A stretch of DNA of 64,000 nt from Dehalococcoidia bacterium (GTDB taxonomy: Bacteria > Chloroflexota > Dehalococcoidia > UBA2979): contig QZJI01000016.1 in the NCBI GenBank assembly GCA_003599735.1, forward strand, positions 1,923 through 65,922. Reading direction: 5' to 3'. Positions within the stretch are counted from its first letter, which is position 1; each line of letters opens with the position of its first letter. The notes below the pieces were generated by a model. The model was not told the DNA's origin. It did no database searches and saw only the letters and a program-made list of their open reading frames with translations. A program made the translations under genes and the position numbers. This document shows, in pieces, positions 1-64,000 of the stretch.

Positions 1-2
1 AA

Positions 3-536
3 ACAGCGCCACCCTCTGGTCTGCCGCCCAGCACCGACGGCGGTTCCGTCGATGTGGACGCGAAGACATTGCGTCCGCTTGCGGGCACGCGTCAGATCGC
101 GCGGCGCGAAGGCGACATCGCGCCGGTGGATGGCTACACATGGACGTACGGCGAGGTCAGCGGGAAGGACGTGTTGCGCAGCACCGCGATCAGGTACGGG
201 AAATCGCCGTCTCTGAAGGAGATCACGTTGCGCGACCACTACTACGACAACGAGACCTCGCTCTGGCTCTGGCGCACGCTGGACTTCGCGGAAGGCTACA
301 ACCGCTTCTATGTCTCTGCGAACGCCGTGGAACAAGAACAACAGACCGTGAACCTCAGCATCCCCCAGCGCGAGACAATCAACGTGCCTGCGGGGACATT
401 TGAGGCGTGGCGGCTGATCTTCCGCAGCGGCCGCGCGGTGCGCACGGCCTGGGTCAATGTGGACGCTCCGCACGAGGTCGTACGGTGGGACAACGGGGAC
501 GTTATCTTCGAGCTGGAGTCGTCCGGCAAGCGGTAA
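3..536 (+). CDS. hypothetical protein, C-terminal part (ORF open to the window edge)
   Basis: The frame of ORF 54..536 has no stop back to position 3, so the gene probably begins upstream of the window. Codon usage is high in GC3. No family recognised by eye. Confidence 0.5.
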   Translation, partial: TAPPSGLPPSTDGGSVDVDAKTLRPLAGTRQIARREGDIAPVDGYTWTYGEVSGKDVLRSTAIRYGKSPSLKEITLRDHYYDNETSLWLWRTLDFAEGYNRFYVSANAVEQEQQTVNLSIPQRETINVPAGTFEAWRLIFRSGRAVRTAWVNVDAPHEVVRWDNGDVIFELESSGKR

Positions 537-540
537 CGTC

Positions 541-1173
541 CTACGAGCCAGACCACAGGCATCCCGTCTTCGCCGCGCGCGCCTGCTCTTCGAGGGCGAT
601 CAACGCGGTACGCTGTGAGCCATCCTCGCGCCACGCCAACGCCAGCCCTTCGCGCACGAGCGCCGCATCGATTGACTTTCCGCCCGCGGTGTAGACATAG
701 CGCAGTTCGCGCTTAAACGAGTCCTGCAGGCGTGTGTCCGGGATCAGCTGCACCTGCAATCCAGCGAGGGTGCGTGTGCGCTCCGTCGCCTCTCTGAAGC
801 AGCGGTCGCCACGCTCGGGCGTGTCAACGCCGTAGAGGCGTACCCGCAACTCCGTTTCGGCCGCACGGACGTCGATGGTGTCTCCGTCGACAATCTTCAC
901 CACGTCGACCAGCACCGCGCCGGGGAGCAGCGTGATCCCGGTCGGCGGTGTGCTGGTGGCTGTTGAGTTGGACGGGGCTCCTTGGTCAACCTGCTGGAGG
1001 CCCGCCATAACGAGTGAGATCAACGCCACGAGCGAGGCGAGGACGAAGAACACCTTCGAGAGCGACTGCTGACGCATTGCATCGCGCGGGGACAACGTCA
1101 GGCGCTGCGGGCGACGTCGCGCGGGTCGGGTGCGCCCGCCGCCCTTACTGTTAAGCGGCGGGAGGTCAGACAT
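541..1173 (-). CDS. thermonuclease (staphylococcal nuclease-like) family protein, N-terminal membrane anchor
   Basis: SNase core motifs are present: VDGDTIDV and RVRLYGVDTPER. A hydrophobic helix FFVLASLVALISLVMAGL lies near the N-terminus. The ATG at 1173 has a GAAGG Shine-Dalgarno (SD) sequence about 8 nt upstream. Confidence 0.85.
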   Translation of the reverse strand: MSDLPPLNSKGGGRTRPARRRPQRLTLSPRDAMRQQSLSKVFFVLASLVALISLVMAGLQQVDQGAPSNSTATSTPPTGITLLPGAVLVDVVKIVDGDTIDVRAAETELRVRLYGVDTPERGDRCFREATERTRTLAGLQVQLIPDTRLQDSFKRELRYVYTAGGKSIDAALVREGLALAWREDGSQRTALIALEEQARAAKTGCLWSGS

Positions 1174-1771
1174 CCGCCGATGCCTTCGTTGGGCCGAGCC
1201 TAACGAACCCTTCCGTCAGCAGGTCAGAGATATCACCCCACGCGGTGCGAGCCGTGGCAAGTGCGGCGTGGAATGGCTCGACTTCGCCCGCGACGAGGGC
1301 GACCACGCCACCCGCGCGATAGCGGTCGCGTTCTTCGAACGTGGGTCCAGCGGCCGCGTGTCCGGGGAGCGCGTCCACGGCGTGGACGAGATCTCGGATC
1401 TGCCATTCGTACAGGGTGTCCGAGTCGCGCACCGCAAAGACCCAGAGCGCGTCGACAGCCCTTGGTGGTGGGGCGTCTGTCTCCACGCCGGCGCTCCACA
1501 TGCCCTTGATGCATGGGGCGAGGCCGCGCATCACGAACGCCATATGCGGCGGCGAGGCGGCGAATGGCTCCAGCGCCGCGCGCCCATCCAACCAAGTGAC
1601 GGCGACGACGAGGCCCGCGTCCGCACCGCAGAGGACACGTCGCGCACCAGGGGCGCCGTCCATCGCGCGTGCGAGTTCGAGGGCTTGGGTCACGGCCTCA
1701 ATGGGCGCGTCGGGCCGCACCGTCGCGCAGACGACATGGACGACACGCGGTCCGGTAGGCGGTTCGGTCAT
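1166..1771 (-). CDS. Dabb (stress-responsive alpha/beta-barrel) domain protein, apparently two tandem repeats
   Basis: There are two repeats of a VVHVV...W.D..A...F..SPPHMAFV-type pattern typical of Dabb domains. The gene overlaps the downstream nuclease gene by 8 nt. Confidence 0.5.
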   Translation of the reverse strand: MTEPPTGPRVVHVVCATVRPDAPIEAVTQALELARAMDGAPGARRVLCGADAGLVVAVTWLDGRAALEPFAASPPHMAFVMRGLAPCIKGMWSAGVETDAPPPRAVDALWVFAVRDSDTLYEWQIRDLVHAVDALPGHAAAGPTFEERDRYRAGGVVALVAGEVEPFHAALATARTAWGDISDLLTEGFVRLGPTKASADV

Positions 1772-1866
1772 GTGGATAACTGTAGGGCGGGGAGGCGGTC
1801 TGAACTGTGCAGGTGGGTGTCGTTAAGAGACATAAATATCACTATGCGGCGGTATACTCGCTGCCC

Positions 1867-4728
1867 ATGACGCCTGCTCGCGCATCGACCGCTGCACCAG
1901 CTGTTGCCTCTTCGCCTGCGGCGGGGGAGGGCGGCGCACGACCGCTGCTAGTGCTCCTCGACTCGCACGGGATCATTTTCCGGTCGTATTTCGCGCTGCG
2001 GGATGTGCTCACGGTGAGACACACAGGCGAGCCGATCGCGGCGGTCTTCGGTTACGCGAACACACTGCTTTCCGTGCTGACTGAACTGCACCCGACGTAT
2101 GTCATCGCCGCGTGGGACGCCTCCGAACAGACCTTCCGCAAGGAGAAGGACGAGCGATACAAGGCGCACCGCGAGGCTGTCCCGGACGACCTGATTCCGC
2201 AGTTCGGTCGCGTGCGTTCGATGCTGGACGCGTTTCGCATCCCCGTTGTCGAAAAGGCGGGCTACGAAGCGGACGACGTCCTCGGGACACTGGCGGCTCA
2301 GGCGCACGAACGTGGGTTGGATGTGGTCATCGTGACGCTGGACACGGACATCGTGCAGCTGGTGCAGCCGGGCGTGCGGGTCTGGATGTACCGCCCATAC
2401 CAACGTGACTACGTGATGTACGACACCGAGGCGGTCCTCGGACGGTGGGGATTCGAGCCGGAGCGGATGGTCGACTACAAGGCGCTGACGGGTGACACCT
2501 CGGACAACATTCCCGGGGTGAAGGGGATTGGCGAGAAGGGTGCCAAGGCGCTCATCGCCCAGTACGGCACCATCGATGAGATGCTGGCGCACATCGAAGA
2601 GATCGAACCGAAGCGGACGCGCACCGCGCTTGAACAGGGCGCCGCCGACGCGATTCACTCGCGCGAGATGGCGACCATCGTGCGCGATGTACCCGACGTC
2701 ACGCTCGACCTCGATGCCGCGCTTCTGCGTGACTACGACCGAGGACGCGTCGAGGAGTTGTTTCGCGAACTCGAATTCCGTTCGCTGATCCCCCGACTCC
2801 CGGCCGGGCGGCTCATCGACGCGCCGGTGGAGGACGAGGTCCCGCCGACCGGGTCGCCTCCCGCCCCCGCCATCGAAGGGACGTATGAGATTGTGCGCGA
2901 CGCCGCTGGGCTGGCACGCGTCGTCACCGCGGTGCGCGCTTCACGGAACATGGCGATTGAGGTGATCGCGGACGCGAGCCACCCGATGCGCGCGGCGGAC
3001 ACGCTGGTCGGTATCGCAATCAGTCCGGCTGGAGGCGTCGCCTTCTACGCCCCGTTTGGACATCATGCGTCGGGCCAGGGATCGTTGATGGGCGACGGCC
3101 CGAGCGCCCCCGCGCAGCTGGAGCGCGCGCAGGTGTTTGAGGCGCTTGCCCCACTCTTCGTCGACCCCTCGATCCGCCGGGCGGGACACGACGTGAAGTT
3201 CGCGGCGATCGCGCTGGCGGAGGCTGACCCCCGGCTCGAGATCCGCGGCATCGACTTCGACACACAGGTCGCCGCGTACCTCCTTGGCGACTCCAACATG
3301 TCGCTGGCGAGGGTGGCGCACACGCGTCTGGAGATGGAACTCCCTGAGCCCGAGACAGTCATCGGGAAGGGCGCGAAGGCGATCGAGTTCTCAGCGGCGT
3401 CGGTCGAGGCAGTCGGCGCGTACGCAACCGCGAATGTGGATGCCGTCCAGCGAGCCACTCGGGTCCTGCGCGCGGAACTCGAGCGCGACCACCTCGACGG
3501 TGTGTTCCGCGACATCGACCTGCCGCATGTGTCAGTGCTGGCGCGTATGGAGCGATTCGGCGTCGCGCTCGACATCGATGTGTTGCACGAGATGGAGCGT
3601 GACCTCTCAGGCCGCATCACGATGGCCGAACGCGCGGTGTACGACGCTGTGGGGCACGAGGTGAAGATCGGATCGCCGCTTGAGCTTTCCGCGTTGCTGT
3701 TCGAGGAACTTGGCCTCCCGAAGACACGCAAGACTAAGACGGGATACACAACGGACGCTGACGCGTTGGAGCCGCTGCGGCCGTTGCATCCCGTCGTCGA
3801 TGCGATTTTGAACTGGCGCGAATTGACGAAGATCAAATCGACGTACGTGGACACGCTGCCGTCGCAGGTGAACCCGCGGACAGGGCGCGTGCATTCGGTG
3901 TTCTCGCAGGTGACGGCGGCAACCGGCCGGCTTTCATCGAACGACCCGAACCTGCAGAACATCCCCGTCCGCACGGAGGCTGGCAACCTGGTGCGCCGAG
4001 CCTTCGTCGCGCGCGACTGTGGCGACGATCCGGTACTGCTTTCTGTTGACTATTCCCAGATTGAACTGCGAGTCCTCGCGCATATTGCCAAGGACGAGGA
4101 GTTGCGGGCGGCGTTCCTCGCGAAGAAGGACATCCACCGCTCGACAGCGGCGCGCGTGTTCAAGAAACCGGAGTCCGAGGTCACCTCGGAGGACCGCAGG
4201 CGCGCCAAGGTTTTCAACTTCGGCGTGCTATACGGCCTGACCGCCTTTGGTATGTCGACTCGCGAGGGCATCCCGCGTGACGAGGCGGAGGCGTTCATCG
4301 CCGGCTACTTCGCCGCGTATCCGAGCGTGAAGGAATGGCGTGAGTCGACCGTCGAGGAGGCGCGCAGTCGTGGTTATGCCGAGACGCTCACGGGCCGGCG
4401 TCGCTACATTCCGGAACTGCGCTCGCAGAATCGAGTGGTGCGCCAGGCCGCGGAACGCATGGCGATGAACATGCCGATCCAGGGCACGGCGAGCGACATC
4501 ATCAAGATCGCGATGAACCGCATCGACCTCGAACTGGCGACGCGCCGCGAGCGGGGTGCTCGGGCTCGCATGATTCTCCAGGTCCACGACGAACTGATCT
4601 TCGAACTCCCGCGCGCTGAGCTCGACGAGGTCCGCGAGGTTGCGCACCGGCTGATGCCGTCGATCGAGCTAGTGGTGCCGCTCGACCTCGAGGAGAAGGT
4701 GGGCACGAACTGGGGCGCACTCGAATAA
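1867..4728 (+). CDS. polA: DNA polymerase I
   Basis: The 5'-3' exonuclease region carries TGDTSDNIPGVKGIGEKGA. Family A polymerase motifs DYSQIELRVLAH and QVHDELIFE are present. ATG 1867 is preferred over GTG 1807 because the first 20 codons of the longer ORF have poor GC3. Confidence 0.95.
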   Translation: MTPARASTAAPAVASSPAAGEGGARPLLVLLDSHGIIFRSYFALRDVLTVRHTGEPIAAVFGYANTLLSVLTELHPTYVIAAWDASEQTFRKEKDERYKAHREAVPDDLIPQFGRVRSMLDAFRIPVVEKAGYEADDVLGTLAAQAHERGLDVVIVTLDTDIVQLVQPGVRVWMYRPYQRDYVMYDTEAVLGRWGFEPERMVDYKALTGDTSDNIPGVKGIGEKGAKALIAQYGTIDEMLAHIEEIEPKRTRTALEQGAADAIHSREMATIVRDVPDVTLDLDAALLRDYDRGRVEELFRELEFRSLIPRLPAGRLIDAPVEDEVPPTGSPPAPAIEGTYEIVRDAAGLARVVTAVRASRNMAIEVIADASHPMRAADTLVGIAISPAGGVAFYAPFGHHASGQGSLMGDGPSAPAQLERAQVFEALAPLFVDPSIRRAGHDVKFAAIALAEADPRLEIRGIDFDTQVAAYLLGDSNMSLARVAHTRLEMELPEPETVIGKGAKAIEFSAASVEAVGAYATANVDAVQRATRVLRAELERDHLDGVFRDIDLPHVSVLARMERFGVALDIDVLHEMERDLSGRITMAERAVYDAVGHEVKIGSPLELSALLFEELGLPKTRKTKTGYTTDADALEPLRPLHPVVDAILNWRELTKIKSTYVDTLPSQVNPRTGRVHSVFSQVTAATGRLSSNDPNLQNIPVRTEAGNLVRRAFVARDCGDDPVLLSVDYSQIELRVLAHIAKDEELRAAFLAKKDIHRSTAARVFKKPESEVTSEDRRRAKVFNFGVLYGLTAFGMSTREGIPRDEAEAFIAGYFAAYPSVKEWRESTVEEARSRGYAETLTGRRRYIPELRSQNRVVRQAAERMAMNMPIQGTASDIIKIAMNRIDLELATRRERGARARMILQVHDELIFELPRAELDEVREVAHRLMPSIELVVPLDLEEKVGTNWGALE

Positions 4729-4748
4729 GGCTGTGGGGTGGGTGCAAC

Positions 4749-5570
4749 GTGCCTGAATTGCCCGAGGTCGAAACGATCCGCCGCGACCTCACGCCGTTGC
4801 TTGTCGGCCGTCGCGTTGCCCGCGTCCGCATCCACGCGGGCGGCGAACGCCTCGCGGTGACCGATCCGCCGAGGACGCTCGAACGGCGCCTGCAGGGGAG
4901 GGGAGTGGTCGCGATCGGCCGCCAGGGGAAGTACCTGCTACTCCGACTGGATGACGGGCTGACCTGGGTCATTCATCTCCGGATGACCGGCTCGATCGTC
5001 CATGCGCTTGCCGATGCGCCCCCAGGCCGGTTTGAACGTGCCCGAATCGACCTCGACGACGGTGCCACGCTGCGCTTTAACGACCTCCGCAAGTTCGGGA
5101 CGTGGCACCTCGTTGAGGACGCTGCCGAGGCGATGCCGCACAGCGGCCCGGACGCGTTATCCGAGGCATTTACCCCGGAGTGGCTGCTCTCGCGGCTTCG
5201 AGGCCGCCAGACTTCAGTTAAAGCTGTCTTGCTGGATCAGTCGGTTTGCGCCGGTGTCGGCAACATCTACGCCGACGAGGCGTGCTGGATCGCCTCAATC
5301 GACCCGCGTACCGAGGCGTCGCGGGTTGGTCTGACACGCGCGAAGCGGCTCCACGCGGCCGTGCTGGAGACACTGCGCGCTTCGCTGGCGGACCGCGGCT
5401 CTTCGTTCAGCGACTATCGCGATGGCCTTGGCGCGGAGGGCCTCCATCATGTTCGAGTCCACGTCTTTCGCCGTGAAGGCCAGCCGTGTGAGCGCTGTGG
5501 CGCCGCCATCCTCAAAGCTCGGGTTGCTGGCCGGGGTACCCACTTCTGCCCCCGTTGCCAGCGGAAATAG
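4749..5570 (+). CDS. mutM: formamidopyrimidine-DNA glycosylase
   Basis: N-terminal MPELPEVE catalytic signature. C-terminal zinc finger CERCGAAILKARVAGRGTHFCPRCQ. Confidence 0.93.
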   Translation: MPELPEVETIRRDLTPLLVGRRVARVRIHAGGERLAVTDPPRTLERRLQGRGVVAIGRQGKYLLLRLDDGLTWVIHLRMTGSIVHALADAPPGRFERARIDLDDGATLRFNDLRKFGTWHLVEDAAEAMPHSGPDALSEAFTPEWLLSRLRGRQTSVKAVLLDQSVCAGVGNIYADEACWIASIDPRTEASRVGLTRAKRLHAAVLETLRASLADRGSSFSDYRDGLGAEGLHHVRVHVFRREGQPCERCGAAILKARVAGRGTHFCPRCQRK

Positions 5571-5675
5571 CCTTCCAGATTGTTTGTTAGACATAACAGA
5601 GATAGTGCGAAGTTGAGTCGGTAGGAGGACTCCGGAGCCTGGCCTGTCACCCCCGCTAGCAAGCGGAGAGACCCC

Positions 5676-5859
5676 ATGGCGAAGCGCCCGCAGATCTACA
5701 ACCGCCTCGGCCTGAAGGCCGTCAGCGCCGACAACACCGTCACCCTACGGCCCGATCCCCCTCATCAAGCGCGCGCAGCTGCGGCTCGACGGCTCCACCG
5801 TCCCGTTGTCGTGGATCAAAACCAGCGCGCGTCCCGCACTCAGCGCCCGGTGTACGTGA
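5676..5859 (+). pseudogene. small ORF apparently interrupted by a +1 frameshift near 5745-5749
   Basis: GGAGAG SD then ATG 5676. The first 23 codons have near-100 percent GC3 (MAKRPQIYNRLGLKAVSADNTVT). High GC3 then moves to the +1 frame (GPIPLIKRAQLRLDGSTVPLSWIKTSARPALSARCT, stop 5857-5859), which is closed upstream by TGA 5713-5715. Confidence 0.35.
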
Positions 5860-5986
5860 ATCTCAACGGCACAGCACACTGGAGAATCCTAACTGACGCG
5901 ACAGGTGAATTTGGATGATTAAGTTACGTCGAATTAGCAATGATGCGATGCTCGTGGCTTTATGCCTATCTGACACGGTATTGAGA

Positions 5987-6460
5987 TCACGAGCCGCCCC
6001 GGAGGTGCTTCAGCACCTGCTCCCCGTGGCCTTCGGCGGTGGCCCGTTTCCAGACCTTCGTCAACCGCCCGTCCGGGCCAATGACGAAGGTTGAGCGGGT
6101 CATCCCGATGCTGTGCTTGCCGTACAGCACCTTGTCGCCCCAGGAGCCGTAGGCGATCGCGACCTTCGCGTCTGCATCGACGAGCAGCGGGAATGGCAGC
6201 CCGTAGTGGGCGGCGAACTTCTGGTGGGAGGCCGCATCGTCCGTAGAGACGCCGAGGACCACCGCCCCAGTCGCCAGAATCTCGCCGTGGTGGTCCCGGA
6301 AGGAGCAGGCCTCTTTGACGCAGCCGGGTGTCTCGTCCTTCGGGTAGAAGTAGAGGACGACCGTCTTGCCCCGGTAGTCGGCAAGGCGGTGAGTCTTTCC
6401 ATCCTGATCCTTCAGGGTGAACGCGGGTGCCTGTTCTCCTGTCTCCAGCGTCACTGTCAT
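5987..6460 (-). CDS. bcp: thiol peroxidase / peroxiredoxin Bcp
   Basis: Active-site block FYPKDETPGCVKEAC. ATG 6460 has a GGGGAGG SD 7 nt upstream, so the 15-codon N-terminal extension in the track was rejected. Confidence 0.9.
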   Translation of the reverse strand: MTVTLETGEQAPAFTLKDQDGKTHRLADYRGKTVVLYFYPKDETPGCVKEACSFRDHHGEILATGAVVLGVSTDDAASHQKFAAHYGLPFPLLVDADAKVAIAYGSWGDKVLYGKHSIGMTRSTFVIGPDGRLTKVWKRATAEGHGEQVLKHLRGGS

Positions 6461-6600
6461 GGTGGGCCTCCCCTGCCTGCGAGCCGTTGATGAGATACGC
6501 AGCATGCCACCGCCGGGCGACGGCGCGCGAGGTCGGCGCTATGTTCGCTATGTTGGGGCACGCCTCGCGGGGAATCGAGGCACCAGTGAATGAGGGAACG

Positions 6601-7452
6601 ATGACCACTGCCGTCGAACCGGCCCACCAGACTGCGACCATGAACGGCCTGCTTTTGCATTATGTCGAATACCCCTCCCCTCGCGTCAGCGCGCCGGTGA
6701 TGCTGTTTCTCCACGGCCTCACAAGCGTCTGGGGCTCGTGGCGTCGCGTCGCGGAGCATTTCGCCGCTGACTACCATGTCTACCTGCTCGAACAGCGCGG
6801 GCACGGCGACTCGGAGTGGGCGCCCGCCGACCGGTATCGCACGGAGGACTACCTCGCCGACCTTGAGGTGTTTGTAGACCAGATGGGGTTCCAGCGGCTC
6901 ATCCTGGTGGGCCAGTCGATGGGCGGACACCACACCATCGCGTACACGGCAAAGCACCCGGATCGCATCATCTCCGCGCTCGCGAATGACATCCCTCCCG
7001 CGCTGAACCTCGACGTACCCGACCGCCTGGCGAATCAAGAAAAGCAATACCCCGGCGGGAAGCACCGCGTCTTTGCGACGCCGGCGGAATGGACAGAGAC
7101 GCGCCGCCCAACGGCGCCGCTGACGCCAGAATGGGCGCATGCACTCATGGAGCGCGAGGCCCTGAAGCAGGTTCCCGGCGGCTGGTCACCGAAACACGAC
7201 CCGAATGCCCCGATGCACTGGCAGCCCGCCGACCTCTGGGATGCCGCACGGACGATCACGCGGCCGATCTTTTTCATCCGAGGTGGGCGATCGCAGGTGC
7301 TGTCCGCGCAAGCGCTCCAGGACATGGACATGGCGATTCCGACGGCGCGCTCCGTGACGCTGGAGAAAGCCGGCCATTCGACGTACCACGACATGGAGCG
7401 CGAATGGATCACCATCGCCTCCGCGTTCTTCGCGGCACACGCGTCCGCGTAA
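6601..7452 (+). CDS. alpha/beta hydrolase fold protein
   Basis: HGLTS oxyanion region, nucleophile elbow GQSMGG and a C-terminal GHSTYHD histidine. ATG 6601 is preceded by a GAGGGA SD. The upstream part of ORF 6427 overlaps bcp on the other strand. Confidence 0.85.
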   Translation: MTTAVEPAHQTATMNGLLLHYVEYPSPRVSAPVMLFLHGLTSVWGSWRRVAEHFAADYHVYLLEQRGHGDSEWAPADRYRTEDYLADLEVFVDQMGFQRLILVGQSMGGHHTIAYTAKHPDRIISALANDIPPALNLDVPDRLANQEKQYPGGKHRVFATPAEWTETRRPTAPLTPEWAHALMEREALKQVPGGWSPKHDPNAPMHWQPADLWDAARTITRPIFFIRGGRSQVLSAQALQDMDMAIPTARSVTLEKAGHSTYHDMEREWITIASAFFAAHASA

Positions 7453-7473
7453 CAGGCAGGCGAGGGTAAACCC

Positions 7474-8769
7474 ATGGCATGGAGCGGATCGAGGCCGGGC
7501 GGTGCGCCCGCGGTCGGCGGCTCGCGCTGGGGTGCGCTCTCGTCCGGGCCCTTCCGTCTCTACTGGGTCGCGATGTTCTCACGTGTCTTTGGTTTGCAGT
7601 TCCGCTTCATCGGCACGGGCTGGCTCGTCGCCTCGAAGGACGGGCTCGACATGGACCCGCTCTGGATCGGGATCGTCGCCATATCCTCGGCGGTCCCTAC
7701 CATCGTGCTCAGTGTCCCGGCGGGCATCCTGGCGGACCGGTACGAGCACCGAAAGATCCTGTTCTGGTCGCAGAGCCTGACGGCCGTCTCCAGTTTCGCA
7801 CTTGCGCTTGCGGTCATCGGCGGCGTTGTGAACATCTGGATGGTGATCGCGTGGGGCGTCTTCACCGGCGCCCTGGCGGCACTGGCCAACCCTGCCTATA
7901 GCGCGATTCTGCCGAGGTTGATCGATATGCGTTCGATGGCGAGCGCGGTGGCGATGGTGTCCACGGTGTGGAACACGATGCGGGTGGTGGGGCCCGCGGC
8001 GGCCGGGGTGCTGATCGCGGTCATCGGCATCGGCCAGGCGTTTTTTGTGACGGCGGCCGGGTTCGCCCTTTCCACCCTCCTACTGCAGATGGTCACGTTG
8101 AAGCCGGTCGCACCTCGGCCGGCCGGACCGGACGGCGGAATGCTCGAAGGCATCCGGCACATCGCGCGGGAGCCGATTTTCCTCGCGACGATCGGGCTGT
8201 CCTTCTTCACATCGGTATTTGGTGGGTCGTATCAGGCCCTGCTGCCGATCTTCGCTGATGACATCCTCAAGGTCGGACCGACCGGGTTCGGATGGATGGA
8301 GGCCGCGGCGGGCATTGGTGGGTTCCTTGGGACGTTTGCGATCATCCGCATCGGGACCGGTGGCCGTGCCGGGGTGGTGATGTCGGTCGCGGCCGCGCTG
8401 TTCGGGGTGTGCATCGCCGGCTTCGCCTACTCGCGAGTATTCCCGCTGTCGCTTGCCCTGCTCTTCGCGGGCGGCTTTGCCTCTTCGATGTACCTCAACC
8501 TAGGGATGACGACGCTACAGCTGCGTGTGCCGGATGAGCTCCGGGGCCGCGTGATGGGCGTGTGGTCGATGACCTACTTCATGGCGCAGCTGGGGGGCCT
8601 CCCCGCCGGCGCACTGGCCCAGTGGCTGGGTGCTCCGGCAGCCGTCGCCATTGGTGCGCTCTCCGTAACGGCGTTCGCATTGATTGTCCTGGCCTCGGCG
8701 CCGGCACTGCGGCAGATGTCCACGATGGCCGTTGCAGGGACCGCCGGCGCTTCGGGCGGCGGCGGGTAA
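7474..8769 (+). CDS. MFS transporter
   Basis: 431 aa, roughly 12 hydrophobic segments, with an MFS-type GILADRYEHRK loop between TM2 and TM3. Confidence 0.85.
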   Translation: MAWSGSRPGGAPAVGGSRWGALSSGPFRLYWVAMFSRVFGLQFRFIGTGWLVASKDGLDMDPLWIGIVAISSAVPTIVLSVPAGILADRYEHRKILFWSQSLTAVSSFALALAVIGGVVNIWMVIAWGVFTGALAALANPAYSAILPRLIDMRSMASAVAMVSTVWNTMRVVGPAAAGVLIAVIGIGQAFFVTAAGFALSTLLLQMVTLKPVAPRPAGPDGGMLEGIRHIAREPIFLATIGLSFFTSVFGGSYQALLPIFADDILKVGPTGFGWMEAAAGIGGFLGTFAIIRIGTGGRAGVVMSVAAALFGVCIAGFAYSRVFPLSLALLFAGGFASSMYLNLGMTTLQLRVPDELRGRVMGVWSMTYFMAQLGGLPAGALAQWLGAPAAVAIGALSVTAFALIVLASAPALRQMSTMAVAGTAGASGGGG

Positions 8770-8807
8770 TAGTCAGGGCACAACCGCGCCGCGAAATCCC
8801 GACCGAT

Positions 8808-9041
8808 CTACCGGGGAAACGCCACCAGCGAGGTGGTGGACTGGATGCCGTCCAGCGTGCGGATGCGGTCCGCGAGGATGCCCGGGATCTCCTGCAGGGT
8901 GTCCGTCTCGATGACCGCCACGATGTCGTACGGCCCCATCACCTCGTGAACCTCCAGAACGTGCGGCAGTGCCCGGATCTGCTGCGCGACCTTCCGGGTG
9001 GCGCCGGGGTGGGTGACCACGAGGACGAACGCTTTGATCAC
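8808..9041 (-). CDS. Lrp/AsnC ligand-binding (RAM) domain protein, stand-alone (77 aa)
   Basis: IKAFVLVVTHPG...VHEVMGPYDIVAVIETD...L matches the AsnC-type effector domain without an HTH. GTG 9041 follows a GGAGG SD with 5-nt spacing. The longer ORF to 9200 was rejected. Confidence 0.7.
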   Translation of the reverse strand: MIKAFVLVVTHPGATRKVAQQIRALPHVLEVHEVMGPYDIVAVIETDTLQEIPGILADRIRTLDGIQSTTSLVAFPR

Positions 9042-9429
9042 GAGGCCTCCAAGAGCGCACTGGCCTGCCTTGGCGTCGCCTGTGCGGGAGGCCGACATTG
9101 CCGACATTGTAGGAGGGCATCCGAGTACGTCGTAGCCGCCAGATGGTGATGGAAAGCGCAATCTCCATGCCGTGCGCGGGACCGCAGGCACTGTTACCAT
9201 GACCCCCCGTAAGCCTCGAATCGCACCTCGCTCAAGGACGCCTCCCCGCGTCGTTGAGTCTAGGCGCGGCTCAAGCCGATAATGAACGCGGTATGTGTGG
9301 CAGGCTCACGCCTGATGCCGTACCGATGGAGCCACCGCAGACGCGGCCTTGACGTGGCGCTCGGTCGAGGGGGGTCCATCCTCCCCGCTGGCCGATCGCT
9401 ACGGCGGAGCAGGGAAGTCGGATCGCCAC

Positions 9430-11130
9430 ATGAGCAGTAAGAACCTCGTCGTCCGGTTCGCGGGTGAAGGCGGACAGGGCGTCGTCGGTGGGGCCGACCT
9501 GATGGCCTCCGCCGCAGCCACGGGCGGCTACCATGTCCTGACCTTCTCCACATTCCCTTCCCAGATCAAGGGCGGCCCCGCGTGGGGTCAGGCGCGCGTC
9601 TCCAGCGAGCCCATCCTGACGCCTGGCGACTGGCTGGACGTGCTGGTCGCGCAGAATCAGTACGCCTATGACACCAACCTTCCGGACCTCCGTGAGGGCG
9701 GCATCGTCGTCTACAACTCGGAAGAGTTCGAGGTGACGGGCAATAGTCGTGCCTACGGCATTGCCGCCGACAAGATGGCGCGCGAGGCAGGTAACCCGCT
9801 GGCCTCCACCATCATTCTGATCGGTGCTGTCGCACAGATGGCGAGCATCGACCTCGGCGCGATTGAGGCGTTCATCGTCAAGCGCTGGAGTCGCGGCCGG
9901 GCGAGCGACAAGCAAATCATCGACGGCAACATCGCGGCTCTGCGGATGGGCGCGGAAGAGGGCAAGAAGTCTGGCCTCGCCGTCACCCCGCTTGATCCGC
10001 CGCCCACGCACGGCGAGCCACGCGTGATGATCCGCGGTTTCGAGGCGGCCTGTCTCGGGGCAATGGCGGCCGGCCTCGACACGTTCATCGGCTACCCGAT
10101 CTCCCCGGCCACCACCATGCTCACGTTCATGGAACAGAACCTGGTTGGGGTAGATAAGTTTGTCGGACAATCCTCTTCCGAGATTGAGTCGATTGCCGCA
10201 TTGGTGGGGTCGGGCTTCGCCGGCCGTAAGGTGATGACCTCCACGGCCGGCCCCGGCCTCAGCCTGATGGGCGAGGGTTTGGGCCTCGCGTGGATGGCGG
10301 AAATTCCTCTGGTCGTCGTGGACGTGCAGCGAGGCGGCCCCGCCACCGGCCTGCCGACGAAGACCGAGCAGTCCGACCTTTATGCCGCGATCAACCCTGG
10401 CCACGGCGACATGAGCATCCCGGTCATTGCCCCCGGCAATCCGGAAGAGGCATTCTGGGCCGCTGGTCATGCTGTCAACTGGGCGGAGCGGTATCAGGGC
10501 CCGGTCATCCTGCTCTCAGAGGCCTCCATCGCGGAGCGCGCGCAGGACATTGCGATTCCGGACGCCTCAAAAGTGAAGCAAGAGTACCGGACGGTTTCCG
10601 ATGGCAAAGTGGGAAACCGCCGCTACGCCGGCGACGGCGTGACGCCGTTCCCTGTCCCCGGTGGCCCCGGGGCCTACGTGGCGAACGGCTCTGAGCACGA
10701 CGAGGAGGGCGACACCACCCACCTTCCGGGTATCCACGTCCAGATGACGGATCGTCGCTTCGCCAAGCTGAAGGTGCTGGAAGACGGCACGTTCGAGGCG
10801 GAGCGCACCAGCGCTTCGGTCGCTCTGCTCCCGTGGGGCGGCTCGAAAGGTTCCGCGCTGGCGGCGTGGCGGGAGCTCACAGCGGAAGGCGTGGACCTCG
10901 GCTGGTATTACACGATGTTCCTGAACCCGATGCCCCCGGCGCTGCTGGAAGCATTGAAGGCGAAGCGTCTGGTGCTCGTGCCGGAACTCAACTACCTCGG
11001 ACAGCTCGCGTCGCGGCTGCGCTCCATGGGCGTCAATGCGCAGGCGATCACCCAGTACACCGGCCTGCCGTTCAAGGAGGCGGACCTGAAGTCTGCCATT
11101 CGAGAACAGATGGGCGCGTTGGTCAAGTAA
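9430..11130 (+). CDS. korA: 2-oxoacid:ferredoxin oxidoreductase, alpha (fused gamma-alpha) subunit
   Basis: The N-terminal FAGEGGQGVV gamma-type domain is followed by an alpha domain (GYPISPAT, SSEIESIA). ATG 9430 sits behind GGAGCAGGGAAG. Confidence 0.9.
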   Translation: MSSKNLVVRFAGEGGQGVVGGADLMASAAATGGYHVLTFSTFPSQIKGGPAWGQARVSSEPILTPGDWLDVLVAQNQYAYDTNLPDLREGGIVVYNSEEFEVTGNSRAYGIAADKMAREAGNPLASTIILIGAVAQMASIDLGAIEAFIVKRWSRGRASDKQIIDGNIAALRMGAEEGKKSGLAVTPLDPPPTHGEPRVMIRGFEAACLGAMAAGLDTFIGYPISPATTMLTFMEQNLVGVDKFVGQSSSEIESIAALVGSGFAGRKVMTSTAGPGLSLMGEGLGLAWMAEIPLVVVDVQRGGPATGLPTKTEQSDLYAAINPGHGDMSIPVIAPGNPEEAFWAAGHAVNWAERYQGPVILLSEASIAERAQDIAIPDASKVKQEYRTVSDGKVGNRRYAGDGVTPFPVPGGPGAYVANGSEHDEEGDTTHLPGIHVQMTDRRFAKLKVLEDGTFEAERTSASVALLPWGGSKGSALAAWRELTAEGVDLGWYYTMFLNPMPPALLEALKAKRLVLVPELNYLGQLASRLRSMGVNAQAITQYTGLPFKEADLKSAIREQMGALVK

Positions 11131-11180
11131 GTCGAGCGTCGCCCTCAGCCGGGGCAGACGCGGGAAGTCAGGGACCGAAG

Positions 11181-12056
11181 ATGAGCAAGCGAAACGCGCT
11201 GTACGACTTCAAGTGGTGCCCGGGCTGTGGCGACTTCGGGGTGAAGGTCGCCATCGAGCAAGCGCTGGCGAAGCGCGCCGTCGAGAAGCAGGAGTCGATC
11301 GAGAAGACCGTGATCATCGCCGGTATCGGCTGCTCCGGGAACCTCGTCCACCTGCAGGAAGGCCCGCAGCCGTTCGCACTGCACGGCATCCACGGCCGGG
11401 CGCTTCCCATCGCCTACGGCGTGAAGGGCCCGCGCCCGGATCTGAACGTGCTCACCGTCGGTGGCGACGGCGATATGCTTTCTATCGGTGCGGAGCACAT
11501 CGGCCCGCAAGCCCGCCGCAATCTGAACATCACGACCATCGTGATGGACAACGGCATCTACGGCCTGACCAAGGGCCAAGCCTCCCCGACTACGAATGTG
11601 GACGTCGTCACCAGCACGACACGGTACGGCAAGTTGGACGACAAGCTGAACCCGCTGATGGCCTACCTCGGCCTCGGCGTCGGCTACGTCGTCTCGGAAC
11701 TGTCGTCCCGCGTGAAGCCGCTGGGCGAGGCGATCAAGGACGCAATGGACTACCCGGGCTTCTCTGTCGTCCATGTCCAATCACCCTGCACCACTTACAA
11801 CGACACCTACGCGCTCCTCAAAGGTGACGAGAAAAAGGGGATCGAACCCCTTGCTTTCCCGATCCCGGACACGCACGACGTGACCAGCGTGCATGCCGCG
11901 ATGGACCTGGTGAAGGGCCCGCGCATCCCGATCGGTCTTGTCTACCGCCGAGAGGGCGAGAGCGTCCCCGCAGACGTCCGCCTGCGGGACGCCAAGGTGC
12001 GGACGAAGGTGGAGCAGAAGTCCGTAGACGCCCTGCTCCGCGAGATGGTGATCTAA
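11181..12056 (+). CDS. korB: 2-oxoacid:ferredoxin oxidoreductase, beta (TPP-binding) subunit
   Basis: WCPGCGDFG and GGDGDMLSIG thiamine-diphosphate motifs. ATG 11181. The track ORF starting at 10833 is an out-of-context extension overlapping korA. Confidence 0.9.
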   Translation: MSKRNALYDFKWCPGCGDFGVKVAIEQALAKRAVEKQESIEKTVIIAGIGCSGNLVHLQEGPQPFALHGIHGRALPIAYGVKGPRPDLNVLTVGGDGDMLSIGAEHIGPQARRNLNITTIVMDNGIYGLTKGQASPTTNVDVVTSTTRYGKLDDKLNPLMAYLGLGVGYVVSELSSRVKPLGEAIKDAMDYPGFSVVHVQSPCTTYNDTYALLKGDEKKGIEPLAFPIPDTHDVTSVHAAMDLVKGPRIPIGLVYRREGESVPADVRLRDAKVRTKVEQKSVDALLREMVI

Positions 12057-12075
12057 CGCCCGCTTTAATGATGAC

Positions 12076-12110
12076 GACAGGAAAGGCGGCCACTGGCCGC
12101 CTTTCCTGTC
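12076..12110 (+). terminator. perfect 16-bp GC-rich hairpin after korB (intrinsic terminator candidate, no U tract)
   Basis: GACAGGAAAGGCGGCC-act-GGCCGCCTTTCCTGTC begins 20 nt after the korB stop. Confidence 0.55.
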
Positions 12111-12136
12111 GCGACGCTATACCGAAAGTTCAAGCC

Positions 12137-12625
12137 ATGAACGTCGAGCGGCATGTCAACGTGGAGCGTCTCCGTCTTAAGTTCGCGGCGGCGCACATGG
12201 CCACGCTGGGCGACGAGCTGGAGCCGCTCCACGGGCACAATTACCTCGTCCGTTGCCGCGTGGACGGGACGCTGACGGCCGACCGCTGGGTGATCGACTT
12301 CACCGCGTTGAAGACGTATGTGCGTGAGGTATGCGAGTTCTTGGATCACCACTTCCTGCTCCAGGAACGGTCATCGCTCCTCGGCATCGCCCGTGACGGC
12401 GAGGACTGGACCGTCAGTTTCCATGACCGGACGTACCGTTTCCCGGCAACGGACGTCCGGGCGCTTCCCCTCGAAAACACCACTGCCGAACTGCTGGCGG
12501 AATACATCGCGGAGCGGGTGGCGGAGCGTCTGAGGGCAGGTGGGCACAGGAACATCACTCGGATCGCCGTGGAGGTGGAGGAGATGCCCGGCCAGGCCGG
12601 GGGGTACGCACGCGACCTCGCGTAG
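12137..12625 (+). CDS. 6-pyruvoyl-tetrahydropterin synthase / QueD family protein (atypical)
   Basis: FAAAH...LHGHNY...VIDF...LDHHFL zinc and catalytic motifs of the PTPS/QueD fold. ATG 12137 lies downstream of the hairpin. Confidence 0.8.
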   Translation: MNVERHVNVERLRLKFAAAHMATLGDELEPLHGHNYLVRCRVDGTLTADRWVIDFTALKTYVREVCEFLDHHFLLQERSSLLGIARDGEDWTVSFHDRTYRFPATDVRALPLENTTAELLAEYIAERVAERLRAGGHRNITRIAVEVEEMPGQAGGYARDLA

Positions 12626-12642
12626 CGGGCCAGCCGGGCGCG

Positions 12643-12670
12643 TTGACACCCCACGGCCCCCGGCTACGAT
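12643..12670 (+). promoter_or_regulatory. sigma70-like promoter candidate (TTGACA-16 nt-TACGAT)
   Basis: TTGACA at 12643-12648 and TACGAT at 12665-12670, followed by a GGGGAGG SD and ATG 12700. Confidence 0.4.
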
Positions 12671-12699
12671 CAACAGAGATTCCCGGGGAGGCTTGCCGT

Positions 12700-13245
12700 A
12701 TGCAGATCGACTGGGAAGAGACGATCAACAAGATCCTGCACGATGTGCTGACGTGCCCTCGCTGCACGAAACCGCAGGAAGCGCTGATCGTGGGCTATTC
12801 ACGAAAGCCTAGCCTGAATGCTTTCGCGCCGCGTCACCGGAACTGCCCGCGTGGCGACGAATGCGACGCGCGCAAGCTGATCACGCTCTGCGAGCCCTGC
12901 GCCCGCCTGGAAGGACTCCCTGGCCAGCCGATGGACGCTGTCCAGGCACTCGAGACCTACATGCTCGACTGCCGACGCGATCTTGAGGAGTCCTTGGACT
13001 ATCTCGCCGAGTACTGGCGTGACGACTACGAACTGACCGCCGACGAACTGGACTCCAACCTCGAAGAGGTTGATCCGGATGTGTTCAAGGAAGAGACCCA
13101 ATGGCGCCAGCGGCTGGAGGAGGAGTACCTCCGGTATCACCGTGAGTTCCGTGACCGGAATCGCCGTATCCCCAGCCCCGGTTGGCGCTCTGAATACGTC
13201 GAAGAGATACGGGCGCTCGGTTACGACACATTGCTGGGCGAGTAG
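12700..13245 (+). CDS. hypothetical protein, N-terminal Cys-rich (zinc-ribbon/HNH-like) region plus acidic helical C-terminus
   Basis: CPRC...(24 aa)...CPRGDEC...CEPC cysteine pattern. ATG 12700 has a strong GGGGAGG SD. High GC3. Confidence 0.6.
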   Translation: MQIDWEETINKILHDVLTCPRCTKPQEALIVGYSRKPSLNAFAPRHRNCPRGDECDARKLITLCEPCARLEGLPGQPMDAVQALETYMLDCRRDLEESLDYLAEYWRDDYELTADELDSNLEEVDPDVFKEETQWRQRLEEEYLRYHREFRDRNRRIPSPGWRSEYVEEIRALGYDTLLGE

Positions 13246-13251
13246 CGACGG

Positions 13252-13494
13252 ATGAGGCAGTCTATCCGGTTTGCGCTCGCGGCGGCGGCTGCCGGCCTTG
13301 CTTGGGGCTATTTGCGGCACCGGAAAGACGGGCGCGCGGCGGTCTTCGCGGCCATACAGGCCCTCGAATGGTTCGTCGCCTACGGTGGCGCCACGGCGTT
13401 GCTGGAGCGCGTGCGTGAGGGCCTCGAAGGCGGCGAGGTAGAGGTGGAACGCGTGACGCACACTCGCCAGACCATTGTGGATCACGAGGGTTAG
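13252..13494 (+). CDS. small hypothetical protein (80 aa), one hydrophobic N-terminal segment
   Basis: Starts 6 nt after the previous stop. Codon usage is consistent with coding. No family recognised. Confidence 0.45.
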   Translation: MRQSIRFALAAAAAGLAWGYLRHRKDGRAAVFAAIQALEWFVAYGGATALLERVREGLEGGEVEVERVTHTRQTIVDHEG

Positions 13495-13604
13495 GCTCTG
13501 TTTCCGCCACCCCCGACCGGTAGCCTGCAACCGGCCGCGCTGATACGGTGACGCCCGCGCCATCGCGCATATTCGAAGACCGCCTGATTTGATGGGAGCA
13601 CGCC

Positions 13605-13826
13605 ATGGCCGCGAAGTGGGAAGCCTACGCCGAGGTTGTCGAGCACATTTTCCGTGTCGCGCCGCAGGCGACTCCGACCCGCTCCGACTTCCTGGACATC
13701 TGCAACGCGAACGAGATCTCGGACGACGTCATCGACGGTTTCGACGCGCTCCGCGAAGGCGTGATGTACAAGAACGTCGACGAGGTGAAGGCGGCGCTCA
13801 TCGCCGTTGGCCAGATCGCCGACTAG
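13605..13826 (+). CDS. DUF2795-like small protein
   Basis: GGGAG SD 6 nt upstream. The pattern P.T..DFLD....NEISDDVIDGFDALREGVMYKNVDEVKAAL resembles the DUF2795 consensus, recalled by eye. Confidence 0.6.
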   Translation: MAAKWEAYAEVVEHIFRVAPQATPTRSDFLDICNANEISDDVIDGFDALREGVMYKNVDEVKAALIAVGQIAD

Positions 13827-14641
13827 TGGTGACAGGCCCCACATCCGCGCTGCGTGAGCAGGCGCGCGAGTGGGGCCGCGCCCTCCTCGACGCGCCCCAG
13901 TGGGCTGACGTCCCCGACCGTGTCACGCTGCTCATCGTCTCCCCCGCCGCTGGGTACGACGACAGCGCCCGCACCATCACGCTCTGGCTCACCATCGACG
14001 TCCCCGCCGCGCGTTCCCTCCCGAACGAGTACTCGGCACTGGCGCGTGACGAGGTCGTGATCGAACGGCGTCCCAACACGCCGGGCGTCCTCATCGCGAT
14101 GTCGGACGCCTCGCTGCACCGGCTGCTTCAGGGCACCACGCGCGCGTCCGTGGAGGCGCGCTGGCGCGTACGCCACGCGGAGGCGGTCGCCGACCGGCTG
14201 CACCGGCTGGACGAATTCAATGTGCGCGCCAACATGCTGCCGGAGGACGCCCTGGAGCGGATCGTCCGCGCGCTCTGGCTAGACCTGTACGCCGCGGCTG
14301 CCTCCCTGGACGCAATCGAGGCGCATGTCCGCGCGGCCTTGCCAGCCGCGGGCGAGGTCGCGGCGGGTATCGCGCGCCTCGCCGTCGCGCTGGAGGAAGG
14401 CGCCTATCCGCCGGCGGAGTTGTTGATGCGCGCCGCGCGTGAAACCCGCATCGGGAAGCGCCTCAGCGTCTGGCTGGACGACCTTGGTGCGGCGGTCGCG
14501 GGAGACTCTGCCGCGGCACGACGTGTGGTGGCCAGCCGCGAGCAGGCGCTGGCCGAAGTGCGTGACGTCGTCGGCGAGCGCTGGCGGAGCCGCCCGTGGT
14601 GGCGCGACCCCGAGGCATACGCCCTTCGCGCCCCCCGCTAA
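13826..14641 (+). CDS. hypothetical protein (271 aa)
   Basis: GTG 13826 overlaps the TAG of the preceding gene (TAGTG). The upstream part of track ORF 13589 is out of frame with the DUF2795 gene. Helical Ala/Arg-rich C-terminus. Confidence 0.55.
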   Translation: MVTGPTSALREQAREWGRALLDAPQWADVPDRVTLLIVSPAAGYDDSARTITLWLTIDVPAARSLPNEYSALARDEVVIERRPNTPGVLIAMSDASLHRLLQGTTRASVEARWRVRHAEAVADRLHRLDEFNVRANMLPEDALERIVRALWLDLYAAAASLDAIEAHVRAALPAAGEVAAGIARLAVALEEGAYPPAELLMRAARETRIGKRLSVWLDDLGAAVAGDSAAARRVVASREQALAEVRDVVGERWRSRPWWRDPEAYALRAPR

Positions 14642-14651
14642 CCTCGCCTCC

Positions 14652-15836
14652 ATGGATGCCGGTGAGATCGCCTGGCTGCTGACGCCGGAAGGCGCACGTG
14701 CCGCCGAGCAGGCGCGTGCCAGCATTGATGCTGGCATCGCGGCACATACCATCGCCGAACGGCTGAGGGGCGAGTATGGCGCGCCACATTCCCGTGCCGC
14801 TCTCGCCCTCGTCGCTGGGCGGCTCTCTGCGGCCGCCAAATTCACGGACGCTGGCCGCCTCATTCTCGACCGCGAAGCTGCCGAGCAGGCAACCGCCGAG
14901 GCGGTGGCCCGCTGGACAGCGCGCCGGTTCGCGGGCGCGCGGCGAGTCGCTGACCTCGGCTGTGGCGCTGGTGGCGATGCCCTCGCCCTCGCCGAAATTG
15001 TGCCCGTTCTCGCCGTCGACCGCGACCCCGATCGAGTGGCAATGACACACGCAAACGCCGCTATCAGGAGGCTCACCGAGCGTCTCGACGTGCGCGAGGG
15101 CGACGCGCTCGACCCCCTGCCCGCGGATATCGACGCCGTCTGGCTCGATCCCGCACGGCGCGACGGATCGGGCCGCACCCTCGACCCCGAGGCGTGGTCG
15201 CCCCCGCTGTTCAAGTCGGTGTACATCGCCTCGACCGTCGCGCGCGCTGGTATCAAGGCCGCGCCAGGGCTCGATCTCGTGCATGTGCCCGACGGGTGCG
15301 AGGTGGAGTTCATCTCGCATCGAGGTGGGCTGGTAGAGTCCGTGTTGTGGTTTGGTGAGGCGGTCAGCGCCCGACGGCGGGCGACGGTGCTGCCGCAAGG
15401 GGCATCCGTGGCGGGTGAGCCGGACACTGGATCGACCCCGCTTGGAGCGCCTGGTCGGTACCTCTTCGATCTGGACGCCTCGGTGGGGCGCGCGTCCCTC
15501 ATCGACATCGTCGCGCCAACCATCGAGGCGTGGAGGCTGGACGAGCGGACGGCCTACCTGTCTGGCGACACGGCTGTCACTTCCCCCTTCGCACGGCGGT
15601 TTCGAATCATGGACACCTTGCCATTCGCAGAGCGCCGGCTGCGTGACGTCCTGCGCTCACTGGGCGCTTCCCGCGTCGAGGTGATGCGGCGCGCCTCCCC
15701 CGTGGACACCAACGCCCTTGAACGGCGACTGAACGCCGCATTATTGGGGAACGGTCCGGTACTGACGGTGGCGCTGACGCGCGTGGGAGGCACACACATG
15801 GCGCTCGTTTGCGAGCGCGAACGAGACGAGGATTAG
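14652..15836 (+). CDS. class I SAM-dependent methyltransferase with C-terminal THUMP-like region
   Basis: SAM motif I VADLGCGAGGDALALA and post-I VLAVDRD. ATG 14652. Confidence 0.8.
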   Translation: MDAGEIAWLLTPEGARAAEQARASIDAGIAAHTIAERLRGEYGAPHSRAALALVAGRLSAAAKFTDAGRLILDREAAEQATAEAVARWTARRFAGARRVADLGCGAGGDALALAEIVPVLAVDRDPDRVAMTHANAAIRRLTERLDVREGDALDPLPADIDAVWLDPARRDGSGRTLDPEAWSPPLFKSVYIASTVARAGIKAAPGLDLVHVPDGCEVEFISHRGGLVESVLWFGEAVSARRRATVLPQGASVAGEPDTGSTPLGAPGRYLFDLDASVGRASLIDIVAPTIEAWRLDERTAYLSGDTAVTSPFARRFRIMDTLPFAERRLRDVLRSLGASRVEVMRRASPVDTNALERRLNAALLGNGPVLTVALTRVGGTHMALVCERERDED

Positions 15837-17095
15837 ACGGCCTCGAAACCCGCCTCCGCGAGCGCCACCTCGGCGTAGCGTGGGTTGAGGCCGGATTCGC
15901 CGTAGAACTCCCACAGCAGCCGCTGGCGAAGTGCCTGGATGCCCAATCCGGCCGTGGCGCTCGTGAAAATCACTTCGCCATCGATGGGCAGCGTGTGACC
16001 GGTCGCCAGCGTTTCGAGGTCAGTTTCAGTGGTGACGGGGCACCCGTCAGCCAGCGTCAGGCCGTCGGCCTTGTTTACCACGGTGAGCATGGGCGTACCG
16101 GCCAGGCCGAGTTCTTCCACGGTGTGCAGCACCGTCGTCATCTGCGCGGCGATCGTCTTCGCGGTGCCGTCGACGACGTGCAGCAGCAGGTCGGCCGTGT
16201 CGAGTTCCTCCAGGGTCGCGCGGAAGGCGGAGATCAGCTGCGTGGGGAGTTTTTGCATGAATCCCACTGTGTCGGTGAGCAGGAACCACTCCCCGCTTTG
16301 CGACCCGACGCGCCTTGTCACCGGGTCGAGTGTGGCGAACACGGCATCCATCGCCAGCACGTCCGCGCCCGCGATCGCGCGCATCAGCGAGGACTTGCCC
16401 GCGTTGGTATAGCCGACGAGCGCGACCACGGGGATACCAGTCGCGCGGCGGCGGCTGCGCTGGAGCTCACGTTGCTGGCGTACCTGCTGGATCTGCTTCT
16501 TCAGTCGGGTGATCCGCTGGCCGATCAGGCGACGGTCCGTCTCCAGCTGCGTCTCGCCGGGGCCTCTTGAGCCGATCGCGCCCTCCATGCGCTCGAGGTG
16601 TTGCCACTGACCGCGCAACCGCGGCAGCAGGTACTCGTGCTGTGCCAGTTCTACTTGGAGCGCCGCCTCTCGCGTGTGGGCACGCGAGGCGAAGATGTCA
16701 AGGATCAGTGCGGAGCGGTCCAGCACTTTCACCCCAAGCGCCTGCTCCAGGTTCAACTGCTGGGACGGCGAGAGCGGGTCGTCGAAGACCACCATGGTGT
16801 AGCCGAGTTCCTTGCGCAGTCCGACGATCTCTTCGAGTTTGCCCACGCCGATGTAGTGCGCTGGATCGGGATGTGGACGTCGCTGGAGCGTGGCGCCGAC
16901 CACGCGCCCACCCGCGGTGTTCACCAGTTGCCCCAGCTCACGCATCGACTCTGTCGCGCTGAAGCCGTCCGTCCGCCGTCCTGAGTCCAGGCCGACGAGG
17001 TAGGCACACTCTTCTCGCGGCGCGGTCGAGTGGGCGAGGCGCGGCGCTCGGCGTGCCGGCAGGGCAGGCTCAAATTCCACGTCGATGGACTCCAC
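15833..17095 (-). CDS. hflX: GTPase HflX
   Basis: HflX N-terminal domain (LDRSALILDIFASRAHTREAALQVELAQ), G1 GYTNAGKSSL and G3 DTVGF. The stop overlaps the convergent methyltransferase stop (TTAG). Confidence 0.9.
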   Translation of the reverse strand: MESIDVEFEPALPARRAPRLAHSTAPREECAYLVGLDSGRRTDGFSATESMRELGQLVNTAGGRVVGATLQRRPHPDPAHYIGVGKLEEIVGLRKELGYTMVVFDDPLSPSQQLNLEQALGVKVLDRSALILDIFASRAHTREAALQVELAQHEYLLPRLRGQWQHLERMEGAIGSRGPGETQLETDRRLIGQRITRLKKQIQQVRQQRELQRSRRRATGIPVVALVGYTNAGKSSLMRAIAGADVLAMDAVFATLDPVTRRVGSQSGEWFLLTDTVGFMQKLPTQLISAFRATLEELDTADLLLHVVDGTAKTIAAQMTTVLHTVEELGLAGTPMLTVVNKADGLTLADGCPVTTETDLETLATGHTLPIDGEVIFTSATAGLGIQALRQRLLWEFYGESGLNPRYAEVALAEAGFEAV

Positions 17096-17240
17096 CCGCT
17101 TCTCGTCGGACGCGTGGTCGTTGGGTGCGAACGGGTGGCGGGCGATCCCATTGGAGGCTGTGTCGAGGTGAGGGCGGCGTCGAGGAATACGGCTGCTCCT
17201 GGGTGCGTACGGCGTCCAGTGTAGTCCTCTGAAGGCGTAC

Positions 17241-18419
17241 CTACCGCGAGGGCTGCCCCTGCGCGAATGCTGCTAGCCGCCGCAATGCCTCGTCCAGCCG
17301 GTCGTCCGGGGTCGTGAGGGAGATGCGGATGTAACCCTCACCCGCCGCTCCGTATGACGCGCCTGGCGTTACAACGACGCCTGTGGCGTCGATGAGCCGC
17401 GCGGCGAACTCGCCGGAGGATCGCTCGCCTTCAGGCAGTCGGGCCCAGATGTAGAGGGACGCCTTCGGTGGCTCCACACGGAGGCCGAGCTGGCGCAGGA
17501 CTGTGATCGCCCGGTCGCGGCGCTTCGAATAAATATCGTTATGTCGCTTTATCGTGTCCCGAGGGTCATCGAGGGCGGCGATCGCCATCTGCTGGATCGC
17601 CTGCGGGATGCCGGAGTCCATGTTCGTCTTCACGCGGGTGAGAGCGTTCACGAGCGTCGCGTTCCCGACCGCCATGCCCAGACGCCATCCCGTCATGTTG
17701 AACGACTTGGAGAGTGAGTTGAACTCGATCGCCACATCCTTCGCGCCGTCGACCTCCATGATGCTCATCGGTACGTAGCCGTCGTATGCCACGTCCGCGT
17801 ACGCGAGGTCATGCGCGATGACTACGTCGTACTGCTTTGCCCAGGCGACGGCGCGTTCGTAGAACCCCCGGTCGGCGATCGCACCGGTGGGGTTGTTTGG
17901 ATAGTTCAGCCAGATCACCTTCGCGGCCCGCGCGGTCTCTGCCGGGATATCGTCGAGACGCGGCAGCCAGCCGTCTTCCTCACGCAACGGCACCTTCACC
18001 GTGATCCCGCCGGCGAACATGGTGGCCACCTCATAGACCGGGTAGCCGGGGTCTGTGATCAGTGAAGTGTCGCCGGGATCGATGAGGCACAGGGGCAGAT
18101 GGGCGATGCCCTCTTTCGACCCGATCAGCGGCACGACCTCCTGGTCTGGGTCGAGGCTGACGCCATGGCGCTTTTGGTACCATCGGGTGATCGCCTGCCG
18201 GAACTGCGGCAGTCCGTCTGACTCCGGGTAACGGTGGTTCGCTGGGTCGGCGGTTGCCTGGCGCAGGACATCGAGCAGGTAATCCGGCGTCGGAATATCC
18301 GGATCACCGATACCGAGTGAGATGACGTCCACGCCCTCTGCGCGCTTCTGCGCGATCAGTTGCGAGATCCGGGCGAAGAGGTATGGGGGCAGTTGCTCCA
18401 CGCGCTGCGCAAGCCTCAC
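17241..18419 (-). CDS. dapL: class I PLP aminotransferase, LL-diaminopimelate aminotransferase (DapL)-like
   Basis: LPPYLFARI...ISLGIGDPDIPTP N-terminus and the PLP-lysine block SLSKSFNMTGWRLG. Lies in the same strand array as dapF. GTG start. Confidence 0.7.
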   Translation of the reverse strand: MRLAQRVEQLPPYLFARISQLIAQKRAEGVDVISLGIGDPDIPTPDYLLDVLRQATADPANHRYPESDGLPQFRQAITRWYQKRHGVSLDPDQEVVPLIGSKEGIAHLPLCLIDPGDTSLITDPGYPVYEVATMFAGGITVKVPLREEDGWLPRLDDIPAETARAAKVIWLNYPNNPTGAIADRGFYERAVAWAKQYDVVIAHDLAYADVAYDGYVPMSIMEVDGAKDVAIEFNSLSKSFNMTGWRLGMAVGNATLVNALTRVKTNMDSGIPQAIQQMAIAALDDPRDTIKRHNDIYSKRRDRAITVLRQLGLRVEPPKASLYIWARLPEGERSSGEFAARLIDATGVVVTPGASYGAAGEGYIRISLTTPDDRLDEALRRLAAFAQGQPSR

Positions 18420-18468
18420 GGATCGGGCCTCTCTCTGCTCTGCCGGTGTGGGTCGGACGGTCGAGGCG

Positions 18469-19353
18469 CTAGCGCCAGCCGCCGAAGCGGGCCTTCACGC
18501 CGACCACGCGGCGCTCTTCGCGCGCCTGCCTAATGGCTTCTTCGTCCACCGGGCGGCGGTATTCGATGCCCGCGCGGTGGAACCGGAAGCCTAGGTCGGC
18601 GCATGTCTTCAGCGCCTGTTTGATGTCTGGCCGCACTTTGATCCGTGCCCGGATCGCGCCCTGCGAGGCGTGGCGGTAGGCCGCGGCAGCCAGGACGAGC
18701 CGGCCATAGCCGTTCCCCCAGGCGTCTGGCGCGACACAGACAGCGAGGATCTCGCCCTCGGACCCTTCGACAGCGCCGTTCATCGCGAAGGCGACAATCT
18801 TGCCGTCACGCTCCAGCGCGCCCGCCCATGTCACCTCTTCGACTATCGCCTCGAAGGTGCGTTCGCCGTCGTTCAGTTCGCCGTATGAATCCGACCAGAT
18901 TTTGGAGAAGGGATCCAGGTCGCCGTCTGTGGCGCGGCGCATCTTCACGCCGTCCGGGAACTCCGGGACCTTCGCGGGGTCGAGGTCGGGATGAATCATC
19001 TCCATCCATTCCGCAAACTTGAAGAAGTCCGCATCGTTCAGCATCGGGTCGAACCAGTCGCGGTTCGGCACCCCGACCAGGTCCATCTGCACATGGTCGG
19101 CTTCGTTTCGGTCGACTTTCTTGCGGATCTGCGTCCACATCTTAGGGAAGAGGACGCGCATGGCCTCGATGTCGCTGTATGCCCAATGGATCTGGTACTG
19201 ACCGCGCAGCGGGACCAGCATCATCTCCCCGCGCTCGTTCGTCAGGTGGACGGTGCCCGGTATCTGCAGAAGCCGCTCCCGTTCTCGCGGGCGCAGCGGG
19301 ACGTTGCGTAGCGGGAACGTCTGAGTCTCGGCGATTCGCTGCCGCTGGTTCAT
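18469..19353 (-). CDS. two-domain protein: unknown N-terminal domain plus C-terminal GNAT acetyltransferase
   Basis: GNAT motif A region LAVCVAPDAWGNGYGRLVL. ATG 19353 overlaps the dapF stop (ATGA). The Arg-rich 67-codon extension in the track was rejected. Confidence 0.75.
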   Translation of the reverse strand: MNQRQRIAETQTFPLRNVPLRPRERERLLQIPGTVHLTNERGEMMLVPLRGQYQIHWAYSDIEAMRVLFPKMWTQIRKKVDRNEADHVQMDLVGVPNRDWFDPMLNDADFFKFAEWMEMIHPDLDPAKVPEFPDGVKMRRATDGDLDPFSKIWSDSYGELNDGERTFEAIVEEVTWAGALERDGKIVAFAMNGAVEGSEGEILAVCVAPDAWGNGYGRLVLAAAAYRHASQGAIRARIKVRPDIKQALKTCADLGFRFHRAGIEYRRPVDEEAIRQAREERRVVGVKARFGGWR

Positions 19354-20237
19354 CGTGTCCACTCCGCTTCGAATACGAACGCGGCCGGGCCAGTGAGGAT
19401 CACCGGTCCTTCGCCGCCCCATTGGATGCGTAGCGTGCCCCCGGGGAGGCTCACCTGCACATCGTCGTCCGCCTGGCCGCGCGCGCGCGCGGCTACCATC
19501 ACGGCACAGGCGCCGGAGCCGCACGCCTGCGTCTCGCCCACGCCGCGCTCCCACACGCGCATCTCGATATGCGAGCGATCAAGCACCCGCACCACCTCGT
19601 AGTTGGTGCGGTGTGTGAAGACCGGGTGGTGCTCCATCTGCGGACCGATCCGCTCCAGCGGGTACTCCGCGGGTGAGCCATCGATGAACTGCACCGCGTG
19701 GGGGTTCCCCATGGAGACGAGGGCGACGTGCTGAGTGCTCGCGCCTATCGCATCCTTTGTGATGACTTCAAAGTCGAGGACGGGCGCGGGGCGGTCGATC
19801 ATCACTCCGGATGCGCGTGGGTCGAGATTCGGCACGGCTGCCTCGACGCGGACGTGGGTGACGAGACTGTCGGCACCCCGTGTGGCGATCGTGGGGATCA
19901 GGCCAGGGCCCGTTTCCACCAAAACGCGCCCATCCGGCGCGGCGATGAGGCCGCGGTCTAGGCAGAACTTCGTGAAACAGCGGATGCCGTTCACGCACAT
20001 CTCGCCGTCAGAGCCGTCCGCGTTGAAGATGCGCATCTTGCGGTCGGCCGTTTTCGAGGGTTGCACAAGGATCAGGCCGTCCGCACCCACGCCCTGATGG
20101 CGGTCGCAGAGTTCGACGGCGAACGCGCCCCATGCCGCATCCGAAATGTCGAGGCGATCCGTCTCGGCGACGACGAAGTCGTTGCCGGCGCCATGCATCT
20201 TCCAGAACGGGAATGGCCGCCCCGTGGGGTTCGGCAT
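19350..20237 (-). CDS. dapF: diaminopimelate epimerase
   Basis: HGAGNDFVV, and catalytic Cys blocks MCVNGIRC and ACGSGACA. ATG 20237 follows a GGAGGG SD. Confidence 0.9.
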   Translation of the reverse strand: MPNPTGRPFPFWKMHGAGNDFVVAETDRLDISDAAWGAFAVELCDRHQGVGADGLILVQPSKTADRKMRIFNADGSDGEMCVNGIRCFTKFCLDRGLIAAPDGRVLVETGPGLIPTIATRGADSLVTHVRVEAAVPNLDPRASGVMIDRPAPVLDFEVITKDAIGASTQHVALVSMGNPHAVQFIDGSPAEYPLERIGPQMEHHPVFTHRTNYEVVRVLDRSHIEMRVWERGVGETQACGSGACAVMVAARARGQADDDVQVSLPGGTLRIQWGGEGPVILTGPAAFVFEAEWTR

Positions 20238-20265
20238 CGTTAGCCCTCCGGTCGGGTGTGGAGGA

Positions 20266-21195
20266 TCATGGTACGGGGGCGCGTGCCGCCCGCTCAACAG
20301 CGGCCACGGCGGCCTCAAGATCGTCCCCTGGCACCCAGTCGATGCGTGGGTCGTCCAGCCGGAACCAAGTCGCCTGCATCCGGATCAGCCGGTGGGTCGC
20401 GATTTGCGTCTGGCGAATCGCTTCCTCCTCGCTCAGTATGCCGTCGACCATCCCAAGCGCCTCCCGGTAGCCGATCGAGGAGAGCGCCGGAAAGGCACGC
20501 CCGTGGTGTGCTACCAGCGTCCGGGTCTCTTCCACCAGTCCCGCAGCGAACATCTCACGGACACGGGCGTCGGCGCGTGCATGGAGGGCCGCGCGCTCCC
20601 ATCGGAGGCCGACGGCCCGCCAGGTAAAGCCGGGGTCGCGGGGCTCCAGCGGGGGGACTGGCGCGCCAGTCAGCGTGACGACCTCCAGCGCGCGTACCAC
20701 GCGGCGGATGTTCCGCGCATCGATCCGCGCGGCTGACTCCGGGTCGAGCGCCGCCAGCCGCGCGTGCAGTGCATCCGCCCCGCGCTCAGTCGCAAAGGCC
20801 TCGAACGTTGCGCGCAGGGCTAGGTCAGGCTCAACGGCGGGTACCATCCACCCATCGAGGAGGGCCCACACGTACTGACCGGTACCACCGACGAGCAGCG
20901 GCAGACCGCCCCGCGCCCAGATGCTGTCGAGCGCGGTGCGTGTGTCCGAGAGCCAGTCGACCACGGCATACGGCGCGTCAGGGGCGACGATGCTCACCAG
21001 ATGATGGGGAACCGCCGCCATCTCCGCCTCGGATGGGGCGGCGGTGCCGATGCGCATCTCCCGGCGCACCTGCCGCGAATCGGCAGAGACCACCTCGACG
21101 CTGTAGTTCAGGCGCTGCGCGGCCGCGATTGCCACGGTGGTCTTGCCAGACGCGGTGGGCCCGACGATCGCGACGAGGTGGTGTGCGGAGAGCAT
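20266..21195 (-). CDS. miaA: tRNA dimethylallyltransferase
   Basis: P-loop GPTASGKT and SADSRQVRREMRIGTAAP. Start at MLSAHH. Confidence 0.9.
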   Translation of the reverse strand: MLSAHHLVAIVGPTASGKTTVAIAAAQRLNYSVEVVSADSRQVRREMRIGTAAPSEAEMAAVPHHLVSIVAPDAPYAVVDWLSDTRTALDSIWARGGLPLLVGGTGQYVWALLDGWMVPAVEPDLALRATFEAFATERGADALHARLAALDPESAARIDARNIRRVVRALEVVTLTGAPVPPLEPRDPGFTWRAVGLRWERAALHARADARVREMFAAGLVEETRTLVAHHGRAFPALSSIGYREALGMVDGILSEEEAIRQTQIATHRLIRMQATWFRLDDPRIDWVPGDDLEAAVAAVERAARAPVP

Positions 21196-21205
21196 CAGGA
21201 GATCG

Positions 21206-21961
21206 CTACGCGGCAGCAACCGCACGGCAGATCGCGGTGAACGCTGCCGCATCCAGCGAAGCGCCACCGACGAGCGCGCCGTCGATGTCCGGTTGCCTGG
21301 CGTACCCCACGATGTTTTGCGCGTTCACGGAACCGCCGTACTGGATCCGGCAGGCCTCTGCCGCGGCGGCGCCGAACCGCTCGGCGAGCATCGAACGGAT
21401 GAGGGCGCAGCGCGCCTGCGCGTCGTCCGGCGTGGCCGCGAGGCCGGTGCCGATTGCCCATACCGGTTCGTAGGCGATCACGACCTCCGCGGGCAGCCGG
21501 TCGATGCCGCGGAGTCCCTCGTCTAACTGCCGTCGGAGGACGTCCGCCGTCCGTCCGGACTCTTCCTGCCGCTCCCCCACCGCGAGAATGGGCCGCAATC
21601 CGGCCGCGAGGACGGCGCGCAGTTTGGCGTTCGTCTCCTCGGCGGTCTCGCCGAAGATGTGACGCCGCTCCGAGTGGCCGACGATCACCCAGGAGGCGAC
21701 GCCAGCGAGCATCGGCGCGCTGATCGCGCCGGTGAATGCGCCCTTCGGCTCCCAGTGCACGTCCTGCGCGCCCACATCGAGGGTGGAGCCGGCAAGCGCG
21801 TCAGCCGCATCGCTTAGCCATGGCGCCGGGGGGCAGACGACGATCTGTGTGCCCGTGAGCCCGTCGAGGTCGGTACGCAGCGCCCCGAGCAGCACGCGCG
21901 CCTCGCCGCGGGTGGTGTGCATCTTCCAGTTCCCACCGACGACCGGCAGGCGGCGCACCAT
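21206..21961 (-). CDS. tpiA: triosephosphate isomerase
   Basis: GGNWKMH, VGHSERR and the AYEPVWAIGTG signature. Confidence 0.93.
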   Translation of the reverse strand: MVRRLPVVGGNWKMHTTRGEARVLLGALRTDLDGLTGTQIVVCPPAPWLSDAADALAGSTLDVGAQDVHWEPKGAFTGAISAPMLAGVASWVIVGHSERRHIFGETAEETNAKLRAVLAAGLRPILAVGERQEESGRTADVLRRQLDEGLRGIDRLPAEVVIAYEPVWAIGTGLAATPDDAQARCALIRSMLAERFGAAAAEACRIQYGGSVNAQNIVGYARQPDIDGALVGGASLDAAAFTAICRAVAAA

Positions 21962-21963
21962 GG

Positions 21964-23163
21964 CTATGCGCCGAACTTCGCGAGGCGCCCGGCATGACCG
22001 AACGCGATGGGGAGCACTTCTTTCGCCGGGAACATGCCCAGCTCTCCCTCACGGGCTGAGACTTCGTTGAAATGGTGCAGGTGGTCGCGGCGGACGTTCT
22101 GCCCCCAGACGAGGACGGGTACCGGGTGGAACGAGTGCGCCGCCATCAAGGCTGGTGTCGAGTGGTCTCCCGTCACCACCAGGACGTCCGGCTTGAGCGC
22201 GACGAGTTCCGGCACGGCCTGGTCGAATGCCTCGATGGCGTCGCACTTGCGACGGAAATCGCCGTCCTCGCCGGCGGAGTCGGTGTACTTGTAGTGGAGG
22301 AAAAAGAAGTCGTAATCGTCCCAATGCGCCCGGATCGCGGCGATCTGCTCATGGATATCGTGCCCGCCATCGAGGGCGTCCATGCCGACGAGGCGCGCGA
22401 CGCCGCGGTACATCGGGTAGACGGTGACGGCAGCGGCGCGCAGTTTCCAGAGCTCCGGAAACGGCGGCACTTTTGGGCGTCCGGACCAGCCGCGCAGCAG
22501 CACACCGTTTGCTCGCTCTTGCCCCGCGAGCATCGAGGTCGCGCGGGTCACCCATTCCCGGACGAGCCCTGCGATGCGGTCGCCCGCGGGCGTGATCGCC
22601 GAGCAGACGATCGGCGGGACACCCTCCCGCTGAGGGTCGGTTTCGGTGATCTGGTCGGAGAGTCCGGGCCCGCGCAGGGCGAGGATGAATCGCTGGTCCT
22701 GTACGACCTGGACGAACGTCTCCACGCCTGGCAGCGTGATCGTCTGCAACTGCTCGCAGATGGCACGCGTCTGCTCGGTCGGCAGCCGCCCGGCGCGGCG
22801 GTCAGTGATCCGTCCCTCCGTGTCGAGTGTGCAGAGATTGCCGCGCGCCGTGATGTCGTCCGGGCCGATCTCGAAGCCGATGCCCGTGGACTCCAGCGCG
22901 CCGCGTCCGATTTCGAACACCAGTGGGTCGTAACCAAAGAGCGCCATGTGCCCGGGCCCGGAGCCCGGCGTGATGCCGTACCCCACCGGTAGCGTCCGCC
23001 CGATGCAGCCGTCGCTGACCAGGCGGTCGAGATGCGTCGTCCGTGCTTCTTCGAGTTCCGTGCGTCCACGCGGCCCGGGCATGCCGCCCAGGCCATCGAG
23101 GACGCAGAGGATCACCTTCGTGTCGGCGGGTTGGGAGAGACGGCGGATGAGGTCGAGTTCCAT
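21964..23163 (-). CDS. apgM: cofactor-independent phosphoglycerate mutase, archaeal (ApgM) type
   Basis: 399 aa. LDGLGG, TPGSGPGHMALFGYDP and VTGDHSTP metalloenzyme motifs. Confidence 0.87.
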   Translation of the reverse strand: MELDLIRRLSQPADTKVILCVLDGLGGMPGPRGRTELEEARTTHLDRLVSDGCIGRTLPVGYGITPGSGPGHMALFGYDPLVFEIGRGALESTGIGFEIGPDDITARGNLCTLDTEGRITDRRAGRLPTEQTRAICEQLQTITLPGVETFVQVVQDQRFILALRGPGLSDQITETDPQREGVPPIVCSAITPAGDRIAGLVREWVTRATSMLAGQERANGVLLRGWSGRPKVPPFPELWKLRAAAVTVYPMYRGVARLVGMDALDGGHDIHEQIAAIRAHWDDYDFFFLHYKYTDSAGEDGDFRRKCDAIEAFDQAVPELVALKPDVLVVTGDHSTPALMAAHSFHPVPVLVWGQNVRRDHLHHFNEVSAREGELGMFPAKEVLPIAFGHAGRLAKFGA

Positions 23164-23202
23164 GGAGGGATCGTACCCGTGCGCCCGCCTGTCCGCCCGT
23201 GC

Positions 23203-24390
23203 CTACTCCACGCGGTCGCGGAGGACCGCCACCCCCGGCAGCGTTTTGCCCTCCAGCATTTCGAGGGAGGCGCCCCCACCGGTGGAGACGTGGGAGATCC
23301 GGTCGCTCACGCCCGCGCGCGCCACGGCCGCCGCCGTCTCGCCGCCGCCGACCACCGTCGTCGCGCCGACGAGGTCGGCCAGGATCCGCGCCACGTCGAT
23401 CGAACCCTTGTCGAAGGGGGGGCGCTCGAAGAAGCCGATCGGGCCGTTCCAGACCACTGTCTTCATCGGTGCCAGCGCTTCGCGGATGTCGTCCAGCGTC
23501 TGCCGCCCCAGGTCCAGAATGCGCCATCCTGGGGGGATGCGGTTCACGGAGACAGTGTTAATCCGCTCGCCCGCCGCGTTAGCGATGACGACATCCGTCG
23601 GCATGAGGAGCCGCAGATCGTCCCGTCGCGCGGCGAGCCGCATGATCTCCAGCGCGTCCTCGATCCGCTCGTCTTCGACTAACGAAGCGCCGACGTCGAT
23701 CCCCTGCGCCTTCAGGAAAGTGTTGGCGATGCCACCGCCAATGCAGATCAGGTCGGCGTGTTCGCTCAGGTTTCGCAGAATGGCGAGTTTTTCGGAGACC
23801 TTCGCCCCGCCGAGGATGATTGCGAAAGGGCGCTCCGGGTTCTCCGCGACGCGCCCCAGATAATCCAGCTCGCGCTCCATCAACAGGCCCGCGACCCCCG
23901 GAAGGTACTCGGCGATCCCCACGACCGAGGCATGCGCGCGGTGCGCCGTCCCGAAGGCGTCCGAGACAAAGACGTCCGCGAGCGAGGCGAGCTTCCGGGA
24001 GAACTCCCGGTCATTTGCCTCCTCTTCTGGATAGAAACGGACATTCTCTAGCAGCAGGACCTCGCCTGGCTGCATGCCCGCGACAGCGTGTTCCACCTCG
24101 GGCCCGATGCAGTCGCGCACCGACTTCACAGTCCTCCCGAGGAGCGTGGAAAGGTGACGTGCGACCGGTTCGTTCCTCAGCTCTTCCACCACCCGCCCTC
24201 CGGGGCGGCCACGATGGGAGCAGATGATGATCTTGGCGCCCCGCTCCTCGAGGAACCGGATCGTGGGGAGCGACTCACGCAGGCGGAAGTCGTCCAGGAT
24301 CGCGCCGTCGTCGAACTGGACGTTGTAGTCGACGCGCAGGAAGACGCGCTGGCCGGTGACGTCGATGTCGCGGATGGTCTGCTTCTGCAC
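23203..24390 (-). CDS. pgk: phosphoglycerate kinase
   Basis: RVDYNV, SHRGRP and STGGGASLEMLEGK. GTG 24390 (MQKQTIRD) follows a GAGG SD with 6-nt spacing. The alternative GTG 24402 has no SD. Confidence 0.93.
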   Translation of the reverse strand: MQKQTIRDIDVTGQRVFLRVDYNVQFDDGAILDDFRLRESLPTIRFLEERGAKIIICSHRGRPGGRVVEELRNEPVARHLSTLLGRTVKSVRDCIGPEVEHAVAGMQPGEVLLLENVRFYPEEEANDREFSRKLASLADVFVSDAFGTAHRAHASVVGIAEYLPGVAGLLMERELDYLGRVAENPERPFAIILGGAKVSEKLAILRNLSEHADLICIGGGIANTFLKAQGIDVGASLVEDERIEDALEIMRLAARRDDLRLLMPTDVVIANAAGERINTVSVNRIPPGWRILDLGRQTLDDIREALAPMKTVVWNGPIGFFERPPFDKGSIDVARILADLVGATTVVGGGETAAAVARAGVSDRISHVSTGGGASLEMLEGKTLPGVAVLRDRVE

Positions 24391-24431
24391 GCGATACCTC
24401 ACATGGCGCGGGGGAGCGCGCGAACTGCCGG

Positions 24432-24483
24432 ATGATAGAGATGCCCGGATTCGAGGGGCAACGGCGCGAGACGTGTCACACGT
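24432..24483 (-). promoter_or_regulatory. pgk promoter candidate (TTGCCC-18 nt-TATCAT) with an upstream 13-nt perfect palindrome
   Basis: On the minus strand, TTGCCC lies at 24461-24456 and TATCAT at 24437-24432. The palindrome ACGTGTCACACGT lies at 24471-24483. Confidence 0.3.
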
Positions 24484-24512
24484 TACATGCGCATTATGTA
24501 GCGGTCGTGTGC

Positions 24513-25541
24513 TTACATGACACGGACGACCGCGGCGCGCGCGAACTCCGCGCAGAGCTCGATTACGTCCCCCGCCACACCGGCGGAGCGTAGGGCATCG
24601 AGGGCCGCCGTCTCCTCGCGCTCCGCCATTGTCTGGGTGAGGGCACGCGCTCCTGTCTGAGCCACTAGCTCGGCGAGTGGCGTCACATCTTCCCCAGGTC
24701 GCGCCGGTTGCCCGTAGGCGCGCCGGAGCAGGGCCGAGGCGTCTCCGCCGGCGTCGAGGGCGGCGATCACCGGACAGGTCATCTTGCGTGAGAGCAGGTC
24801 ATCGCCAACGGGTTTCCCGGTCAGCGCGGAGTCACCCCAGATGCCAAGAATGTCGTCCACCGCCTGAAACGCGAGGCCGATGTGGTACCCGAAGGCGCGG
24901 AAACCTTCGATGACGCGTGGTTCCGCCCCGGCGATCGCGGCTCCCATCGCGAACGGCGCGGCGAACATCGCCGCTGTCTTGCCCGCTGCCATCCGCCAAT
25001 ATTCCTCCTGGGTCACGTCGATCCGCGTCTCGAATGAGATATCGAGGTACTGCCCTTCGACGAGGCGGAGGCAAGCTTCGTCCAGTTCGCGCATGGCGGC
25101 CAACACGCGTTCGGCCGGCACGCCCGCATCGAGGAGCCGGTACGCGGCGAGCCGTGCGAGCGTGAACATCCCGTCGCCGGTGTTGATCGCCTGCGCGTCG
25201 CCGGCGAAGGTCCAGAGGTTCGCGCGCCCGCGACGGAAATCGCTGCGGTCCTCCACGTCGTCATGGAGGAGGGAAAAATTGTGGACGAGTTCCACCGCTA
25301 CCGCCGCCGCGACCGCCTGGTCGGCGCGCGCGCCGCAGGCCTCCGCAGCCAGCAGCACGGCAACCGGACGCAGCATTTTCCCGCCGGAGGTCTGCTCGGG
25401 CCGCCCTTCGATATCTTCCCAGCCGAGGTGGTAACGCATCCACGCGTAGAGGCCGTCCGCGGATCCGCCGACGACGGCACGCATCTCCTCTCGTACGTGT
25501 GCACGGTAGCGGTCGGCGCGGGCATTCAGGCTCTCGGTCAT
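24513..25541 (-). CDS. polyprenyl diphosphate synthase (GGPP/long-chain type)
   Basis: First aspartate-rich motif LHDDVEDRSDFRRGR and second motif FQAVDDILG. Confidence 0.88.
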   Translation of the reverse strand: MTESLNARADRYRAHVREEMRAVVGGSADGLYAWMRYHLGWEDIEGRPEQTSGGKMLRPVAVLLAAEACGARADQAVAAAVAVELVHNFSLLHDDVEDRSDFRRGRANLWTFAGDAQAINTGDGMFTLARLAAYRLLDAGVPAERVLAAMRELDEACLRLVEGQYLDISFETRIDVTQEEYWRMAAGKTAAMFAAPFAMGAAIAGAEPRVIEGFRAFGYHIGLAFQAVDDILGIWGDSALTGKPVGDDLLSRKMTCPVIAALDAGGDASALLRRAYGQPARPGEDVTPLAELVAQTGARALTQTMAEREETAALDALRSAGVAGDVIELCAEFARAAVVRVM

Positions 25542-27928
25542 GCAGGCTCCGTGACGCGCGACGTGCCGCTGGATGCGAGGACGAGGCGCGACTCCGCGGC
25601 GGCCTCAACGGCGGCGCGAGTGTAGAGCAGCGGGCGGTAGCGGCCGGCCAGGTAGTCCGCGACGCAGTCGTCGTACCTGGGGTGGCCGGGGATGCCGCTG
25701 TTCCCGGTCGGGAGCATGAAACGAGCGCGGTCCCAGTCCGCCAGGTCCAGCACCTGTCGGTAGCCGGGTGCGACCAGCACGTTCCCATCGTCTCGCCACA
25801 ATGCCTCCGCGCTCTGGGCGATCGAATTCACGTCGCCACCAAAGGCGTATGGCCCGCGCGACAGCCATTTGCCGAGGCCCGGCACCGCGCGGAGCGGGTG
25901 GGCGAATTTAATCTGGTGGAGCGCACCCCAGCGCCAGCGACCGGGATCCTCGCCTAGGTCGTGTCGCAGCCGCTCCACCGCCCGTGCGGCTGCGCCGGCG
26001 AGCTGTCGGTCACGGTCGATGTCGCCATCAAACCACGGAGCAGAGGCCGTCTCGGCGGCGGTGACAAGCTCGCCCTGGATGCGGAAATGGAACGAACCGA
26101 GCGAAGCCACGCCTGAGAGTCCCCGCCCGAGGACGATGTCGGCGGACGGCCCGGCGGCGCGAAGCGCCATCGCGCGCGCGAGTTCGCGATAGATCGCCTG
26201 CACCACCGCTGCGCCGGCGCTGGCGGGGTCGAGACGTCCGTCCCAGCGCTCAAGGATCGGGCCTTCCGGTTGCGCCACCGCCCCTCGCGCCAGCAGCAGG
26301 TCGCGCAGTCGCACGAGGTTGGCATTGTGCCGGTCTGTCTGAATCGTCTGGAACGAACCGTGGTCGTGCATCGGCTGAGCTTGGATGAGCGCCGCGATTC
26401 GCTCGGCGCGCACCGGCTGACACCACTCCTCGCCTAGTTCCAGATTGCCGCCGGGCGCCTGGTTCGCGCTGACGATGAAGCCCGAAGGTGGTGAGGCGAG
26501 TCGCGGCATCGCTTCCGGCGGCCACGGTTCCGGCGCGCCAGGTGATCGTTCACCAGCCACCGGTAATAGTCCCTCGCCTGCCACGCGCCGCGGGACGCGC
26601 CCGGCGAAACGGTATCCCGTGCGTCCGTCGCGGTGTGCGTATACGAAGTTGAACGTAGTCCCCGGCCAACGGTCGAGCGCGGATGAGAACTCCTCCACGG
26701 AGTGTGCGCGGAATACCGCGAAGAACGCCCCGATCAGGTCGCCGGGTTCGAGGGCTGTTGAGCGGAGGGCGATTGCGCGCGATTCGCCCTCCACCGCCGG
26801 GCCGACGACCGGACCGTGCCGCGTGATCAGGACGCGCTCGTCGACCGGCGACGCCGCGCGGACGTGGATGCGCTCGATGACCTCTTCGGCCTCCGCCCAT
26901 CCGTCCGGCGTGCGATAGCGCCGGGGCGAGGTTGGGTCGAATGACTCCACGTAGCAGTCGGCCACGTCGGCCATGCCCGCGGTGATCCCCCACGCGATCT
27001 CCGCGGTGTGTCCGATCGCGATGCCGGGGACACCCGGGAGGTCGGCCCCGGCCACGTTCAACACGCCACCACGAAGGTGCGTGACGTGGAACAGGCCCGG
27101 CATGCGCACCTCGACATGCGGGTCGGAGGCGAGCAGCGGCGCGCCGGAGACGGAGCGTGTGGCGTCGACTGCCCAGGCGTTTGAGGCGCCGCCGTGCGGC
27201 AGGCCGTGCGCTACCGCGTCACGGTAGGCGCGCGCAAGCCGCTCCACCGCTCCGCCGTCCAGGTACGCCGCGCCGGTGACAGTGCTGTACGTCGGGTGCG
27301 TGGGGTCCACCTGGACAGCCTGTCCCGGTCCCAGAGCGTGCAGCAGCCGTTCCCGCAGCAGTTCGGTGTCCCAGTTGCCGGCAAAGCCGAACAGCACCAG
27401 CCGTCCGATGAGCATCGCGTCCTGGGGTGTCCACGGGGTCCACGGGCCCAGGACGGAGAATTCGGGCGGCGGTTCCGGCAATGTGCGCGCGCCTTCGTTC
27501 ACGCCCGCACAGTACGCGGCGAGCAGCCCGCGGAAGTCGTCGTCCAGCGCGGCTACGTCACGTGACGCGGCACGATGGAGGCCGACGCGACGCATGAAAC
27601 GGTCGCTCCCGACCGCGTTCGGCCCCAACACCTCGGCTAAGCGCCCCGAGGCGAGGCGGCGGGCGCCGGCCATCTGGAACAGCCGGTCTTGCGCGTGGAT
27701 GAACCCCTGGCCGAAGAGCGCGTCCGTCTCCGTGGCCGCAAAGACGTGTGGCACGCCGTGATGGTCACGGACGATCTGCACCTCGGCGGAAAGCCCGCGC
27801 ACAGCCATCCGGCCTTCAACGCGCGGAAAGCCGCGTTTCGCCGCGACACGCGCGGCCGCCTGTGTCACCCCGCGCGCGGCGTTGACTGCGCTCAACACCC
27901 GCGCGGCCCGTCCCGAGGCGCGGATCAC
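25538..27928 (-). CDS. penicillin acylase family Ntn-hydrolase
   Basis: 796 aa. GFIHAQDRLFQM in the alpha region. The predicted beta-chain N-terminal nucleophile lies in GGASNAWAV. The stop overlaps the polyprenyl synthase ATG (ATGA). Confidence 0.87.
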   Translation of the reverse strand: MIRASGRAARVLSAVNAARGVTQAAARVAAKRGFPRVEGRMAVRGLSAEVQIVRDHHGVPHVFAATETDALFGQGFIHAQDRLFQMAGARRLASGRLAEVLGPNAVGSDRFMRRVGLHRAASRDVAALDDDFRGLLAAYCAGVNEGARTLPEPPPEFSVLGPWTPWTPQDAMLIGRLVLFGFAGNWDTELLRERLLHALGPGQAVQVDPTHPTYSTVTGAAYLDGGAVERLARAYRDAVAHGLPHGGASNAWAVDATRSVSGAPLLASDPHVEVRMPGLFHVTHLRGGVLNVAGADLPGVPGIAIGHTAEIAWGITAGMADVADCYVESFDPTSPRRYRTPDGWAEAEEVIERIHVRAASPVDERVLITRHGPVVGPAVEGESRAIALRSTALEPGDLIGAFFAVFRAHSVEEFSSALDRWPGTTFNFVYAHRDGRTGYRFAGRVPRRVAGEGLLPVAGERSPGAPEPWPPEAMPRLASPPSGFIVSANQAPGGNLELGEEWCQPVRAERIAALIQAQPMHDHGSFQTIQTDRHNANLVRLRDLLLARGAVAQPEGPILERWDGRLDPASAGAAVVQAIYRELARAMALRAAGPSADIVLGRGLSGVASLGSFHFRIQGELVTAAETASAPWFDGDIDRDRQLAGAAARAVERLRHDLGEDPGRWRWGALHQIKFAHPLRAVPGLGKWLSRGPYAFGGDVNSIAQSAEALWRDDGNVLVAPGYRQVLDLADWDRARFMLPTGNSGIPGHPRYDDCVADYLAGRYRPLLYTRAAVEAAAESRLVLASSGTSRVTEPA

Positions 27929-27947
27929 GAGGCGTCCGAGAGGATGG

Positions 27948-28418
27948 CTAGGCGCCGGCGCGCTGGCTGGCGCGCGTCCGGTCGTCGATCGCCTTCACCT
28001 TCGCGAGCCGCCGTTCGTGCCGGCCACCCTCGAAGTGGGCGTCGCGGAAGGCCTGGAGCACCTCAGAGGCCGCCCCCCGGCCGATCGCCCATGCGCCCAG
28101 ACAGAGGACGTTTGCGTCAGTGTGCTCGCGCGCTCGCTTCGCGGAGAACGTGTCGTGGCAGATTGCCGCGCGCACGCCGTGCACTTTGTTTGCCACGATG
28201 GAGGGCCCGACGCCGTTCGAACAAATCAGGATGCCGAATTCGTGGTTTCCGGCTGCGACCGCCTCGGCGAGCGGGAGCGCGATGTCCGGGTAGTCGCAGG
28301 ACTCGGTCGAATCCGTGCCGAAATCAGTGACCTCGTCGCCGAGGGCGCGCAGTTCATCCGCGAGGATCGTCTTCAGGTCGAAGCCGGCGTGGTCGCTGCC
28401 GATGGCGATGCGCATCAT
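27948..28418 (-). CDS. rpiB: ribose-5-phosphate isomerase B
   Basis: MRIAIGSDHAGF, ILICSNGVGPSIVANK and GGRHERR. Start at the ATGATG pair 28418/28415 behind a GAGAGGG SD. Confidence 0.9.
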   Translation of the reverse strand: MMRIAIGSDHAGFDLKTILADELRALGDEVTDFGTDSTESCDYPDIALPLAEAVAAGNHEFGILICSNGVGPSIVANKVHGVRAAICHDTFSAKRAREHTDANVLCLGAWAIGRGAASEVLQAFRDAHFEGGRHERRLAKVKAIDDRTRASQRAGA

Positions 28419-28528
28419 GCTGGCCCTCTCACTCCTCGTCGTGGACTCGAATCGTATCGCAGGGCTGCGCTGATGGCTCACGTCGAGGGCGCTCCCACCT
28501 CTCCGATCGAGAACTCCTCAGATTCGCG

Positions 28529-28558
28529 TTGACCCCCCGGAGGAGGCGCCGGTACCAT
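28529..28558 (+). promoter_or_regulatory. promoter candidate for guaA (TTGACC-18 nt-TACCAT)
   Basis: The hexamers lie at 28529-28534 and 28553-28558, about 38 nt before ATG 28596. Confidence 0.3.
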
Positions 28559-28595
28559 CTATGCCTAGCGGCGTTCTCCCCGGTCAGGCAGTCTG

Positions 28596-30263
28596 ATGGT
28601 CGATACGACCGACATCTCCGCCCCGGCGGATCGGGTTCGCACTTCCGGCGATACCGAGGTCGCCACGTACCTCGAAGTCGCGGGCGCGCGCGAGCCCGGC
28701 GCAGCCCTGACCCCCGCCCCGAATGCCCCTGAGACGGTGGTCGTCCTCGACTACGGCTCCCAGTTCTCGATGCTCATCACACGGCGCATCCGGGAGGCGG
28801 ACGTCTATTCGGAGATGGTGCCCTGGGATACCCCCGCCGCGGCGCTCAGCCACCTGCGGGTCAAGGCGTTCATCCTTTCCGGCGGCCCGTCCTCGGTGTA
28901 CGAATCGGGTGCGCCGACGCTTCCCGCCTACGTCATCAACTCCGGCGTCCCGGTCCTGGGCATCTGCTACGGGATGCAATTGCTCACGTACACCCTCGGC
29001 GGGCGCGTGGAGCCCTCAGACGAGCGCGAATACGGCCACGCTATTCTCAGTCTGACGGAAGCCTCAAACCCGCTCTTCAAGGGGCTGCCTGGCTCACTGC
29101 CGGTCTGGGCCTCGCACGGCGACAAGGTGACACAGCTGCCCCCGGGGTTCCGAGGGATTGCGCAGTCGGATAACGCACCCGTCGCGGTCATGACCGACGG
29201 TGCGAAGTACTTCGGGATCCTCTTCCACCCGGAGGTCGTCCACACGCCGCAGGGCGACGCCCTGATCCGCAACTTCCTGTTCGAGGTCGCCGGCTGTCGC
29301 GGCGACTGGACTGCGAGCAATTTCGTCGAGGAGTCGGTCGCCGCGATCCGCAAGGCCGTGGGCGACGGCCAGGTGATCTGTGCGCTCTCGGGTGGCGTCG
29401 ACTCCGCGGTCGCGGCCGCGATGGTGCACCGGGCGGTTGGCGAGCAGCTGACCTGCATTTTCGTGGACAACGGCCTGCTCCGGATGGGTGAGGCTGAGCG
29501 CGTCGTCGAGACGTTCACGAAACATATGGCGATCAAGCTCCGCCATGTGGACGCAACGGATCGCTTCCTCTCCCAACTCGCCGAGGTTACCAACCCCGAG
29601 ACGAAGCGGAAGCGCATCGGTGAGACGTTCATCCGCCTGTTCGAGGACGAGACGCGCTCGCTCGGCCGTGTCGACTTCTTGGTGCAGGGGACGACCTACC
29701 CCGACGTGATCGAGTCCGCCTCCACCGGCAACAATGCCGCCGTGAAGATCAAGTCGCACCACAACGTCGGCGGGTTGCCGAAGGACATGCGCCTCACCCT
29801 CATCGAGCCGTTGCGTAACCTCTTCAAGGACGAAGTCCGTCGCGTCGGCAAGGAACTCGGCCTGCCCGACGAGATGGTGTTCCGCCAGCCGTTCCCCGGC
29901 CCCGGCCTCGCCATCCGCGTGATCGGCGAGGTCACGCGCGACAAGCTCGATGTCCTCCGCCGCGCCGACTGGATCGTGATGGACGAGATCAAGAAGGCAC
30001 AGGTCTACTACGACCTCTGGCAGGCCTTCGCCGTCCTTACGGACACGAAGTCCGTCGGCGTCCAGGGCGACTTCCGCACGTACGGCTTCACTGTCGCGAT
30101 CCGCTGCGTCGAGGCCGAGGACGCGATGACGGCGGACTGGGCCCGCCTCCCCTACGACCTGCTCGCCAAGATCTCGAACCGCATCACCAACGAGGTGCGC
30201 GAGATCAACCGCGTCGTCTATGACATCACATCGAAGCCTCCCGGGACGATCGAGTGGGAATGA
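28596..30263 (+). CDS. guaA: GMP synthase (glutamine-hydrolysing)
   Basis: GATase Cys in [11 protein letters not shown]-PPase SGGVDS, and a C-terminal dimerisation domain ending GTIEWE. The unusual roughly 45-aa N-terminal extension makes the start uncertain. Confidence 0.92.
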
Positions 30264-31552
30264 ACGTCCTCCTGCTGGGCTCGGGCGGACGCGAGCACGC
30301 CATCGCCTGGCGGCTCGCGCAGTCCCCGCTCATGGGCAAACTCTGGGTCGCCCCCGGCAACGCTGGCACCGCGATCTTTGGCGAGAACGTCGATGGTGTG
30401 CGCATCACCGAGCCCGTCGAGGTCGTCGCGCTCGCGGAGCGGGTCAAGGCCGGCCTCGTCATCGTTGCGCCCGATGACCCGCTCGCGGCGGGTGTCGTGG
30501 ACGCGCTGACCGCCGCCGGGATCGCAGCCTTCGGCCCGACGAAGGCGGCTGACGAGATCGAGTGGTCCAAGTCGTACGCGAAGTCGCTTATGCGTGACGC
30601 CGGCATCGCGACTGCTGCAAGCGAGGCGTTCGACGACCCCGAGCGCGCCATCGAGTACGCATGGAGCATGCGTGGGCCGTGTGTGGTGAAGGCGGATGGC
30701 CTTTCGCTCGGCAAAGGCGTCACCGTCTGCGACAACACGGAGCAGGCGGTCGCCGCCATCGACGCCGCGATGCGCGGAGGCGCGTTCGGCGCAGCCGGTG
30801 AGCGCGTCGTGATCGAGGAGCGGATGTACGGCCGGGAGACCTCGGCGCACGCGTTCTCGGACGGCGTCACCGTCCGCCACATGCCCTTCTCCTGTGACCA
30901 CAAGCCCGCGCTGGACGGCGACCGGGGGCCCAATACCGGCGGGATGGGTGTCTACTCGCCCCCCGGCTGGCTTGACCCCGCGACCGCCGAGGCGATCCGC
31001 ACGCAGATCACGGAGCGCGCGCTGACGGCGCTGAGCGCCGCCGGCCGTCCGTTTCGTGGTGTCCTCTACCCCGGCATCATGGTGACGGCGGACGGCCCGA
31101 AGGTCGTCGAGTTCAACGCCCGCTTCGGCGACCCCGAAGCCGAGGTGCTCCTGCCGAGACTGCGAAGCGACCTCCTCGCGATCTGCGACGCGATCGCTCA
31201 CGGCCGTCTCGCGGAGGTGCCCGTCGAGTGGGACGACGTCGCGACGGTCGGCGTCGTGATGGCCTCGGGCGGGTATCCCGGCGCGTACACCACCGGCCAC
31301 CCGATCGAGGGACTCGGCGACGTCGATAACGACGTGCAGGTGTTCTTTGCCGGCGCGAAGCGCGACCCGCAGGGACGTCTCGTGACCGCGGGCGGACGGG
31401 TGCTGTGCGTGGTGGCGCGCGGAGCGACCGTCGCCGAGGCGCGCGCCCAGGCCTACGACAACGTGCGCCGTATCCGCTTCGCGGGCGCGTACTACCGCAC
31501 CGACATCGCCGCCCGCGCCGACGAGCCGCTCAGCATCGCGAGCCCTCGATGA
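30260..31552 (+). CDS. purD: phosphoribosylamine-glycine ligase
   Basis: [17 protein letters not shown] and APGNAGTA, with an ATP-grasp core. The ATG overlaps the guaA stop (ATGA). Confidence 0.93.
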
Positions 31553-31956
31553 CCACCCCGGCGCACGAGGTACGCTGTCCGATGCGTGAGTGCCGCAAGC
31601 GGATCGATCTCGACACGCTGTCGTCCGACACCCCGCCGTGCCTTCATTTCATTGCCGCGTGGGGCGGGCAGCGAGGCGACCGCGCTACCGCCGTCCTGTG
31701 GGCACTGAACGGGAACCGCGAGTTCCGGATCCGCAACCTTCGCGCGGCCGACGTCGACCGCGCGCGCGTCGAGGCCGTGCGGGATGCCCTCGACCTGGCG
31801 GCGGCACGCTTCGCCCACGAGGTCGATGCCGGTGATGGCGCGGGCGCCCTCTTCGGCGACCAGCACGAGCGGAACCGCGTCGCCTTCGACTTCGCGCAGG
31901 CGCTCCTCGGCGCTGACCCCGCGGTCCCGGTCGCGCGTGGAGGAGAGACGCTATGA
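31549..31956 (+). CDS. hypothetical protein (135 aa)
   Basis: The ATG overlaps the purD stop (ATGA) and its own stop overlaps the next ATG (ATGA). High GC3. No family recognised. Confidence 0.55.
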   Translation: MTTPAHEVRCPMRECRKRIDLDTLSSDTPPCLHFIAAWGGQRGDRATAVLWALNGNREFRIRNLRAADVDRARVEAVRDALDLAAARFAHEVDAGDGAGALFGDQHERNRVAFDFAQALLGADPAVPVARGGETL

Positions 31957-32306
31957 ATGAACCCACCCTCCGCCCGGCCGAGGCGATGCGCGCGGTCGCG
32001 GCGTTCCCCGGCGTCACCCGGCGCACGCTCGCCTCAGGCGACCGGCTGACCCTCGTCCAGATCGACATCGAGACAGGCGCTGTTGTCCCGGAACACGTCC
32101 ACCCGCACGAGCAGGCGGGCACTGTCATCGCCGGCCGCATCCTGCTCCGAGTCGGGCCGCCGGGCTCGCCCGAGCGCGAGGTCGCCCGCGGCGGGGCCTA
32201 CCTGATTCCCGGCGACCTCCCCCACGAGGTGCGCGCGCTGGAGCCCGCCCGTCTGATCGAGGTCTTCGCGCCCGTCCGTGAGGAGTTCGCGCATGACTAC
32301 GATTAA
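31953..32306 (+). CDS. cupin domain protein
   Basis: The cupin metal motif region G.VVPEHVHPHEQ is followed by YLIPGDLPHEV. Confidence 0.75.
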   Translation: MNEPTLRPAEAMRAVAAFPGVTRRTLASGDRLTLVQIDIETGAVVPEHVHPHEQAGTVIAGRILLRVGPPGSPEREVARGGAYLIPGDLPHEVRALEPARLIEVFAPVREEFAHDYD

Positions 32307-32351
32307 CCTTCTATCCCAGCCAGCGGCACCCGACTCCCCGGAGGTGCGCCG

Positions 32352-33683
32352 ATGATCCCTCGTTACTCCCGTCCCGAGATGGAACGCATCTGGTCGGACG
32401 ACCGCAAGTTTGAGCTGTGGCTCAAGGTCGAAGTCGCCGCCGTGCAGGCGTGGGGCGTCGAGGGCGTCGCCCCCGTGTCAGACGTCGCGAAGGTCGTCGC
32501 CAACGCGAAAGTCGATGTCGCCGCGGTGAACCGCTACATCGAGGAGACTCACCACGACGTGACCGCGTTCCTGCGCTCCGTCGCGGAATCGCTCGGGCCG
32601 GAGTCGCGCTGGGTCCACTACGGTCTCACCTCGAACGACGTCTGGGACACCGCCACCTGCCTGCAAATGGTGGAGGCGCTCGACCTCATCACCGCCGGCG
32701 TCGTCCGGTTGCGCGAGGTCATCGCGCGCCAGGCGTTGAAGCACAAGGACACGGTCTGCATCGGCCGCACGCACGGCGTCCACGCGGAGCCGACCACCTT
32801 CGGCATGAAGCTCGCCGTCTGGGTCGAGGAGCTGCGACGCCAGGAGGAACGCCTCGCGCTGGCGCGGAAGCAGATCGCCGTCGGCCAGATGTCCGGCCCC
32901 GTCGGTACGCACGCCTCGGTGCCCCCGAGCGTCGAGGAGTACGCGTGCGCGACGCTCGGCCTCGAGGTCGCGAAGGTGACGACGCAGATCATCCAGCGCG
33001 ACCGCCACGCCTTCTATGTTGAGGTCATGGCCGGCGTGGGCGCATCGCTGGAGAAGTTCGCGACGGAGATCCGCGGCCTCCAGCGCACGGACATCCTCGA
33101 AGCCGAGGAGCCGTTCGACGAAGGCGCCCAGACCGGCTCTTCTTCCATGCCGCACAAGCGGAACCCGGAATTGTGCGAGCGCGTCTGCGGCATCGCCCGC
33201 ACGCTGCGCGGCTACGCCGTGACCGCCCTCGAGAACGTCGCCCTCTGGCACGAGCGCGACATCTCGCACTCGAGTGCCGAGCGGATCATCCTGCCGGACG
33301 CCTGCGGGCTGCTGGACTACGCGCTGCACATCTTCACCGGTGTGATGGATGGCCTCGTCGTCTACCCGGAGCGGATGCTCCGCAACCTCGAACGGACGCA
33401 GGGGCTGATCTACTCCTCGAAAGTGCTCAACGCGCTGCTGGAGTCCGGCATGACCCGCGAGGCCGCCTACAACATCGTGAAGCGGAACTCGATGACCGCC
33501 TGGCGCGAGGAACGCCCGCTCCGCGCGCTGCTCGACGCCGACCCCGAGGTCGGCCAGCGGCTCACCGCGCAGCAACTCGACGCGATCTTCGACCCGCAGG
33601 CGTTCCTCACTTACGTGGACGACACCTTCCGCCGCATCGGGCTCCTTGAACCGGCGAAGACGCCAGCAAAGGCGGCCCGATGA
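32352..33683 (+). CDS. purB: adenylosuccinate lyase
   Basis: Fumarate-lyase signature SSSMPHKRNP. MIPRYSRPEM N-terminus. GGAGGTG SD. Confidence 0.93.
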   Translation: MIPRYSRPEMERIWSDDRKFELWLKVEVAAVQAWGVEGVAPVSDVAKVVANAKVDVAAVNRYIEETHHDVTAFLRSVAESLGPESRWVHYGLTSNDVWDTATCLQMVEALDLITAGVVRLREVIARQALKHKDTVCIGRTHGVHAEPTTFGMKLAVWVEELRRQEERLALARKQIAVGQMSGPVGTHASVPPSVEEYACATLGLEVAKVTTQIIQRDRHAFYVEVMAGVGASLEKFATEIRGLQRTDILEAEEPFDEGAQTGSSSMPHKRNPELCERVCGIARTLRGYAVTALENVALWHERDISHSSAERIILPDACGLLDYALHIFTGVMDGLVVYPERMLRNLERTQGLIYSSKVLNALLESGMTREAAYNIVKRNSMTAWREERPLRALLDADPEVGQRLTAQQLDAIFDPQAFLTYVDDTFRRIGLLEPAKTPAKAAR

Positions 33684-33717
33684 CCGCCCAGACCTCTCGG
33701 ACAACAGGAGGACCGCG

Positions 33718-34635
33718 ATGAACTCGACGTCTGCCGGGCCGATGCTCACGACCGACCTGCCGTTGCCGAAGGTGCACCAGGGCAAGGTGCGCGACCTCTA
33801 CACGCTGCCGGGCGACCGCCTGCTGCTCGTCGCCACGGACCGCGTCTCCGCCTTCGACGTCGTGATGCCGAACGGCGTGCCGCGCAAGGGCGAGGTGCTC
33901 ACGCGCCTCTCCGCCTACTGGTACGGGCGCACCGCCGAGATCGTCCCGAACGCCTTCGTCGCGATCCTCGACGCCGCGAACGCCGCCGAGTTCGGCGTGA
34001 CCGATCCTCGCTACTTCGGGCGCTCGATGGTGATGCGCCGGGCCGAGGTGCTGAAGGTCGAGTGCGTGGTGCGTGGCTACCTCACGGGCAGCGGATGGAA
34101 GGACTACCTCGCGACCGGCGCGGTCTCCGGCAACGTGATCCCGCCCGGCCTGAAGATGTGCGACCGCCTGATGGACCCGCTCTTCACCCCCAGCTCGAAG
34201 GCGGAGCCGCCCGCCCACGACGCGCCGATGACCTACGACGAGGTCGTGGCGCTCCTCGGCGAGGCGGCGGCGAACGCGGTCAAACTGCGCTCGCTCGCCC
34301 TCTACCGGTACGGGGCGCACGTCTGCGCGGAGCGCGGCATCCTCGTCGCCGACACGAAGTACGAGTTCGGCATGCTCGACGGCGAGCCGGTGCTGATCGA
34401 TGAGGTGATGACGCCCGACTCCAGCCGCTTCTGGCCCGCCGACCAGTACGAGCCCGGCCACGACCAGCCCTCCTTCGACAAGCAGCCGCTGCGCGACTGG
34501 CTCGAGGCCACTGGCTGGTCGAAGTCGCCCCCCGCCCCCGTGCTGCCGCCGGAGGTCGTCGCCTCGACCTCCGCGCGCTACATCGAGGCGTATCGACGCA
34601 TCACCGGCGACGACCTGCCGCCGCCCGCAGCCTGA
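33718..34635 (+). CDS. purC: phosphoribosylaminoimidazole-succinocarboxamide synthase
   Basis: GKVRDLY and VATDRVSAFD. ATG 33718 follows an AGGAGGA SD. Confidence 0.92.
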   Translation: MNSTSAGPMLTTDLPLPKVHQGKVRDLYTLPGDRLLLVATDRVSAFDVVMPNGVPRKGEVLTRLSAYWYGRTAEIVPNAFVAILDAANAAEFGVTDPRYFGRSMVMRRAEVLKVECVVRGYLTGSGWKDYLATGAVSGNVIPPGLKMCDRLMDPLFTPSSKAEPPAHDAPMTYDEVVALLGEAAANAVKLRSLALYRYGAHVCAERGILVADTKYEFGMLDGEPVLIDEVMTPDSSRFWPADQYEPGHDQPSFDKQPLRDWLEATGWSKSPPAPVLPPEVVASTSARYIEAYRRITGDDLPPPAA

Positions 34636-34655
34636 GTTACAACCGAGGAGTCCTG

Positions 34656-34919
34656 ATGGCCCGCTACATCGCCCACGTCAACGTGATGCTTCGCCCGCTG
34701 GTGAACGACCCGCAAGGCCTCGTGGTCGCCGGCGGCCTGCAGTCGCTCGGTTTCACCGGCGTGGAAAGCGTCCGCGCCGGCAAGCGCATCGACATCACCC
34801 TCGAAGCCGCCTCCGAGGCCGCCGCCACCACCGCCGTCCGCGAGATGTGCCAGAAGCTCCTCGCCAATCCCGTGATCGAGGACTTCGAGTTCGAGGTTGC
34901 CGCGCTCGCGACGGCGTAG
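34656..34919 (+). CDS. purS: phosphoribosylformylglycinamidine synthase subunit PurS
   Basis: 87 aa. VMLRPLVNDPQG...GVESVRAGKRI matches the PurS pattern. Confidence 0.87.
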   Translation: MARYIAHVNVMLRPLVNDPQGLVVAGGLQSLGFTGVESVRAGKRIDITLEAASEAAATTAVREMCQKLLANPVIEDFEFEVAALATA

Positions 34920-34929
34920 GGGCTAGCTG

Positions 34930-35580
34930 ATGGACTCCAGCGTCGTCGCAGCGCTGGCCGCAGCAGTCTCGGCGATCGTCGCTGTGCTCGCGTGGTTGGG
35001 TACCCGCTCGGCGAATGAGCGTGCGAACAACATCGCTGCTAACAACGGACTCTTGGCCAACGAGGCAAATCGCCTCGCTAAGTCAGCCAATGATGAATCG
35101 CTCGCTGCGACGACCCTTGCTAAGGAAGCGAACGATATCTCAGTGCGGGCAACAGAGGAGGCACGTCGATCGGCTGATGCCGCCGAAGCGTCGCTAGCGT
35201 TGCAACGAGAAGAGGCCGACGCGGCAATGGTGGAGCGTCGCAGAGCGTCAGAGGCTCATCTGCTCCCGATTTGTTGGGAAAGTCGAGCTGTCGGGCACGG
35301 GCCCACTGGCCTTCAAGTGAAGAACTATGGTGCGTCCCTCGCTGATCAGGTGCGGGTATATGTCAGACTCGGCAGGGATAGCTTCCAGCATGGAGAACTT
35401 GAGCCGCTCGGTCCGGACGAACTCAAAGGGATTGCGCAGAGGCTCGCGGCATACCACTCGCCTACGGGCGTAGATGGGATTCCCTTGCCACCTGAGGGCT
35501 ACGCGGCGGCACGAGTCCTCTGGCGAAACCGCGACGGTTCGGAACGAGACACGGGATGGTTACTCGTTCCCCGATACTGA
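34930..35580 (+). CDS. hypothetical membrane-anchored coiled-coil protein (ORFan, atypical composition)
   Basis: N-terminal helix VVAALAAAVSAIVAVLAWLG, then an Asn/Ala-rich repetitive helical stretch (ANERANNIAANNGLLANEANRLAKSAND). Third-position GC is visibly lower than in flanking genes. Confidence 0.6.
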   Translation: MDSSVVAALAAAVSAIVAVLAWLGTRSANERANNIAANNGLLANEANRLAKSANDESLAATTLAKEANDISVRATEEARRSADAAEASLALQREEADAAMVERRRASEAHLLPICWESRAVGHGPTGLQVKNYGASLADQVRVYVRLGRDSFQHGELEPLGPDELKGIAQRLAAYHSPTGVDGIPLPPEGYAAARVLWRNRDGSERDTGWLLVPRY

Positions 35581-35617
35581 CGGATATCGCTTACCCCTGC
35601 TTCGGTCGCCTCCACGC

Positions 35618-36427
35618 CTACCAACCCGCCCCGGTCGTCGCCGCACCGCCGAGGAGCACACGCAGCGTCTCCTCGTGCAGCGCGCCGTTCGAGGTGACGC
35701 AGTGGCCGGCGTCGATCGTGGGGACGCCTCGGTCGTCGGTCAGGCGGCCGCCCGCCTCTTCGAGGATCACGACCAGCGCGGCGATGTCCCACGGGCTGAT
35801 GTCGCCTTCGAGTGCCACCTCGGCCGCGCCCTCCGCGACGAGGCAGTGCTGCCAGAAGTCGCCGTAGCCGCGCGTCCGCCACGCCGAGCGCAGCAGCCCG
35901 GTAAAGCCCGGCCAGCGGTCCGCCGTGTACCGCCACGCGCCGTACAGCACCTGCGCGGCATCGAGGCGTGCCACCGGCGAGACGTGGATCCGCTCCCCCG
36001 CGTGCGACCGCGCGCCGGTCGCGCCGCGGTACGCCCCCAGCCCGCGCCCGGCCCACCACCGCGTCCCGAGCGCCGGCGCCGAGGCCACCCCCGCCTCGAT
36101 CCGTCCGTCCACCTCGACGGCGATCAGCGAGGCCCACACCGGCAGGCCGCGCGTGAACCCGTGCGTCCCGTCGATCGGGTCGATGATCCACCGCGTGCCG
36201 GAGGCCCCCGGCGTATGCCCCTGCTCCTCGCCGAGGATGGCGTGCTCCGGGTACCGCGCGACGATCAACTCGCGCAGCCGCGCCTCCACCGCCTTGTCCG
36301 CGAGCGTGACGAGCGACCCGTCCGCCTTCGCCTCTGTCCCGAGTTCACCTCGATAGAACCCCATCGAGACGCGGTCCGCCTCATCAGCGAGTTCGAGGGC
36401 GAAGGCGAGGAGGGAGGAGGTGGTCAC
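35618..36427 (-). CDS. hisN: inositol monophosphatase family protein, probable histidinol-phosphatase HisN
   Basis: IMPase motifs GEE, WIIDPIDGT and WDIAA. Last gene of the his array. The GTG start overlaps the upstream stop (GTGA). Confidence 0.78.
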   Translation of the reverse strand: MTTSSLLAFALELADEADRVSMGFYRGELGTEAKADGSLVTLADKAVEARLRELIVARYPEHAILGEEQGHTPGASGTRWIIDPIDGTHGFTRGLPVWASLIAVEVDGRIEAGVASAPALGTRWWAGRGLGAYRGATGARSHAGERIHVSPVARLDAAQVLYGAWRYTADRWPGFTGLLRSAWRTRGYGDFWQHCLVAEGAAEVALEGDISPWDIAALVVILEEAGGRLTDDRGVPTIDAGHCVTSNGALHEETLRVLLGGAATTGAGW

Positions 36428-36774
36428 AGTGGACGGATCTCGATCCAGTACCAGTCGCGGCTCGCGATGCGTTCCGTGTAGTGGAACTCAACGATGTTGT
36501 GGTCATCGTCGATGAGCCACGGTGCGTCCGCGTTCCCGCGACGCTGAATGACATCCGCGACACCATTCGCCAGATTCAAAGCATCGGCCTGCGAGGGCTG
36601 ACGCTCATAGTGCATCACCATCGACAATCGCTGGCCTTCCAGGCGCTCCTCCGGCGGAACTGTCGACATCGCTTCGCGCAACGCTGCGATGCGCTGGGCG
36701 TGAGGATGCCCTTCGGAACGCATCGACTTGGCGGTGTTCTTGATCGGCGGCGGTCCCTCGACCTCGATGCGCAT
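36424..36774 (-). CDS. hypothetical protein (116 aa), possible RusA-like fold
   Basis: ATG 36774 follows a GGGGG SD, 10 nt after the hisB stop. There is a by-eye resemblance to RusA (I.V.G.PPpK N-terminus, D-x-x-N-L...V.D, then LIDDD..IVE). GC3 is lower than in neighbours. Confidence 0.5.
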   Translation of the reverse strand: MRIEVEGPPPIKNTAKSMRSEGHPHAQRIAALREAMSTVPPEERLEGQRLSMVMHYERQPSQADALNLANGVADVIQRRGNADAPWLIDDDHNIVEFHYTERIASRDWYWIEIRPL

Positions 36775-36784
36775 TATTACCCCC

Positions 36785-37393
36785 CTACGTCGTCAGCGTC
36801 CCCTTGGTCGACGGCACGGAACCGGCGATGCGGGAGTCGAGGGTGGTGGCGGCGTCGAGGGCGCGGCCGAGCGCCTTCATCGTCGCTTCGGCGACGTGGT
36901 GGTCGTTCGCGCCGGCGAGCATCCGGACGTGCAGCGTGATCTGCGCCGTCGTCGCGAACGAGCGCAGGATGTGCGCCACCATCTCGGTGGGGGCCTCGCC
37001 GATCCGCTCGCCGGTGAACGCGAGGTTGACGGCGGCGAACGGCCGGCCGGAGATGTCGATCACGGCCTGGACCAGCGCCTCGTCCAGCGGCACCAGCGCG
37101 TCGCCCATGCGCACGATCCCCGCGCGGTCGCCGAGCGCTTCGTCGAACGCCTGGCCGACGGCGAGCGCCACGTCCTCCATTGTGTGGTGGGCGTCCACCT
37201 GCAGGTCCCCGGCCGCGCGGATCGTCAGGTCGAAGCGGCCGTGCTTCGCGAACGCCGCCCACATGTGGTCGTAGAACCCGATGCCCGTCTCGACGTCGGA
37301 CTGCCCGGTGCCGTCCACGGTCAACGCCACCGAGATGGTCGTCTCCGCGGTCATGCGCGAGACGGTCGACGCCCTGAGTGCCTGATTAACCAC
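36785..37393 (-). CDS. hisB: imidazoleglycerol-phosphate dehydratase
   Basis: GIGFYDHM, HHTMEDVALAVGQA and NDHHVAEA motifs. GTG 37393 follows a GAGGAG SD with 7-nt spacing. The alternative GTG 37408 is possible. Confidence 0.9.
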   Translation of the reverse strand: MVNQALRASTVSRMTAETTISVALTVDGTGQSDVETGIGFYDHMWAAFAKHGRFDLTIRAAGDLQVDAHHTMEDVALAVGQAFDEALGDRAGIVRMGDALVPLDEALVQAVIDISGRPFAAVNLAFTGERIGEAPTEMVAHILRSFATTAQITLHVRMLAGANDHHVAEATMKALGRALDAATTLDSRIAGSVPSTKGTLTT

Positions 37394-38516
37394 GGGCCTG
37401 CTCCTCACCGATCTCGCGGAATGCCGCGATCACCCGGTCATTCTGCTCCGGCGTGCCAATCGAGATGCGGATGTGGTCGCGCAGCCTCGGCGTGTCGAAG
37501 AAGCGCGGGAAGATCCCGCGCTTCCGCAGGCTGTCCCGCACCGCCTTGCCCTCGATCCGCTGGCCTTCGCGACCCAGACGCAGCAGCACGAAGACCGCCT
37601 CCGAGGGGTACGGGTGCAGCCAGCCGAGGCCGGCGAGCGCCGCGCTGATTCGCTCGCGTTCCGTCGCCAGCGTCCGCGCCCGCTCGTCGAGGATCGCCGT
37701 GTCCTCGAACGAGGCGAGCGCGGCGGCCTCGGCGGCGGCGTTGATGTTGTACGGCTGCTTCGTCCGCATCAGCAGATCGGCGACCTGGGGGTGCATCACC
37801 CCGTAGCCGAAGCGCAGCCCGGCCAGCCCGCCCCACTTCGAGAGCGTGCGCAGCACGACGAGCCCTGGTTCGGTCGCCGCACGGCGTGCCAGCGAGAGCG
37901 TGTGCGAGAACTCGATGTACGCCTCGTCCAGGACGACAAGCGCCCCGGTGCCGAGCAGCCGCTCGACCAGCGCGACCGGGACGGTGTTCCCCGTCGGGTT
38001 GTTCGGCGACGGGATGAAGACGGCCTTCGACTCGCGCGCGGCCGCCTCCAGCCCCTCGAAGTCGAACGCCCAGCCCTCGAGCAGTGGGACGTCGACGACC
38101 TCGCCGCCGTGCAGCGCCGCGTCGAAGGCGTACATGCCGAAGGTGGGCGAGGCGGTGACGATCCGGTCGCCCTCGCCGATGAACAGCCGGAACAGCAGGT
38201 CGATGATCTCGTCGCTGCCGCTCCCGCACACCACTGACTCCGCAGGGACATCGAGGTACCTCGAGATCGCGGCACGCAGCCGACGCTGGCCGGCGTCGCC
38301 GTACCGGTGTGGCTGGTAGTCGCCGCGCAGCGCCTCCAGCGCCTTCGGCGACGGCCCGTACGGGTTCTCGTTCCCGTCGACCTTCACCACCGTCGCCGGG
38401 TCGACGCCGTACTGGCGGGCGACGGCGTCGAGGTCCTCGAGGGCCGCGTACGCCGGGATCGAGCGCAGCGCGGGACGCAGCGCCTCCTGCGGGTCGAAGC
38501 GACGCACGGCGCCCAT
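37386..38516 (-). CDS. hisC: histidinol-phosphate aminotransferase
   Basis: Class II aminotransferase with the PLP-Lys block LRTLSKWGGLAGLRFGY and NPNNPTG. The ATG abuts the hisD stop. Confidence 0.92.
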   Translation of the reverse strand: MGAVRRFDPQEALRPALRSIPAYAALEDLDAVARQYGVDPATVVKVDGNENPYGPSPKALEALRGDYQPHRYGDAGQRRLRAAISRYLDVPAESVVCGSGSDEIIDLLFRLFIGEGDRIVTASPTFGMYAFDAALHGGEVVDVPLLEGWAFDFEGLEAAARESKAVFIPSPNNPTGNTVPVALVERLLGTGALVVLDEAYIEFSHTLSLARRAATEPGLVVLRTLSKWGGLAGLRFGYGVMHPQVADLLMRTKQPYNINAAAEAAALASFEDTAILDERARTLATERERISAALAGLGWLHPYPSEAVFVLLRLGREGQRIEGKAVRDSLRKRGIFPRFFDTPRLRDHIRISIGTPEQNDRVIAAFREIGEEQARG

Positions 38517-39860
38517 CTAGCGCCCCTCCAGCCGGCGCTCGATGCTGCGGGCGTGCCCCGTCAGCCCCTCGGCGCGCGCGAGGCTCGCGGCGTACGGCCC
38601 GAGGCGCATGAGGTCGGCGTCCGTCAGCGCGACGATTGAGGTCACCTTGAGGAAGTCGAGGATCGAGAGCGGTGACGCGAACCGCGCCGCGCCGCCCGTG
38701 GGCATGACGTGCGACGGCCCGGCCGTGTAGTCGCCCAGCACCTCGGGAGACGACTCGCCGAGGAACACGCCGCCGGCGTTCCGCACGAGCGGCAGCAGCG
38801 CCTCGGGGTCCTCGACCAGCAGGCAGAGGTGCTCCGGCGCGAACTCGTTGGCGAGCGCGACGGCCTCCTCCAGGTCGCGGGCGACGACGGCGCCGCCGCG
38901 CTCGATCGCCGAACGCGCGATCACGTGCCGCTCCAGCGACGGCAGTTGCTCCTCGACCGCGGCGGCGACCGCCTCGGCCTGCGCCAGCGAGATCGTGATC
39001 AGCACCGGCGTGGCAAGCACGTCGTGCTCCGCCTGCGCGAGCAGGTCGGCGGCGCACATCGCCGGGTCGGCGTAGTTGTCCGCGAGCACAAGCGTCTCCG
39101 TGGGGCCATAGACCGAGTCGATCCCCACACGCCCGTACAGCTGTTGCTTGGCGATCGTCACGAAGATGCCGCCGGGGCCGAAGATCTTGTCGACGCGCGG
39201 GATCGACTCGGTCCCGAAGGCGAGCGCGGCGACCGCCTGCGCGCCCGAGGCGCGGAAGACACGCGTGACGCCGGAGAGGCGCGCCGCGACCAGCTTCAGC
39301 GGGTTCACGCTGCCGTCCGCGCGCGCCGCCGTCACCCCGATGACGTCCTCGACACCCGCGACGACGCCTGGCACCGCGGTGTGGATGACCGAGGACGGCA
39401 GGACCGCCTCGTTCCCGGTCATGTAGATGCCGGCACGCTGCAACGGGCGCACGAGCATCCCCGTGCCGCGCGCGCTGAACGAGGTGGGCGCGTGCTCCAT
39501 CTGCGTCTCGTGGTAGCGGCGCACCCGTTCGACGGCGAACGCGATGGCGTCGTGCTCTTCGGGGCTCACGCGCTCGAAGGCGTCGCCGACCTCGTCGTCG
39601 CTGACCTCGATGGTCGCGTACGAGGAACCGTCGAAGCGCTGGGAGAAGCGGGTGACCGCGGCGTCGCCCTCCGCGCGCACGGCGTCGATGATCCGCCGGA
39701 CGTGCTCGGCGGCGGTGGTGGGCGCGCCCCAGAGCTCGTTGATCCCCTGCTGGACGGCGTCGGGAAGCACCGGCTCAGCGAGCGCCGTCCGCAGGAGGAC
39801 GGTGCGCCGCGCCTCGTCCAGGTCGGTCACCACGCGCAGGGAGCGCACAGAGGAAGTCAT
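38517..39860 (-). CDS. hisD: histidinol dehydrogenase
   Basis: Full-length HisD-like sequence (GPGGIFV, GPTETLVLAD, AEH, GDYTAGPSHVMPTGG). ATG 39860 lies 10 nt after the upstream stop, with a GAGG SD. Confidence 0.93.
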   Translation of the reverse strand: MTSSVRSLRVVTDLDEARRTVLLRTALAEPVLPDAVQQGINELWGAPTTAAEHVRRIIDAVRAEGDAAVTRFSQRFDGSSYATIEVSDDEVGDAFERVSPEEHDAIAFAVERVRRYHETQMEHAPTSFSARGTGMLVRPLQRAGIYMTGNEAVLPSSVIHTAVPGVVAGVEDVIGVTAARADGSVNPLKLVAARLSGVTRVFRASGAQAVAALAFGTESIPRVDKIFGPGGIFVTIAKQQLYGRVGIDSVYGPTETLVLADNYADPAMCAADLLAQAEHDVLATPVLITISLAQAEAVAAAVEEQLPSLERHVIARSAIERGGAVVARDLEEAVALANEFAPEHLCLLVEDPEALLPLVRNAGGVFLGESSPEVLGDYTAGPSHVMPTGGAARFASPLSILDFLKVTSIVALTDADLMRLGPYAASLARAEGLTGHARSIERRLEGR

Positions 39861-39870
39861 CGTTGGAACC

Positions 39871-40620
39871 TCATCGCAGGTACGAGCGCACGCGCGCTTC
39901 CATTCGGTCAGTCGCGTCACGCCAGAACCGCTCGATCCGCTCCTCCGAGACGACGCCGAACGCCTCTCGGATCAGACTGTGCGGGTCCTCGCAGGACGCC
40001 TCGATCGCGGCGGCGTCGTACCCCGCCCCCTCGAGGTGGCGCATCATCATCCGCCGGAAGCGCGAGTAGTCCGCCGCCTGGCCCGCCACGTCCGCCGAGA
40101 CGGTCATCCACTGTGCAAGGTGTTCGTCCGCGATGAACGGGATGCCGCGCACCGGGACAGTCGCCTCGATGGCGGCGCGCACCTCGGCCATCGCCGCCTC
40201 GTCCTCGCGGTCACGCCGGTCCATCTCGTATTGCAATGCGCGGTCGAGGACGTTCGCCTTCGGCTCTTCCTTGAGCGGCGAGAACGCGCCGAACGATGGC
40301 CGGTAGACCTCGCTGATGAACGTCTCGTCCAGGACGAGGTGGGTGAGGTACCCCGCGATGAACGCCGTCGTCGCGGCGTCGAGCCCCGCGGGTGTCGCGA
40401 GCGCCGGGTGCGCCTCGAACATCCGCGCTACACCGTCCTGGTCGCCGAAGTCCTTCAGGTCGAAAAAGTGGGTGACGGCTCGGTCGAGCCGCGTGATCAC
40501 GCGGATGTCCGGCGCCGTCGCGCCCAGGTAGAACGCACCCCGGTCGGCGTCCACCTCGGGCAGCGCGAGGCGGGCAGCGAGCTGCCGTGCGCGTGCGAGG
40601 TGTGACCCGAGCGAAGGCAT
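39871..40620 (-). CDS. putative metal-dependent hydrolase (zinc-dependent phospholipase C-like family)
   Basis: N-terminal LGSH and later AGYLTHLVLDE histidine/aspartate blocks resemble the bacterial Zn-PLC-like family (recalled by eye). GGAGAAGGGG SD directly after the hisG stop. Confidence 0.5.
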   Translation of the reverse strand: MPSLGSHLARARQLAARLALPEVDADRGAFYLGATAPDIRVITRLDRAVTHFFDLKDFGDQDGVARMFEAHPALATPAGLDAATTAFIAGYLTHLVLDETFISEVYRPSFGAFSPLKEEPKANVLDRALQYEMDRRDREDEAAMAEVRAAIEATVPVRGIPFIADEHLAQWMTVSADVAGQAADYSRFRRMMMRHLEGAGYDAAAIEASCEDPHSLIREAFGVVSEERIERFWRDATDRMEARVRSYLR

Positions 40621-40642
40621 CGTCCCGCCCCTTCTCCGGACG

Positions 40643-42058
40643 TCAGACCGCGGCTTCGGCCGCCGCGCGCAGCCGTGCCACGTACTCCGCCCGCCGCGCC
40701 CCGCGTGCCCCCTCGGGTGCGGTCGCGTGGCCGATCACGCAGTTCGTCGACTCCATGATCACGTCGATCATACGCAGCCGGTTGGCCCGCAGCGTCGTCC
40801 CCGTCTCGGTGCCCTCGATCAGGATCTCGGCGTCTTCCGGCACGAAGCCCTCTGACGCGCCGGAAATGGGGATGACCCGGTACCGGCCGAGGTGGCGCGT
40901 CCGTGCGTACTCGTCTGCGAGGCTCGCGTATTCGGAGGCGACGCGGATCGGGAACTCCGGGTCATCGCGCCGCCAGAGCGCGATCGCCTCCTCGATGTTC
41001 TCCACCGGGAGGTCCTCGCTGATCACGGCGCCCATCTGGTATTTCGACCGCTTCAGGTCGCACAGCTCCGTCACCGGCGCGGCCGGGAACGTTGCGAGGA
41101 ACGCGCGCAGCCAGTCCCGTCCGCTGATCGCGAGGTCGAAATGGCCGAGGGCGACCGCCCGTGGCATGTCCTGCGGCCGCATCACTTTCACCTCGATCCC
41201 TGGGTCGCCCGATTCCGGATACCGCACGGACGAGGTCGCCTCGTACCCGGGGAACGCGATGCCCGCGTCCGCGAGCGCGGCGACGGTGTGGCGCTGCGCG
41301 TGCCCGTCCGGCACGGCGATACGGAACCGCTCGCGCGCCGGGGCGACCGTCGAGGTCCCGCGCGTGACCGCGAGCGGTGTCGGGTCGACGAGGCCGCCCT
41401 CGGCCGTCGCCCGCGCCAGCGACAGCAGCGGCCCAAGCGCCGCCGAGAGGTCGCGGGTCGCGAGCGCCTCGCGGTTCGCGATCAGCCAGACCCCGCTCCG
41501 GTGGACGGTGCCGAGGACCGCGAGCCCCTCCTTCGCCACGGCCGAGGCCGGGGCGATGGCGAGTTCGGCGTCGCGCGGCGGCCACGCCTCGGCCTGTGCC
41601 CAGACTTCGTAGAGCCGGTAGTCCGGGACGCGCAGCCGCGTCAGATAGTGGTGGGCGATCTGCGGGTACTCGGTCGCGACACGCACGATGCCCGCGCCCG
41701 CGAGGCTCGCGAGGTCCGCTCCCGGCGCGCCCGCGACCACCAGCGTTTCACCCTCGATGTCGAGCGGACGCAGCGGTACCACGGAGTCGTGTCGATAGCG
41801 CACCAGCAGCTCGTCGATCCACGTCCCGCTTGCGATGCCGAGGTCGTACTGGCCGAGGGCTACCTGGATCGGGATGTCCTGGTCGGAGAAGACGCGCACC
41901 TGCACGCCCTCGATCCCGTCGACGTCGAAGCGGTACGTGCGCGAACCTTCGAGGTAGCCCTGCGCGCGGAACCCCGCAGCCGCCAGGCGCTCACCGACCG
42001 GCGTGCGCAGGTCGCCCCGTGGCACCGCCACGCGCACTGGACGCGTCGAGGCACTCAC
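40643..42058 (-). CDS. hisG: ATP phosphoribosyltransferase, internally duplicated (two HisG catalytic-fold modules)
   Basis: The halves align: VRVAVPRGDL.../FRIAVPDGHA..., IPIQVALGQYDLGIASG/MPRAVALGHFDLAISG, RVATEYPQIA/RVASEYASLA. Only the C-terminal half carries the PRPP loop EGTETGTTLRANRL (40775-40816). GTG 42058 overlaps the hisZ stop (GTGA). Confidence 0.8.
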   Translation of the reverse strand: MSASTRPVRVAVPRGDLRTPVGERLAAAGFRAQGYLEGSRTYRFDVDGIEGVQVRVFSDQDIPIQVALGQYDLGIASGTWIDELLVRYRHDSVVPLRPLDIEGETLVVAGAPGADLASLAGAGIVRVATEYPQIAHHYLTRLRVPDYRLYEVWAQAEAWPPRDAELAIAPASAVAKEGLAVLGTVHRSGVWLIANREALATRDLSAALGPLLSLARATAEGGLVDPTPLAVTRGTSTVAPARERFRIAVPDGHAQRHTVAALADAGIAFPGYEATSSVRYPESGDPGIEVKVMRPQDMPRAVALGHFDLAISGRDWLRAFLATFPAAPVTELCDLKRSKYQMGAVISEDLPVENIEEAIALWRRDDPEFPIRVASEYASLADEYARTRHLGRYRVIPISGASEGFVPEDAEILIEGTETGTTLRANRLRMIDVIMESTNCVIGHATAPEGARGARRAEYVARLRAAAEAAV

Positions 42059-43041
42059 GATGCGACCTCGGCGAGACGCAGGAGGTCGGCGCCCCATCCG
42101 CACGCGGGCGCGGCCGCGCCGCCCAGCGTCTGGGTGAGGCCGTCGTACCGTCCGCCCCCGAGGAGGGTGCGTCCGTCCGTGCCGGAGCCTTGGCGGAACC
42201 GGAACGTCACGCCGCTGTAGTACTCGAAGTTACGCGCCGTCGCGGCCAGCACCCGGTACGGCACGCCCGTGCCATCAAGCGCCGCCGCCGTCCGTGCGAG
42301 GTCATCGATGGGCGCGGCCGCGGCCGGCACCGTGGCGAGCATCGCCGCGCGCAGGTTCTGGATGTAGCCGGCCGATGCACCATCGACACCGGTGAGCAGC
42401 CGCAGGCTCGCGGCCTGGTCCGGGTGTGCCTGCGCGAGCCGTTCTGTGACGCCCGCGTCGCCCTCTAGCATCAGGTCGTACGCTTCCACCTGCTGCGTGG
42501 GAGATAGCCCGGCAGCGGCGAACGCGGCGCGTACCAGCCCCGCGTGCGCGAGGTCGACCGTGAAGTCGCCTCCGCTGAGGCCGCGCAGGAACGTCGCGGC
42601 GAGCGTCAGCAGTTCCGCATCGCCCTCAGCGGCAGCGGGGCCGAAGAGCTCGACGCCGCATTGCCAGACCTCGCGGTCGCCGTCCACGGCGAAGCGGTAG
42701 ACCGGGGCGACGTACGCGACGCGCGCTGTCGAGGATCCCCCCGCGCGGACCGCGTCGGCGTACCAGCGCGCCGCGGCGACCGTCGCGTCCGGCCGGAGCA
42801 CGACTCGCTCGCCGCTCCACCCGTCCCAGTCGAGGAAGGAATACACGCGTTCCAACGCTTGTGGGGAGAGCGTCCCGGCCGCCGTGTAGAGGTGCAGCGG
42901 CTCGATCGTCGGCGTCCGGATCTCGAGATAGCCCGCGCCTTCGACAGCATCGAGGAACCGCCGCTCGACCGCGCGGAACCGCCGCATCTCCGCCGGGCCG
43001 AAGTCGCGCATACCGGGGCTGTGGAGGCCTCGATCGGGCAT
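42055..43041 (-). CDS. hisZ: ATP phosphoribosyltransferase regulatory subunit (HisRS paralog)
   Basis: PGMRDFGP...LRPDATVAAARW class II aaRS-like core without an anticodon-binding domain. ATG 43041 follows a GAGGAG SD with 6-nt spacing. The upstream 100 codons of the track ORF are Arg/Thr-rich non-coding leader. Confidence 0.85.
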   Translation of the reverse strand: MPDRGLHSPGMRDFGPAEMRRFRAVERRFLDAVEGAGYLEIRTPTIEPLHLYTAAGTLSPQALERVYSFLDWDGWSGERVVLRPDATVAAARWYADAVRAGGSSTARVAYVAPVYRFAVDGDREVWQCGVELFGPAAAEGDAELLTLAATFLRGLSGGDFTVDLAHAGLVRAAFAAAGLSPTQQVEAYDLMLEGDAGVTERLAQAHPDQAASLRLLTGVDGASAGYIQNLRAAMLATVPAAAAPIDDLARTAAALDGTGVPYRVLAATARNFEYYSGVTFRFRQGSGTDGRTLLGGGRYDGLTQTLGGAAAPACGWGADLLRLAEVAS

Positions 43042-43150
43042 GGACGGCTCCTCGGCTGTGGTGCGTCGCGGGGCGGACGGGTTCGCGGTCATTCTACGGG
43101 CCTCACTCTCTGACGGGTGCGGGACATCGAGGTCGGCGGGACACGGTAAT

Positions 43151-43179
43151 GCGCCCGCGACGGCCTGCCGTCGTGGCGC
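43151..43179 (-). terminator. attenuator terminator hairpin (segments 3:4) of the his leader
   Basis: GCGCCACGACGGC (43179-43167) pairs with GCCGTCGCGGGCGC (43164-51), about 11 bp with one mismatch and one bulge. Segment 3 can alternatively pair over 13 bp with GCCGTCGTGCGCGC (43235-43222). Confidence 0.5.
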
Positions 43180-43207
43180 TCCTGCGTGCCTGGATCGGTT
43201 GGATCGG

Positions 43208-43309
43208 CTAGCGGTGCAGACGCGCGCACGACGGCGTGCCATGCGCATGAGCCGCGTGGGCGGAGTGCGCGTGGCCGGCGTGCGCGTGGACGAAGTGCGT
43301 CTGTCGCAT
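43208..43309 (-). CDS. hisL: his operon leader peptide candidate (33 aa, 9 His)
   Basis: Translates to MRQTHFVHAHAGHAHSAHAAHAHGTPSCARLHR. Eight of the nine His codons fall in a 19-codon window. It lies 167 nt upstream of hisZ. There is no SD, but a -10-like box ends 9 nt before the ATG. Confidence 0.55.
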   Translation of the reverse strand: MRQTHFVHAHAGHAHSAHAAHAHGTPSCARLHR

Positions 43310-43318
43310 GATGAATCG

Positions 43319-43347
43319 AGGCTACGGGTGCCCTCGGTTACCGGCAA
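43319..43347 (-). promoter_or_regulatory. promoter candidate for the his leader (TTGCCG-17 nt-TAGCCT)
   Basis: On the minus strand, TTGCCG lies at 43347-43342 and TAGCCT at 43324-43319. The ATG of the leader ORF begins 9 nt downstream, which would give a leaderless or near-leaderless transcript. Confidence 0.3.
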
Positions 43348-43348
43348 C

Positions 43349-44128
43349 CTACCGTCGGATCGTCGTCACGTCCCCGGCTGCGAACGCGCGGCGCGTGCCA
43401 TCGGCCAGCGCCAGCACCAGTTCACCCGTCGAGGTCACGTCCACCGCTTCGCCCTCGACCTCTCCGGAAGGCGTCGCGAGGCGCACCTGCTGCCCGATGG
43501 TGATCAACCGCGCCCGCCATTCCGCAAGCAGTGCCGCCGGCTCGGTCTCGGCCTGTGCCGCGCGCCGGTCGAATGCCGTCGACAGCGCCGCCAGCAGCAC
43601 CTCGCGGGGCGGGGCGGGGTGGCCCGCTCCTTCGATGCTCGTGGCGATTGCCCCTACCTCCGGCGGCAGCTCCGGGGCGGTACGAAGGTTGATCCCGATT
43701 CCCACAAACACGTCCAGGGCTGTCCCGCGTGGCCGCGCTTCGGCCAGGATGCCCGCCAGTTTCTTGCCCTTCACCTGGAGGTCGTTCGGCCACTTCAGGT
43801 CGACGGCGAGTCCGCACGCCGCCTGGATCGCCTCGGCGGCCGCGACCGCGGCGGCCAGCCCGAGCAGCGGTGCTCCCTCCGCCCGCGTGGGACAGAGGTG
43901 GTAGGTCACGTACAGCCCCGCAGCGGCGGCGGATACCCACGAGCGACCCTGGCGGCCGCGACCGGCGCTCTGCTCACCTGCCATGTACGCGGTGCCGCAC
44001 GGACGCCCCTCGGCTGCCCCCTCCCGCGCGTCGTCCATTGTCGATGTCGTCGTTTCGACGTACACCACCTCTGCACCCACGCGGGAGGAGTGGCGAAGGC
44101 TGTGGTAGCGGGCGAGGTCGAACGGCAT
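43349..44128 (-). CDS. birA: biotin-[acetyl-CoA-carboxylase] ligase (group I, no HTH domain)
   Basis: GRGRQGRSW biotin-binding loop and DLKWPNDL. At 259 aa it has no N-terminal repressor domain. Confidence 0.88.
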   Translation of the reverse strand: MPFDLARYHSLRHSSRVGAEVVYVETTTSTMDDAREGAAEGRPCGTAYMAGEQSAGRGRQGRSWVSAAAAGLYVTYHLCPTRAEGAPLLGLAAAVAAAEAIQAACGLAVDLKWPNDLQVKGKKLAGILAEARPRGTALDVFVGIGINLRTAPELPPEVGAIATSIEGAGHPAPPREVLLAALSTAFDRRAAQAETEPAALLAEWRARLITIGQQVRLATPSGEVEGEAVDVTSTGELVLALADGTRRAFAAGDVTTIRR

Positions 44129-44241
44129 GCACGCACCGTAGCGAGGTGTGCAGGTCGATGCGAGAGGGTCGAGGGGGATTTCTGGAGCGCGTAGGGGGCA
44201 TTCTTCAGGACGCCCGGATCCAGCTCACGGCACATAAGCGT

Positions 44242-44277
44242 GAGGGGCGTCCCCATGGGGACGCCCCTCCGTTTTGT
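44242..44277 (+). terminator. perfect 28-nt palindrome followed by CGTTTTGT on the plus strand (orphan intrinsic-terminator-like element)
   Basis: GAGGGGCGTCCCCA/TGGGGACGCCCCTC at 44242-44269, then a T tract at 44270-44277. On the minus strand it is preceded by an A tract and followed by only a few U. Confidence 0.5.
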
Positions 44278-44383
44278 AGGCCACTCAGGACCGGGGGTTA
44301 AGTTTCGGCCACCTCCACGTGTGGCCGGCCCGGTTGGTGACTACTGTCATCGGTCACGCGCATCACCCCCTTTCCTGCCGCTG

Positions 44384-44412
44384 ACACTAGAGAACGCCGA
44401 TCCGCTTGTCAA
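44384..44412 (-). promoter_or_regulatory. sigma70-like promoter candidate (TTGACA-17 nt-TAGTGT) reading toward birA
   Basis: On the minus strand, TTGACA lies at 44412-44407 and TAGTGT at 44389-44384, 41 nt downstream of the aminotransferase stop. Confidence 0.4.
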
Positions 44413-44452
44413 CAGGTCTCGATAGGGGATGTGATCATTTGTTTTTCCGCGG

Positions 44453-45808
44453 TTACGAGCCCGTGACGGCTTTCACAGCCGCCGCCGCGGAGGCAACCAT
44501 CTGGTCAACTTCAGCACCGTTGATGCTCAGTGGCGGGGCAAAGAGCACGTTGTCCCCCACCACCCGAGTGATGAGTGAGCCCTGCTCGCGCATGTGCCGC
44601 TGCACCTTGATCGCCATCGTTTCGGATGCGTCATATGGCGTATTCGCAGCGGCGTCTCGCATCAGCGTGAAGCCGGCGATGAGACCCAGCCAGCGGAGGT
44701 TCGCGACGTGCGGGTGCTTGCCCAGAGCGGCCTGCAGCCCCTCGCCCAACCGCTCGCCCATCTTCGTCGCGTTCTCCAGCAAGCCCTCGTCCTCGAAAAT
44801 CTGCAGGTTCCGCAGGCCGACGGCAGCCGCCGTGGGATGGGCCGAGTTCGTGTAGGCGTGCATGAACCGCGCGTCGGGTGGCAGGTCGTGTAGCGCCTCG
44901 CTGATCTCGGTGGAGACGATGAACGCGCCCATCGGGATGTAGCCGGAGGTGATCGCCTTCGCGATCGAGACGATGTCCGGGTTCACGCCCCATCGCTGCA
45001 GGGCGAACCAGTACCCGGTCCGCCCGAAGCCCGTGATCACCTCGTCTGCGATGAACAAGACGTCGTACCGGTCACAGATCTCGCGCACCTTCGCGAAGTA
45101 GTCGGGGGCTGGCGTCCACACCCCACCCGCGCCCTTCACCGGCTCCGCAATGAACGCGGCCACGGTGTCCGCACCTTCACGCTTGATCGCCTCCTCCAGC
45201 CAGTGCGCGCACTCCCCGTCCGTGTTCGGGGTGCAGTCGCACTCGAGGTTGTCCGGCTTCTTCGTGTGGACGACCTCGGGGACCAGCGGCCCGAAGTACT
45301 TCCAGAACACCGGCAGCCCGGTCATCGAGGATGCCGCGAGGGTGCCGCCGTGGTACGAGCGTTCCCGCGCGATGATCTTCACTTTGGTCGGGCGGCCTTT
45401 CAGGTTCCAGTAGAACCGTGCCGTCTTGAACGCACCCTCGTTTGACTCGGACCCGGAGTTTGTGAAGAAGACCGCCGCCATGTTGTCGTAGCAGAGGTCA
45501 ATGACCTTCGAGGCGAGTTTGATCGCCGGGACGTTCGAGAACCCTACATAGTTGTTGGTGAATGCGACCTTCCGCATCTGCTCCGCCGCCGCGTCCGCCA
45601 GTTCGCCTCGTCCGTGGCCGACGGCGACGTTCCAGAGCGACGAGAGGCCATCGATATACCGGCGGCCCTGCAGGTCGGTCAGCCAGACCCCCTCGCCGTG
45701 GTCGAAGATCACCGGCTGCTGGTGGTCGGGGGCGTAGTACTGCGGGTGGAGGAGGTGCGCGAGGTCCTCGCGCGTAAGGTCGGTGTACGTCTGGGGGTCG
45801 ATGGCCAC
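44453..45808 (-). CDS. class III (omega-type) PLP aminotransferase
   Basis: GLSSLWNVAVGHGR, TNSGSESNE and FIADEVITGFGRTG. GTG 45808 follows an AAGGAG SD with 6-nt spacing. The 110-codon extension in the track overlaps murE and was rejected. Confidence 0.88.
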   Translation of the reverse strand: MAIDPQTYTDLTREDLAHLLHPQYYAPDHQQPVIFDHGEGVWLTDLQGRRYIDGLSSLWNVAVGHGRGELADAAAEQMRKVAFTNNYVGFSNVPAIKLASKVIDLCYDNMAAVFFTNSGSESNEGAFKTARFYWNLKGRPTKVKIIARERSYHGGTLAASSMTGLPVFWKYFGPLVPEVVHTKKPDNLECDCTPNTDGECAHWLEEAIKREGADTVAAFIAEPVKGAGGVWTPAPDYFAKVREICDRYDVLFIADEVITGFGRTGYWFALQRWGVNPDIVSIAKAITSGYIPMGAFIVSTEISEALHDLPPDARFMHAYTNSAHPTAAAVGLRNLQIFEDEGLLENATKMGERLGEGLQAALGKHPHVANLRWLGLIAGFTLMRDAAANTPYDASETMAIKVQRHMREQGSLITRVVGDNVLFAPPLSINGAEVDQMVASAAAAVKAVTGS

Positions 45809-45845
45809 GGACGGCTCCTTCGAGAAGACGGGGCGAGTCCGGAGT

Positions 45846-47387
45846 CTACCCGAACCGCCGCGCAATCTCCTCGCGTGCCACGACGCGGTCGTCGAACGGC
45901 ACCGCGCCGCTGGCGTACTCAATCGTCGTCTCGTGCCCCTTGCCGGCGATGAGCACGAGGTCGCCCGGCTGTGCGATCTCAAGCGCGCGCGCGATGGCGG
46001 CTCGGCGGTCGGGGATGCGTTCGAATCGCTCGCCTTCAATCGCTCCGGCGGCCCGCATCGCCTGGGCGATGTCGTCGATGATCGCCTCGGACGCCTCCGA
46101 GCGTGGATCTTCGTCGGCGAGGATTGTGAAGTCGACACTGGCGGCGGCGGCCGCTCCCATTCCGGTGCGACGCTCCTTGCCGCGCTCCCCAGCGCAGCCG
46201 AAGACCGCGATCAGCCGCCCGTTGGTCACCTCGCGGAGCGTCTCCGCCGCATGGTGGAGCGCCTCTCCCGTATGCGCGTAGTCGACAACCACCGGGAATG
46301 GCGCACCCGTAATCCGTTCCATGCGACCGGGTACCCCTGCGCAGGCGGCGACGCCCATCGCCGCCGCCCCGACGTCGAGGCCGATGGCGCTGGCACAGGT
46401 GATCGCAGCGGCTGCATTCGCCACGTTGAACTCGCCGGGGAGGCGCACGCTGCACTCGACCGACTCGTCCTCTTCGTCGGCGGTCAGTGCGAAGGTGGAG
46501 CCGTCGTCCCACAACATCACGTCGTCCACGGTGACGTCGGCCTCGTCGTCGTGCAGCGCATAGGTGACCACGCGCGCCTTCGTCCGGCTGGCAAAATAGC
46601 GCCACGCCGGGTCGTCCTGGTTCAGGACCGCGACCCCCGGCGAGTGGCCGTGCCCGCCGGCTGGCAACATCTCAAAGAGCCGCCCCTTCGCTTTTCGGTA
46701 CGCCTCGACGGTGCCGTGGAAGTCGAGGTGGTCCGGCGTCAGGTTCGTGAAGATCGCGGCGTGGAATTCGCATGCGTCCACCCGGTGCAGGTCGAGTCCG
46801 ATCGAGGTCGCCTCGATCACCGCGTGCGTGCAGCCGGCATCGACCATTTCGGCAAGCAGCTGCTGCACGAATGGCGCCTCCTGCGAGGTGAGCCGCGTGG
46901 GGTTCGGGATCGTCCGGCCGGCGATCCGGCACTCGATGGTGGTGAGCAGCCCGGCCTTCAGCCCGGCACCTTCGAGGGCCGCCACCATGAAGAAGCACGT
47001 CGTTGACTTTCCATCCGTCCCGGTCACGCCGATAACGGTCAGCTTCTTCGCCGGGTAGTCCTCGTGTGCCGCGCTGACCTGCGCCATCGTTGCCCGCGGG
47101 TTCGGGACCCCGACCACCGGCACGCCGAGGCCGCCCATCTCTGCCTCGCGCCCCGCGACGCAGACAAGCGCGACCGCGCCGCGCTCGACAGCGGCCCGCG
47201 CGAACGCGTGCCCGTCCGCCCGCTCGCCTGGCATGCAGATGAAGAGGTCGCCCGCCTCCACCTGGCGGGAGTCAAACTGGACCGCCCGGACAGCAGGTGG
47301 GAGCGCTACGCGCACCTCGTCGGGGACGGAGGTCGGCAGGCCGCGTCGCCAGTCGCCACGTGCGAGATTCGAGGGTGGCTGGGTCAT
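45846..47387 (-). CDS. murE: UDP-N-acetylmuramoyl-L-alanyl-D-glutamate--2,6-diaminopimelate ligase
   Basis: Mur ligase P-loop GVTGTDGKSTT. DNPR-like region ILADEDPRSE consistent with meso-DAP-adding MurE. Confidence 0.92.
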   Translation of the reverse strand: MTQPPSNLARGDWRRGLPTSVPDEVRVALPPAVRAVQFDSRQVEAGDLFICMPGERADGHAFARAAVERGAVALVCVAGREAEMGGLGVPVVGVPNPRATMAQVSAAHEDYPAKKLTVIGVTGTDGKSTTCFFMVAALEGAGLKAGLLTTIECRIAGRTIPNPTRLTSQEAPFVQQLLAEMVDAGCTHAVIEATSIGLDLHRVDACEFHAAIFTNLTPDHLDFHGTVEAYRKAKGRLFEMLPAGGHGHSPGVAVLNQDDPAWRYFASRTKARVVTYALHDDEADVTVDDVMLWDDGSTFALTADEEDESVECSVRLPGEFNVANAAAAITCASAIGLDVGAAAMGVAACAGVPGRMERITGAPFPVVVDYAHTGEALHHAAETLREVTNGRLIAVFGCAGERGKERRTGMGAAAAASVDFTILADEDPRSEASEAIIDDIAQAMRAAGAIEGERFERIPDRRAAIARALEIAQPGDLVLIAGKGHETTIEYASGAVPFDDRVVAREEIARRFG

Positions 47388-47715
47388 GCTCAGAATCCTA
47401 CCGCCTCAGTGCCGATGCGCCTCCGAGAGGTGCTGTATATTCTTCAGCGGCTCACGAAATAGAAGTAATGGTACGGGGCCCGGAAGGAGCATCCATGGCG
47501 GTGGTGTTGGCCTGCTGAACTCAAGGCCGCGATCGATTCGTCTCGATCAGACGGCTTCCCGATCCTCTGGGCGTCTGTCGTACGCGTCATTCAGCGCGAC
47601 CAGATGATTGCCTCTCGCGACTAGTCGAGTGCATCGGAGGGCCTCGCGGCTTCGCACCGTCCCCCTCCCGCCTTTACGCTTGAACCACACACACGCTCGA
47701 TCGAGGTGAGCTCGT

Positions 47716-48159
47716 ATGGCAGTCGAATTGACCGAAGAATTCCAGACGGCGATCAATAACGCCTTCACGGACGGCTGCCCGATCATCTGGACCAGTGCGG
47801 GCGCCAACGGCCAGCCGAGTCTCGCCTTCTTCGGAACGACCCAGGCCTACTCCAGCCACGAGATCGCGATCTGGATGCGCACCACCAACCGGGGTTTTCT
47901 CCAGCGCATCGAGGAGAATCCGCAGGTCGCGATGATGTACCGCAACGCCCCGGCCCGCCTGACCTTCCAGGTCCACGGCGAGGCCCGTCGCGTCGACGAC
48001 CCGGCCGTGAAGAAGCACGTTTACGAGCACGCTGCCGAAGCCGAGCGGAAGGCCGACCCGGATCGCCTCGGCACTGCCGTGATTGTCGAGGTCGTCCGCG
48101 TGATCCAGCGTGGACAGGTGATCATGGCCCGCGACGGCGACACTGGTACCGCCGAGTAG
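47716..48159 (+). CDS. pyridoxamine 5'-phosphate oxidase family (FMN/F420-binding split-barrel) protein
   Basis: 147 aa with a PNPOx-like pattern (G.P......F........I..W.........I..NP.V..M). GAGGTGA SD. Confidence 0.75.
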   Translation: MAVELTEEFQTAINNAFTDGCPIIWTSAGANGQPSLAFFGTTQAYSSHEIAIWMRTTNRGFLQRIEENPQVAMMYRNAPARLTFQVHGEARRVDDPAVKKHVYEHAAEAERKADPDRLGTAVIVEVVRVIQRGQVIMARDGDTGTAE

Positions 48160-48329
48160 GCGGAGCCGCCTCCTGACCGGCCGTACGTCAGCTGGAGGAT
48201 AGAGCGGCCGAGCGTCCCCCGGAGCAGACCAGGGGCTGGTGCTTCGCGAGTGGCTAACAATCTGCTATAACCCTCTCCGCAGCCGTCCGCTGGCGCGCGC
48301 GGCCATCAGCGATCGGAGGGGGCTTTCGC

Positions 48330-49541
48330 ATGAACGCACTTGAAGGCATTCGCGTCCTCGACCTGACGACAGGCGTCGCCGGACCGAACTGCACGAAGCT
48401 TCTCGCTGATTTCGGCGCGGACGTCATCAAGGTTGAACCCGCGGGCGGCGACCCCACCCGATCCATCCCCCCTTTTGCGGGCGACGAGCCGGGGCCGGAA
48501 CGGTCGCTACTTTTCCTGCATCTCAACACTAATAAGCGCTCCGTGACGGTGGACCCCGCCACCAGCGCAGGCCGCGATTTGCTTCACCGTCTGGCGTCAA
48601 CTGCGCAAATTGTTGTTGAGGATGGAGCGCCGGGCAGTCTTGCGGCGGTAGGGCTCGACTACAGATCGCTGTCCGCAGGCCGTCCAGACTTGGTGTACGT
48701 CTCCATCACGCCGTGGGGCCAGACGGGACCGTACGCCGAGGCAAACCTCCGCGCGTCCGAGATCATCTACCAAGGGATGGGCGGGCCCGCTCTCCAGACC
48801 GGATCCGCCGCCCGCGAACCGCTCAAACTCGCCGGTCAACTGGCTCAGATGCAGGCGGGTGCCGTCGCCGCATATTCCGCTGTCATCGCGCTGTTCCGCG
48901 TCGAAGGGGGCGGGGAGGGCGACCACGTCGACATCTCCATTTACCAGACGCAAGCGGGCACGCGAGATCGCCGGACGATCAGCCTCACGTCCTACTCCTA
49001 CACCGGGGCGTCAGCGAAACGGACACTAGGCGCTGGCATTTCGCTAGCCGGCGGCGTCAGGCCCACGGCCGACGGGTATATCAACCTGCTCGCCACCGGC
49101 CGGGCCCGGATGGACCAGTTCGTCCAGATGATTGGTCGGGACGACCTCGTGGGTGACCCGCGCCTGGTGCAGCAGCCGACCACGCTCGATCCGGCGTTCG
49201 TGGAGGAAGTATCTGCCTCCTACCTCACATGGCTCCTCCAGCAGGACAAGCGCGAGGCGGTGGCGGAGGCCCAGCGGCGCGGTCTGCTGGCGGGAGTCGT
49301 CAACACGCCCGCCGACCTCGTCACCGACCCGCATTACCGCGAGCGCGGCGTATGGGATTCCATTGAGCATCCGGTCGCAGGCACATTCGAGTACCCGGGG
49401 CGGCCGTTCATCATGTCAGACACGCCACGCCCGGCGCCGCGCCGCGCGCCGCTGCTGGGCGAGCACAACCAAGAGATCCTGGGCGAACTCGGGGTTGCGG
49501 CGGCGGAGTTACCTCAGCTCCGGGCCCAGGGCGTCATCTAG
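48330..49541 (+). CDS. family III CoA-transferase (CaiB/BaiF type), subunit 1
   Basis: N-terminal LEGIRVLDLTTGVAGPNCTKLLADFGADVIKVEP, characteristic of family III. Confidence 0.88.
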   Translation: MNALEGIRVLDLTTGVAGPNCTKLLADFGADVIKVEPAGGDPTRSIPPFAGDEPGPERSLLFLHLNTNKRSVTVDPATSAGRDLLHRLASTAQIVVEDGAPGSLAAVGLDYRSLSAGRPDLVYVSITPWGQTGPYAEANLRASEIIYQGMGGPALQTGSAAREPLKLAGQLAQMQAGAVAAYSAVIALFRVEGGGEGDHVDISIYQTQAGTRDRRTISLTSYSYTGASAKRTLGAGISLAGGVRPTADGYINLLATGRARMDQFVQMIGRDDLVGDPRLVQQPTTLDPAFVEEVSASYLTWLLQQDKREAVAEAQRRGLLAGVVNTPADLVTDPHYRERGVWDSIEHPVAGTFEYPGRPFIMSDTPRPAPRRAPLLGEHNQEILGELGVAAAELPQLRAQGVI

Positions 49542-49560
49542 GAAGAGGCGGGAGAATCGT

Positions 49561-50901
49561 ATGGCCTCACTACCACTTGAAGGCATCCGAGTCGCGGACA
49601 TGACCGTGGTCTGGGCAGGGCCATACGTGACCCAGTTGCTAGCCGAATGGGGCGCCGAGGTGATCCGCGTGGAGCCACGTACGCGAATCCAGCCGCTGAC
49701 CCGAGGGGCAGACATGCAACCGCCCCCAGAGGCCGCGCTTCGGCAGCTCGCTCAGATGGGGATGACCCTCTTCGCGTTCCCGGACTTCAAATCCGGGAAC
49801 GATCCGTGGAACCGGAGTCCGGGGTTCAACTCGCACGCGCGCAATAAGCGATCGATGACCGCGGACGTCACCACGCCGGAAGGGCGCGAAACGTTCCTTC
49901 GGCTGATCGAGAAGTGCGATGTCATGGTCGAAAACAACGTTCCGGAGACGATCGAGAAGGCGAACCTGACCTACGACGTCCTGAAGGAACGCAACCCCAA
50001 CCTGATCATGCTGCGGATGCCGGCGTTCGGGCTCTCCGGGCCCTATAAGAACTACCGCGCGCTCGGCACTCACATCGAGGGCATGATCGGCCACCACTAC
50101 CTCCGTTCCTATCCGGATGAGACGCCGGAGGCCGCGGGCGATGTCTATACCGGCGACGCTGTGGCCGGCGTGATGGGGGCGTTCAGCGTGGCCATGGCGT
50201 TGCGCGTCCGCAGACGCACCGGCCGTGGCCAGATGATCGAACTCTCGCAGGCGGAGAACTTCCTGCCGATCCTCGGGGATTTCATCCTCGACTGGTCCGT
50301 CAACAACCGTGACGCTGGACCGCAAGGGAACCAGCACCGGTCGCACGCACCGCATGGCTTCTACCCGTGCGTGGGGGACGACCGATGGATCGGTATCGAC
50401 TGCGACTCCGACGAGGCATGGCAGGCGCTCTGCCGCATCCTCGGCGCGCCCGGGCTTGCGGTGGACGAGCGATTCAAGACGGAGTCGGACCGCTTCCAGC
50501 ACCGCGTCCTACTCGACCGCGAGATTGCTAACCACACACGTCAGCACTCGGATGCCGACCTCTTCCAGTCCCTGCAAGCCGCTGGTGTGATCGCTGGGCC
50601 GGTGCAGACGGACGGGGACGCGTTTGCGTGCCCGCAACTCAACGCGCGCGGCTTCTTCGAGGATCTCCCGGATTCGGACTTCGGCACACGCCGCTACCCG
50701 GGGCTCGTGTTCAGCATGGAGAACACGCCCAACCGGCTCCGGTGGGCCGCCCCGAAGCTTGGTCAGGACAACGAATACGTGTACCGAGAAATCCTGGGCT
50801 ACTCCGACGAGGAATATCGGCGGGCTCAGGAGAGCGGCCAGGTGGGCTTGGGCTACGCGCCTGGGGTCGTCCCCTGGCTGCCTGCGGAGAAATCCGAATA
50901 G
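49561..50901 (+). CDS. family III CoA-transferase (CaiB/BaiF type), subunit 2
   Basis: LEGIRVADMTVVWAGPYVTQLLAEWGAEVIRVEP. ATG 49561 lies 19 nt after the first transferase. The track extension from 49132 is out of context. Confidence 0.88.
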   Translation: MASLPLEGIRVADMTVVWAGPYVTQLLAEWGAEVIRVEPRTRIQPLTRGADMQPPPEAALRQLAQMGMTLFAFPDFKSGNDPWNRSPGFNSHARNKRSMTADVTTPEGRETFLRLIEKCDVMVENNVPETIEKANLTYDVLKERNPNLIMLRMPAFGLSGPYKNYRALGTHIEGMIGHHYLRSYPDETPEAAGDVYTGDAVAGVMGAFSVAMALRVRRRTGRGQMIELSQAENFLPILGDFILDWSVNNRDAGPQGNQHRSHAPHGFYPCVGDDRWIGIDCDSDEAWQALCRILGAPGLAVDERFKTESDRFQHRVLLDREIANHTRQHSDADLFQSLQAAGVIAGPVQTDGDAFACPQLNARGFFEDLPDSDFGTRRYPGLVFSMENTPNRLRWAAPKLGQDNEYVYREILGYSDEEYRRAQESGQVGLGYAPGVVPWLPAEKSE

Positions 50902-50913
50902 AGGAGGCAGTCG

Positions 50914-52137
50914 ATGGACTGGAGCGATTCCCCGGAGCAGAAGGCATTCAGGGAGGACGTGAGTTCCTTCATCCAGCAGCGGTTGCCCGAACGGTATCGC
51001 GACCCCGACCGGGGGACGGGCCTGTTCGAGGGCGGCTGGCAAAGCGACCGTAAGTCACCCGATCCAGACGTGCAGTCCGCAGCGCAGATGTGGGCCGCTG
51101 CGCTTGCCGAGCGAGGCTGGATCGCTCCGCACTGGCCGAAGCAGTTCGGTGGCGCCGGCCTGACCGTCGTCGAGCAATTCATCTTCAACCACGAGATGGC
51201 GAAAGCCGGTGCGCCATCCGTCGGCGGCATGGGCGTCTCGATGCTCGGACCGACATTGATCGTCCATGGCAGCCCGGAGCAGAAGGCGGAGCACCTGCCG
51301 AAGATTCTCTCGGGTGAGGTCGCCTGGGCAGAGGGCTACTCCGAGCCAGGCGCCGGTTCCGACCTCGCTTCGCTCCAGACCCGTGCCGTACGCGAAGGCG
51401 ACGAGTACGTCATCAACGGGCAGAAGATCTGGACCTCCGGAGCGCAGTACGCGGACTGGCTCTTTGCTCTGGTGCGCACCGACCCGGACGCGCCGAAGCA
51501 CCGCGGGATTTCGTTCCTGGTGATCGACCGCAATACGCCGGGGATATCGATCCGCCCGCTCACGGACATGGGCTGGAACCAGCCGTTCAACGAGACGTTC
51601 TTTGAGGATGTACGTGTCCCCGCGAAGAACCGCGTGGGCGACGAGAATCGTGGGTGGTACGTCGGCATGACGCTGCTGGACTTCGAACGGTCTGGTATCG
51701 GGACGTCGGTCATGGCCCGGCGGCAGCTACAGTCTCTGATCGACTATGCCCGGACTGCCGAGGGACGATCGAAGTCGCAGTTCGTGAATAACCCGGCGCT
51801 TCGGCTTGAGGCAGCGGACCGACACATCGAGATTGAAATCGAAGAGGCGATGTCGCTCCGGATCGTCTCGATTCAGGCTGCCGGCCAGATCCCGAACTAC
51901 GAATCGTCCATGGTCAAGATGTTTGGCTCGGAATCGCTCCAACGGTTGCAGCGACTGGGTACTCGGGCTTTTGGTCTGTACTCCAACATCTGGGATGAGG
52001 ACGACCAGCACGCACCGTTGCGAGCCACGTTCACCCATGGCTATATCTGGTCGATCCCGATGACGATCGCTGGCGGTACTTCGGAGATCCAGCGAAACAT
52101 CATCGCGACACGAGGACTTGGCCTGCCTCGCGGCTAG
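50914..52137 (+). CDS. acyl-CoA dehydrogenase
   Basis: YSEPGAGSDLASL, QKIWTSGA and C-terminal GGTSEIQRNIIA. AGGAGG SD. Confidence 0.9.
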   Translation: MDWSDSPEQKAFREDVSSFIQQRLPERYRDPDRGTGLFEGGWQSDRKSPDPDVQSAAQMWAAALAERGWIAPHWPKQFGGAGLTVVEQFIFNHEMAKAGAPSVGGMGVSMLGPTLIVHGSPEQKAEHLPKILSGEVAWAEGYSEPGAGSDLASLQTRAVREGDEYVINGQKIWTSGAQYADWLFALVRTDPDAPKHRGISFLVIDRNTPGISIRPLTDMGWNQPFNETFFEDVRVPAKNRVGDENRGWYVGMTLLDFERSGIGTSVMARRQLQSLIDYARTAEGRSKSQFVNNPALRLEAADRHIEIEIEEAMSLRIVSIQAAGQIPNYESSMVKMFGSESLQRLQRLGTRAFGLYSNIWDEDDQHAPLRATFTHGYIWSIPMTIAGGTSEIQRNIIATRGLGLPRG

Positions 52138-52267
52138 CAGACGGGCTGCGCGGTTCCATGCTGGTGTCCGGTTCGGTCCATGGCGCCTGGATGGAGCACG
52201 ACTTCGTCGCGCGCCGGTTCATAGCCTCCCAGTGAGTGACCGCGGAGTTGTCTGGCATGCTATGCGG

Positions 52268-52726
52268 CTAGGGATGAAACTCTCCGCTGTCTTGAAGGTT
52301 CTCGGCAGCGTGGGCAAACTCGCGCAAAGCGGCGACTAAACGAGTCACGCTCGCTTCGCCCATCTGCGCGAAGATGCGTTCGAGGTAGGCGTGGCTGGCC
52401 GCCTCGATCGCCCTCACCACCGTGCGGCCTTCCTCAGTGAGGAATACGCGTACCACGCGTCCGTCGTTCGGATCCGGCCGGCGCTCGATGAGGTGGTGAC
52501 GGGCGAGTCGGTCGGTCAACCCGGTCATCGTCGCGGGCCTTACCCGCATTGTAGCCGCGAGCTCACCCGCGGCCTGACCATCCCGATCGAGCAGCAAGAA
52601 CATCACGCGTAGTTGCGGCATCGTCAGGCCGCGTGAATCCCAGAACTGGAGCCGGATCGGGTCGGCGACGTTCAATACCCGGGCGTATGCCCGGATGGCG
52701 CGGTCGACCAGCGCTTGCTCGACCAC
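52268..52726 (-). CDS. MarR family transcriptional regulator
   Basis: Winged-HTH region LTMPQLRVMFLLLDRDGQAAGELAATMRVRPATMTGLTDRLARHHLIERRPDPNDGR. GTG start behind a GGAAGGA SD. Confidence 0.88.
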   Translation of the reverse strand: MVEQALVDRAIRAYARVLNVADPIRLQFWDSRGLTMPQLRVMFLLLDRDGQAAGELAATMRVRPATMTGLTDRLARHHLIERRPDPNDGRVVRVFLTEEGRTVVRAIEAASHAYLERIFAQMGEASVTRLVAALREFAHAAENLQDSGEFHP

Positions 52727-52911
52727 AGAACATCCTTCCGCCCATGGTATTTTCGATAAGCCTAATGAACTAACACAAGAGAAGTCCAGTCCAAATCCAG
52801 ATCAGACGGGGGATGGGAGCAACTTGGCGGAAGTTATCGCGTCAGGTGTTGATGGCTGGACACCTGTTTGGCACACGCGCGGGTGTCCAAACTTGCAGTT
52901 GTTGAGGCGTG

Positions 52912-53295
52912 GGCTGTCAGGGGGCCTGTAAGCCGAATTCTGTACCGCGTTTCGTGCCCAACGAGGCGCGGCGGCGACCATCCATCTAGGACACCGGTTA
53001 CCCGGCGCCTCCAGCAGCCTACCCGGGAGCAGCGCCGGACACGCCCACGCTCCCCTATTTGGCCTTGCTCCGGGTGGGGTTTACCGCGGCCGCCGCGTTA
53101 CCGCGACGCCGGTGCGCTCTTACCGCACCATTTCAACCTTACCGGGCTGTCCGAAGACCCCCGGCGGTATGTTTCTGTGGCACTATCCGTCGGCTCACGC
53201 CGCCCGGCCGTTAGCCGGCACCCTGTCCGGTCGGAGTTCGGACTTTCCTCCCGCCGCCCCGAAGGGCGACCGGCGGCCGCCCGGCCCCCTGACTT
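52912..53295 (-). ncRNA. rnpB: RNase P RNA, bacterial type A
   Basis: The reverse complement contains GGAGGAAAGTCCG (CR-I/P4), GGTAAGGTTGAAATGGTGCGGTAAGAGCGCACC, CCACCCGGAGCAAGGCCAAATAGGGG, CCCGGGTAGGCTGCT, CTAGATGGATGGTCGCC and ACAGAATTCGGCTTACAGG (CR-V). P1 is formed by GTCAGGGGGCC (about 53293) and GGCCCCCTGAC (about 52916). The ends are good to within a few nt. Confidence 0.9.
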
Positions 53296-53337
53296 TTTAA
53301 TCCTAACTCACGCACACTGAGATTCTCAGATCGAGGA

Positions 53338-54678
53338 TTACGTCGCTTCGTACCGACGTGTCACACGTATCCGTTTGTCTCGCACGACCACCTCCGCGAC
53401 CGCGTCCAGCAGCAGTGCGCGCTTCTCGGCGAACTCCAGGCTATCCCACTCTGCGGTCAGACGGTCGGCGGCCGTGACCGCGTCCAGGCGCGGAGAAGCC
53501 GCCTGGGCGGCCGTAGTGAGCCGCACGGCCTCTAGAGCCGGCTCCCCCGCCCTACGTACAACGTCGCGGTAGGTGAGCTCGCCGGCGGCCCACCGTTCGA
53601 GGGTGCGCGCGACCTCGCGGTCGAGAGCGATGCGGCGGGCCTCCGTCGTGCGCGGCGAAGGAGGTTTCCGTGCCACGGAGAGGCGACCGGAGACGAGCGC
53701 ATCGCGCACGGCTGCCTCCAACACCTCCGTCCGCTGGGAGTGGTAAGCGCAGCGCCCCTGGTTCGTCGCGGAGGCGCAGCGGTAATACGTCTTCGCCTCC
53801 CCGCCCCCGGTGGAGCGTCGGGCGCCCAGCAGGCGAGCGCCGCAGTGGCCGCAGCGCGCGAGCCCGGCGAGCAGGTAAGCGTGACGGTGTTGATCGGCGG
53901 GGGCGGTGCGACGGCGGGCCATCCGTGCCTGCACCTCCTCGAATTGGCCGCGACGGAGCAGCGCCGGGTGCGCCCCCGTGACGACGATGCCCAAGCGACG
54001 ATAGGTGCCGGTATAAGTGGGGTTGCGAAGCACCGCGCGCACCGAACCAGCACTCCACGGTTTGCCAAGGCGGGTGTGGATGCCGTCCTCGTTCAACTGG
54101 CGGGCGATGCGCCGGACGCCTTCGTATCCGTCCAGGTAGAGGCTGAAAATTCGGCGCACCACTGCGGCTTCGTGGTCGTCCACCACGAGGTTTCGTCCCT
54201 CGATGGCGTACCCGAACGGCGCTCGCCCCAGCACCTGCCCGCGCAACGCCCGCTTCCGCATCGATTCGCGCGCCCGCTCTCGCCGCCGCTCGTTCGGCGC
54301 GCGGCCGAGCCACGCTGACCGAAGTGCTTGCTCTGGCGTCGAAGCGTCAGCCAGTCGCACCATGGCTCCGGTAGCCAGCAAGGCGAGCAGTCGCTCCGCC
54401 CGATCCAGCGCACGCTCCCCCAGCACCTCTGCGCTTGCCAGCACGACGGTTGGCCGCTCTGCGGCAGTCGCAAGGGCGTCGAGGAGCGTCGTGAAGCCTG
54501 CCAGCCCGGCGGCGTTCGGGGTGTCCTGGTGTGTCTCGATGGCAACGTAGCCCTCGGCGCTGATCAAGGCGGATGTTGCGGCCCGCTGGAGGGAGAGGCC
54601 CAACGGAGGGTCGGCGTCCGGCAGCGGGCGGAGGTAGACGAGTGCTGGGCGGCCCTCGGTGGCCAGATTCGCGGGCAT
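53338..54678 (-). CDS. large serine recombinase family protein with degenerate catalytic motif
   Basis: Recombinase domain (APFGYAIEGRNLVVDDHEAAVVRRIF, ARQLNEDGIHTRLGKPWSAGSVRAVLRNPTYTG), zinc-ribbon CGHCGARL...YYRC...C, and a coiled-coil tail. The N-terminal resolvase domain reads ALVYLRPLPDAD where Y-x-R-V-S-T-x-x-Q is expected. Confidence 0.82.
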   Translation of the reverse strand: MPANLATEGRPALVYLRPLPDADPPLGLSLQRAATSALISAEGYVAIETHQDTPNAAGLAGFTTLLDALATAAERPTVVLASAEVLGERALDRAERLLALLATGAMVRLADASTPEQALRSAWLGRAPNERRRERARESMRKRALRGQVLGRAPFGYAIEGRNLVVDDHEAAVVRRIFSLYLDGYEGVRRIARQLNEDGIHTRLGKPWSAGSVRAVLRNPTYTGTYRRLGIVVTGAHPALLRRGQFEEVQARMARRRTAPADQHRHAYLLAGLARCGHCGARLLGARRSTGGGEAKTYYRCASATNQGRCAYHSQRTEVLEAAVRDALVSGRLSVARKPPSPRTTEARRIALDREVARTLERWAAGELTYRDVVRRAGEPALEAVRLTTAAQAASPRLDAVTAADRLTAEWDSLEFAEKRALLLDAVAEVVVRDKRIRVTRRYEAT

Positions 54679-54779
54679 GTTTCGAGTTTACGCCGGTTGG
54701 GTGGCCCGGCCGGGGTGCGGCTGGCGGTAGTCGGGGTACGATGGAAAGGCCTCATTCGAGGCACCCCGGAGGTTTTCCC

Positions 54780-55331
54780 GTGCTGATTAATGTCTCCACG
54801 CTGCTCACCGAGCCGGTGGGCCACGCACGTCGCCTCCACGCGGAGCGGGAGCGCTGTGCGGTGCCCGAGGAGCGGTTCGAGCAGGAAGTGACCGGGGAGA
54901 TACGGCTGATCCGCTCCGAGCGGGGCGTCCTGGTCATGGCCACGTTCGACCTGGCGCCGGTGACCGTCGAGTGTGGGCGCTGTCTGGAATCGTTCCAAAT
55001 GCCGGTTCACCTCGATTTTGACGAGGAGTATGTACTCCCTCGTGACCCCGTGACCGGCGCGGCCCCCCCGGTGGATGCGGAAGACTTTCTCATCGACGAG
55101 AAGCGGCACCTCGACCTCAGCGAAGCCGTCCGGCAATATGAACAGTCCGCCCTCCCGATCCAGCCGGTCTGTCGGCCGGACTGCCGAGGGCTGTGCCCCA
55201 CCTGCGGGCGCAACCTGAACCGTGAAACCTGCGCCTGCCTTCCGGTAGGCAGGAGTGACCCATGGGGCCCGCTGCGGTCACTGGCCGAGCGGCTTCAGAC
55301 GGAGGATGGCGATGGCTCTCCCAAAGCGTAG
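54780..55331 (+). CDS. yceD: YceD/DUF177 family protein (large-subunit ribosome assembly associated)
   Basis: CGRCLE...CRPDCRGLCPTCGRNLN cysteine pairs and its position immediately upstream of rpmF. GTG 54780 follows a GGAGG SD. Confidence 0.85.
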   Translation: MLINVSTLLTEPVGHARRLHAERERCAVPEERFEQEVTGEIRLIRSERGVLVMATFDLAPVTVECGRCLESFQMPVHLDFDEEYVLPRDPVTGAAPPVDAEDFLIDEKRHLDLSEAVRQYEQSALPIQPVCRPDCRGLCPTCGRNLNRETCACLPVGRSDPWGPLRSLAERLQTEDGDGSPKA

Positions 55332-55488
55332 GACCCCCGTGTCGAAGCGGAAGACTCGCCAGAGTCACGACGGCGTCGCGGTGCCAAACTTGGTCCGCGA
55401 CCCCGCGACCGGCGGAGTGAAGATCAACCACACCGCGGGCGGCGCGCGTGATGCCAAGGGCCGCCTCATCGAGCGCGGCGAGGCGTAA
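55312..55488 (+). CDS. rpmF: 50S ribosomal protein L32
   Basis: MALPKRRTPVSKRKTRQSH N-terminus. ATG 55312 lies 6 nt after GGAGG. Overlaps the end of yceD. Confidence 0.88.
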   Translation: MALPKRRTPVSKRKTRQSHDGVAVPNLVRDPATGGVKINHTAGGARDAKGRLIERGEA

Positions 55489-55494
55489 CCCCCG

Positions 55495-56466
55495 GTGCCC
55501 TCCCCCGCTGAGACGGTCGCCGCGACCCTCGACCGGATCGCCTCGCTCCCTGTGGCCACGGACACCGCTTGGGTCTTTCCCGGGCAGGGCGCGCAGGCCG
55601 TGGGGATGGGTGCCGACCTGTACGAACAGTTACCCGCTGCCCGTGCCGTGTTCGACGTTGCCGACGCCGCGCTCGGCATCTCGTTGACCTCGCTCTGCTT
55701 CACCGGGCCCGAGGCTGACCTGACGCAGACGGTGAACACGCAGCCAGCGCTCGTGACGCACGCCGTCGCGGCGCTGGTCGCGGCCCTCGATGCCGGTACG
55801 CTCACCCGTCGCCCCGCCTTCGTCGCCGGCCACTCGCTCGGCGAGTACGCGGCGCTGGTGGCCGCCGGCTCCGTCACATTCGATGTGGGCGTGCGGCTAG
55901 TGCGCGCACGCGGCGAGGCGATGCAGGCCGCTTGCGACGCGCAGCCGAGCACCATGGCGGCCATCCTCGGGTTGGAGCCAGACGCCCTCCGCGCAGCGAT
56001 CACCCCGCACGGCGCTTCGCTCTGCAACATCAACGCGCCCGGCAACATCACCATCGGTGGCACGGTCGCGGCGGTGGAGGCGGCCTCGGCCGCTGCCACG
56101 GCGGCTGGTGCGTCGCGTGCGGTGCCACTCACCGTGGCCGGCGCGTTCCACACGCCGCTGATGGCAGGTGCCGCGGAGCGGATGCGGGTCGCCCTCGCGG
56201 GGACGACGTTCAGGGACCCGACGATGCCCGTTATCTCCAACGTGACCGCGACCCCACTGACTTCCGGCGCGGCATTCGCCGCCGAACTGGAGCAGCAGAT
56301 CACCGCCCCGGTGCTGTGGCTCGCCTCGGTGTCAGCGATGCAGGCTGCGGGAGTCTCAAAGTTCATCGAGTTTGGCCCCGGCAAGGTGCTTTCTGGCCTG
56401 TTCAAGCGCATTGACCGTTCGTTTGACGTGAAGAATGTTGGCACGGTCGAGGAGGTCCGCGCGTGA
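55495..56466 (+). CDS. fabD: malonyl CoA-acyl carrier protein transacylase
   Basis: FPGQGAQ, and the active-site Ser in GHSLGEY. GTG start with an unusually long N-terminus, so the start is uncertain. Confidence 0.92.
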   Translation: MPSPAETVAATLDRIASLPVATDTAWVFPGQGAQAVGMGADLYEQLPAARAVFDVADAALGISLTSLCFTGPEADLTQTVNTQPALVTHAVAALVAALDAGTLTRRPAFVAGHSLGEYAALVAAGSVTFDVGVRLVRARGEAMQAACDAQPSTMAAILGLEPDALRAAITPHGASLCNINAPGNITIGGTVAAVEAASAAATAAGASRAVPLTVAGAFHTPLMAGAAERMRVALAGTTFRDPTMPVISNVTATPLTSGAAFAAELEQQITAPVLWLASVSAMQAAGVSKFIEFGPGKVLSGLFKRIDRSFDVKNVGTVEEVRA

Positions 56467-57230
56467 CGGAGCACGCACCCGGATCGTTACGCGGGCGTGT
56501 GGCGGTCGTCACCGGTGGTGGGCGTGGCATCGGCCGTGCGATCGCCACCGATCTGGCCCGTGCTGGCGCGGACATCGCCCTCACCTACCGCTCCGACCCG
56601 GCGCAGGCTGAGGTTGTGGCGGCGGAACTCGCCGCCACACACGGCGTCCGCGTCCGCGCTGTCCAGTGTGATGTCCGTGAGTCGGCCGACATCGAACGCC
56701 TGATCAACGAGGCAAAAGACAACCTCGGTGGGCTGCACATCCTCGTGAACAACGCGGGGATGACCGCCGACGGCCTGGTGATGCGGATGTCCGAGCAGGC
56801 CTGGGACGACGTGATTGAGACGAACCTGCGTGGCACCTTCCTCGCGAGTAAGGCCGCGATCCGGCATATGCTGCGCGAGCGCTGGGGCCGTGTCATTAAC
56901 ATCACCTCGGTCGTCGGTATCTCCGGCAACGCCGGGCAGGCGAACTACGCGGCTGCGAAGGCGGGGATCATCGGGTTCACCCGTTCGCTTGCCCTCGAAG
57001 TAGCCTCCCGGAACATCACGGTGAATGCGGTGGCGCCGGGATTCGTCCTGACCGATATGACCGCCGGATTGACCGACGACCAGAAAGACGCCATCAAGGG
57101 CCGCATCCCCATGGGTCGGTACGCGGACGCAGGAGAGATTTCCCCGGTGGTCGTCTTCCTCGCCTCGGAGGGCGCCTCCTACATCACCGGCCAGGTGATC
57201 AATGTGGATGGTGGGCTGGTGATGGCCTAG
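56463..57230 (+). CDS. fabG: 3-oxoacyl-[acyl-carrier-protein] reductase
   Basis: SDR motifs TGGGRGIGRAIA, NNAG and YAAAKAG. The GTG overlaps the fabD stop (GTGA). Confidence 0.92.
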   Translation: MTEHAPGSLRGRVAVVTGGGRGIGRAIATDLARAGADIALTYRSDPAQAEVVAAELAATHGVRVRAVQCDVRESADIERLINEAKDNLGGLHILVNNAGMTADGLVMRMSEQAWDDVIETNLRGTFLASKAAIRHMLRERWGRVINITSVVGISGNAGQANYAAAKAGIIGFTRSLALEVASRNITVNAVAPGFVLTDMTAGLTDDQKDAIKGRIPMGRYADAGEISPVVVFLASEGASYITGQVINVDGGLVMA

Positions 57231-57288
57231 CCGTCGCCGTTGTTGCGCCCGTCGCCTACCCTCCCCCCGCCACCCGATCGAGGTTTCC

Positions 57289-57750
57289 ATGGCCAGCAGC
57301 CGTCGTCGCTCCCGTATCGTCGCCTTCCAGGCGCTGTTCGAGGCTGACCTTGGCGGGCACCCCCTGGGGCCGGTGCTGGCGCGCCACCTGGCGGAGGCTG
57401 GGCTAGATGCCGAGGGCCTTCGGTTCGCCCGCGGGCTGGCGGAGGGAATTCAGGCAAATCTGACGGACATTGACGCTGTCATCCAGCGCCATGCCCCCGC
57501 CTTCCCCCTGGCAGAGATGGCCGCTGTGGACCGAAATGTGCTGCGCCTTGCGGTCTACGAAGTGCTCTTCGATACTGACCGCGCTCCGCTCCGAGCGGCG
57601 ATCAACGAGGCCGTGGAGATCGCCAAGGGGTACGGTTCGGAGTCGTCTGGCCGTTTCATCAATGGCGTGCTGGGCGCGGTCGCCCTGGAGGCGGCGGAAC
57701 GACAGGGATCTGCCGGCCAGGGGGAATCCGGACCGCCTGAGGGCGGATGA
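57289..57750 (+). CDS. nusB: transcription antitermination factor NusB
   Basis: [33 protein letters not shown] and [27 protein letters not shown]. Confidence 0.88.
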
Positions 57751-57767
57751 CAGGAAAAGGACTGCTA

Positions 57768-58025
57768 GTGGCAACTGTATTTGAGCGCGTGCGCGCGTTG
57801 ATCGTGGAACAGCTGGGCGTCGAGGAGGAAGAGGTCACCGCGAACGCTTCGTTCGTGGACGACCTCAACGCGGACTCCCTCGACCTTGTCGAGCTGATCA
57901 TGTCCATCGAGGAGGAGTTCTCGAAGGACGGGAACCAGTTGGAGATCTCGGACGAGGACGCGGAAAAGATCCGCAACGTCCAGGACGCTATCGACTACTT
58001 GCGAGACCAGGGCATCGAGGACTAG
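57768..58025 (+). CDS. acpP: acyl carrier protein
   Basis: [14 protein letters not shown] with the phosphopantetheine-attachment Ser. GTG 57768 follows a GGAAAAGGA SD with 6-nt spacing. The alternative ATG 57747 overlaps the nusB stop (ATGA). Confidence 0.9.
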
Positions 58026-58054
58026 CCCTTACGCCCCGCGTAGCTCGAACTTTG

Positions 58055-58087
58055 AACGCCCCGGAGTCCGTCTGACGGCCCGGGGCG
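58055..58087 (+). terminator. GC-rich hairpin after acpP (terminator candidate, no U tract)
   Basis: ACGCCCCGG at 58055-58063 pairs with CCGGGGCGT at 58079-58087. There is an inner CCGTC/GACGG pairing. Confidence 0.4.
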
Positions 58088-58099
58088 TATCATTCCACC

Positions 58100-58633
58100 A
58101 TGGAACTCTTCGGCGTTGGCCCGCTGGAAGCGCTGCTGGTCGGCGTCATCGCGTTTCTCGTTGTCGGGCCGGACAGATTCCCCGAACTCGCCCGTCAAGC
58201 GGGCAAGTGGTATCGCGTCGCCCGTGCCTTCACAGCTGATGTGATGTCGGATGTGCAGGGCGCCGTCAAAGAATTGGAAGCCGAGGTTGACGCCTCGACC
58301 GGCGGCTTGCGTTCCATCCGCGAACTGACCGAAGCGGGTAGCATCCTGAGCGAGGCCCGCGCCGACGTGGAGACGGCGACCTCTTCCGTCCAGGCTGTGG
58401 TCGAAACCAGTGCCGTTTCCACGGAGCCCGCCCCCACACAGGCTGTTCCGGTATTTGAGGCTGCCGCGAGCGCGGTCACGTCCCCGTCCGAAGCGTCGGC
58501 GTCAGCGTCCGTAAACCCGGCCCCGCAGCCATCGAGTGGTGCCCACGGCGACCCGTTTGATGCCGCAGAGGTGAAGCGCCGAGAAGCGGCAGCCCGTGAG
58601 GCGGCCGCGCGCATCACTGGGGGTAGCGTGTGA
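58100..58633 (+). CDS. tatB: twin-arginine translocase TatA/TatB family protein (TatB-like)
   Basis: N-terminal TM plus hinge and amphipathic helix: LLVGVIAFLVVGPDRFPELARQAGKWYRVARAF. Long Ala/Ser-rich tail. Confidence 0.75.
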   Translation: MELFGVGPLEALLVGVIAFLVVGPDRFPELARQAGKWYRVARAFTADVMSDVQGAVKELEAEVDASTGGLRSIRELTEAGSILSEARADVETATSSVQAVVETSAVSTEPAPTQAVPVFEAAASAVTSPSEASASASVNPAPQPSSGAHGDPFDAAEVKRREAAAREAAARITGGSV

Positions 58634-59394
58634 CGACAGCCCTCGACCGCGCGAAGCAGAAGGCGGCGGAGGCAGTCGGCGGCGAGATGACGCTGCTGGA
58701 GCATTTGCTCGAACTGCGTACCCGCGTGATGTGGTCCGCGATCACGGTGGTGATCGCGATGGTCGTGTTCTTCGTCCCACCCGTAGGATTCGGTGTGATC
58801 GGATGGATGCTCGCTCCAGCTCGCGAGACGATCCCGGACTTCCGGCCGCAGTACATCGAGCCGATGGAGAACATCGCCGTGTATTTCCGAGTCGCGCTGC
58901 TCGGCGGCGTCACCGTCGCGATGCCGATGTTGGTGTTCCAGATGCTGGGGTTTGTCGCTCCCGCCCTGACGAAATCGGAGAAACGCTGGCTCTTTCCGAT
59001 TGTGTTCTTAGCGACGGTCGCATTCATTGGCGGGCTCGCGTTTGGGTACTGGATCGTGCTTCCGGTGACGCTGGGTTTCCTGCTGTCGTTCGGCAACGAT
59101 GTGGCGCAGGCTGACTGGCGGATCGGGAACTACATCGGCTTCGTCACACGGATCCTGCTCGTGATGGGGTTCGTATTTGAGACACCCCTGCTGGTCATGG
59201 GGCTGGCGAAGGCGGGCGTCGTCACTGCGAGGAAACTGCTGAAGTGGTGGCGCCTCGCGGTGGTCGCGGCCTTCCTCGTGGCCGCCGTTGTTACACCGAC
59301 GATTGACCCAATCACCCAGTCCTTGGTCGGCGGACCGATCGTCATCCTGTACTTTGTCGGCATTGGCCTTGCTTGGCTGGTACGGCGGGAATGA
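58630..59394 (+). CDS. tatC: twin-arginine translocase subunit TatC
   Basis: MTLLEHLLELRTRV N-terminus with six hydrophobic segments. The GTG overlaps the tatB stop (GTGA). Confidence 0.9.
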   Translation: MTTALDRAKQKAAEAVGGEMTLLEHLLELRTRVMWSAITVVIAMVVFFVPPVGFGVIGWMLAPARETIPDFRPQYIEPMENIAVYFRVALLGGVTVAMPMLVFQMLGFVAPALTKSEKRWLFPIVFLATVAFIGGLAFGYWIVLPVTLGFLLSFGNDVAQADWRIGNYIGFVTRILLVMGFVFETPLLVMGLAKAGVVTARKLLKWWRLAVVAAFLVAAVVTPTIDPITQSLVGGPIVILYFVGIGLAWLVRRE

Positions 59395-59434
59395 GGATAA
59401 ACTGCGCATCTGTATATGCGTACAAACGAATGCG

Positions 59435-59463
59435 TTGCCCCCGACTCTACCCTTTGTTACCCT
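59435..59463 (+). promoter_or_regulatory. promoter candidate (TTGCCC-17 nt-TACCCT) placed for a leaderless udg mRNA
   Basis: TTGCCC at 59435-59440 and TACCCT at 59458-59463. ATG 59470 begins 6 nt after the -10 box, and no SD is present. Confidence 0.35.
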
Positions 59464-59469
59464 TTCCCC

Positions 59470-60138
59470 ATGACCACGCTGGCGAACCCTCGCCTGACAC
59501 CCGTTTCAGATCCACAGCGGTCACCCGTGCCTGACGATATCCGCCGCCCGGTCGCGCCAGCCGCTCTGCTGCCGCTCTACGAGGTGCCTGCCGGTTGTGC
59601 GACTACCTACGAGGAGATCGCGGACTGCCCCGCGTGTGTCCTCGCTAAAACACGCTCGCGCACCGTCCCCGGTTCCGGACCGGCCCCGTGTGACCTGATG
59701 TTCATCGGCGAGGCGCCCGGCCAGCGTGAGGATGAGCTGGGCTTGCCCTTTGTAGGGCGCTCCGGGCAATTCCTGGATGATCTGCTAGCTTCAATCGGTC
59801 GGTCGCGCACAGATGTTTATGTCACGAATGTCGTAAAATGTCGCCCACCCGCGAACCGCGATCCGAACCCCGAGGAGATCGCTGCCTGTAGGGACTACCT
59901 CGACCGGCAGATCGCGCTGGTTGCGCCGCGTGTGATTGCCACGCTCGGACGGTTTTCAATGGCGAAATGGTTCCCGGCAGAGCGGATCAGTCAGATCCAC
60001 GGCCGCGCGGTGCAGCGTGACGGGCGGTGGATCGTGCCGATGTATCATCCGGCGGCGGCGTTGCGGGACGGCTCGCTGCGCGCCGTCATGAAGCAGGATT
60101 TCGCACAGATTCCATCGCTGCTCGCGGGGACGGTCTGA
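59470..60138 (+). CDS. udg: uracil-DNA glycosylase, family 4
   Basis: CPAC...GEAPGQREDELGLPFVGRSG, VYVTNVVKCRPP and HPAA motifs of family 4 (Fe-S) UDGs. ATG 59470 is preferred over 59416 because the first 18 codons of the longer ORF have poor GC3. Confidence 0.82.
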   Translation: MTTLANPRLTPVSDPQRSPVPDDIRRPVAPAALLPLYEVPAGCATTYEEIADCPACVLAKTRSRTVPGSGPAPCDLMFIGEAPGQREDELGLPFVGRSGQFLDDLLASIGRSRTDVYVTNVVKCRPPANRDPNPEEIAACRDYLDRQIALVAPRVIATLGRFSMAKWFPAERISQIHGRAVQRDGRWIVPMYHPAAALRDGSLRAVMKQDFAQIPSLLAGTV

Positions 60139-61790
60139 TGGCCGCGAGTACGCCGTTACGCGTGATTCCCCTCGGCGGTCTCGGCGAGATCGGCCGCAAT
60201 ATGATGGTCTACGAGTACGGCGACACGATGATCGCGGTGGACGTGGGGCTGATGTTCCCGGACGTGGAACATCCCGGCGTCGACCTCATTATCCCGGACT
60301 GGCAGTACGTCCTGGACCGTAAGGAGCGGCTGCGTGCCGTCTTCCTCACGCATGGGCACGAGGACCACATTGGCGCCATGCCGTTCCTCCTCCGTGAAGT
60401 GAATGTCCCCGTCTTTTGTCTGAAACTCACACGCGGCCTGGTGCAAGTGAAGTTGAAAGAACACCGGATCGAGGCGGACGTCACTGTTGTCGAACCCGGC
60501 GACGCGATCGAGGTCGGTCCGTTCACGGTGGAGTTCTTCTCGGTGTCCCATTCCATCCCGGACTCTGCCGGGCTGATCATCGAAACGCCGGTCGGTACGG
60601 TCGTCCACACCGGGGACTTCAAGATCGACCACACCCCAATCGGCGGACAGCACACCGACCTCGGCCGGCTCGCCGCCGTTGGCGAGGAAGGCGCGCTGCT
60701 CCTGTGCGCGGATTCCACCTACGCGGAGATCGAGGGATATACCCCGTCCGAACAGGTGGTCGCGGAGACGCTCGACCGAATTATTGGCGACGCGGAGGGT
60801 CGGGTGATCGTCACCACCTTCGCCTCGCTCATCTCGCGCGTGCAAATGGTGATCGATGCGGCAGAGAAGCATGGGCGCCGCGTCTTCGTCACGGGTCGCT
60901 CGATGGTGAACAACGTGAATATGGCACGCGACCTCGGCTATCTGCGGGTGCCGGGGAACATGCTGATGACCCCCAATCAGGTGCGCGACCATCCGGACGC
61001 AAAGACGGTGATCGTCTGCACCGGCTCGCAGGGTGAGCCCACCTCGGCGCTGACGAGGATGGCGAGCGGTTCGCATCAGCAGATCGCGATCTCGCCGGGC
61101 GACACCGTGATCCTCTCCTCCAACCCGGTCCCCGGGAACGAGAAGGCCGTCTACAAGAACATCGACATGTTGTACGAAGCAGGCGCGAAGGTGGTCTACA
61201 ACCGCATCGCGGACGTCCATGTGCGCGGTCACGCGGCGCGCGAAGAATTGAAGGTCATTCACCGGCTGGTCCGGCCGCGTCACTTCGTCCCGATCCACGG
61301 TGAGTACCGCCACCTGGTGCTGCATCGCGAACTCGCGATCTCCCTTGGCATGCCTCCAGAGGACGCCTTTGTCCTGACCGACGGAGATGTACTGGAGATC
61401 GACGACGACGGCGCACGTCTCGGGGAGAGGGTTGAGGCCGACTACATCTACATCGATGGCCTCGGCGTCGGCGAGATCGACGACTTCGTGCTGCGGGACC
61501 GCCAGCACCTCGCGAACGACGGCCTCGTGGTCTATGTGACGGCAGTGGACCGCCACAGCGGCAAGCTGACGCGGCCGCCCGAAGTAATGTCCCACGGCTT
61601 CGCTGGTCCGGACGAAGAGCCCGCATTGATGGAGGCCGTCTCCCAGTTGCTGATTGACGTGCTCGGGGGGGAGGCGAAGCACGCCGACTGGCGTGCGCTC
61701 CACGAATCCCTCAAGGACGACATCGCTGGCCTGTTGCACCGGAAGACGCACCGGCGTCCGCTGGTGATCCCGGTGATGCTGGAGGTTTAG
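60138..61790 (+). CDS. rnj: ribonuclease J
   Basis: Metallo-beta-lactamase/beta-CASP: IPLGGLGEIGRNM, THGHEDHIG and HVRGHAAREEL. The ATG overlaps the udg TGA by 1 nt (TGATG). Confidence 0.92.
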   Translation: MAASTPLRVIPLGGLGEIGRNMMVYEYGDTMIAVDVGLMFPDVEHPGVDLIIPDWQYVLDRKERLRAVFLTHGHEDHIGAMPFLLREVNVPVFCLKLTRGLVQVKLKEHRIEADVTVVEPGDAIEVGPFTVEFFSVSHSIPDSAGLIIETPVGTVVHTGDFKIDHTPIGGQHTDLGRLAAVGEEGALLLCADSTYAEIEGYTPSEQVVAETLDRIIGDAEGRVIVTTFASLISRVQMVIDAAEKHGRRVFVTGRSMVNNVNMARDLGYLRVPGNMLMTPNQVRDHPDAKTVIVCTGSQGEPTSALTRMASGSHQQIAISPGDTVILSSNPVPGNEKAVYKNIDMLYEAGAKVVYNRIADVHVRGHAAREELKVIHRLVRPRHFVPIHGEYRHLVLHRELAISLGMPPEDAFVLTDGDVLEIDDDGARLGERVEADYIYIDGLGVGEIDDFVLRDRQHLANDGLVVYVTAVDRHSGKLTRPPEVMSHGFAGPDEEPALMEAVSQLLIDVLGGEAKHADWRALHESLKDDIAGLLHRKTHRRPLVIPVMLEV

Positions 61791-61870
61791 GGCGCGCAAG
61801 CGCGGAGATGTGTGCAAGCGCCGCTGAGGCGCGACACTGGAAGTGACGGCCGGACGCCTGGCGGGGGCGG

Positions 61871-64000
61871 ATGGCCGGGAAGATCGAGACGCGAGCAATG
61901 GCTCGGACCAGGACAACCCGCCGTGTCCGCGGCGCACGTGCTACCGGGAGCGTTCCCGACATTACGGACGCCGGACGCATGCTGCTTCGCCCCGAAGTGA
62001 TCGGGACGGTGCTCGTTGTGGTCGCGGCGGCAGCCGTGCCTTCGGTCATCCCGCTTACTGGCGTCATTAGCGAGGCGCGCGACAGCGTCATTGCCACCCT
62101 GGGTCTCCATGTCTTCACGACTATCGTCCTGCTCGCCGTGCTCGGTGCGGTGCTTGCGCTCCGCCGTGCCGACCTCCTGCGGAGCCATATCAGGCACATC
62201 ACCGGTGTCGCGCTGTTGCTGCTCTTCGTCTCCGGCCTGCTTGCCCGCTGGTACCCGGAGACCCGTGTCGGTGGAGTCGATCTCCACGAGGTCTCCGCTG
62301 GAGGCTCGCTCGGCCGGCTGTCCACGTACGGGCTCTGGTTGACACTCGGCTGGCTGGCGCTCGCACCGCTCGGTTACGCGCTGTTGTGGCCGCGGACTGC
62401 CTGGTCTGTGGCGCGTACGACCCCGCCCGCGACGTGGGAGACGTTGAAGTGGATATGGGGTCTTGGTTTGCATCGGCGCGTCGCTGCGGCGCTCGTCGCC
62501 CTTGTCCGTCATCGCTCTCCCGAGACAGTCGACGAGATCTGGGATGTGGAGGACGGAGGCGATCTGCCCGCACCTAAACCGTCCCGCCGGCCTCGCGCCG
62601 CTGCCGTTGACCCTGTGCCGGCACTGGACGAAACGTCCGCCGCCAAAACGGCTGCGCAGCTGGGAATGGACCTCGATACTCCGATCGCGGAACAGCGCGA
62701 CGCGAGTGGTGGCTGGCAGCTGCCCCCGCTCAAAATGCTTGCCAAAGTAGAGACGCCGAAGTCCGCTGCTGTGGACAATGAGCGGCGTGCCCGGCTGATC
62801 GAGCAGACGCTCGCCTCCTTCGGTGTTGACGCCGCCGTTGTCGAGGTGAACGAAGGCCCCGCGATTACGCAGTTTGGTGTCGAACCCGGATGGGACGTGA
62901 AGACCAAAATAGTCCCGGAGCGGGACGCCTCGGGCCGTCCTATCTTCGAGGCTGACGGCACCCCCCGTGCCTCCGAGGTCGAAGTCTCGCGCACCCGCAT
63001 CCGGGTGAACCGGATCACCGCGCTCCAGACCGACCTCGCCCTCGCCCTCGCCTCCCCGGCACTCCGCGTCGAAGCGCCCGTGCCGGGTAAGGCGATGGTT
63101 GGCATCGAAGTGCCGAACGGAAGCACCTCGGTCGTCTCGTTGCGCTCCGTCATGGAGTCGCCGGCGTTTCAGAAGTTCGCCCCGAGGGCGGCGCTCCCGG
63201 TCGCCCTCGGTCAAGGCGTGTCGGGCGAGCCGGTGTTCGCCGACCTGGCGAAGATGCCTCACCTGCTGATTGCAGGCGCGACTGGCTCCGGCAAGTCGGT
63301 ATGTCTGAACACGATCATCACAGGCTTGCTGATGAACTACTCCCCGGAGCAACTGCGTTTTGTGATGGTCGACCCAAAGCGGGTTGAATTGACCTCGTTC
63401 GGCAAGATCCCCCACCTCGCGTTCTCCGAGATCGTCGTGGAGATGGACCGCGTGGTCGGCACGCTGCAGGCTGTGATCAACGAGATGGACACGCGCTACC
63501 GGCGCTTCGCGCAAGATGGTGTCCGGAATATCGAACGGTTCAATGAGAAGAACCCGACGCGTCGCCTGCCCTACTGGGTGGTTGTCATCGACGAGTTGGC
63601 CGACCTGATGATGGCGGTGCCATATCAGGTGGAGCACCAGTTGGTGCGCCTTGCGCAACTCGCGCGGGCGACCGGCATTCACTTGATCGTGGCCACGCAA
63701 CGTCCGTCCGTGGACGTCATCACCGGCCTGATCAAGGCGAACTTCCCCACCCGTATCGCCTTCGCAGTCTCCTCGATGGTGGATTCGCGCACGATCCTCG
63801 ACCAGGCTGGTGCCGAGAAGTTGTTGGGCAAGGGCGACATGTTGTACGTGCCACCCGAGGCGCAGAAGCCGAAGCGCGTCCAAGGCGTTTACGTTTCCGA
63901 CGACGAGATCGAGTCGGTGGTGAAGTTCTGGACACAGCCGCGCTTCGGACGGCTCGCCCCGGAGAAGTACGACGATGCCCTGACGGCGGCCATCGAAGAG
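61871..64000 (+). CDS. ftsK: DNA translocase FtsK/SpoIIIE (3' end beyond the window)
   Basis: This frame has no stop from 61847 to the window end, so it is absent from the ORF track. Hand translation gives N-terminal TM helices, a linker, then VNEGPAITQFGVEP, Walker A GATGSGKS, Walker B VVVIDELADL and ATQRPSVDVITG. The start is ATG 61871 or 61898. Confidence 0.9.
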   Translation, partial: MAGKIETRAMARTRTTRRVRGARATGSVPDITDAGRMLLRPEVIGTVLVVVAAAAVPSVIPLTGVISEARDSVIATLGLHVFTTIVLLAVLGAVLALRRADLLRSHIRHITGVALLLLFVSGLLARWYPETRVGGVDLHEVSAGGSLGRLSTYGLWLTLGWLALAPLGYALLWPRTAWSVARTTPPATWETLKWIWGLGLHRRVAAALVALVRHRSPETVDEIWDVEDGGDLPAPKPSRRPRAAAVDPVPALDETSAAKTAAQLGMDLDTPIAEQRDASGGWQLPPLKMLAKVETPKSAAVDNERRARLIEQTLASFGVDAAVVEVNEGPAITQFGVEPGWDVKTKIVPERDASGRPIFEADGTPRASEVEVSRTRIRVNRITALQTDLALALASPALRVEAPVPGKAMVGIEVPNGSTSVVSLRSVMESPAFQKFAPRAALPVALGQGVSGEPVFADLAKMPHLLIAGATGSGKSVCLNTIITGLLMNYSPEQLRFVMVDPKRVELTSFGKIPHLAFSEIVVEMDRVVGTLQAVINEMDTRYRRFAQDGVRNIERFNEKNPTRRLPYWVVVIDELADLMMAVPYQVEHQLVRLAQLARATGIHLIVATQRPSVDVITGLIKANFPTRIAFAVSSMVDSRTILDQAGAEKLLGKGDMLYVPPEAQKPKRVQGVYVSDDEIESVVKFWTQPRFGRLAPEKYDDALTAAIEE

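Follow-up and report, generated by a model that had tools for sequence, protein, structure and literature searches.

A tandem HisG–HisG ATP phosphoribosyltransferase with a degenerate N-terminal copy, encoded next to hisZ in a Dehalococcoidia bacterium

Histidine synthesis starts with ATP phosphoribosyltransferase (ATP-PRT), an enzyme that serves as a model for allostery and as a target for drug development and engineering. Reviews recognise only two forms of this enzyme, a long-form homo-hexamer and a short-form hetero-octamer of HisGS and HisZ (PMC8305728, PMC9734150, PMC10795190). Short-form HisGS is described there as a single core of approximately 200–230 aa (214 ± 9 aa) that forms homodimers (PMC8305728), and the long and short forms share a catalytic core that is dimeric (Mittelstaedt et al. 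2018, cited in PMC10795190). Two leaving-group arginines are reported to be highly conserved in HisGS, R32 acting in cis and R56 acting in trans (PMC9734150). In the P. arcticus enzyme, R56 of one subunit crosses the dimer interface and reaches the PRPP pyrophosphate in the other, and the R32A and R56A substitutions each lower activity 25- to 42-fold (PMC9734150). Our search of the full text of open-access papers did not turn up any account of a HisG that is tandem, duplicated or heteromeric. Here we describe a locus in which two HisG cores are joined in one polypeptide, in a 64,000-nucleotide stretch of a Dehalococcoidia contig (QZJI01000016.1; hereafter the window). We refer to the gene as hisG'G. 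It lies in the following context:

42055–43041, reverse strand: hisZ, encoding a HisRS-like regulatory subunit (328 aa from Met at 43041) without an anticodon-binding domain
42055–42058, reverse strand: GTGA overlap of the hisZ stop and the hisG'G start, which indicates translational coupling
40643–42058, reverse strand: hisG'G, a tandem ATP phosphoribosyltransferase of 471 aa whose single chain carries two HisG catalytic cores
39871–40620, reverse strand: a conserved Zn_dep_PLPC-like protein of 249 aa between hisG'G and hisD (operon context)
38517–39920, reverse strand: hisD, histidinol dehydrogenase (PF00815, E 1e-138; operon context)

The original prediction described a hisG ORF of about 471 aa, roughly twice the length of a short-form HisG, and the ORF at 40643–42058 with its two cores agrees with this. 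The longest possible ORF runs up to 42103 (486 aa), and homologues start about eight residues ahead of an ‘IRVALP’ motif, which is consistent with the GTG start at 42058. This GTG (42058–42056) overlaps the TGA stop of hisZ (42057–42055) and has a GAGG 7 nt upstream; the GTGA overlap at 42058–42055 is therefore real. The best 120 homologues share 59–95% identity with hisG'G, and nearly all of them are 454–497 aa long, with two of 432 aa.

The polypeptide is laid out as follows:

41447–42037, reverse strand: N-terminal HisG' domain (residues 8–204), without a P-loop and presumably non-catalytic
41330–41446, reverse strand: inter-domain linker (residues 205–243), the least conserved part of hisG'G
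40721–41329, reverse strand: C-terminal HisG domain (residues 244–446), the predicted catalytic copy
40646–40720, reverse strand: C-terminal helix tail (residues 447–471; helix 450–470 in the AF2 model), with P448, G450 and R452 invariant

We used profile searches of the whole protein and, separately, of its halves to define these domains. The whole protein scores 139.7 bits against PF01634 (gathering score 25.5) over two stretches and 168.5 bits against TIGR00070 (cut-off 75.75), above the curated HisG threshold. Both halves exceed the PF01634 gathering score on their own (N half, residues 1–241: 52.9 bits, E 5.3e-14, profile positions 2–145; C half, residues 242–471: 90.5 bits, E 1.4e-25), and with TIGR00070 the C half reaches 103 bits and the N half 69.7 bits, under the cut-off. 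The same scan of the whole protein and the halves gave no HisG_C match at E up to 10. Two PF01634 matches and no HisG_C is the outcome that had been anticipated for such a scan. Aligned with each other, the two halves share 29% identity across 173 residues (E 1e-15), a stretch that includes all three of the blocks originally paired between them, and a profile–profile comparison of stand-alone N-like with C-like proteins gives a probability of 100% (E 1e-41). Profiles, self-alignment, an AlphaFold model and about 200 homologous loci thus bear out the initial view of the ORF as a tandem HisG–HisG fusion with a degenerate N-terminal copy.

The AF2 model of the protein alone, which had been suggested as a check, is confident over the whole chain including both halves (pLDDT 91.9, pTM 0.89, with a linker dip to 74 at residues 231–240), and the halves should therefore have a defined mutual arrangement. 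The pTM, taken with the conservation pattern discussed below, makes a dimer-like packing of the halves the most likely arrangement. Every Foldseek match in the PDB is an ATP-PRT chain that covers one half, with TM-scores of 0.80–0.86 relative to most short-form chains and 0.74–0.77 for a few, and the best PDB matches of the C-terminal HisG domain are likewise all ATP-PRT chains. The Foldseek matches and the PF01634 match exclude an unrelated periplasmic-binding-protein-like family as the origin of the N half. Mean column conservation is 0.52 in the linker, 0.74 in the N half and 0.83 in the C half.

The gene immediately upstream of hisG'G is hisZ, and this holds for every locus with enough upstream sequence. 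Its product matches PF13393 (E 2e-51) over positions 1–306 of 308 and ends there, consistent with the absence of an anticodon-binding domain. Of the HisZ and HisS models, TIGR00443 scores best (168.5 bits, positions 1–312 of 314) compared with 149.6 bits for TIGR00442 (hisS), both being under their cut-offs (271.65 for TIGR00443). The histidine-motif region GGGRYDGL is retained, and motif 2 FRHE has changed to YRFA. The claim that hisZ is present and translationally coupled to hisG was therefore correct, given the PF13393 match and the GTGA at 42055–42058. No second hisG or hisS occurs within the 64-kb window, and an Rfam scan of 36000–46000 revealed no T-box or his leader. For the 249-aa protein, a profile search against the PDB returned nothing significant and a single-sequence AF2 model reached a pLDDT of 41.6. 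The idea that it is the missing histidinol-phosphate phosphatase was dropped as unnecessary because an IMPase-type HisN candidate is encoded at 35618–36427.

To compare the two copies residue by residue, we aligned the halves of 132 fused proteins with P. arcticus HisGS. The relevant sites in hisG'G are:

41939–41941, reverse strand: codon of Arg40, the equivalent of P. arcticus HisGS Arg56 by alignment column
41519–41572, reverse strand: N-half segment DAELAIAPASAVAKEGLA at the position of the PRPP-binding loop, without T-G-x-T
41300–41308, reverse strand: D251-G-H253 where P. arcticus has K30-G-R32 (canonical K-G-R), D and H being invariant in 132/132 C halves
40790–40816, reverse strand: PRPP-binding P-loop EGTETGTTL (residues 415–423), aligned to DVVDTGNTL of P. 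arcticus HisGS

The HisG P-loop pattern (acidic-x-x-acidic-T-G-x-T-L) is present in the C half and deleted or replaced in the N half. Counts over the P-loop columns of the 132 C halves are E 130, E 126, T 130, G 132 and T 129, and T-G-x-T is found in at least 129 of them and deleted in the N halves. Columns D179-T180-G181 are missing from 111–116 of the 132 fused N halves and are random in the stand-alone N-like copies. The PRPP-binding signature is thus confined to the C half, as originally proposed; the string quoted for it, EILIEGTETGTTLRANRL (18 residues, 40775–40828), is correct, and the range given with it, 40775–40816, is a minor slip that covers EGTETGTTLRANRL only. The RPQ motif is present in all C halves (132/132), and the N halves have lost this canonical R73-P-Q motif together with G92/D94. 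In addition to the P-loop, the C half retains the RPQDMP motif, E403 and E411/E415/E418. The N half keeps the cleft residues E157, D163/A164, W153 and W159-P-P, and some ligand binding by this half is therefore possible.

The leaving-group arginines follow a complementary pattern. The R56 column is arginine in 131/132 fused N halves and 69/71 stand-alone N-like proteins, and in 53/132 C halves; in a smaller alignment, the arginine frequency is 0.96 in the N copy versus 0.04 in the C copy. The R32 column is histidine in 132/132 C halves. In hisG'G itself, the C half carries H253 and S276/277 at these two columns and the N half D16 and R40, such that neither domain has both arginines, and a single R56-type arginine per pair would be available to the C-half site. 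The C halves have alignment gaps in the loop around the R56 column, and they carry a second conserved arginine three columns past it (R279, 127/132), which might substitute for R56. Judged from these alignments, degeneration is reciprocal: the C copy has lost R32 and usually R56, and the N copy has lost the P-loop and kept the R56 equivalent. Since the C half lacks both K30 and R32 (D-G-H), the chemistry of this half may depart from the P. arcticus model.

Unfused relatives give an indication of how this arrangement arose. The order hisZ-hisG'-hisG occurs as three separate overlapping genes at three loci (L079–L081), in Desulfococcaceae HSG9, in Ca. Sumerlaeota and on one 579-kb contig, and three further split loci come from metagenomes (L147, L149, L154). 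Two more candidates, L098 and L106, were set aside as apparent ORF-boundary scoring artefacts. Stand-alone N-like proteins score 91–106 bits with TIGR00070, above its equivalog cut-off. Some of these ‘stand-alone’ database entries are fragments of fused genes, and the split form therefore rests on L079–L081 and L147/L149/L154. In a neighbour-joining tree (capped distances, 500 bootstraps), N-like and C-like copies form separate clades, recovered in 499/500 and 465/500 replicates, respectively. This separation, together with the existence of split pairs, points to an old duplication that produced an adjacent hisG'-hisG pair and was followed by fusion.

We consider it likely that the protein functions as a covalent pseudo-dimer with a single composite active site and is regulated by HisZ. 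The N and C domains would pack as a covalent version of the HisG dimer, forming one composite site and not two. PRPP and ATP would be bound by the C domain; the N domain, which we propose is unable to bind PRPP because its P-loop is lost, would donate Arg40 across the interface and thereby stabilise the pyrophosphate leaving group. As histidine replaces R32 in the C domain, this N-domain arginine should be essential. The mirror-image site would be dead, and the R56-equivalent of the C domain would be free to drift. We expect the pseudo-dimer to dock on HisZ, which would supply activation and histidine feedback, in a complex of a HisZ tetramer and two tandem proteins that has two active sites instead of four.

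More than 130 fused homologues were identified, at 78 Dehalococcoidia/Chloroflexota genome loci and at 71 of 80 metagenome loci, with a fixed synteny of hisZ, hisG'G, the 249-aa protein and hisD. The survey of taxonomic spread called for at the outset thus reveals a large family across Dehalococcoidia/Chloroflexota and not a one-off. Proteins of 406–447 aa, at first sight a separate length class, are gene calls of the same fusion that were truncated at the N terminus. Compared with the closest relatives, dN/dS is 0.025–0.079 in the N half, 0.023–0.039 in the C half and 0.12–0.32 in the linker; by this measure, the N half is under purifying selection as strong as that on the presumed catalytic half. 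We see next to no chance that the long ORF is an artefact in which a sequencing or assembly frameshift, or a read-through mis-call, merged two adjacent hisG genes. Two-gene versions do exist in other lineages, and some database entries of the family are truncated or frameshifted, but the same uninterrupted frame recurs in the >130 fused proteins from independent assemblies, closed chromosomes included, and the linker is partly conserved (L204, L208 and L211 are invariant) and modelled at a pLDDT of ~74 or higher. Recurrence in independent assemblies and purifying selection therefore argue against a frameshift or assembly error, and we conclude that two paralogous short-form HisG cores, HisG' (N) and HisG (C), have been genuinely fused in this ORF and that selection maintains the fusion.

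The N half could contribute in ways other than the donation of an arginine. If it bound PRPP via a divergent loop, both halves would be catalytic and the protein would be a covalent dimer with two working sites. Its score above the Pfam HisG threshold, like that of the C half, the TIGR00070 scores of its stand-alone relatives and its retained E157 and acidic D163/E165 are all compatible with such activity; however, the deletion of D179-T180-G181 from most fused N halves, the loss of R73-P-Q and G92/D94, and the loss from the C half of the R56-equivalent that a second site would need make two working sites very improbable. A ligand-sensing regulatory role, in which the degenerate cleft of the N-terminal HisG-like domain binds histidine, AMP/ADP or another effector, is a less remote prospect, although we still regard it as unlikely. 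The conservation of the N half would then reflect allosteric control or HisZ docking, with no contribution to the active site. Ligand sensing is common among periplasmic-binding-protein-like folds, and a sensor role would fit a half that is selected as strongly as the catalytic one and that lacks the P-loop yet keeps E157, D163, A164 and the W-P-P motif. On the other hand, HisZ, a known histidine sensor, is still present and coupled, and the strictest N-copy residue lost from the C copy is the trans-acting catalytic arginine, which a pure sensor does not predict. Sensor and active-site roles of the N half are mutually compatible.

Extending the composite-site pseudo-dimer to the split relatives, we lean slightly towards a third architectural class of ATP-PRT, in which HisG' and HisG form an obligate asymmetric pair together with HisZ and the one composite active site obtains its only leaving-group arginine from a catalytically dead paralogue. 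Such a class would be encoded by three coupled genes in several phyla and by one fused polypeptide in Dehalococcoidia. It would be hidden at present because annotation gives both genes the same plain label, ‘ATP phosphoribosyltransferase’; the putatively dead paralogue exceeds the NCBIfam equivalog cut-off and carries the name of an active enzyme, which is an annotation problem. If true, nature would have produced a half-of-sites form of an allosteric enzyme that has been studied intensively. It would divide the symmetric catalytic dimer into one catalytic and one non-catalytic protomer, and serve as a natural test of the mechanism that was proposed on the basis of mutants and that involves the trans-arginine and electrostatic preorganisation. 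It also offers a series from homodimer via obligate heterodimer to fusion, and predicts a different stoichiometry and possibly a different cooperativity. The changes in stoichiometry and allostery suggested at the outset are plausible. Across a large part of Chloroflexota, most of it uncultured, histidine synthesis appears to begin with this operon-encoded hisZ-hisG'G system.

The closest comparison is the short-form HisGS-HisZ hetero-octamer of L. lactis, T. maritima, P. arcticus and A. baumannii (PDB 1Z7M, 1USY, 5M8H, 8OY0), a HisZ4:HisG4 complex that HisZ activates and through which histidine, acting on HisZ, exerts inhibition. Like the short form, hisG'G encodes HisG cores without a C-terminal regulatory domain, and hisZ is adjacent and translationally coupled; the C half has the P-loop and the equivalents of E163 and D172/D176/D179, and a dimer with an arginine (R56) acting in trans is predicted. 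Unlike the single-core homodimer of the short form, the 471-aa protein contains two non-identical cores, encoded by separate genes in the split relatives. Its protomers are different paralogues fused in one chain, one of them without a P-loop, and the catalytic protomer has D-G-H for K-G-R32 and usually lacks R56, so we expect a complex to have no more than half as many active sites. The long-form HisGL homo-hexamer (E. coli 1H3D, M. tuberculosis, C. jejuni 4YB7) shares the two-domain catalytic core, with Foldseek TM-scores of 0.85–0.86 relative to the core-only C. jejuni constructs 5UB9 and 5UBG and 0.6–0.65 relative to full-length long-form chains. In contrast to long-form proteins, which are of ~290 aa with HisG_C and no hisZ, hisG'G lacks the HisG_C/ACT-like histidine-binding domain and is accompanied by HisZ, and its extra mass is a second copy of the catalytic core and not a regulatory domain. 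A more distant analogy is provided by ‘prozyme’-type enzymes (trypanosomatid AdoMetDC/prozyme, deoxyhypusine synthase), whose catalytic paralogue is completed or activated by a dead one. As in these, a homo-oligomer would have been duplicated in hisG'G and one paralogue would lack catalytic residues yet be obligatory, whereas the fold and chemistry are unrelated, the HisG pair is fused in one lineage, and a third protein, HisZ, is retained.

The histidine genes lie in a compact operon within which several start and stop codons overlap. Rfam found no T-box or his-leader RNA in 36000-46000, and there is no second hisG within the 64-kb window.

35618-43041, minus strand: compact his operon (hisZ, hisG'G, PLC-like ORF, hisD, hisC, hisB/IGPD, hisN-like gene)
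42055-43041, minus strand: hisZ, counted from Met103 of its longest ORF, a HisRS catalytic-core paralogue
40643-42058, minus strand: hisG'G, 471 aa, comprising an N half (HisG') and a C half (HisG)
40790-40816, minus strand: PRPP-binding P-loop EGTETGTTL, C half of hisG'G
39871-40620, minus strand: 249-aa protein between hisG'G and hisD
38517-39920, minus strand: hisD
37386-38516, minus strand: hisC
36785-37408, minus strand: hisB/IGPD
35618-36427, minus strand: inositol-monophosphatase-family protein, just downstream of hisB

The longest possible hisG'G ORF begins at a GTG at 42103 (486 aa), and the GTG at 42058-42056, preceded 7 nt upstream by GAGG, is the start consistent with the N-termini of homologues. 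This codon shares bases with the hisZ stop TGA (42057-42055), confirming the GTGA overlap of the original prediction, which had also described the product as a tandem HisG-HisG fusion with a degenerate N-terminal copy. A Pfam scan of the whole product matched HisG (PF01634) over two stretches, with no HisG_C domain and no other notable match, as had been anticipated. Scored alone, residues 1-241 reach 52.9 bits (E 5.3e-14, profile positions 2-145) and residues 242-471 reach 90.5 bits (E 1.4e-25), both exceeding the gathering score of 25.5 bits; against TIGR00070 the N half scores 69.7 bits, slightly below the 75.75 cut-off, and the C half 103 bits. The halves align to each other over 173 residues at 29% identity (E 1e-15). 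Only the C half has the P-loop, whereas its N-half counterpart, DAELAIAPASAVAKEGLA, lacks T-G-x-T. Profile scores, self-alignment and P-loop contrast therefore bear out the earlier description, save that the coordinates given for the quoted P-loop string were 12 nt out. The AlphaFold2 model of the whole chain (57-sequence family alignment) has a pLDDT of 91.9 and a pTM of 0.89. Its Foldseek matches in the PDB, which holds no tandem HisG, are exclusively ATP-PRT chains, each spanning one half. Most short-form chains and the core-only constructs from C. jejuni have target-relative TM-scores of 0.80-0.86, and a few short-form chains 0.74-0.77.

Could the long ORF be an assembly error or frameshift that merged two genes? 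The best 120 database matches (59-95% identity) are almost all 454-497 aa long, with two of 432 aa, and the named ones are 'ATP phosphoribosyltransferase' entries from Dehalococcoidia/Chloroflexota MAGs. Scanning one genome per species gave 78 loci, all from Dehalococcoidia/Chloroflexota MAGs and including closed chromosomes, with hardly any departure from the order hisZ, hisG'G, 249-aa protein, hisD. Searching 50%-identity representatives exhaustively added full-length fused clusters at 37-46% identity, the named ones all Chloroflexota. An N-like profile (N-like and C-like copies being those related to either half) was searched against metagenomes, and 71 of its 80 best loci are fused in one frame, with hisZ upstream wherever sequence suffices. 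Comparisons with the closest relatives put dN/dS at 0.025-0.079 in the N half and 0.023-0.039 in the C half, with 0.12-0.32 in the linker; purifying selection therefore acts on the "degenerate" half about as strongly as on the catalytic one. Because the fusion recurs and is under selection in both halves, an artefact is excluded with near certainty.

Public gene calls in this family are often wrong (database proteins P0402-P0520, P0355/P0386, P0140): many entries (406-447 aa) begin at internal Met codons and so lack the true N-terminus, frameshifts divide some others, and a single 637-aa entry is a chimera of HisZ and HisG' whose tail is frameshifted. Two MAGs with close homologues (L002, 95% identity; L008, 76%) are titled 'Dehalococcoides mccartyi', probably a taxonomy mis-assignment, since G+C is about 70% in the window and its gene content is of aerobic type.

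The search of 50%-identity representatives also returned stand-alone proteins of about 215-230 aa with natural C-termini that match the N half only. Some such entries are mere fragments of fused genes, and given also the truncated calls, the case for a split form therefore rests on directly read loci, in few named genomes. In Desulfococcaceae bacterium HSG9 (L079), a 579-kb contig (L080) and Candidatus Sumerlaeota (L081), hisZ (412-435 aa), an N-like hisG' (217-226 aa) and a C-like hisG (234-255 aa) follow one another as separate genes, with start and stop codons overlapping at both junctions. Stand-alone N-like and C-like proteins are related in profile-profile comparison (probability 100%, E 1e-41). 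In a neighbour-joining tree (69 sequences, 209 columns, 500 bootstraps), N-like copies, fused and free, form a single clade (499/500), C-like copies a separate one (465/500) and the sampled canonical HisG a third (451/500). These separate clades indicate that the HisG'/HisG pair stems from one old duplication; in the Dehalococcoidia protein its two members have become fused.

Alignment to the short-form reference P. arcticus HisGS revealed complementary losses in the two copies.

Conserved positions in N-like proteins (132 fused, 71 stand-alone) and C halves, P. arcticus HisGS numbering
P-loop D176/D179-T-G-x-T: N-like deleted (fused) or random (stand-alone); C halves E 130, E 126, T 130, G 132 and T 129 of 132
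R73-P-Q: N-like lost; C halves 132/132
R32: N-like variable; C halves His 132/132
K30: N-like Lys/Arg retained; C halves Asp 132/132
R56: N-like Arg in 131/132 fused and 69/71 stand-alone; C halves Arg in only 53/132, Ser in the window

A second, independent alignment, which included 21 canonical HisG, shows the reciprocal pattern again: the N copy alone retains R56, Y58, G89 and mostly E98, and the C copy alone P74, Q75, T180, G181, T183 and mostly G92 and D94.

In P. arcticus ATP-PRT, R56 of one HisGS subunit spans the dimer interface and salt-bridges the PRPP pyrophosphate of the other, and R32A and R56A each lower activity 25- to 42-fold (PMC9734150). In the simplest model the hisG'G product would be a covalent pseudo-dimer whose two domains build a single composite active site, with the PRPP and ATP pocket provided by the C domain and the sole canonical leaving-group arginine, Arg40 (codon 41939-41941), by the N domain. 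The counterpart site would be dead, which would account for the free variation at the R56 position within the C domain itself. That the losses complement each other argues indirectly that the canonical dimer geometry may be retained. The N copy has lost the P-loop, RPQ and G92/D94, and the C copy R56, which contradicts two active sites, one per half, and makes them highly improbable. That the N domain acts as a sensor or adaptor is compatible with the pseudo-dimer model but rather unlikely, as such a role fails to predict the selective retention of R56.

The HisZ of the window ends without an anticodon-binding domain and scores highest with the HisZ model, yet below its cut-off; it retains LRPD-T, YYSG and GGGRYDGL, with YRFA rather than FRHE as motif 2. 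Given universal synteny and the codon overlap, activation of the enzyme and its inhibition by histidine very probably still run through HisZ. If the complex resembles the HisZ4:HisGS4 hetero-octamer (PMC10795190), the expected assembly would be HisZ4:(HisG'G)2 with two active sites. The longest hisZ ORF has 102 additional N-terminal codons (43042-43347, minus strand), Arg/Thr/Pro-rich and without homology to HisZ or HisRS; these are probably untranslated, the likely start being the Met at 43041. HisZ is about 410-435 aa in the split systems (L079 4704-6011, L080 4791-6029, L081 4760-6004) and in many sediment Chloroflexota (most of loci L083-L162), extended C-terminally by about 100 aa relative to the window's clade, whose HisZ has 328 aa. 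Directly 3' of hisZ-hisG'-hisG, the Ca. Sumerlaeota contig carries a full-length hisS whose product has an HGTP_anticodon domain (L081 7404-8753), so HisRS paralogue and true synthetase are adjacent.

The 249-aa protein, which about 70 of the 78 Dehalococcoidia loci encode at this place in the operon, scores 24.7 bits with Pfam Zn_dep_PLPC, just below threshold in the window copy; the family matches 17 of 17 orthologues (best E 8e-9). The invariant H7, D38, H51, H94 and D98 look like metal ligands. Sequence searching found no PDB relative, and a single-sequence AF2 model has a pLDDT of 41.6. The inositol-monophosphatase-family protein scores best with TIGR02067, the model for HisN histidinol-phosphatases (239.8 bits, short of the cut-off of 275), and is probably the operon's histidinol-phosphate phosphatase.

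Only long and short ATP-PRT forms are recognised in reviews and recent structural papers, and we found no description of a tandem, duplicated or heteromeric HisG in open-access full texts, where absence is not proof. The protein is of clear interest to enzymologists of ATP-PRT allostery and for pseudoenzymes and the evolution of heterodimers from homodimers. It also matters to annotators: the presumed dead N-like paralogue exceeds the TIGR00070 equivalog cut-off (91-106 bits), and databases apply the single name 'ATP phosphoribosyltransferase' to both paralogues throughout. Judged from its sequence, the hisG'G product belongs to the HisG family and is functionally of the short, HisZ-dependent type, but it departs from the defining short-form feature of a single core of about 214 aa acting as a homodimer. 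We rate its chemistry, fold and partner as known and its subunit logic as new.

Follow-up and report, generated by a model that had tools for sequence, protein, structure and literature searches.

A conserved His-codon leader and mutually exclusive hairpins upstream of hisZ form a probable histidine-sensing attenuator in Dehalococcoidia

The spacer between birA and hisZ in the window (the whole 64-kb stretch of Dehalococcoidia DNA analysed here, on whose minus strand the features described below lie) raises the question of whether it belongs to the hisZ coding sequence or carries a regulatory element of the histidine operon that follows. The neighbour upstream of the leader region is birA (44128-43349), and, as the initial annotation had pointed out, the ORF track absorbs the spacer into an extension of hisZ; the ORF in question has 430 aa and begins at TTG 43347. 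The hisZ gene itself, predicted to be the first regulated gene, was placed at 42055..43092 (PF13393 and TIGR00443 matches), with its start at ATG 43092-43090 and a GAGG at 43104-43101. This ATG is contained in a conserved upstream motif, GTAGAATG, and is in frame with a conserved MPDRGL start in 22/22 motif-bearing relatives. The conserved TAGAAT before hisZ was also considered as a second promoter and rejected, as no conserved -35 was seen by eye and the ATG of the motif keeps the hisZ frame; it is treated here as part of the probable hisZ start region. The operon downstream of hisZ covers 35618..42103 and includes a tandem-duplicated hisG (42103-40643), an uncharacterised 249-aa ORF (40620-39871), hisD (39920-38517), hisC (38516-37386), hisB (37408-36785), and a gene of the inositol-monophosphatase family (36427-35618), possibly a HisN-type phosphatase. 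The leader region thus heads a his operon of eight genes, hisZ-hisG-orf-hisD-hisC-hisB-(hisN-like).

A 33-codon minus-strand ORF with eight His in 19 codons had been proposed at 43309-43208, and both its coordinates and its content were verified. This leader ORF ('hisL', 43208..43309) comprises 33 codons plus TAG, has no room for a Shine-Dalgarno sequence, and translates as MRQTHFVHAHAGHAHSAHAAHAHGTPSCARLHR, with nine His residues, eight of which fall within codons 5-23. The ORF was previously unannotated. The predicted regulatory His-codon run (43241..43297, codons 5-23) is composed of six CAC and two CAT His codons arranged in an H-x-H-x(-x)-H pattern. Across all six reading frames of the 64 kb, eight His per 19 codons are reached in only two places, the second being an antisense stretch within a long ORF. 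Enrichment in codons for the amino acid made by the downstream operon, a feature of leader-peptide attenuators, is present at this locus.

When compared to related genomes, the same layout was found upstream of hisZ in about 40 relatives from high-GC Dehalococcoidia, all of them represented by MAGs. The shared elements are a promoter, the His-x-His run, GCCGUCGCG (segment 2) in the end of the ORF, CGCGACGGC (segment 3), and segment 4; when the His run is included, the full arrangement of promoter, His-rich short ORF, and segments 2-4 before hisZ was identified in 34 relatives. The His run was retained in the 35 sequences with equivalent ORFs, which have 25-35 codons and 4-9 His each and always extend in frame from a promoter-proximal ATG or GTG through segment 2. 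The His positions are kept in these leaders, the residues between them are variable, and the last His lies three codons upstream of the Pro codon of segment 2 (H-x-x-P) in 31 of the 35. Additionally, CAT accounts for 53% of the His codons in the leaders versus 5% in hisZ. The retained positions, the H-x-x-P spacing, and the bias to the rare CAT codon suggest that selection on the leader ORF targets its His codons. An exact look-up of seven leader peptides in a collection of 15 billion proteins found none of them, and four leader peptides searched against Pfam and NCBIfam at E<=10 gave no family match.

These comparisons bear on two other readings of the region. Stop codons are rare at 70% GC, the 430-aa ORF does span the spacer, and the window holds one other His-dense off-frame stretch, all of which would be compatible with a chance open frame in a GC-rich spacer or with an N-terminal extension of hisZ; this reading is contradicted by the comparative data and has a virtually negligible probability, since the leader frame differs from that of hisZ and of the 430-aa ORF, the spacers of the relatives hold stops and have lengths that do not preserve the frame, hisZ has its own Shine-Dalgarno sequence and a conserved start ATG, and relatives whose HisZ is anywhere between 92% and 53% identical retain the His run, promoter, and hairpins. 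It is also highly improbable that the region is a protein-binding array (operator) or a T-box or other riboswitch. CCACGCG does occur four times within the His run, but the repeat is not conserved as DNA in the relatives, in which CAC and CAT alternate and the interleaved codons vary; as to a riboswitch, Rfam gave no match at E<=10 across 42500-44000 of the window and none at the gathering score in 13 relatives.

The initial annotation had suggested that the transcript might be leaderless and start from TTGCCG-17-TAGCCT, and the same promoter geometry was observed in 35/35 leaders examined. In the window, the putative -35 hexamer TTGCCG (43342..43347) begins 2 nt past the birA stop codon, and the putative -10 hexamer TAGCCT (43319..43324), of the TAnnnT type, ends 9 nt before the leader ATG. 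Across the 35 leaders, the TTG of the -35 (consensus TTGAYC) is invariant (35/35), the spacer between the hexamers is 17 nt in 27 leaders and 16-18 nt in all, and the -10 is conserved at T1 (34/35), A2 (35/35), and T6 (35/35). The distance from the -10 hexamer to the ATG or GTG start is 6-10 nt in 35/35 leaders, which leaves no possibility of a Shine-Dalgarno sequence; a -10 geometry of this kind is a signature of leaderless genes in high-GC bacteria (PMC3160421). These features support a leader transcript that would be leaderless or nearly so. In the leader region, nothing was found by a basic scan for promoters and terminators, which does not accept TAnnnT promoters.

Regarding the RNA structures, segments 2, 3, and 4 had been proposed to form mutually exclusive 2:3 and 3:4 hairpins, and they are indeed present in the window with both hairpins beyond shuffled controls. 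Segment 2 (GCCGTCGTGCGCGC, 43235-43222, with its core GCCGUCGUG at 43235-43227), which would form the 5' side of the antiterminator, occupies codons 25-30 near the end of the leader ORF and encodes (T)PSCAR. Segment 3 (GCGCCACGACGGC, 43179-43167) is common to the 2:3 antiterminator and to the 3:4 terminator-like hairpin, whose 3' arm is segment 4 (GCCGTCGCGGGCGC, 43164-43151) and whose stem of 5+6 bp is interrupted by an internal loop and closed by a 4-nt loop. The folding energies of the two hairpins, a comparison proposed at the outset, are -40.2 kcal/mol for 2:3 (z = -4.4; 0/200 shuffles as good) and -21.1 kcal/mol for 3:4 (z = -3.8; 1/200 shuffles as good). RNAduplex was confused by the near-palindromic CCGCGG cores when segment 3 was being located, and a motif anchor was used instead. 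An attenuator is expected to have two mutually exclusive hairpins with one segment in common, and an antiterminator whose 5' arm lies in or beside the end of the ORF; this is the arrangement observed here, segment 3 being the common segment.

To examine the 2:3 helix, MAFFT whole-spacer alignments (A2, in which the L006 group and L030 were misplaced, and A4, in which L030 was) were replaced by an excerpt alignment (A3) and a model-based one (A6). Among these sequences, which are related to one another, 97.4% of the cells of the 9-bp 2:3 core are paired, versus 25-71% in slid controls, a figure that comes from an alignment fitted to the 2:3 structure (A6) and agrees with the sequence-anchored A3. 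The covariation score is above all 500 shuffles, and three pairs carry compensatory changes, in 16 cells (G:C to C:G, U:A to C:G, and C:G to U:A); RNAalifold independently selects the 2:3 helix. The check for covariation in the spacers of the relatives thus returned compensatory changes in 2:3. The U:A to C:G change between segments 2 and 3 occurs in seven sequences, in which the segment 4 partner is C, or U kept as a G:U wobble. Segment 2 is also the most conserved stretch of the element. One of the 2:3 compensatory changes replaces Ser by Pro in the leader peptide, which argues that the RNA, rather than the peptide, is under selection.

This last observation weighs on the proposal that the small ORF is translated into a His-rich micro-protein with a function of its own, such as metal binding, and lies before hisZ only incidentally. 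H-x-H repeats do resemble metal-binding motifs, and 35 sequences keep the ORF open in frame; however, conservation is confined to the His positions and to the residues encoded by segment 2, with length and other residues free, and RNA pairing accounts for the constancy of the C-terminal 'PSRA', as well as for the Ser-to-Pro change that segment 3 compensates. Wherever it occurs, the ORF is moreover accompanied by hisZ and a terminator-type hairpin, and its peptide lacks a match in Pfam or NCBIfam, which makes a micro-protein very unlikely.

A covariance model of the element (R1) detected 39 loci plus the window, with one copy per locus, always upstream of hisZ; six of these loci were outside the model-building set, and a further locus, L014, matched only weakly (E = 0.12). 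Carriers of the element include complete chromosomes (records OZ252250.1, OZ244720.1, and OZ252046.1). In the window, the R1 match extends over 43137..43236, from segment 2 through the tail (76.3 bits, E = 4e-11), and is the only one in the 64 kb with E<0.1. A DNA-pattern scan of metagenomes for segments 2-3-4 returned 120 matches, of which 119 were apparently chance occurrences in GC-rich DNA without a His run; the remaining match, L153, had a run of at least four His and is a real element.

The pairing of segments 3 and 4 is likewise conserved. Homologous 3:4 stems are 86.6% paired over 38 distinct sequences, and the inner 6 bp 94%, versus 28-62% in slid controls, with modest covariation (18-52 of 500 shuffles attain the observed values); no clear 3:4 hairpin was found in the L006/L007/L010/L014 sub-clade. 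In most relatives, 3:4 corresponds to a textbook intrinsic terminator with a U tract. A U tract with five or more T in 8 comes directly after the GC-rich 3:4 stem in 25 of 40 elements (for example L008, L022, and L029) but is absent from the window copy, in which the tail (ATTACCGTG, 43142..43150) occupies the position of the U tract of the relatives (e.g., TTTTTGTG) in a degenerate form with 3 T in 8 and gives no terminator call. The caveat that the 3:4 hairpin lacks a clean U tract therefore stands, as a trait specific to the sub-clade of the window and a few others, and intrinsic termination at this hairpin in the window is doubtful.

The same sensor might act in the window sub-clade through a different output, namely Rho-dependent termination on the untranslated spacer, pausing or RNA decay, or reduced translation of hisZ. 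The window and the four relatives closest to it all have a degenerate tail, although their segments 2-4 are nearly identical; canonical sites composed of a hairpin and a T tail are present elsewhere in the 64-kb window, so that the loss of the U tract is specific to the leader site; and a hairpin between CCUC and the GAGG of hisZ can be drawn. Nevertheless, masking segment 2 in silico produced no consistent change in the accessibility of the hisZ Shine-Dalgarno sequence in five clade members, and the ancestral state seen in most relatives is a canonical terminator. A translational cascade, in which 3:4 would free a segment sequestering the hisZ Shine-Dalgarno sequence, was tried and discarded, its 4:5 pairing (z = -1.4) and Shine-Dalgarno hairpin (z = -0.3) both being at shuffle level. 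Overall, we regard this alternative as unlikely.

The initial annotation had described a complete 1:2, 2:3, and 3:4 attenuator, of which the 2:3 and 3:4 parts held and the 1:2 part did not. Segment 1 (CGCGCACGCCGGC, 43286-43274) is indeed complementary to segment 2 at 12 of 13 positions in the window, but this pairing is at chance level, both against codon-shuffled leaders (z = -1.35, p about 0.1) and against random genomic segments (z = -1.55, p = 0.07), and it is not conserved. Across the 35 leaders, 1:2-type pairing was not stronger than in codon-shuffled leaders (mean z about 0) or in random genomic DNA (mean z +0.52, with 0/35 at p<0.05), and a search of the relatives for a position-conserved segment 1 yielded no counterpart. 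The protector or pause helix of the classical trp/his model was accordingly dropped, having failed against both the shuffled-codon and the genomic controls. Nothing in these comparisons points to segment 1 as a selected element, and the design appears to consist of three segments with no detectable selected 1:2 protector helix.

What the sequences show, namely a conserved anatomy, the potential for pairing, and compensatory changes, can be assembled into a ribosome-mediated leader-peptide attenuator, which would sense charged tRNA-His and set the read-through into the hisZ-hisG-orf-hisD-hisC-hisB-(hisN-like) operon; judged from these sequence features, we consider this mechanism probable. The earlier proposal that a His-codon leader chooses between the 2:3 antiterminator and a terminator-like 3:4 hairpin before hisZ is thereby upheld, given its occurrence in about 40 relatives and the compensatory changes in 2:3. 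Transcription would start 0-3 nt before the leader ATG, from the conserved TTGnnn-17-TAnnnT promoter, and a ribosome would initiate on the leaderless RNA and translate the His-x-His run. When His-tRNA is scarce, the ribosome would stall within the run, upstream of segment 2, leaving GCCGUCGUG free to pair with segment 3; the 2:3 helix would prevent 3:4 from forming, and RNA polymerase would continue. When His-tRNA is plentiful, the ribosome would pass segment 2 and reach the stop codon in the 2-3 loop, where its presence would block 2:3 and allow segment 3 to pair with segment 4. In the window, the leader stop codon lies inside that loop, eight codons past the Pro codon of segment 2, so the 9-nt core of segment 2 would be out of direct reach of a ribosome terminating there, and the block of 2:3 would have to come from the ribosome sitting inside the loop. 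The lack of a 1:2 protector helix carries two further consequences: termination would require active translation, untranslated RNA defaulting to read-through, and the timing would rely on the ribosome staying on the stop codon for as long as segments 3 and 4 take to be transcribed.

Concerning known systems, the enterobacterial hisL leader peptide, represented in Rfam as RF00514 (His_leader), contains seven consecutive His. The element described here resembles hisL in having a short His-codon-enriched ORF before the first his gene, a mutually exclusive antiterminator and terminator, and a predicted sensing of tRNA-His through ribosome position. It differs in several respects: there is no match to RF00514 (Rfam, E<=10) and no Pfam or NCBIfam match for the peptide; the His codons are interleaved with Ala, Gly, or Val codons rather than standing in one block; a leaderless start is predicted and no 1:2 helix is detectable, whereas hisL is led by a Shine-Dalgarno sequence and has an A:B helix; and the operon begins with hisZ instead of a long-form hisG, the window copy lacking a U tract.

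The initial annotation knew of no description of an alternating His-Ala leader in a high-GC, HisZ-type operon, which overstates the novelty, since the Bacillus cereus group, Clostridioides/Peptostreptococcaceae, and Erysipelotrichales are already described as having His-leader attenuators ahead of hisZ (PMC2965389, PMC9413887, PMC4833913), likewise predicted by comparative genomics only. By description, those Firmicutes leaders share with ours a His leader peptide and a terminator/antiterminator directly before a HisZ-type operon, but they belong to another phylum, are low-GC, and carry 3-5 consecutive His codons (PMC9413887); the relevant passages of PMC2965389, PMC9413887, and PMC4833913 mention no leaderless start. 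T-box(His) elements, found ahead of his genes and hisS in Firmicutes and Actinobacteria, also read out the charging of tRNA-His and have the same position ahead of his genes, but a T-box binds uncharged tRNA directly, without translation, and Rfam gave no T-box match here; Corynebacterium his genes are reported to use one. In Corynebacterium glutamicum, leaderless leader peptides precede trp, ilvB, and leuA. Leaderless polycysteine ORFs in mycobacteria are reported to attenuate operonic gene expression (bioRxiv 10.1101/834739). Our element is similar to these actinobacterial leaderless attenuators in its high-GC host, in a short ORF at or next to the transcript 5' end, in the TAnnnT -10, and in the enrichment of cognate codons, but theirs are Cys, Trp, or branched-chain codons, and the phylum is different. 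No report of a leader-peptide attenuator of this type in Chloroflexota was found in Rfam, the protein-family libraries, or the searchable literature.

The element is thus very probably a classical histidine-sensing attenuator in Dehalococcoidia. Its mechanism is the textbook one and overturns no concept, but it would extend classical leader-peptide attenuation to the Chloroflexota (Dehalococcoidia). The annotation of hisZ is corrected, the ORF track having swallowed the regulatory region, and covariance model R1 is ready for annotating these uncultured genomes. The roughly 40 natural variants, with or without a U tract, lacking 1:2, leaderless, and showing the CAT bias, constitute a series from which the minimal needs of an attenuator may be read. 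More tentatively, and as a possibility that we hold to be somewhat improbable, they could represent a minimal leaderless three-segment class in which termination depends wholly on a ribosome inside the antiterminator loop, without 1:2 or 'superattenuation', with rare CAU codons tuning sensitivity and, in the sub-clade of the window, with an off-switch devoid of a U tract. If true, such an off-switch would mean that these Chloroflexota use a non-canonical step of termination or silencing.

The spacer between birA (44128-43349, minus strand) and hisZ, both identified by Pfam and NCBIfam, contains a 33-codon His-rich leader ORF (43309..43208, minus strand) encoding MRQTHFVHAHAGHAHSAHAAHAHGTPSCARLHR. 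On the same strand, the four RNA stretches of the proposed attenuator were located by sequence reading, namely segment 1 (43286-43274), segment 2 (43235-43222), segment 3 (43179-43167), and segment 4 (43164-43151), of which 2:3 would form the antiterminator, 3:4 the terminator-like hairpin, and 1:2 a protector helix. Reading of the minus strand between 42900 and 43600, together with the ORF listing, returned all the coordinates of the initial annotation. A promoter-like sequence, TTGCCG (43347-43342)-17 nt-TAGCCT (43324-43319), is situated 9 nt upstream of the leader ATG on the minus strand, with its -35 hexamer immediately after the birA stop codon (43351-43349). A 430-aa ORF starting at TTG 43347 crosses the spacer into hisZ in a frame different from that of the leader and corresponds to what had been described as an Arg-rich hisZ extension. 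Within the leader region, simple scans detected neither a sigma-70 consensus promoter nor a hairpin-plus-T-run terminator, and no Rfam family matched at E<=10.

HisZ homologues were plentiful in Dehalococcoidia and Chloroflexota MAGs, and a scan of species-representative genomes yielded 80 loci with HisZ identities of 92-44%, nearly all with a GC content of 65-78%. A short His-rich ORF (at least 4 His in 12 codons, no more than 500 nt upstream of hisZ, searched frame by frame) was present in 34 loci, and their side-by-side comparison revealed one common architecture. This comprises TTGAYC, 17 nt, TAnnnT, 6-10 nt, and ATG (GTG once), followed by 4-12 variable codons, 4-9 His residues, mostly as H-x-H, two codons, Pro-Ser-Arg-Ala encoded by GCCGUCGCG, and a stop codon 3-11 codons further on. 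A spacer of 36-55 nt separates the segment 2 and segment 3 windows, after which the hairpin part consists of CGCCGCGACGGC, a short loop, and UCGCGGCG, mostly followed by TTTTTGTG or TTTCTGTG. The covariance model R1, for which 27 natural sequences served as the seed and the 2:3 core as the structure, scored 76 bits in the window, its sole match with E<0.1 in 64 kb, with no second copy of the element. R1 also matched 39 loci at E<0.006 and a fortieth, L014, at E = 0.12, always as a single copy just upstream of hisZ. These include six previously unused loci (L032, L038, L040, L051, L057, and L060), and several further matched loci lay outside the R1 seed. Carriers had HisZ identities from 92% down to ~53%; R1 did not find the element in most loci below ~52%, nor in L021, L028, and L036, which lie above that value. 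Among 120 metagenome pattern matches, the lone genuine element was that of L153 (contig Ga0302123_10053897, 1866-1947), with the leader ...MDDRTALAMHAHTHGHVHAVPSRALRYR and the tail CGTTTTTTGTG, close to L019; the remaining 119 show that GC-rich DNA can yield the bare segment 2/3/4 pattern by chance. The spacers of relatives thus keep the His-codon run and segments 2-4 in the same layout upstream of hisZ, and, judged from sequence, the element is real, conserved, and unannotated, with a predicted regulatory role.

The TTG of the -35 box and positions A2 and T6 of the -10 box were kept in 35/35 leaders examined, and the spacer between the boxes was 17 nt in 27/35. A TAnnnT box ~12 nt upstream of the start codon is a signature of leaderless genes in high-GC bacteria (PMC3160421), and mycobacteria are known to have short regulatory ORFs that are leaderless (bioRxiv 10.1101/834739). 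In the leaders examined, the first T of the -10 box lies 12-16 nt upstream of the ATG, so that transcripts would be expected to start 0-3 nt before it; this supports, by inference, the earlier suggestion of a leaderless transcript. Elsewhere in the window, only the site at 59470 (+), TTGCCC-17-TACCCT-6-ATG, shares this promoter-to-start geometry; it precedes an open frame of at least 200 aa (600 nt scanned) and is a candidate leaderless gene.

Sub-region folding of the window gave -40.2 kcal/mol for 2:3 (z = -4.4, 0/200 shuffles as good), -21.1 kcal/mol for 3:4 (z = -3.8, 1/200), and -16.6 kcal/mol for a possible 4:5 pairing (z = -1.4, 21/200), and the 2:3 hairpin was present in the MFE structure of the whole leader. 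In relatives, the 9-bp core of 2:3 was 97.4% paired, falling to 25-71% when the partner was slid. Three of its pairs showed two-sided changes, 16 cells in all: the L033 group has C:G in place of G:C, the L031 and L066 groups have C:G in place of U:A, and the window's group has U:A in place of C:G, with U:G intermediates in L011 and L023. Alignment A3, composed of excerpts anchored on sequence motifs only, agreed on this pairing with A6, the alignment made by R1, and RNAalifold on A6 independently yielded the 2:3 helix. Where U:A is replaced by C:G, the Ser codon becomes a Pro codon, which argues that the conservation of "PSRA" reflects RNA pairing and not peptide function. The 3:4 helix was 86.6% paired overall and 94% in its inner six pairs (slid controls, 28-62%), with two-sided changes at four pairs in 6 cells. 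The covariation score of 2:3 exceeded all 500 shuffles, and 18-52 of 500 shuffles reached the values of 3:4, counts that are not probabilities because the aligned sequences are related. The 3:4 helix is therefore conserved, with weak covariation. In segment 3, the base covarying with segment 2 (A to G) also pairs with segment 4, where its partner changes from U to C or is kept as a G:U wobble; covariation of one base with both partners is the prediction of a shared segment. In the sub-clade of L006, L007, L010, and L014, the promoter, His leader, segment 2, and segment 3 (CCCGTGACGGC) are kept ~150-250 nt upstream of hisZ without the usual segment 4 and U tract, and copies resembling segment 2 or 3 occur further downstream, e.g., CCGTCAC at a distance of 35 nt in L007. 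In this sub-clade, the switch may have a rebuilt output half.

The initial annotation had described a complete attenuator with a 1:2 helix, a component that did not withstand comparison with background. In the window, the 1:2 region folded at -38.0 kcal/mol (z = -1.7, 10/200 shuffles as good), and the 12/13 match between segments 1 and 2 had p ~0.07-0.1. When the best duplex between segment 2 and the ORF upstream of it was computed for each of the 35 leaders, pairing was no better than in 200 codon shuffles of the same leader (mean z -0.02, median p 0.42) or 300 same-length random segments of the same locus (mean z +0.52; 0/35 leaders with p<0.05). Several leaders paired significantly worse than these random segments, and the best site shifted between codon 2 and codon 23. 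Some complementarity to GCGCGCG is expected in DNA that is GC-rich and full of CAC-GCG codons, and no evidence points to selection for a 1:2 element.

In the six-frame translation of the 64 kb, 8 His in 19 codons occurred at 2 places among 94,707 stop-free windows. The second place, 7935-7995 (-) (HHPHRVPHRGHHRHRARHR), probably reflects GC-rich coding DNA read out of frame, since it lies antisense within a 431-aa ORF (7474-8769 +); another His-dense stretch is found at ~10074-10136 (+) (HVHRLPDLPGHHHAHVHGT). When the 35 leader peptides were right-anchored on the Pro codon, His occupied position -3 in 31/35 and was frequent at -5, -6, -8, -10, and -11, the residues between (A, G, V, S, T, and others) and the N-terminal part were free to vary, and lengths differed by whole codons in every case. 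CAT accounted for 113/212 His codons in these leaders (53%) versus 6/124 (5%) in the hisZ genes next to them in the same genomes, so that codon preference is strikingly reversed on a local scale. This bias could slow the decoding of regulatory codons, lower local GC to keep a leaderless 5' end open, or reflect local CAUG-containing pairings. The leader peptides matched no Pfam or NCBIfam family and were absent from a 15-billion-protein collection, and have therefore never been called as genes there.

At least 5 T in the 8 nt after the stem were present in 25/40 elements, for example L022 (CTTTTTCTTG), L029 (TTTTTTTGTG), and L008 (CGTTTTTGTG). The window tail, ATTACCGTG, has 3/8 T, in line with the earlier caveat of a missing U tract; its four closest relatives have 3-4 T of 8, and tails are also poor in L009, L015, L018, L020, and the L006 group. 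Canonical hairpin-plus-T-tail sites occur elsewhere in the window (e.g., 44242-44269 and 19941-19925), so U tracts have not simply been given up in this genome. Of the terminator-like sites in the window, the strongest is 44242-44269 (+), where the spacer between an aminotransferase gene and birA contains a perfect GC-rich palindromic hairpin of 12 bp, GAGGGGCGTCCCCATGGGGACGCCCCTC, and then CGTTTTGTAG. Across the five genomes of the window's clade, segments 2-4 are nearly identical and the tail is drifting; here, the hairpins are constrained and the tail is not.

This anatomy fits a three-segment attenuator. A ribosome stalled at early or middle His codons would leave segment 2 free, so that the far more stable 2:3 would form before segment 4 is made and polymerase would read through. 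An undelayed ribosome would cross segment 2 and halt at the stop codon inside the 2-3 loop; because a helix enclosing a ribosome cannot form, 2:3 would fail to close and segment 3 would pair with its neighbour, segment 4. A ribosome terminating on the window's leader ORF would cover approximately the last 15 nt before the stop, including the 3' extension of segment 2 and not its 9-nt core, from which we infer a block by enclosure and not by direct masking. In contrast to E. coli trp and his, untranslated RNA without a 1:2 helix should default to read-through. The "off" state in the window could involve weak intrinsic termination at the long GC stem, Rho, or something else. Another candidate, for the clade without U tracts, was sequestration of the hisZ Shine-Dalgarno by a downstream segment released when 3:4 forms; it was rejected, as masking segment 2 in silico did not shift SD accessibility consistently across five sequences.

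On the minus strand, the leader is followed by hisZ, hisG, a 249-aa ORF, hisD, hisC, hisB, and an inositol-monophosphatase-family gene; none of the neighbouring ORFs checked was hisH, hisA, hisF, or hisI. The true hisZ start is ATG 43092, treated as coding because it is in frame with the conserved MPDRGL start in 22/22 relatives. This start codon lies within a conserved GTAGAATG / GTACAATG / GTATCATG motif (43090-43097 (-) in the window, with an equivalent site in 22 loci), whose TAnnAT part resembles a -10 box, and a second, strongly SD-led ATG (GAGGAG-N6-ATG, MPDRGL) is found 9-31 codons downstream, past a variable low-complexity stretch; conservation of the spacer bases could, for example, reflect an internal promoter and a second start. 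The hisG gene (40643-42103, minus strand; 486 aa) contains an internal tandem duplication, with residues 1-245 and 246-486 being 29% identical (E = 1e-15) and two stretches each reported by Pfam and TIGR00070, and its PDB relatives matched the C-terminal half only. Its predicted product is a tandem-duplicated, fused short-form HisG, encoded beside hisZ. The 249-aa ORF between hisG and hisD (39871-40620, minus strand) had no Pfam or NCBIfam match. The inositol-monophosphatase-family gene (35618-36427, minus strand), at the distal end of the cluster after a ~360-nt gap from hisB, we take to be possibly a HisN-type histidinol-phosphate phosphatase.

The element shares its logic with the enterobacterial his leader but has no model or HMM similarity to it. 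Full-text literature searches found no description of histidine leader-peptide attenuation in Chloroflexi. A 2010 Russian survey by Lopatovskaya, Seliverstov and Lyubetsky reportedly covered many phyla. For the Bacillus cereus group, Peptostreptococcaceae, and Erysipelotrichales, published predictions already place His-leader attenuators immediately before hisZ (PMC2965389; PMC9413887; PMC4833913), and Chloroflexi genomes are explicitly stated to be too few to judge (PMC4833913). The combination of a His leader and a HisZ-type operon is thus no novelty by itself, and the novelty first proposed was too broad. The core interpretation of the initial annotation stands, with the element conserved in relatives: quite probably, a His-tRNA-sensing leader-peptide attenuator heads the his operon in a clade of high-GC Dehalococcoidia. 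Of specialist interest are its predicted leaderless start, the absent 1:2 helix, a U tract that has eroded in several lineages, the window's among them, and the strong CAT codon bias.
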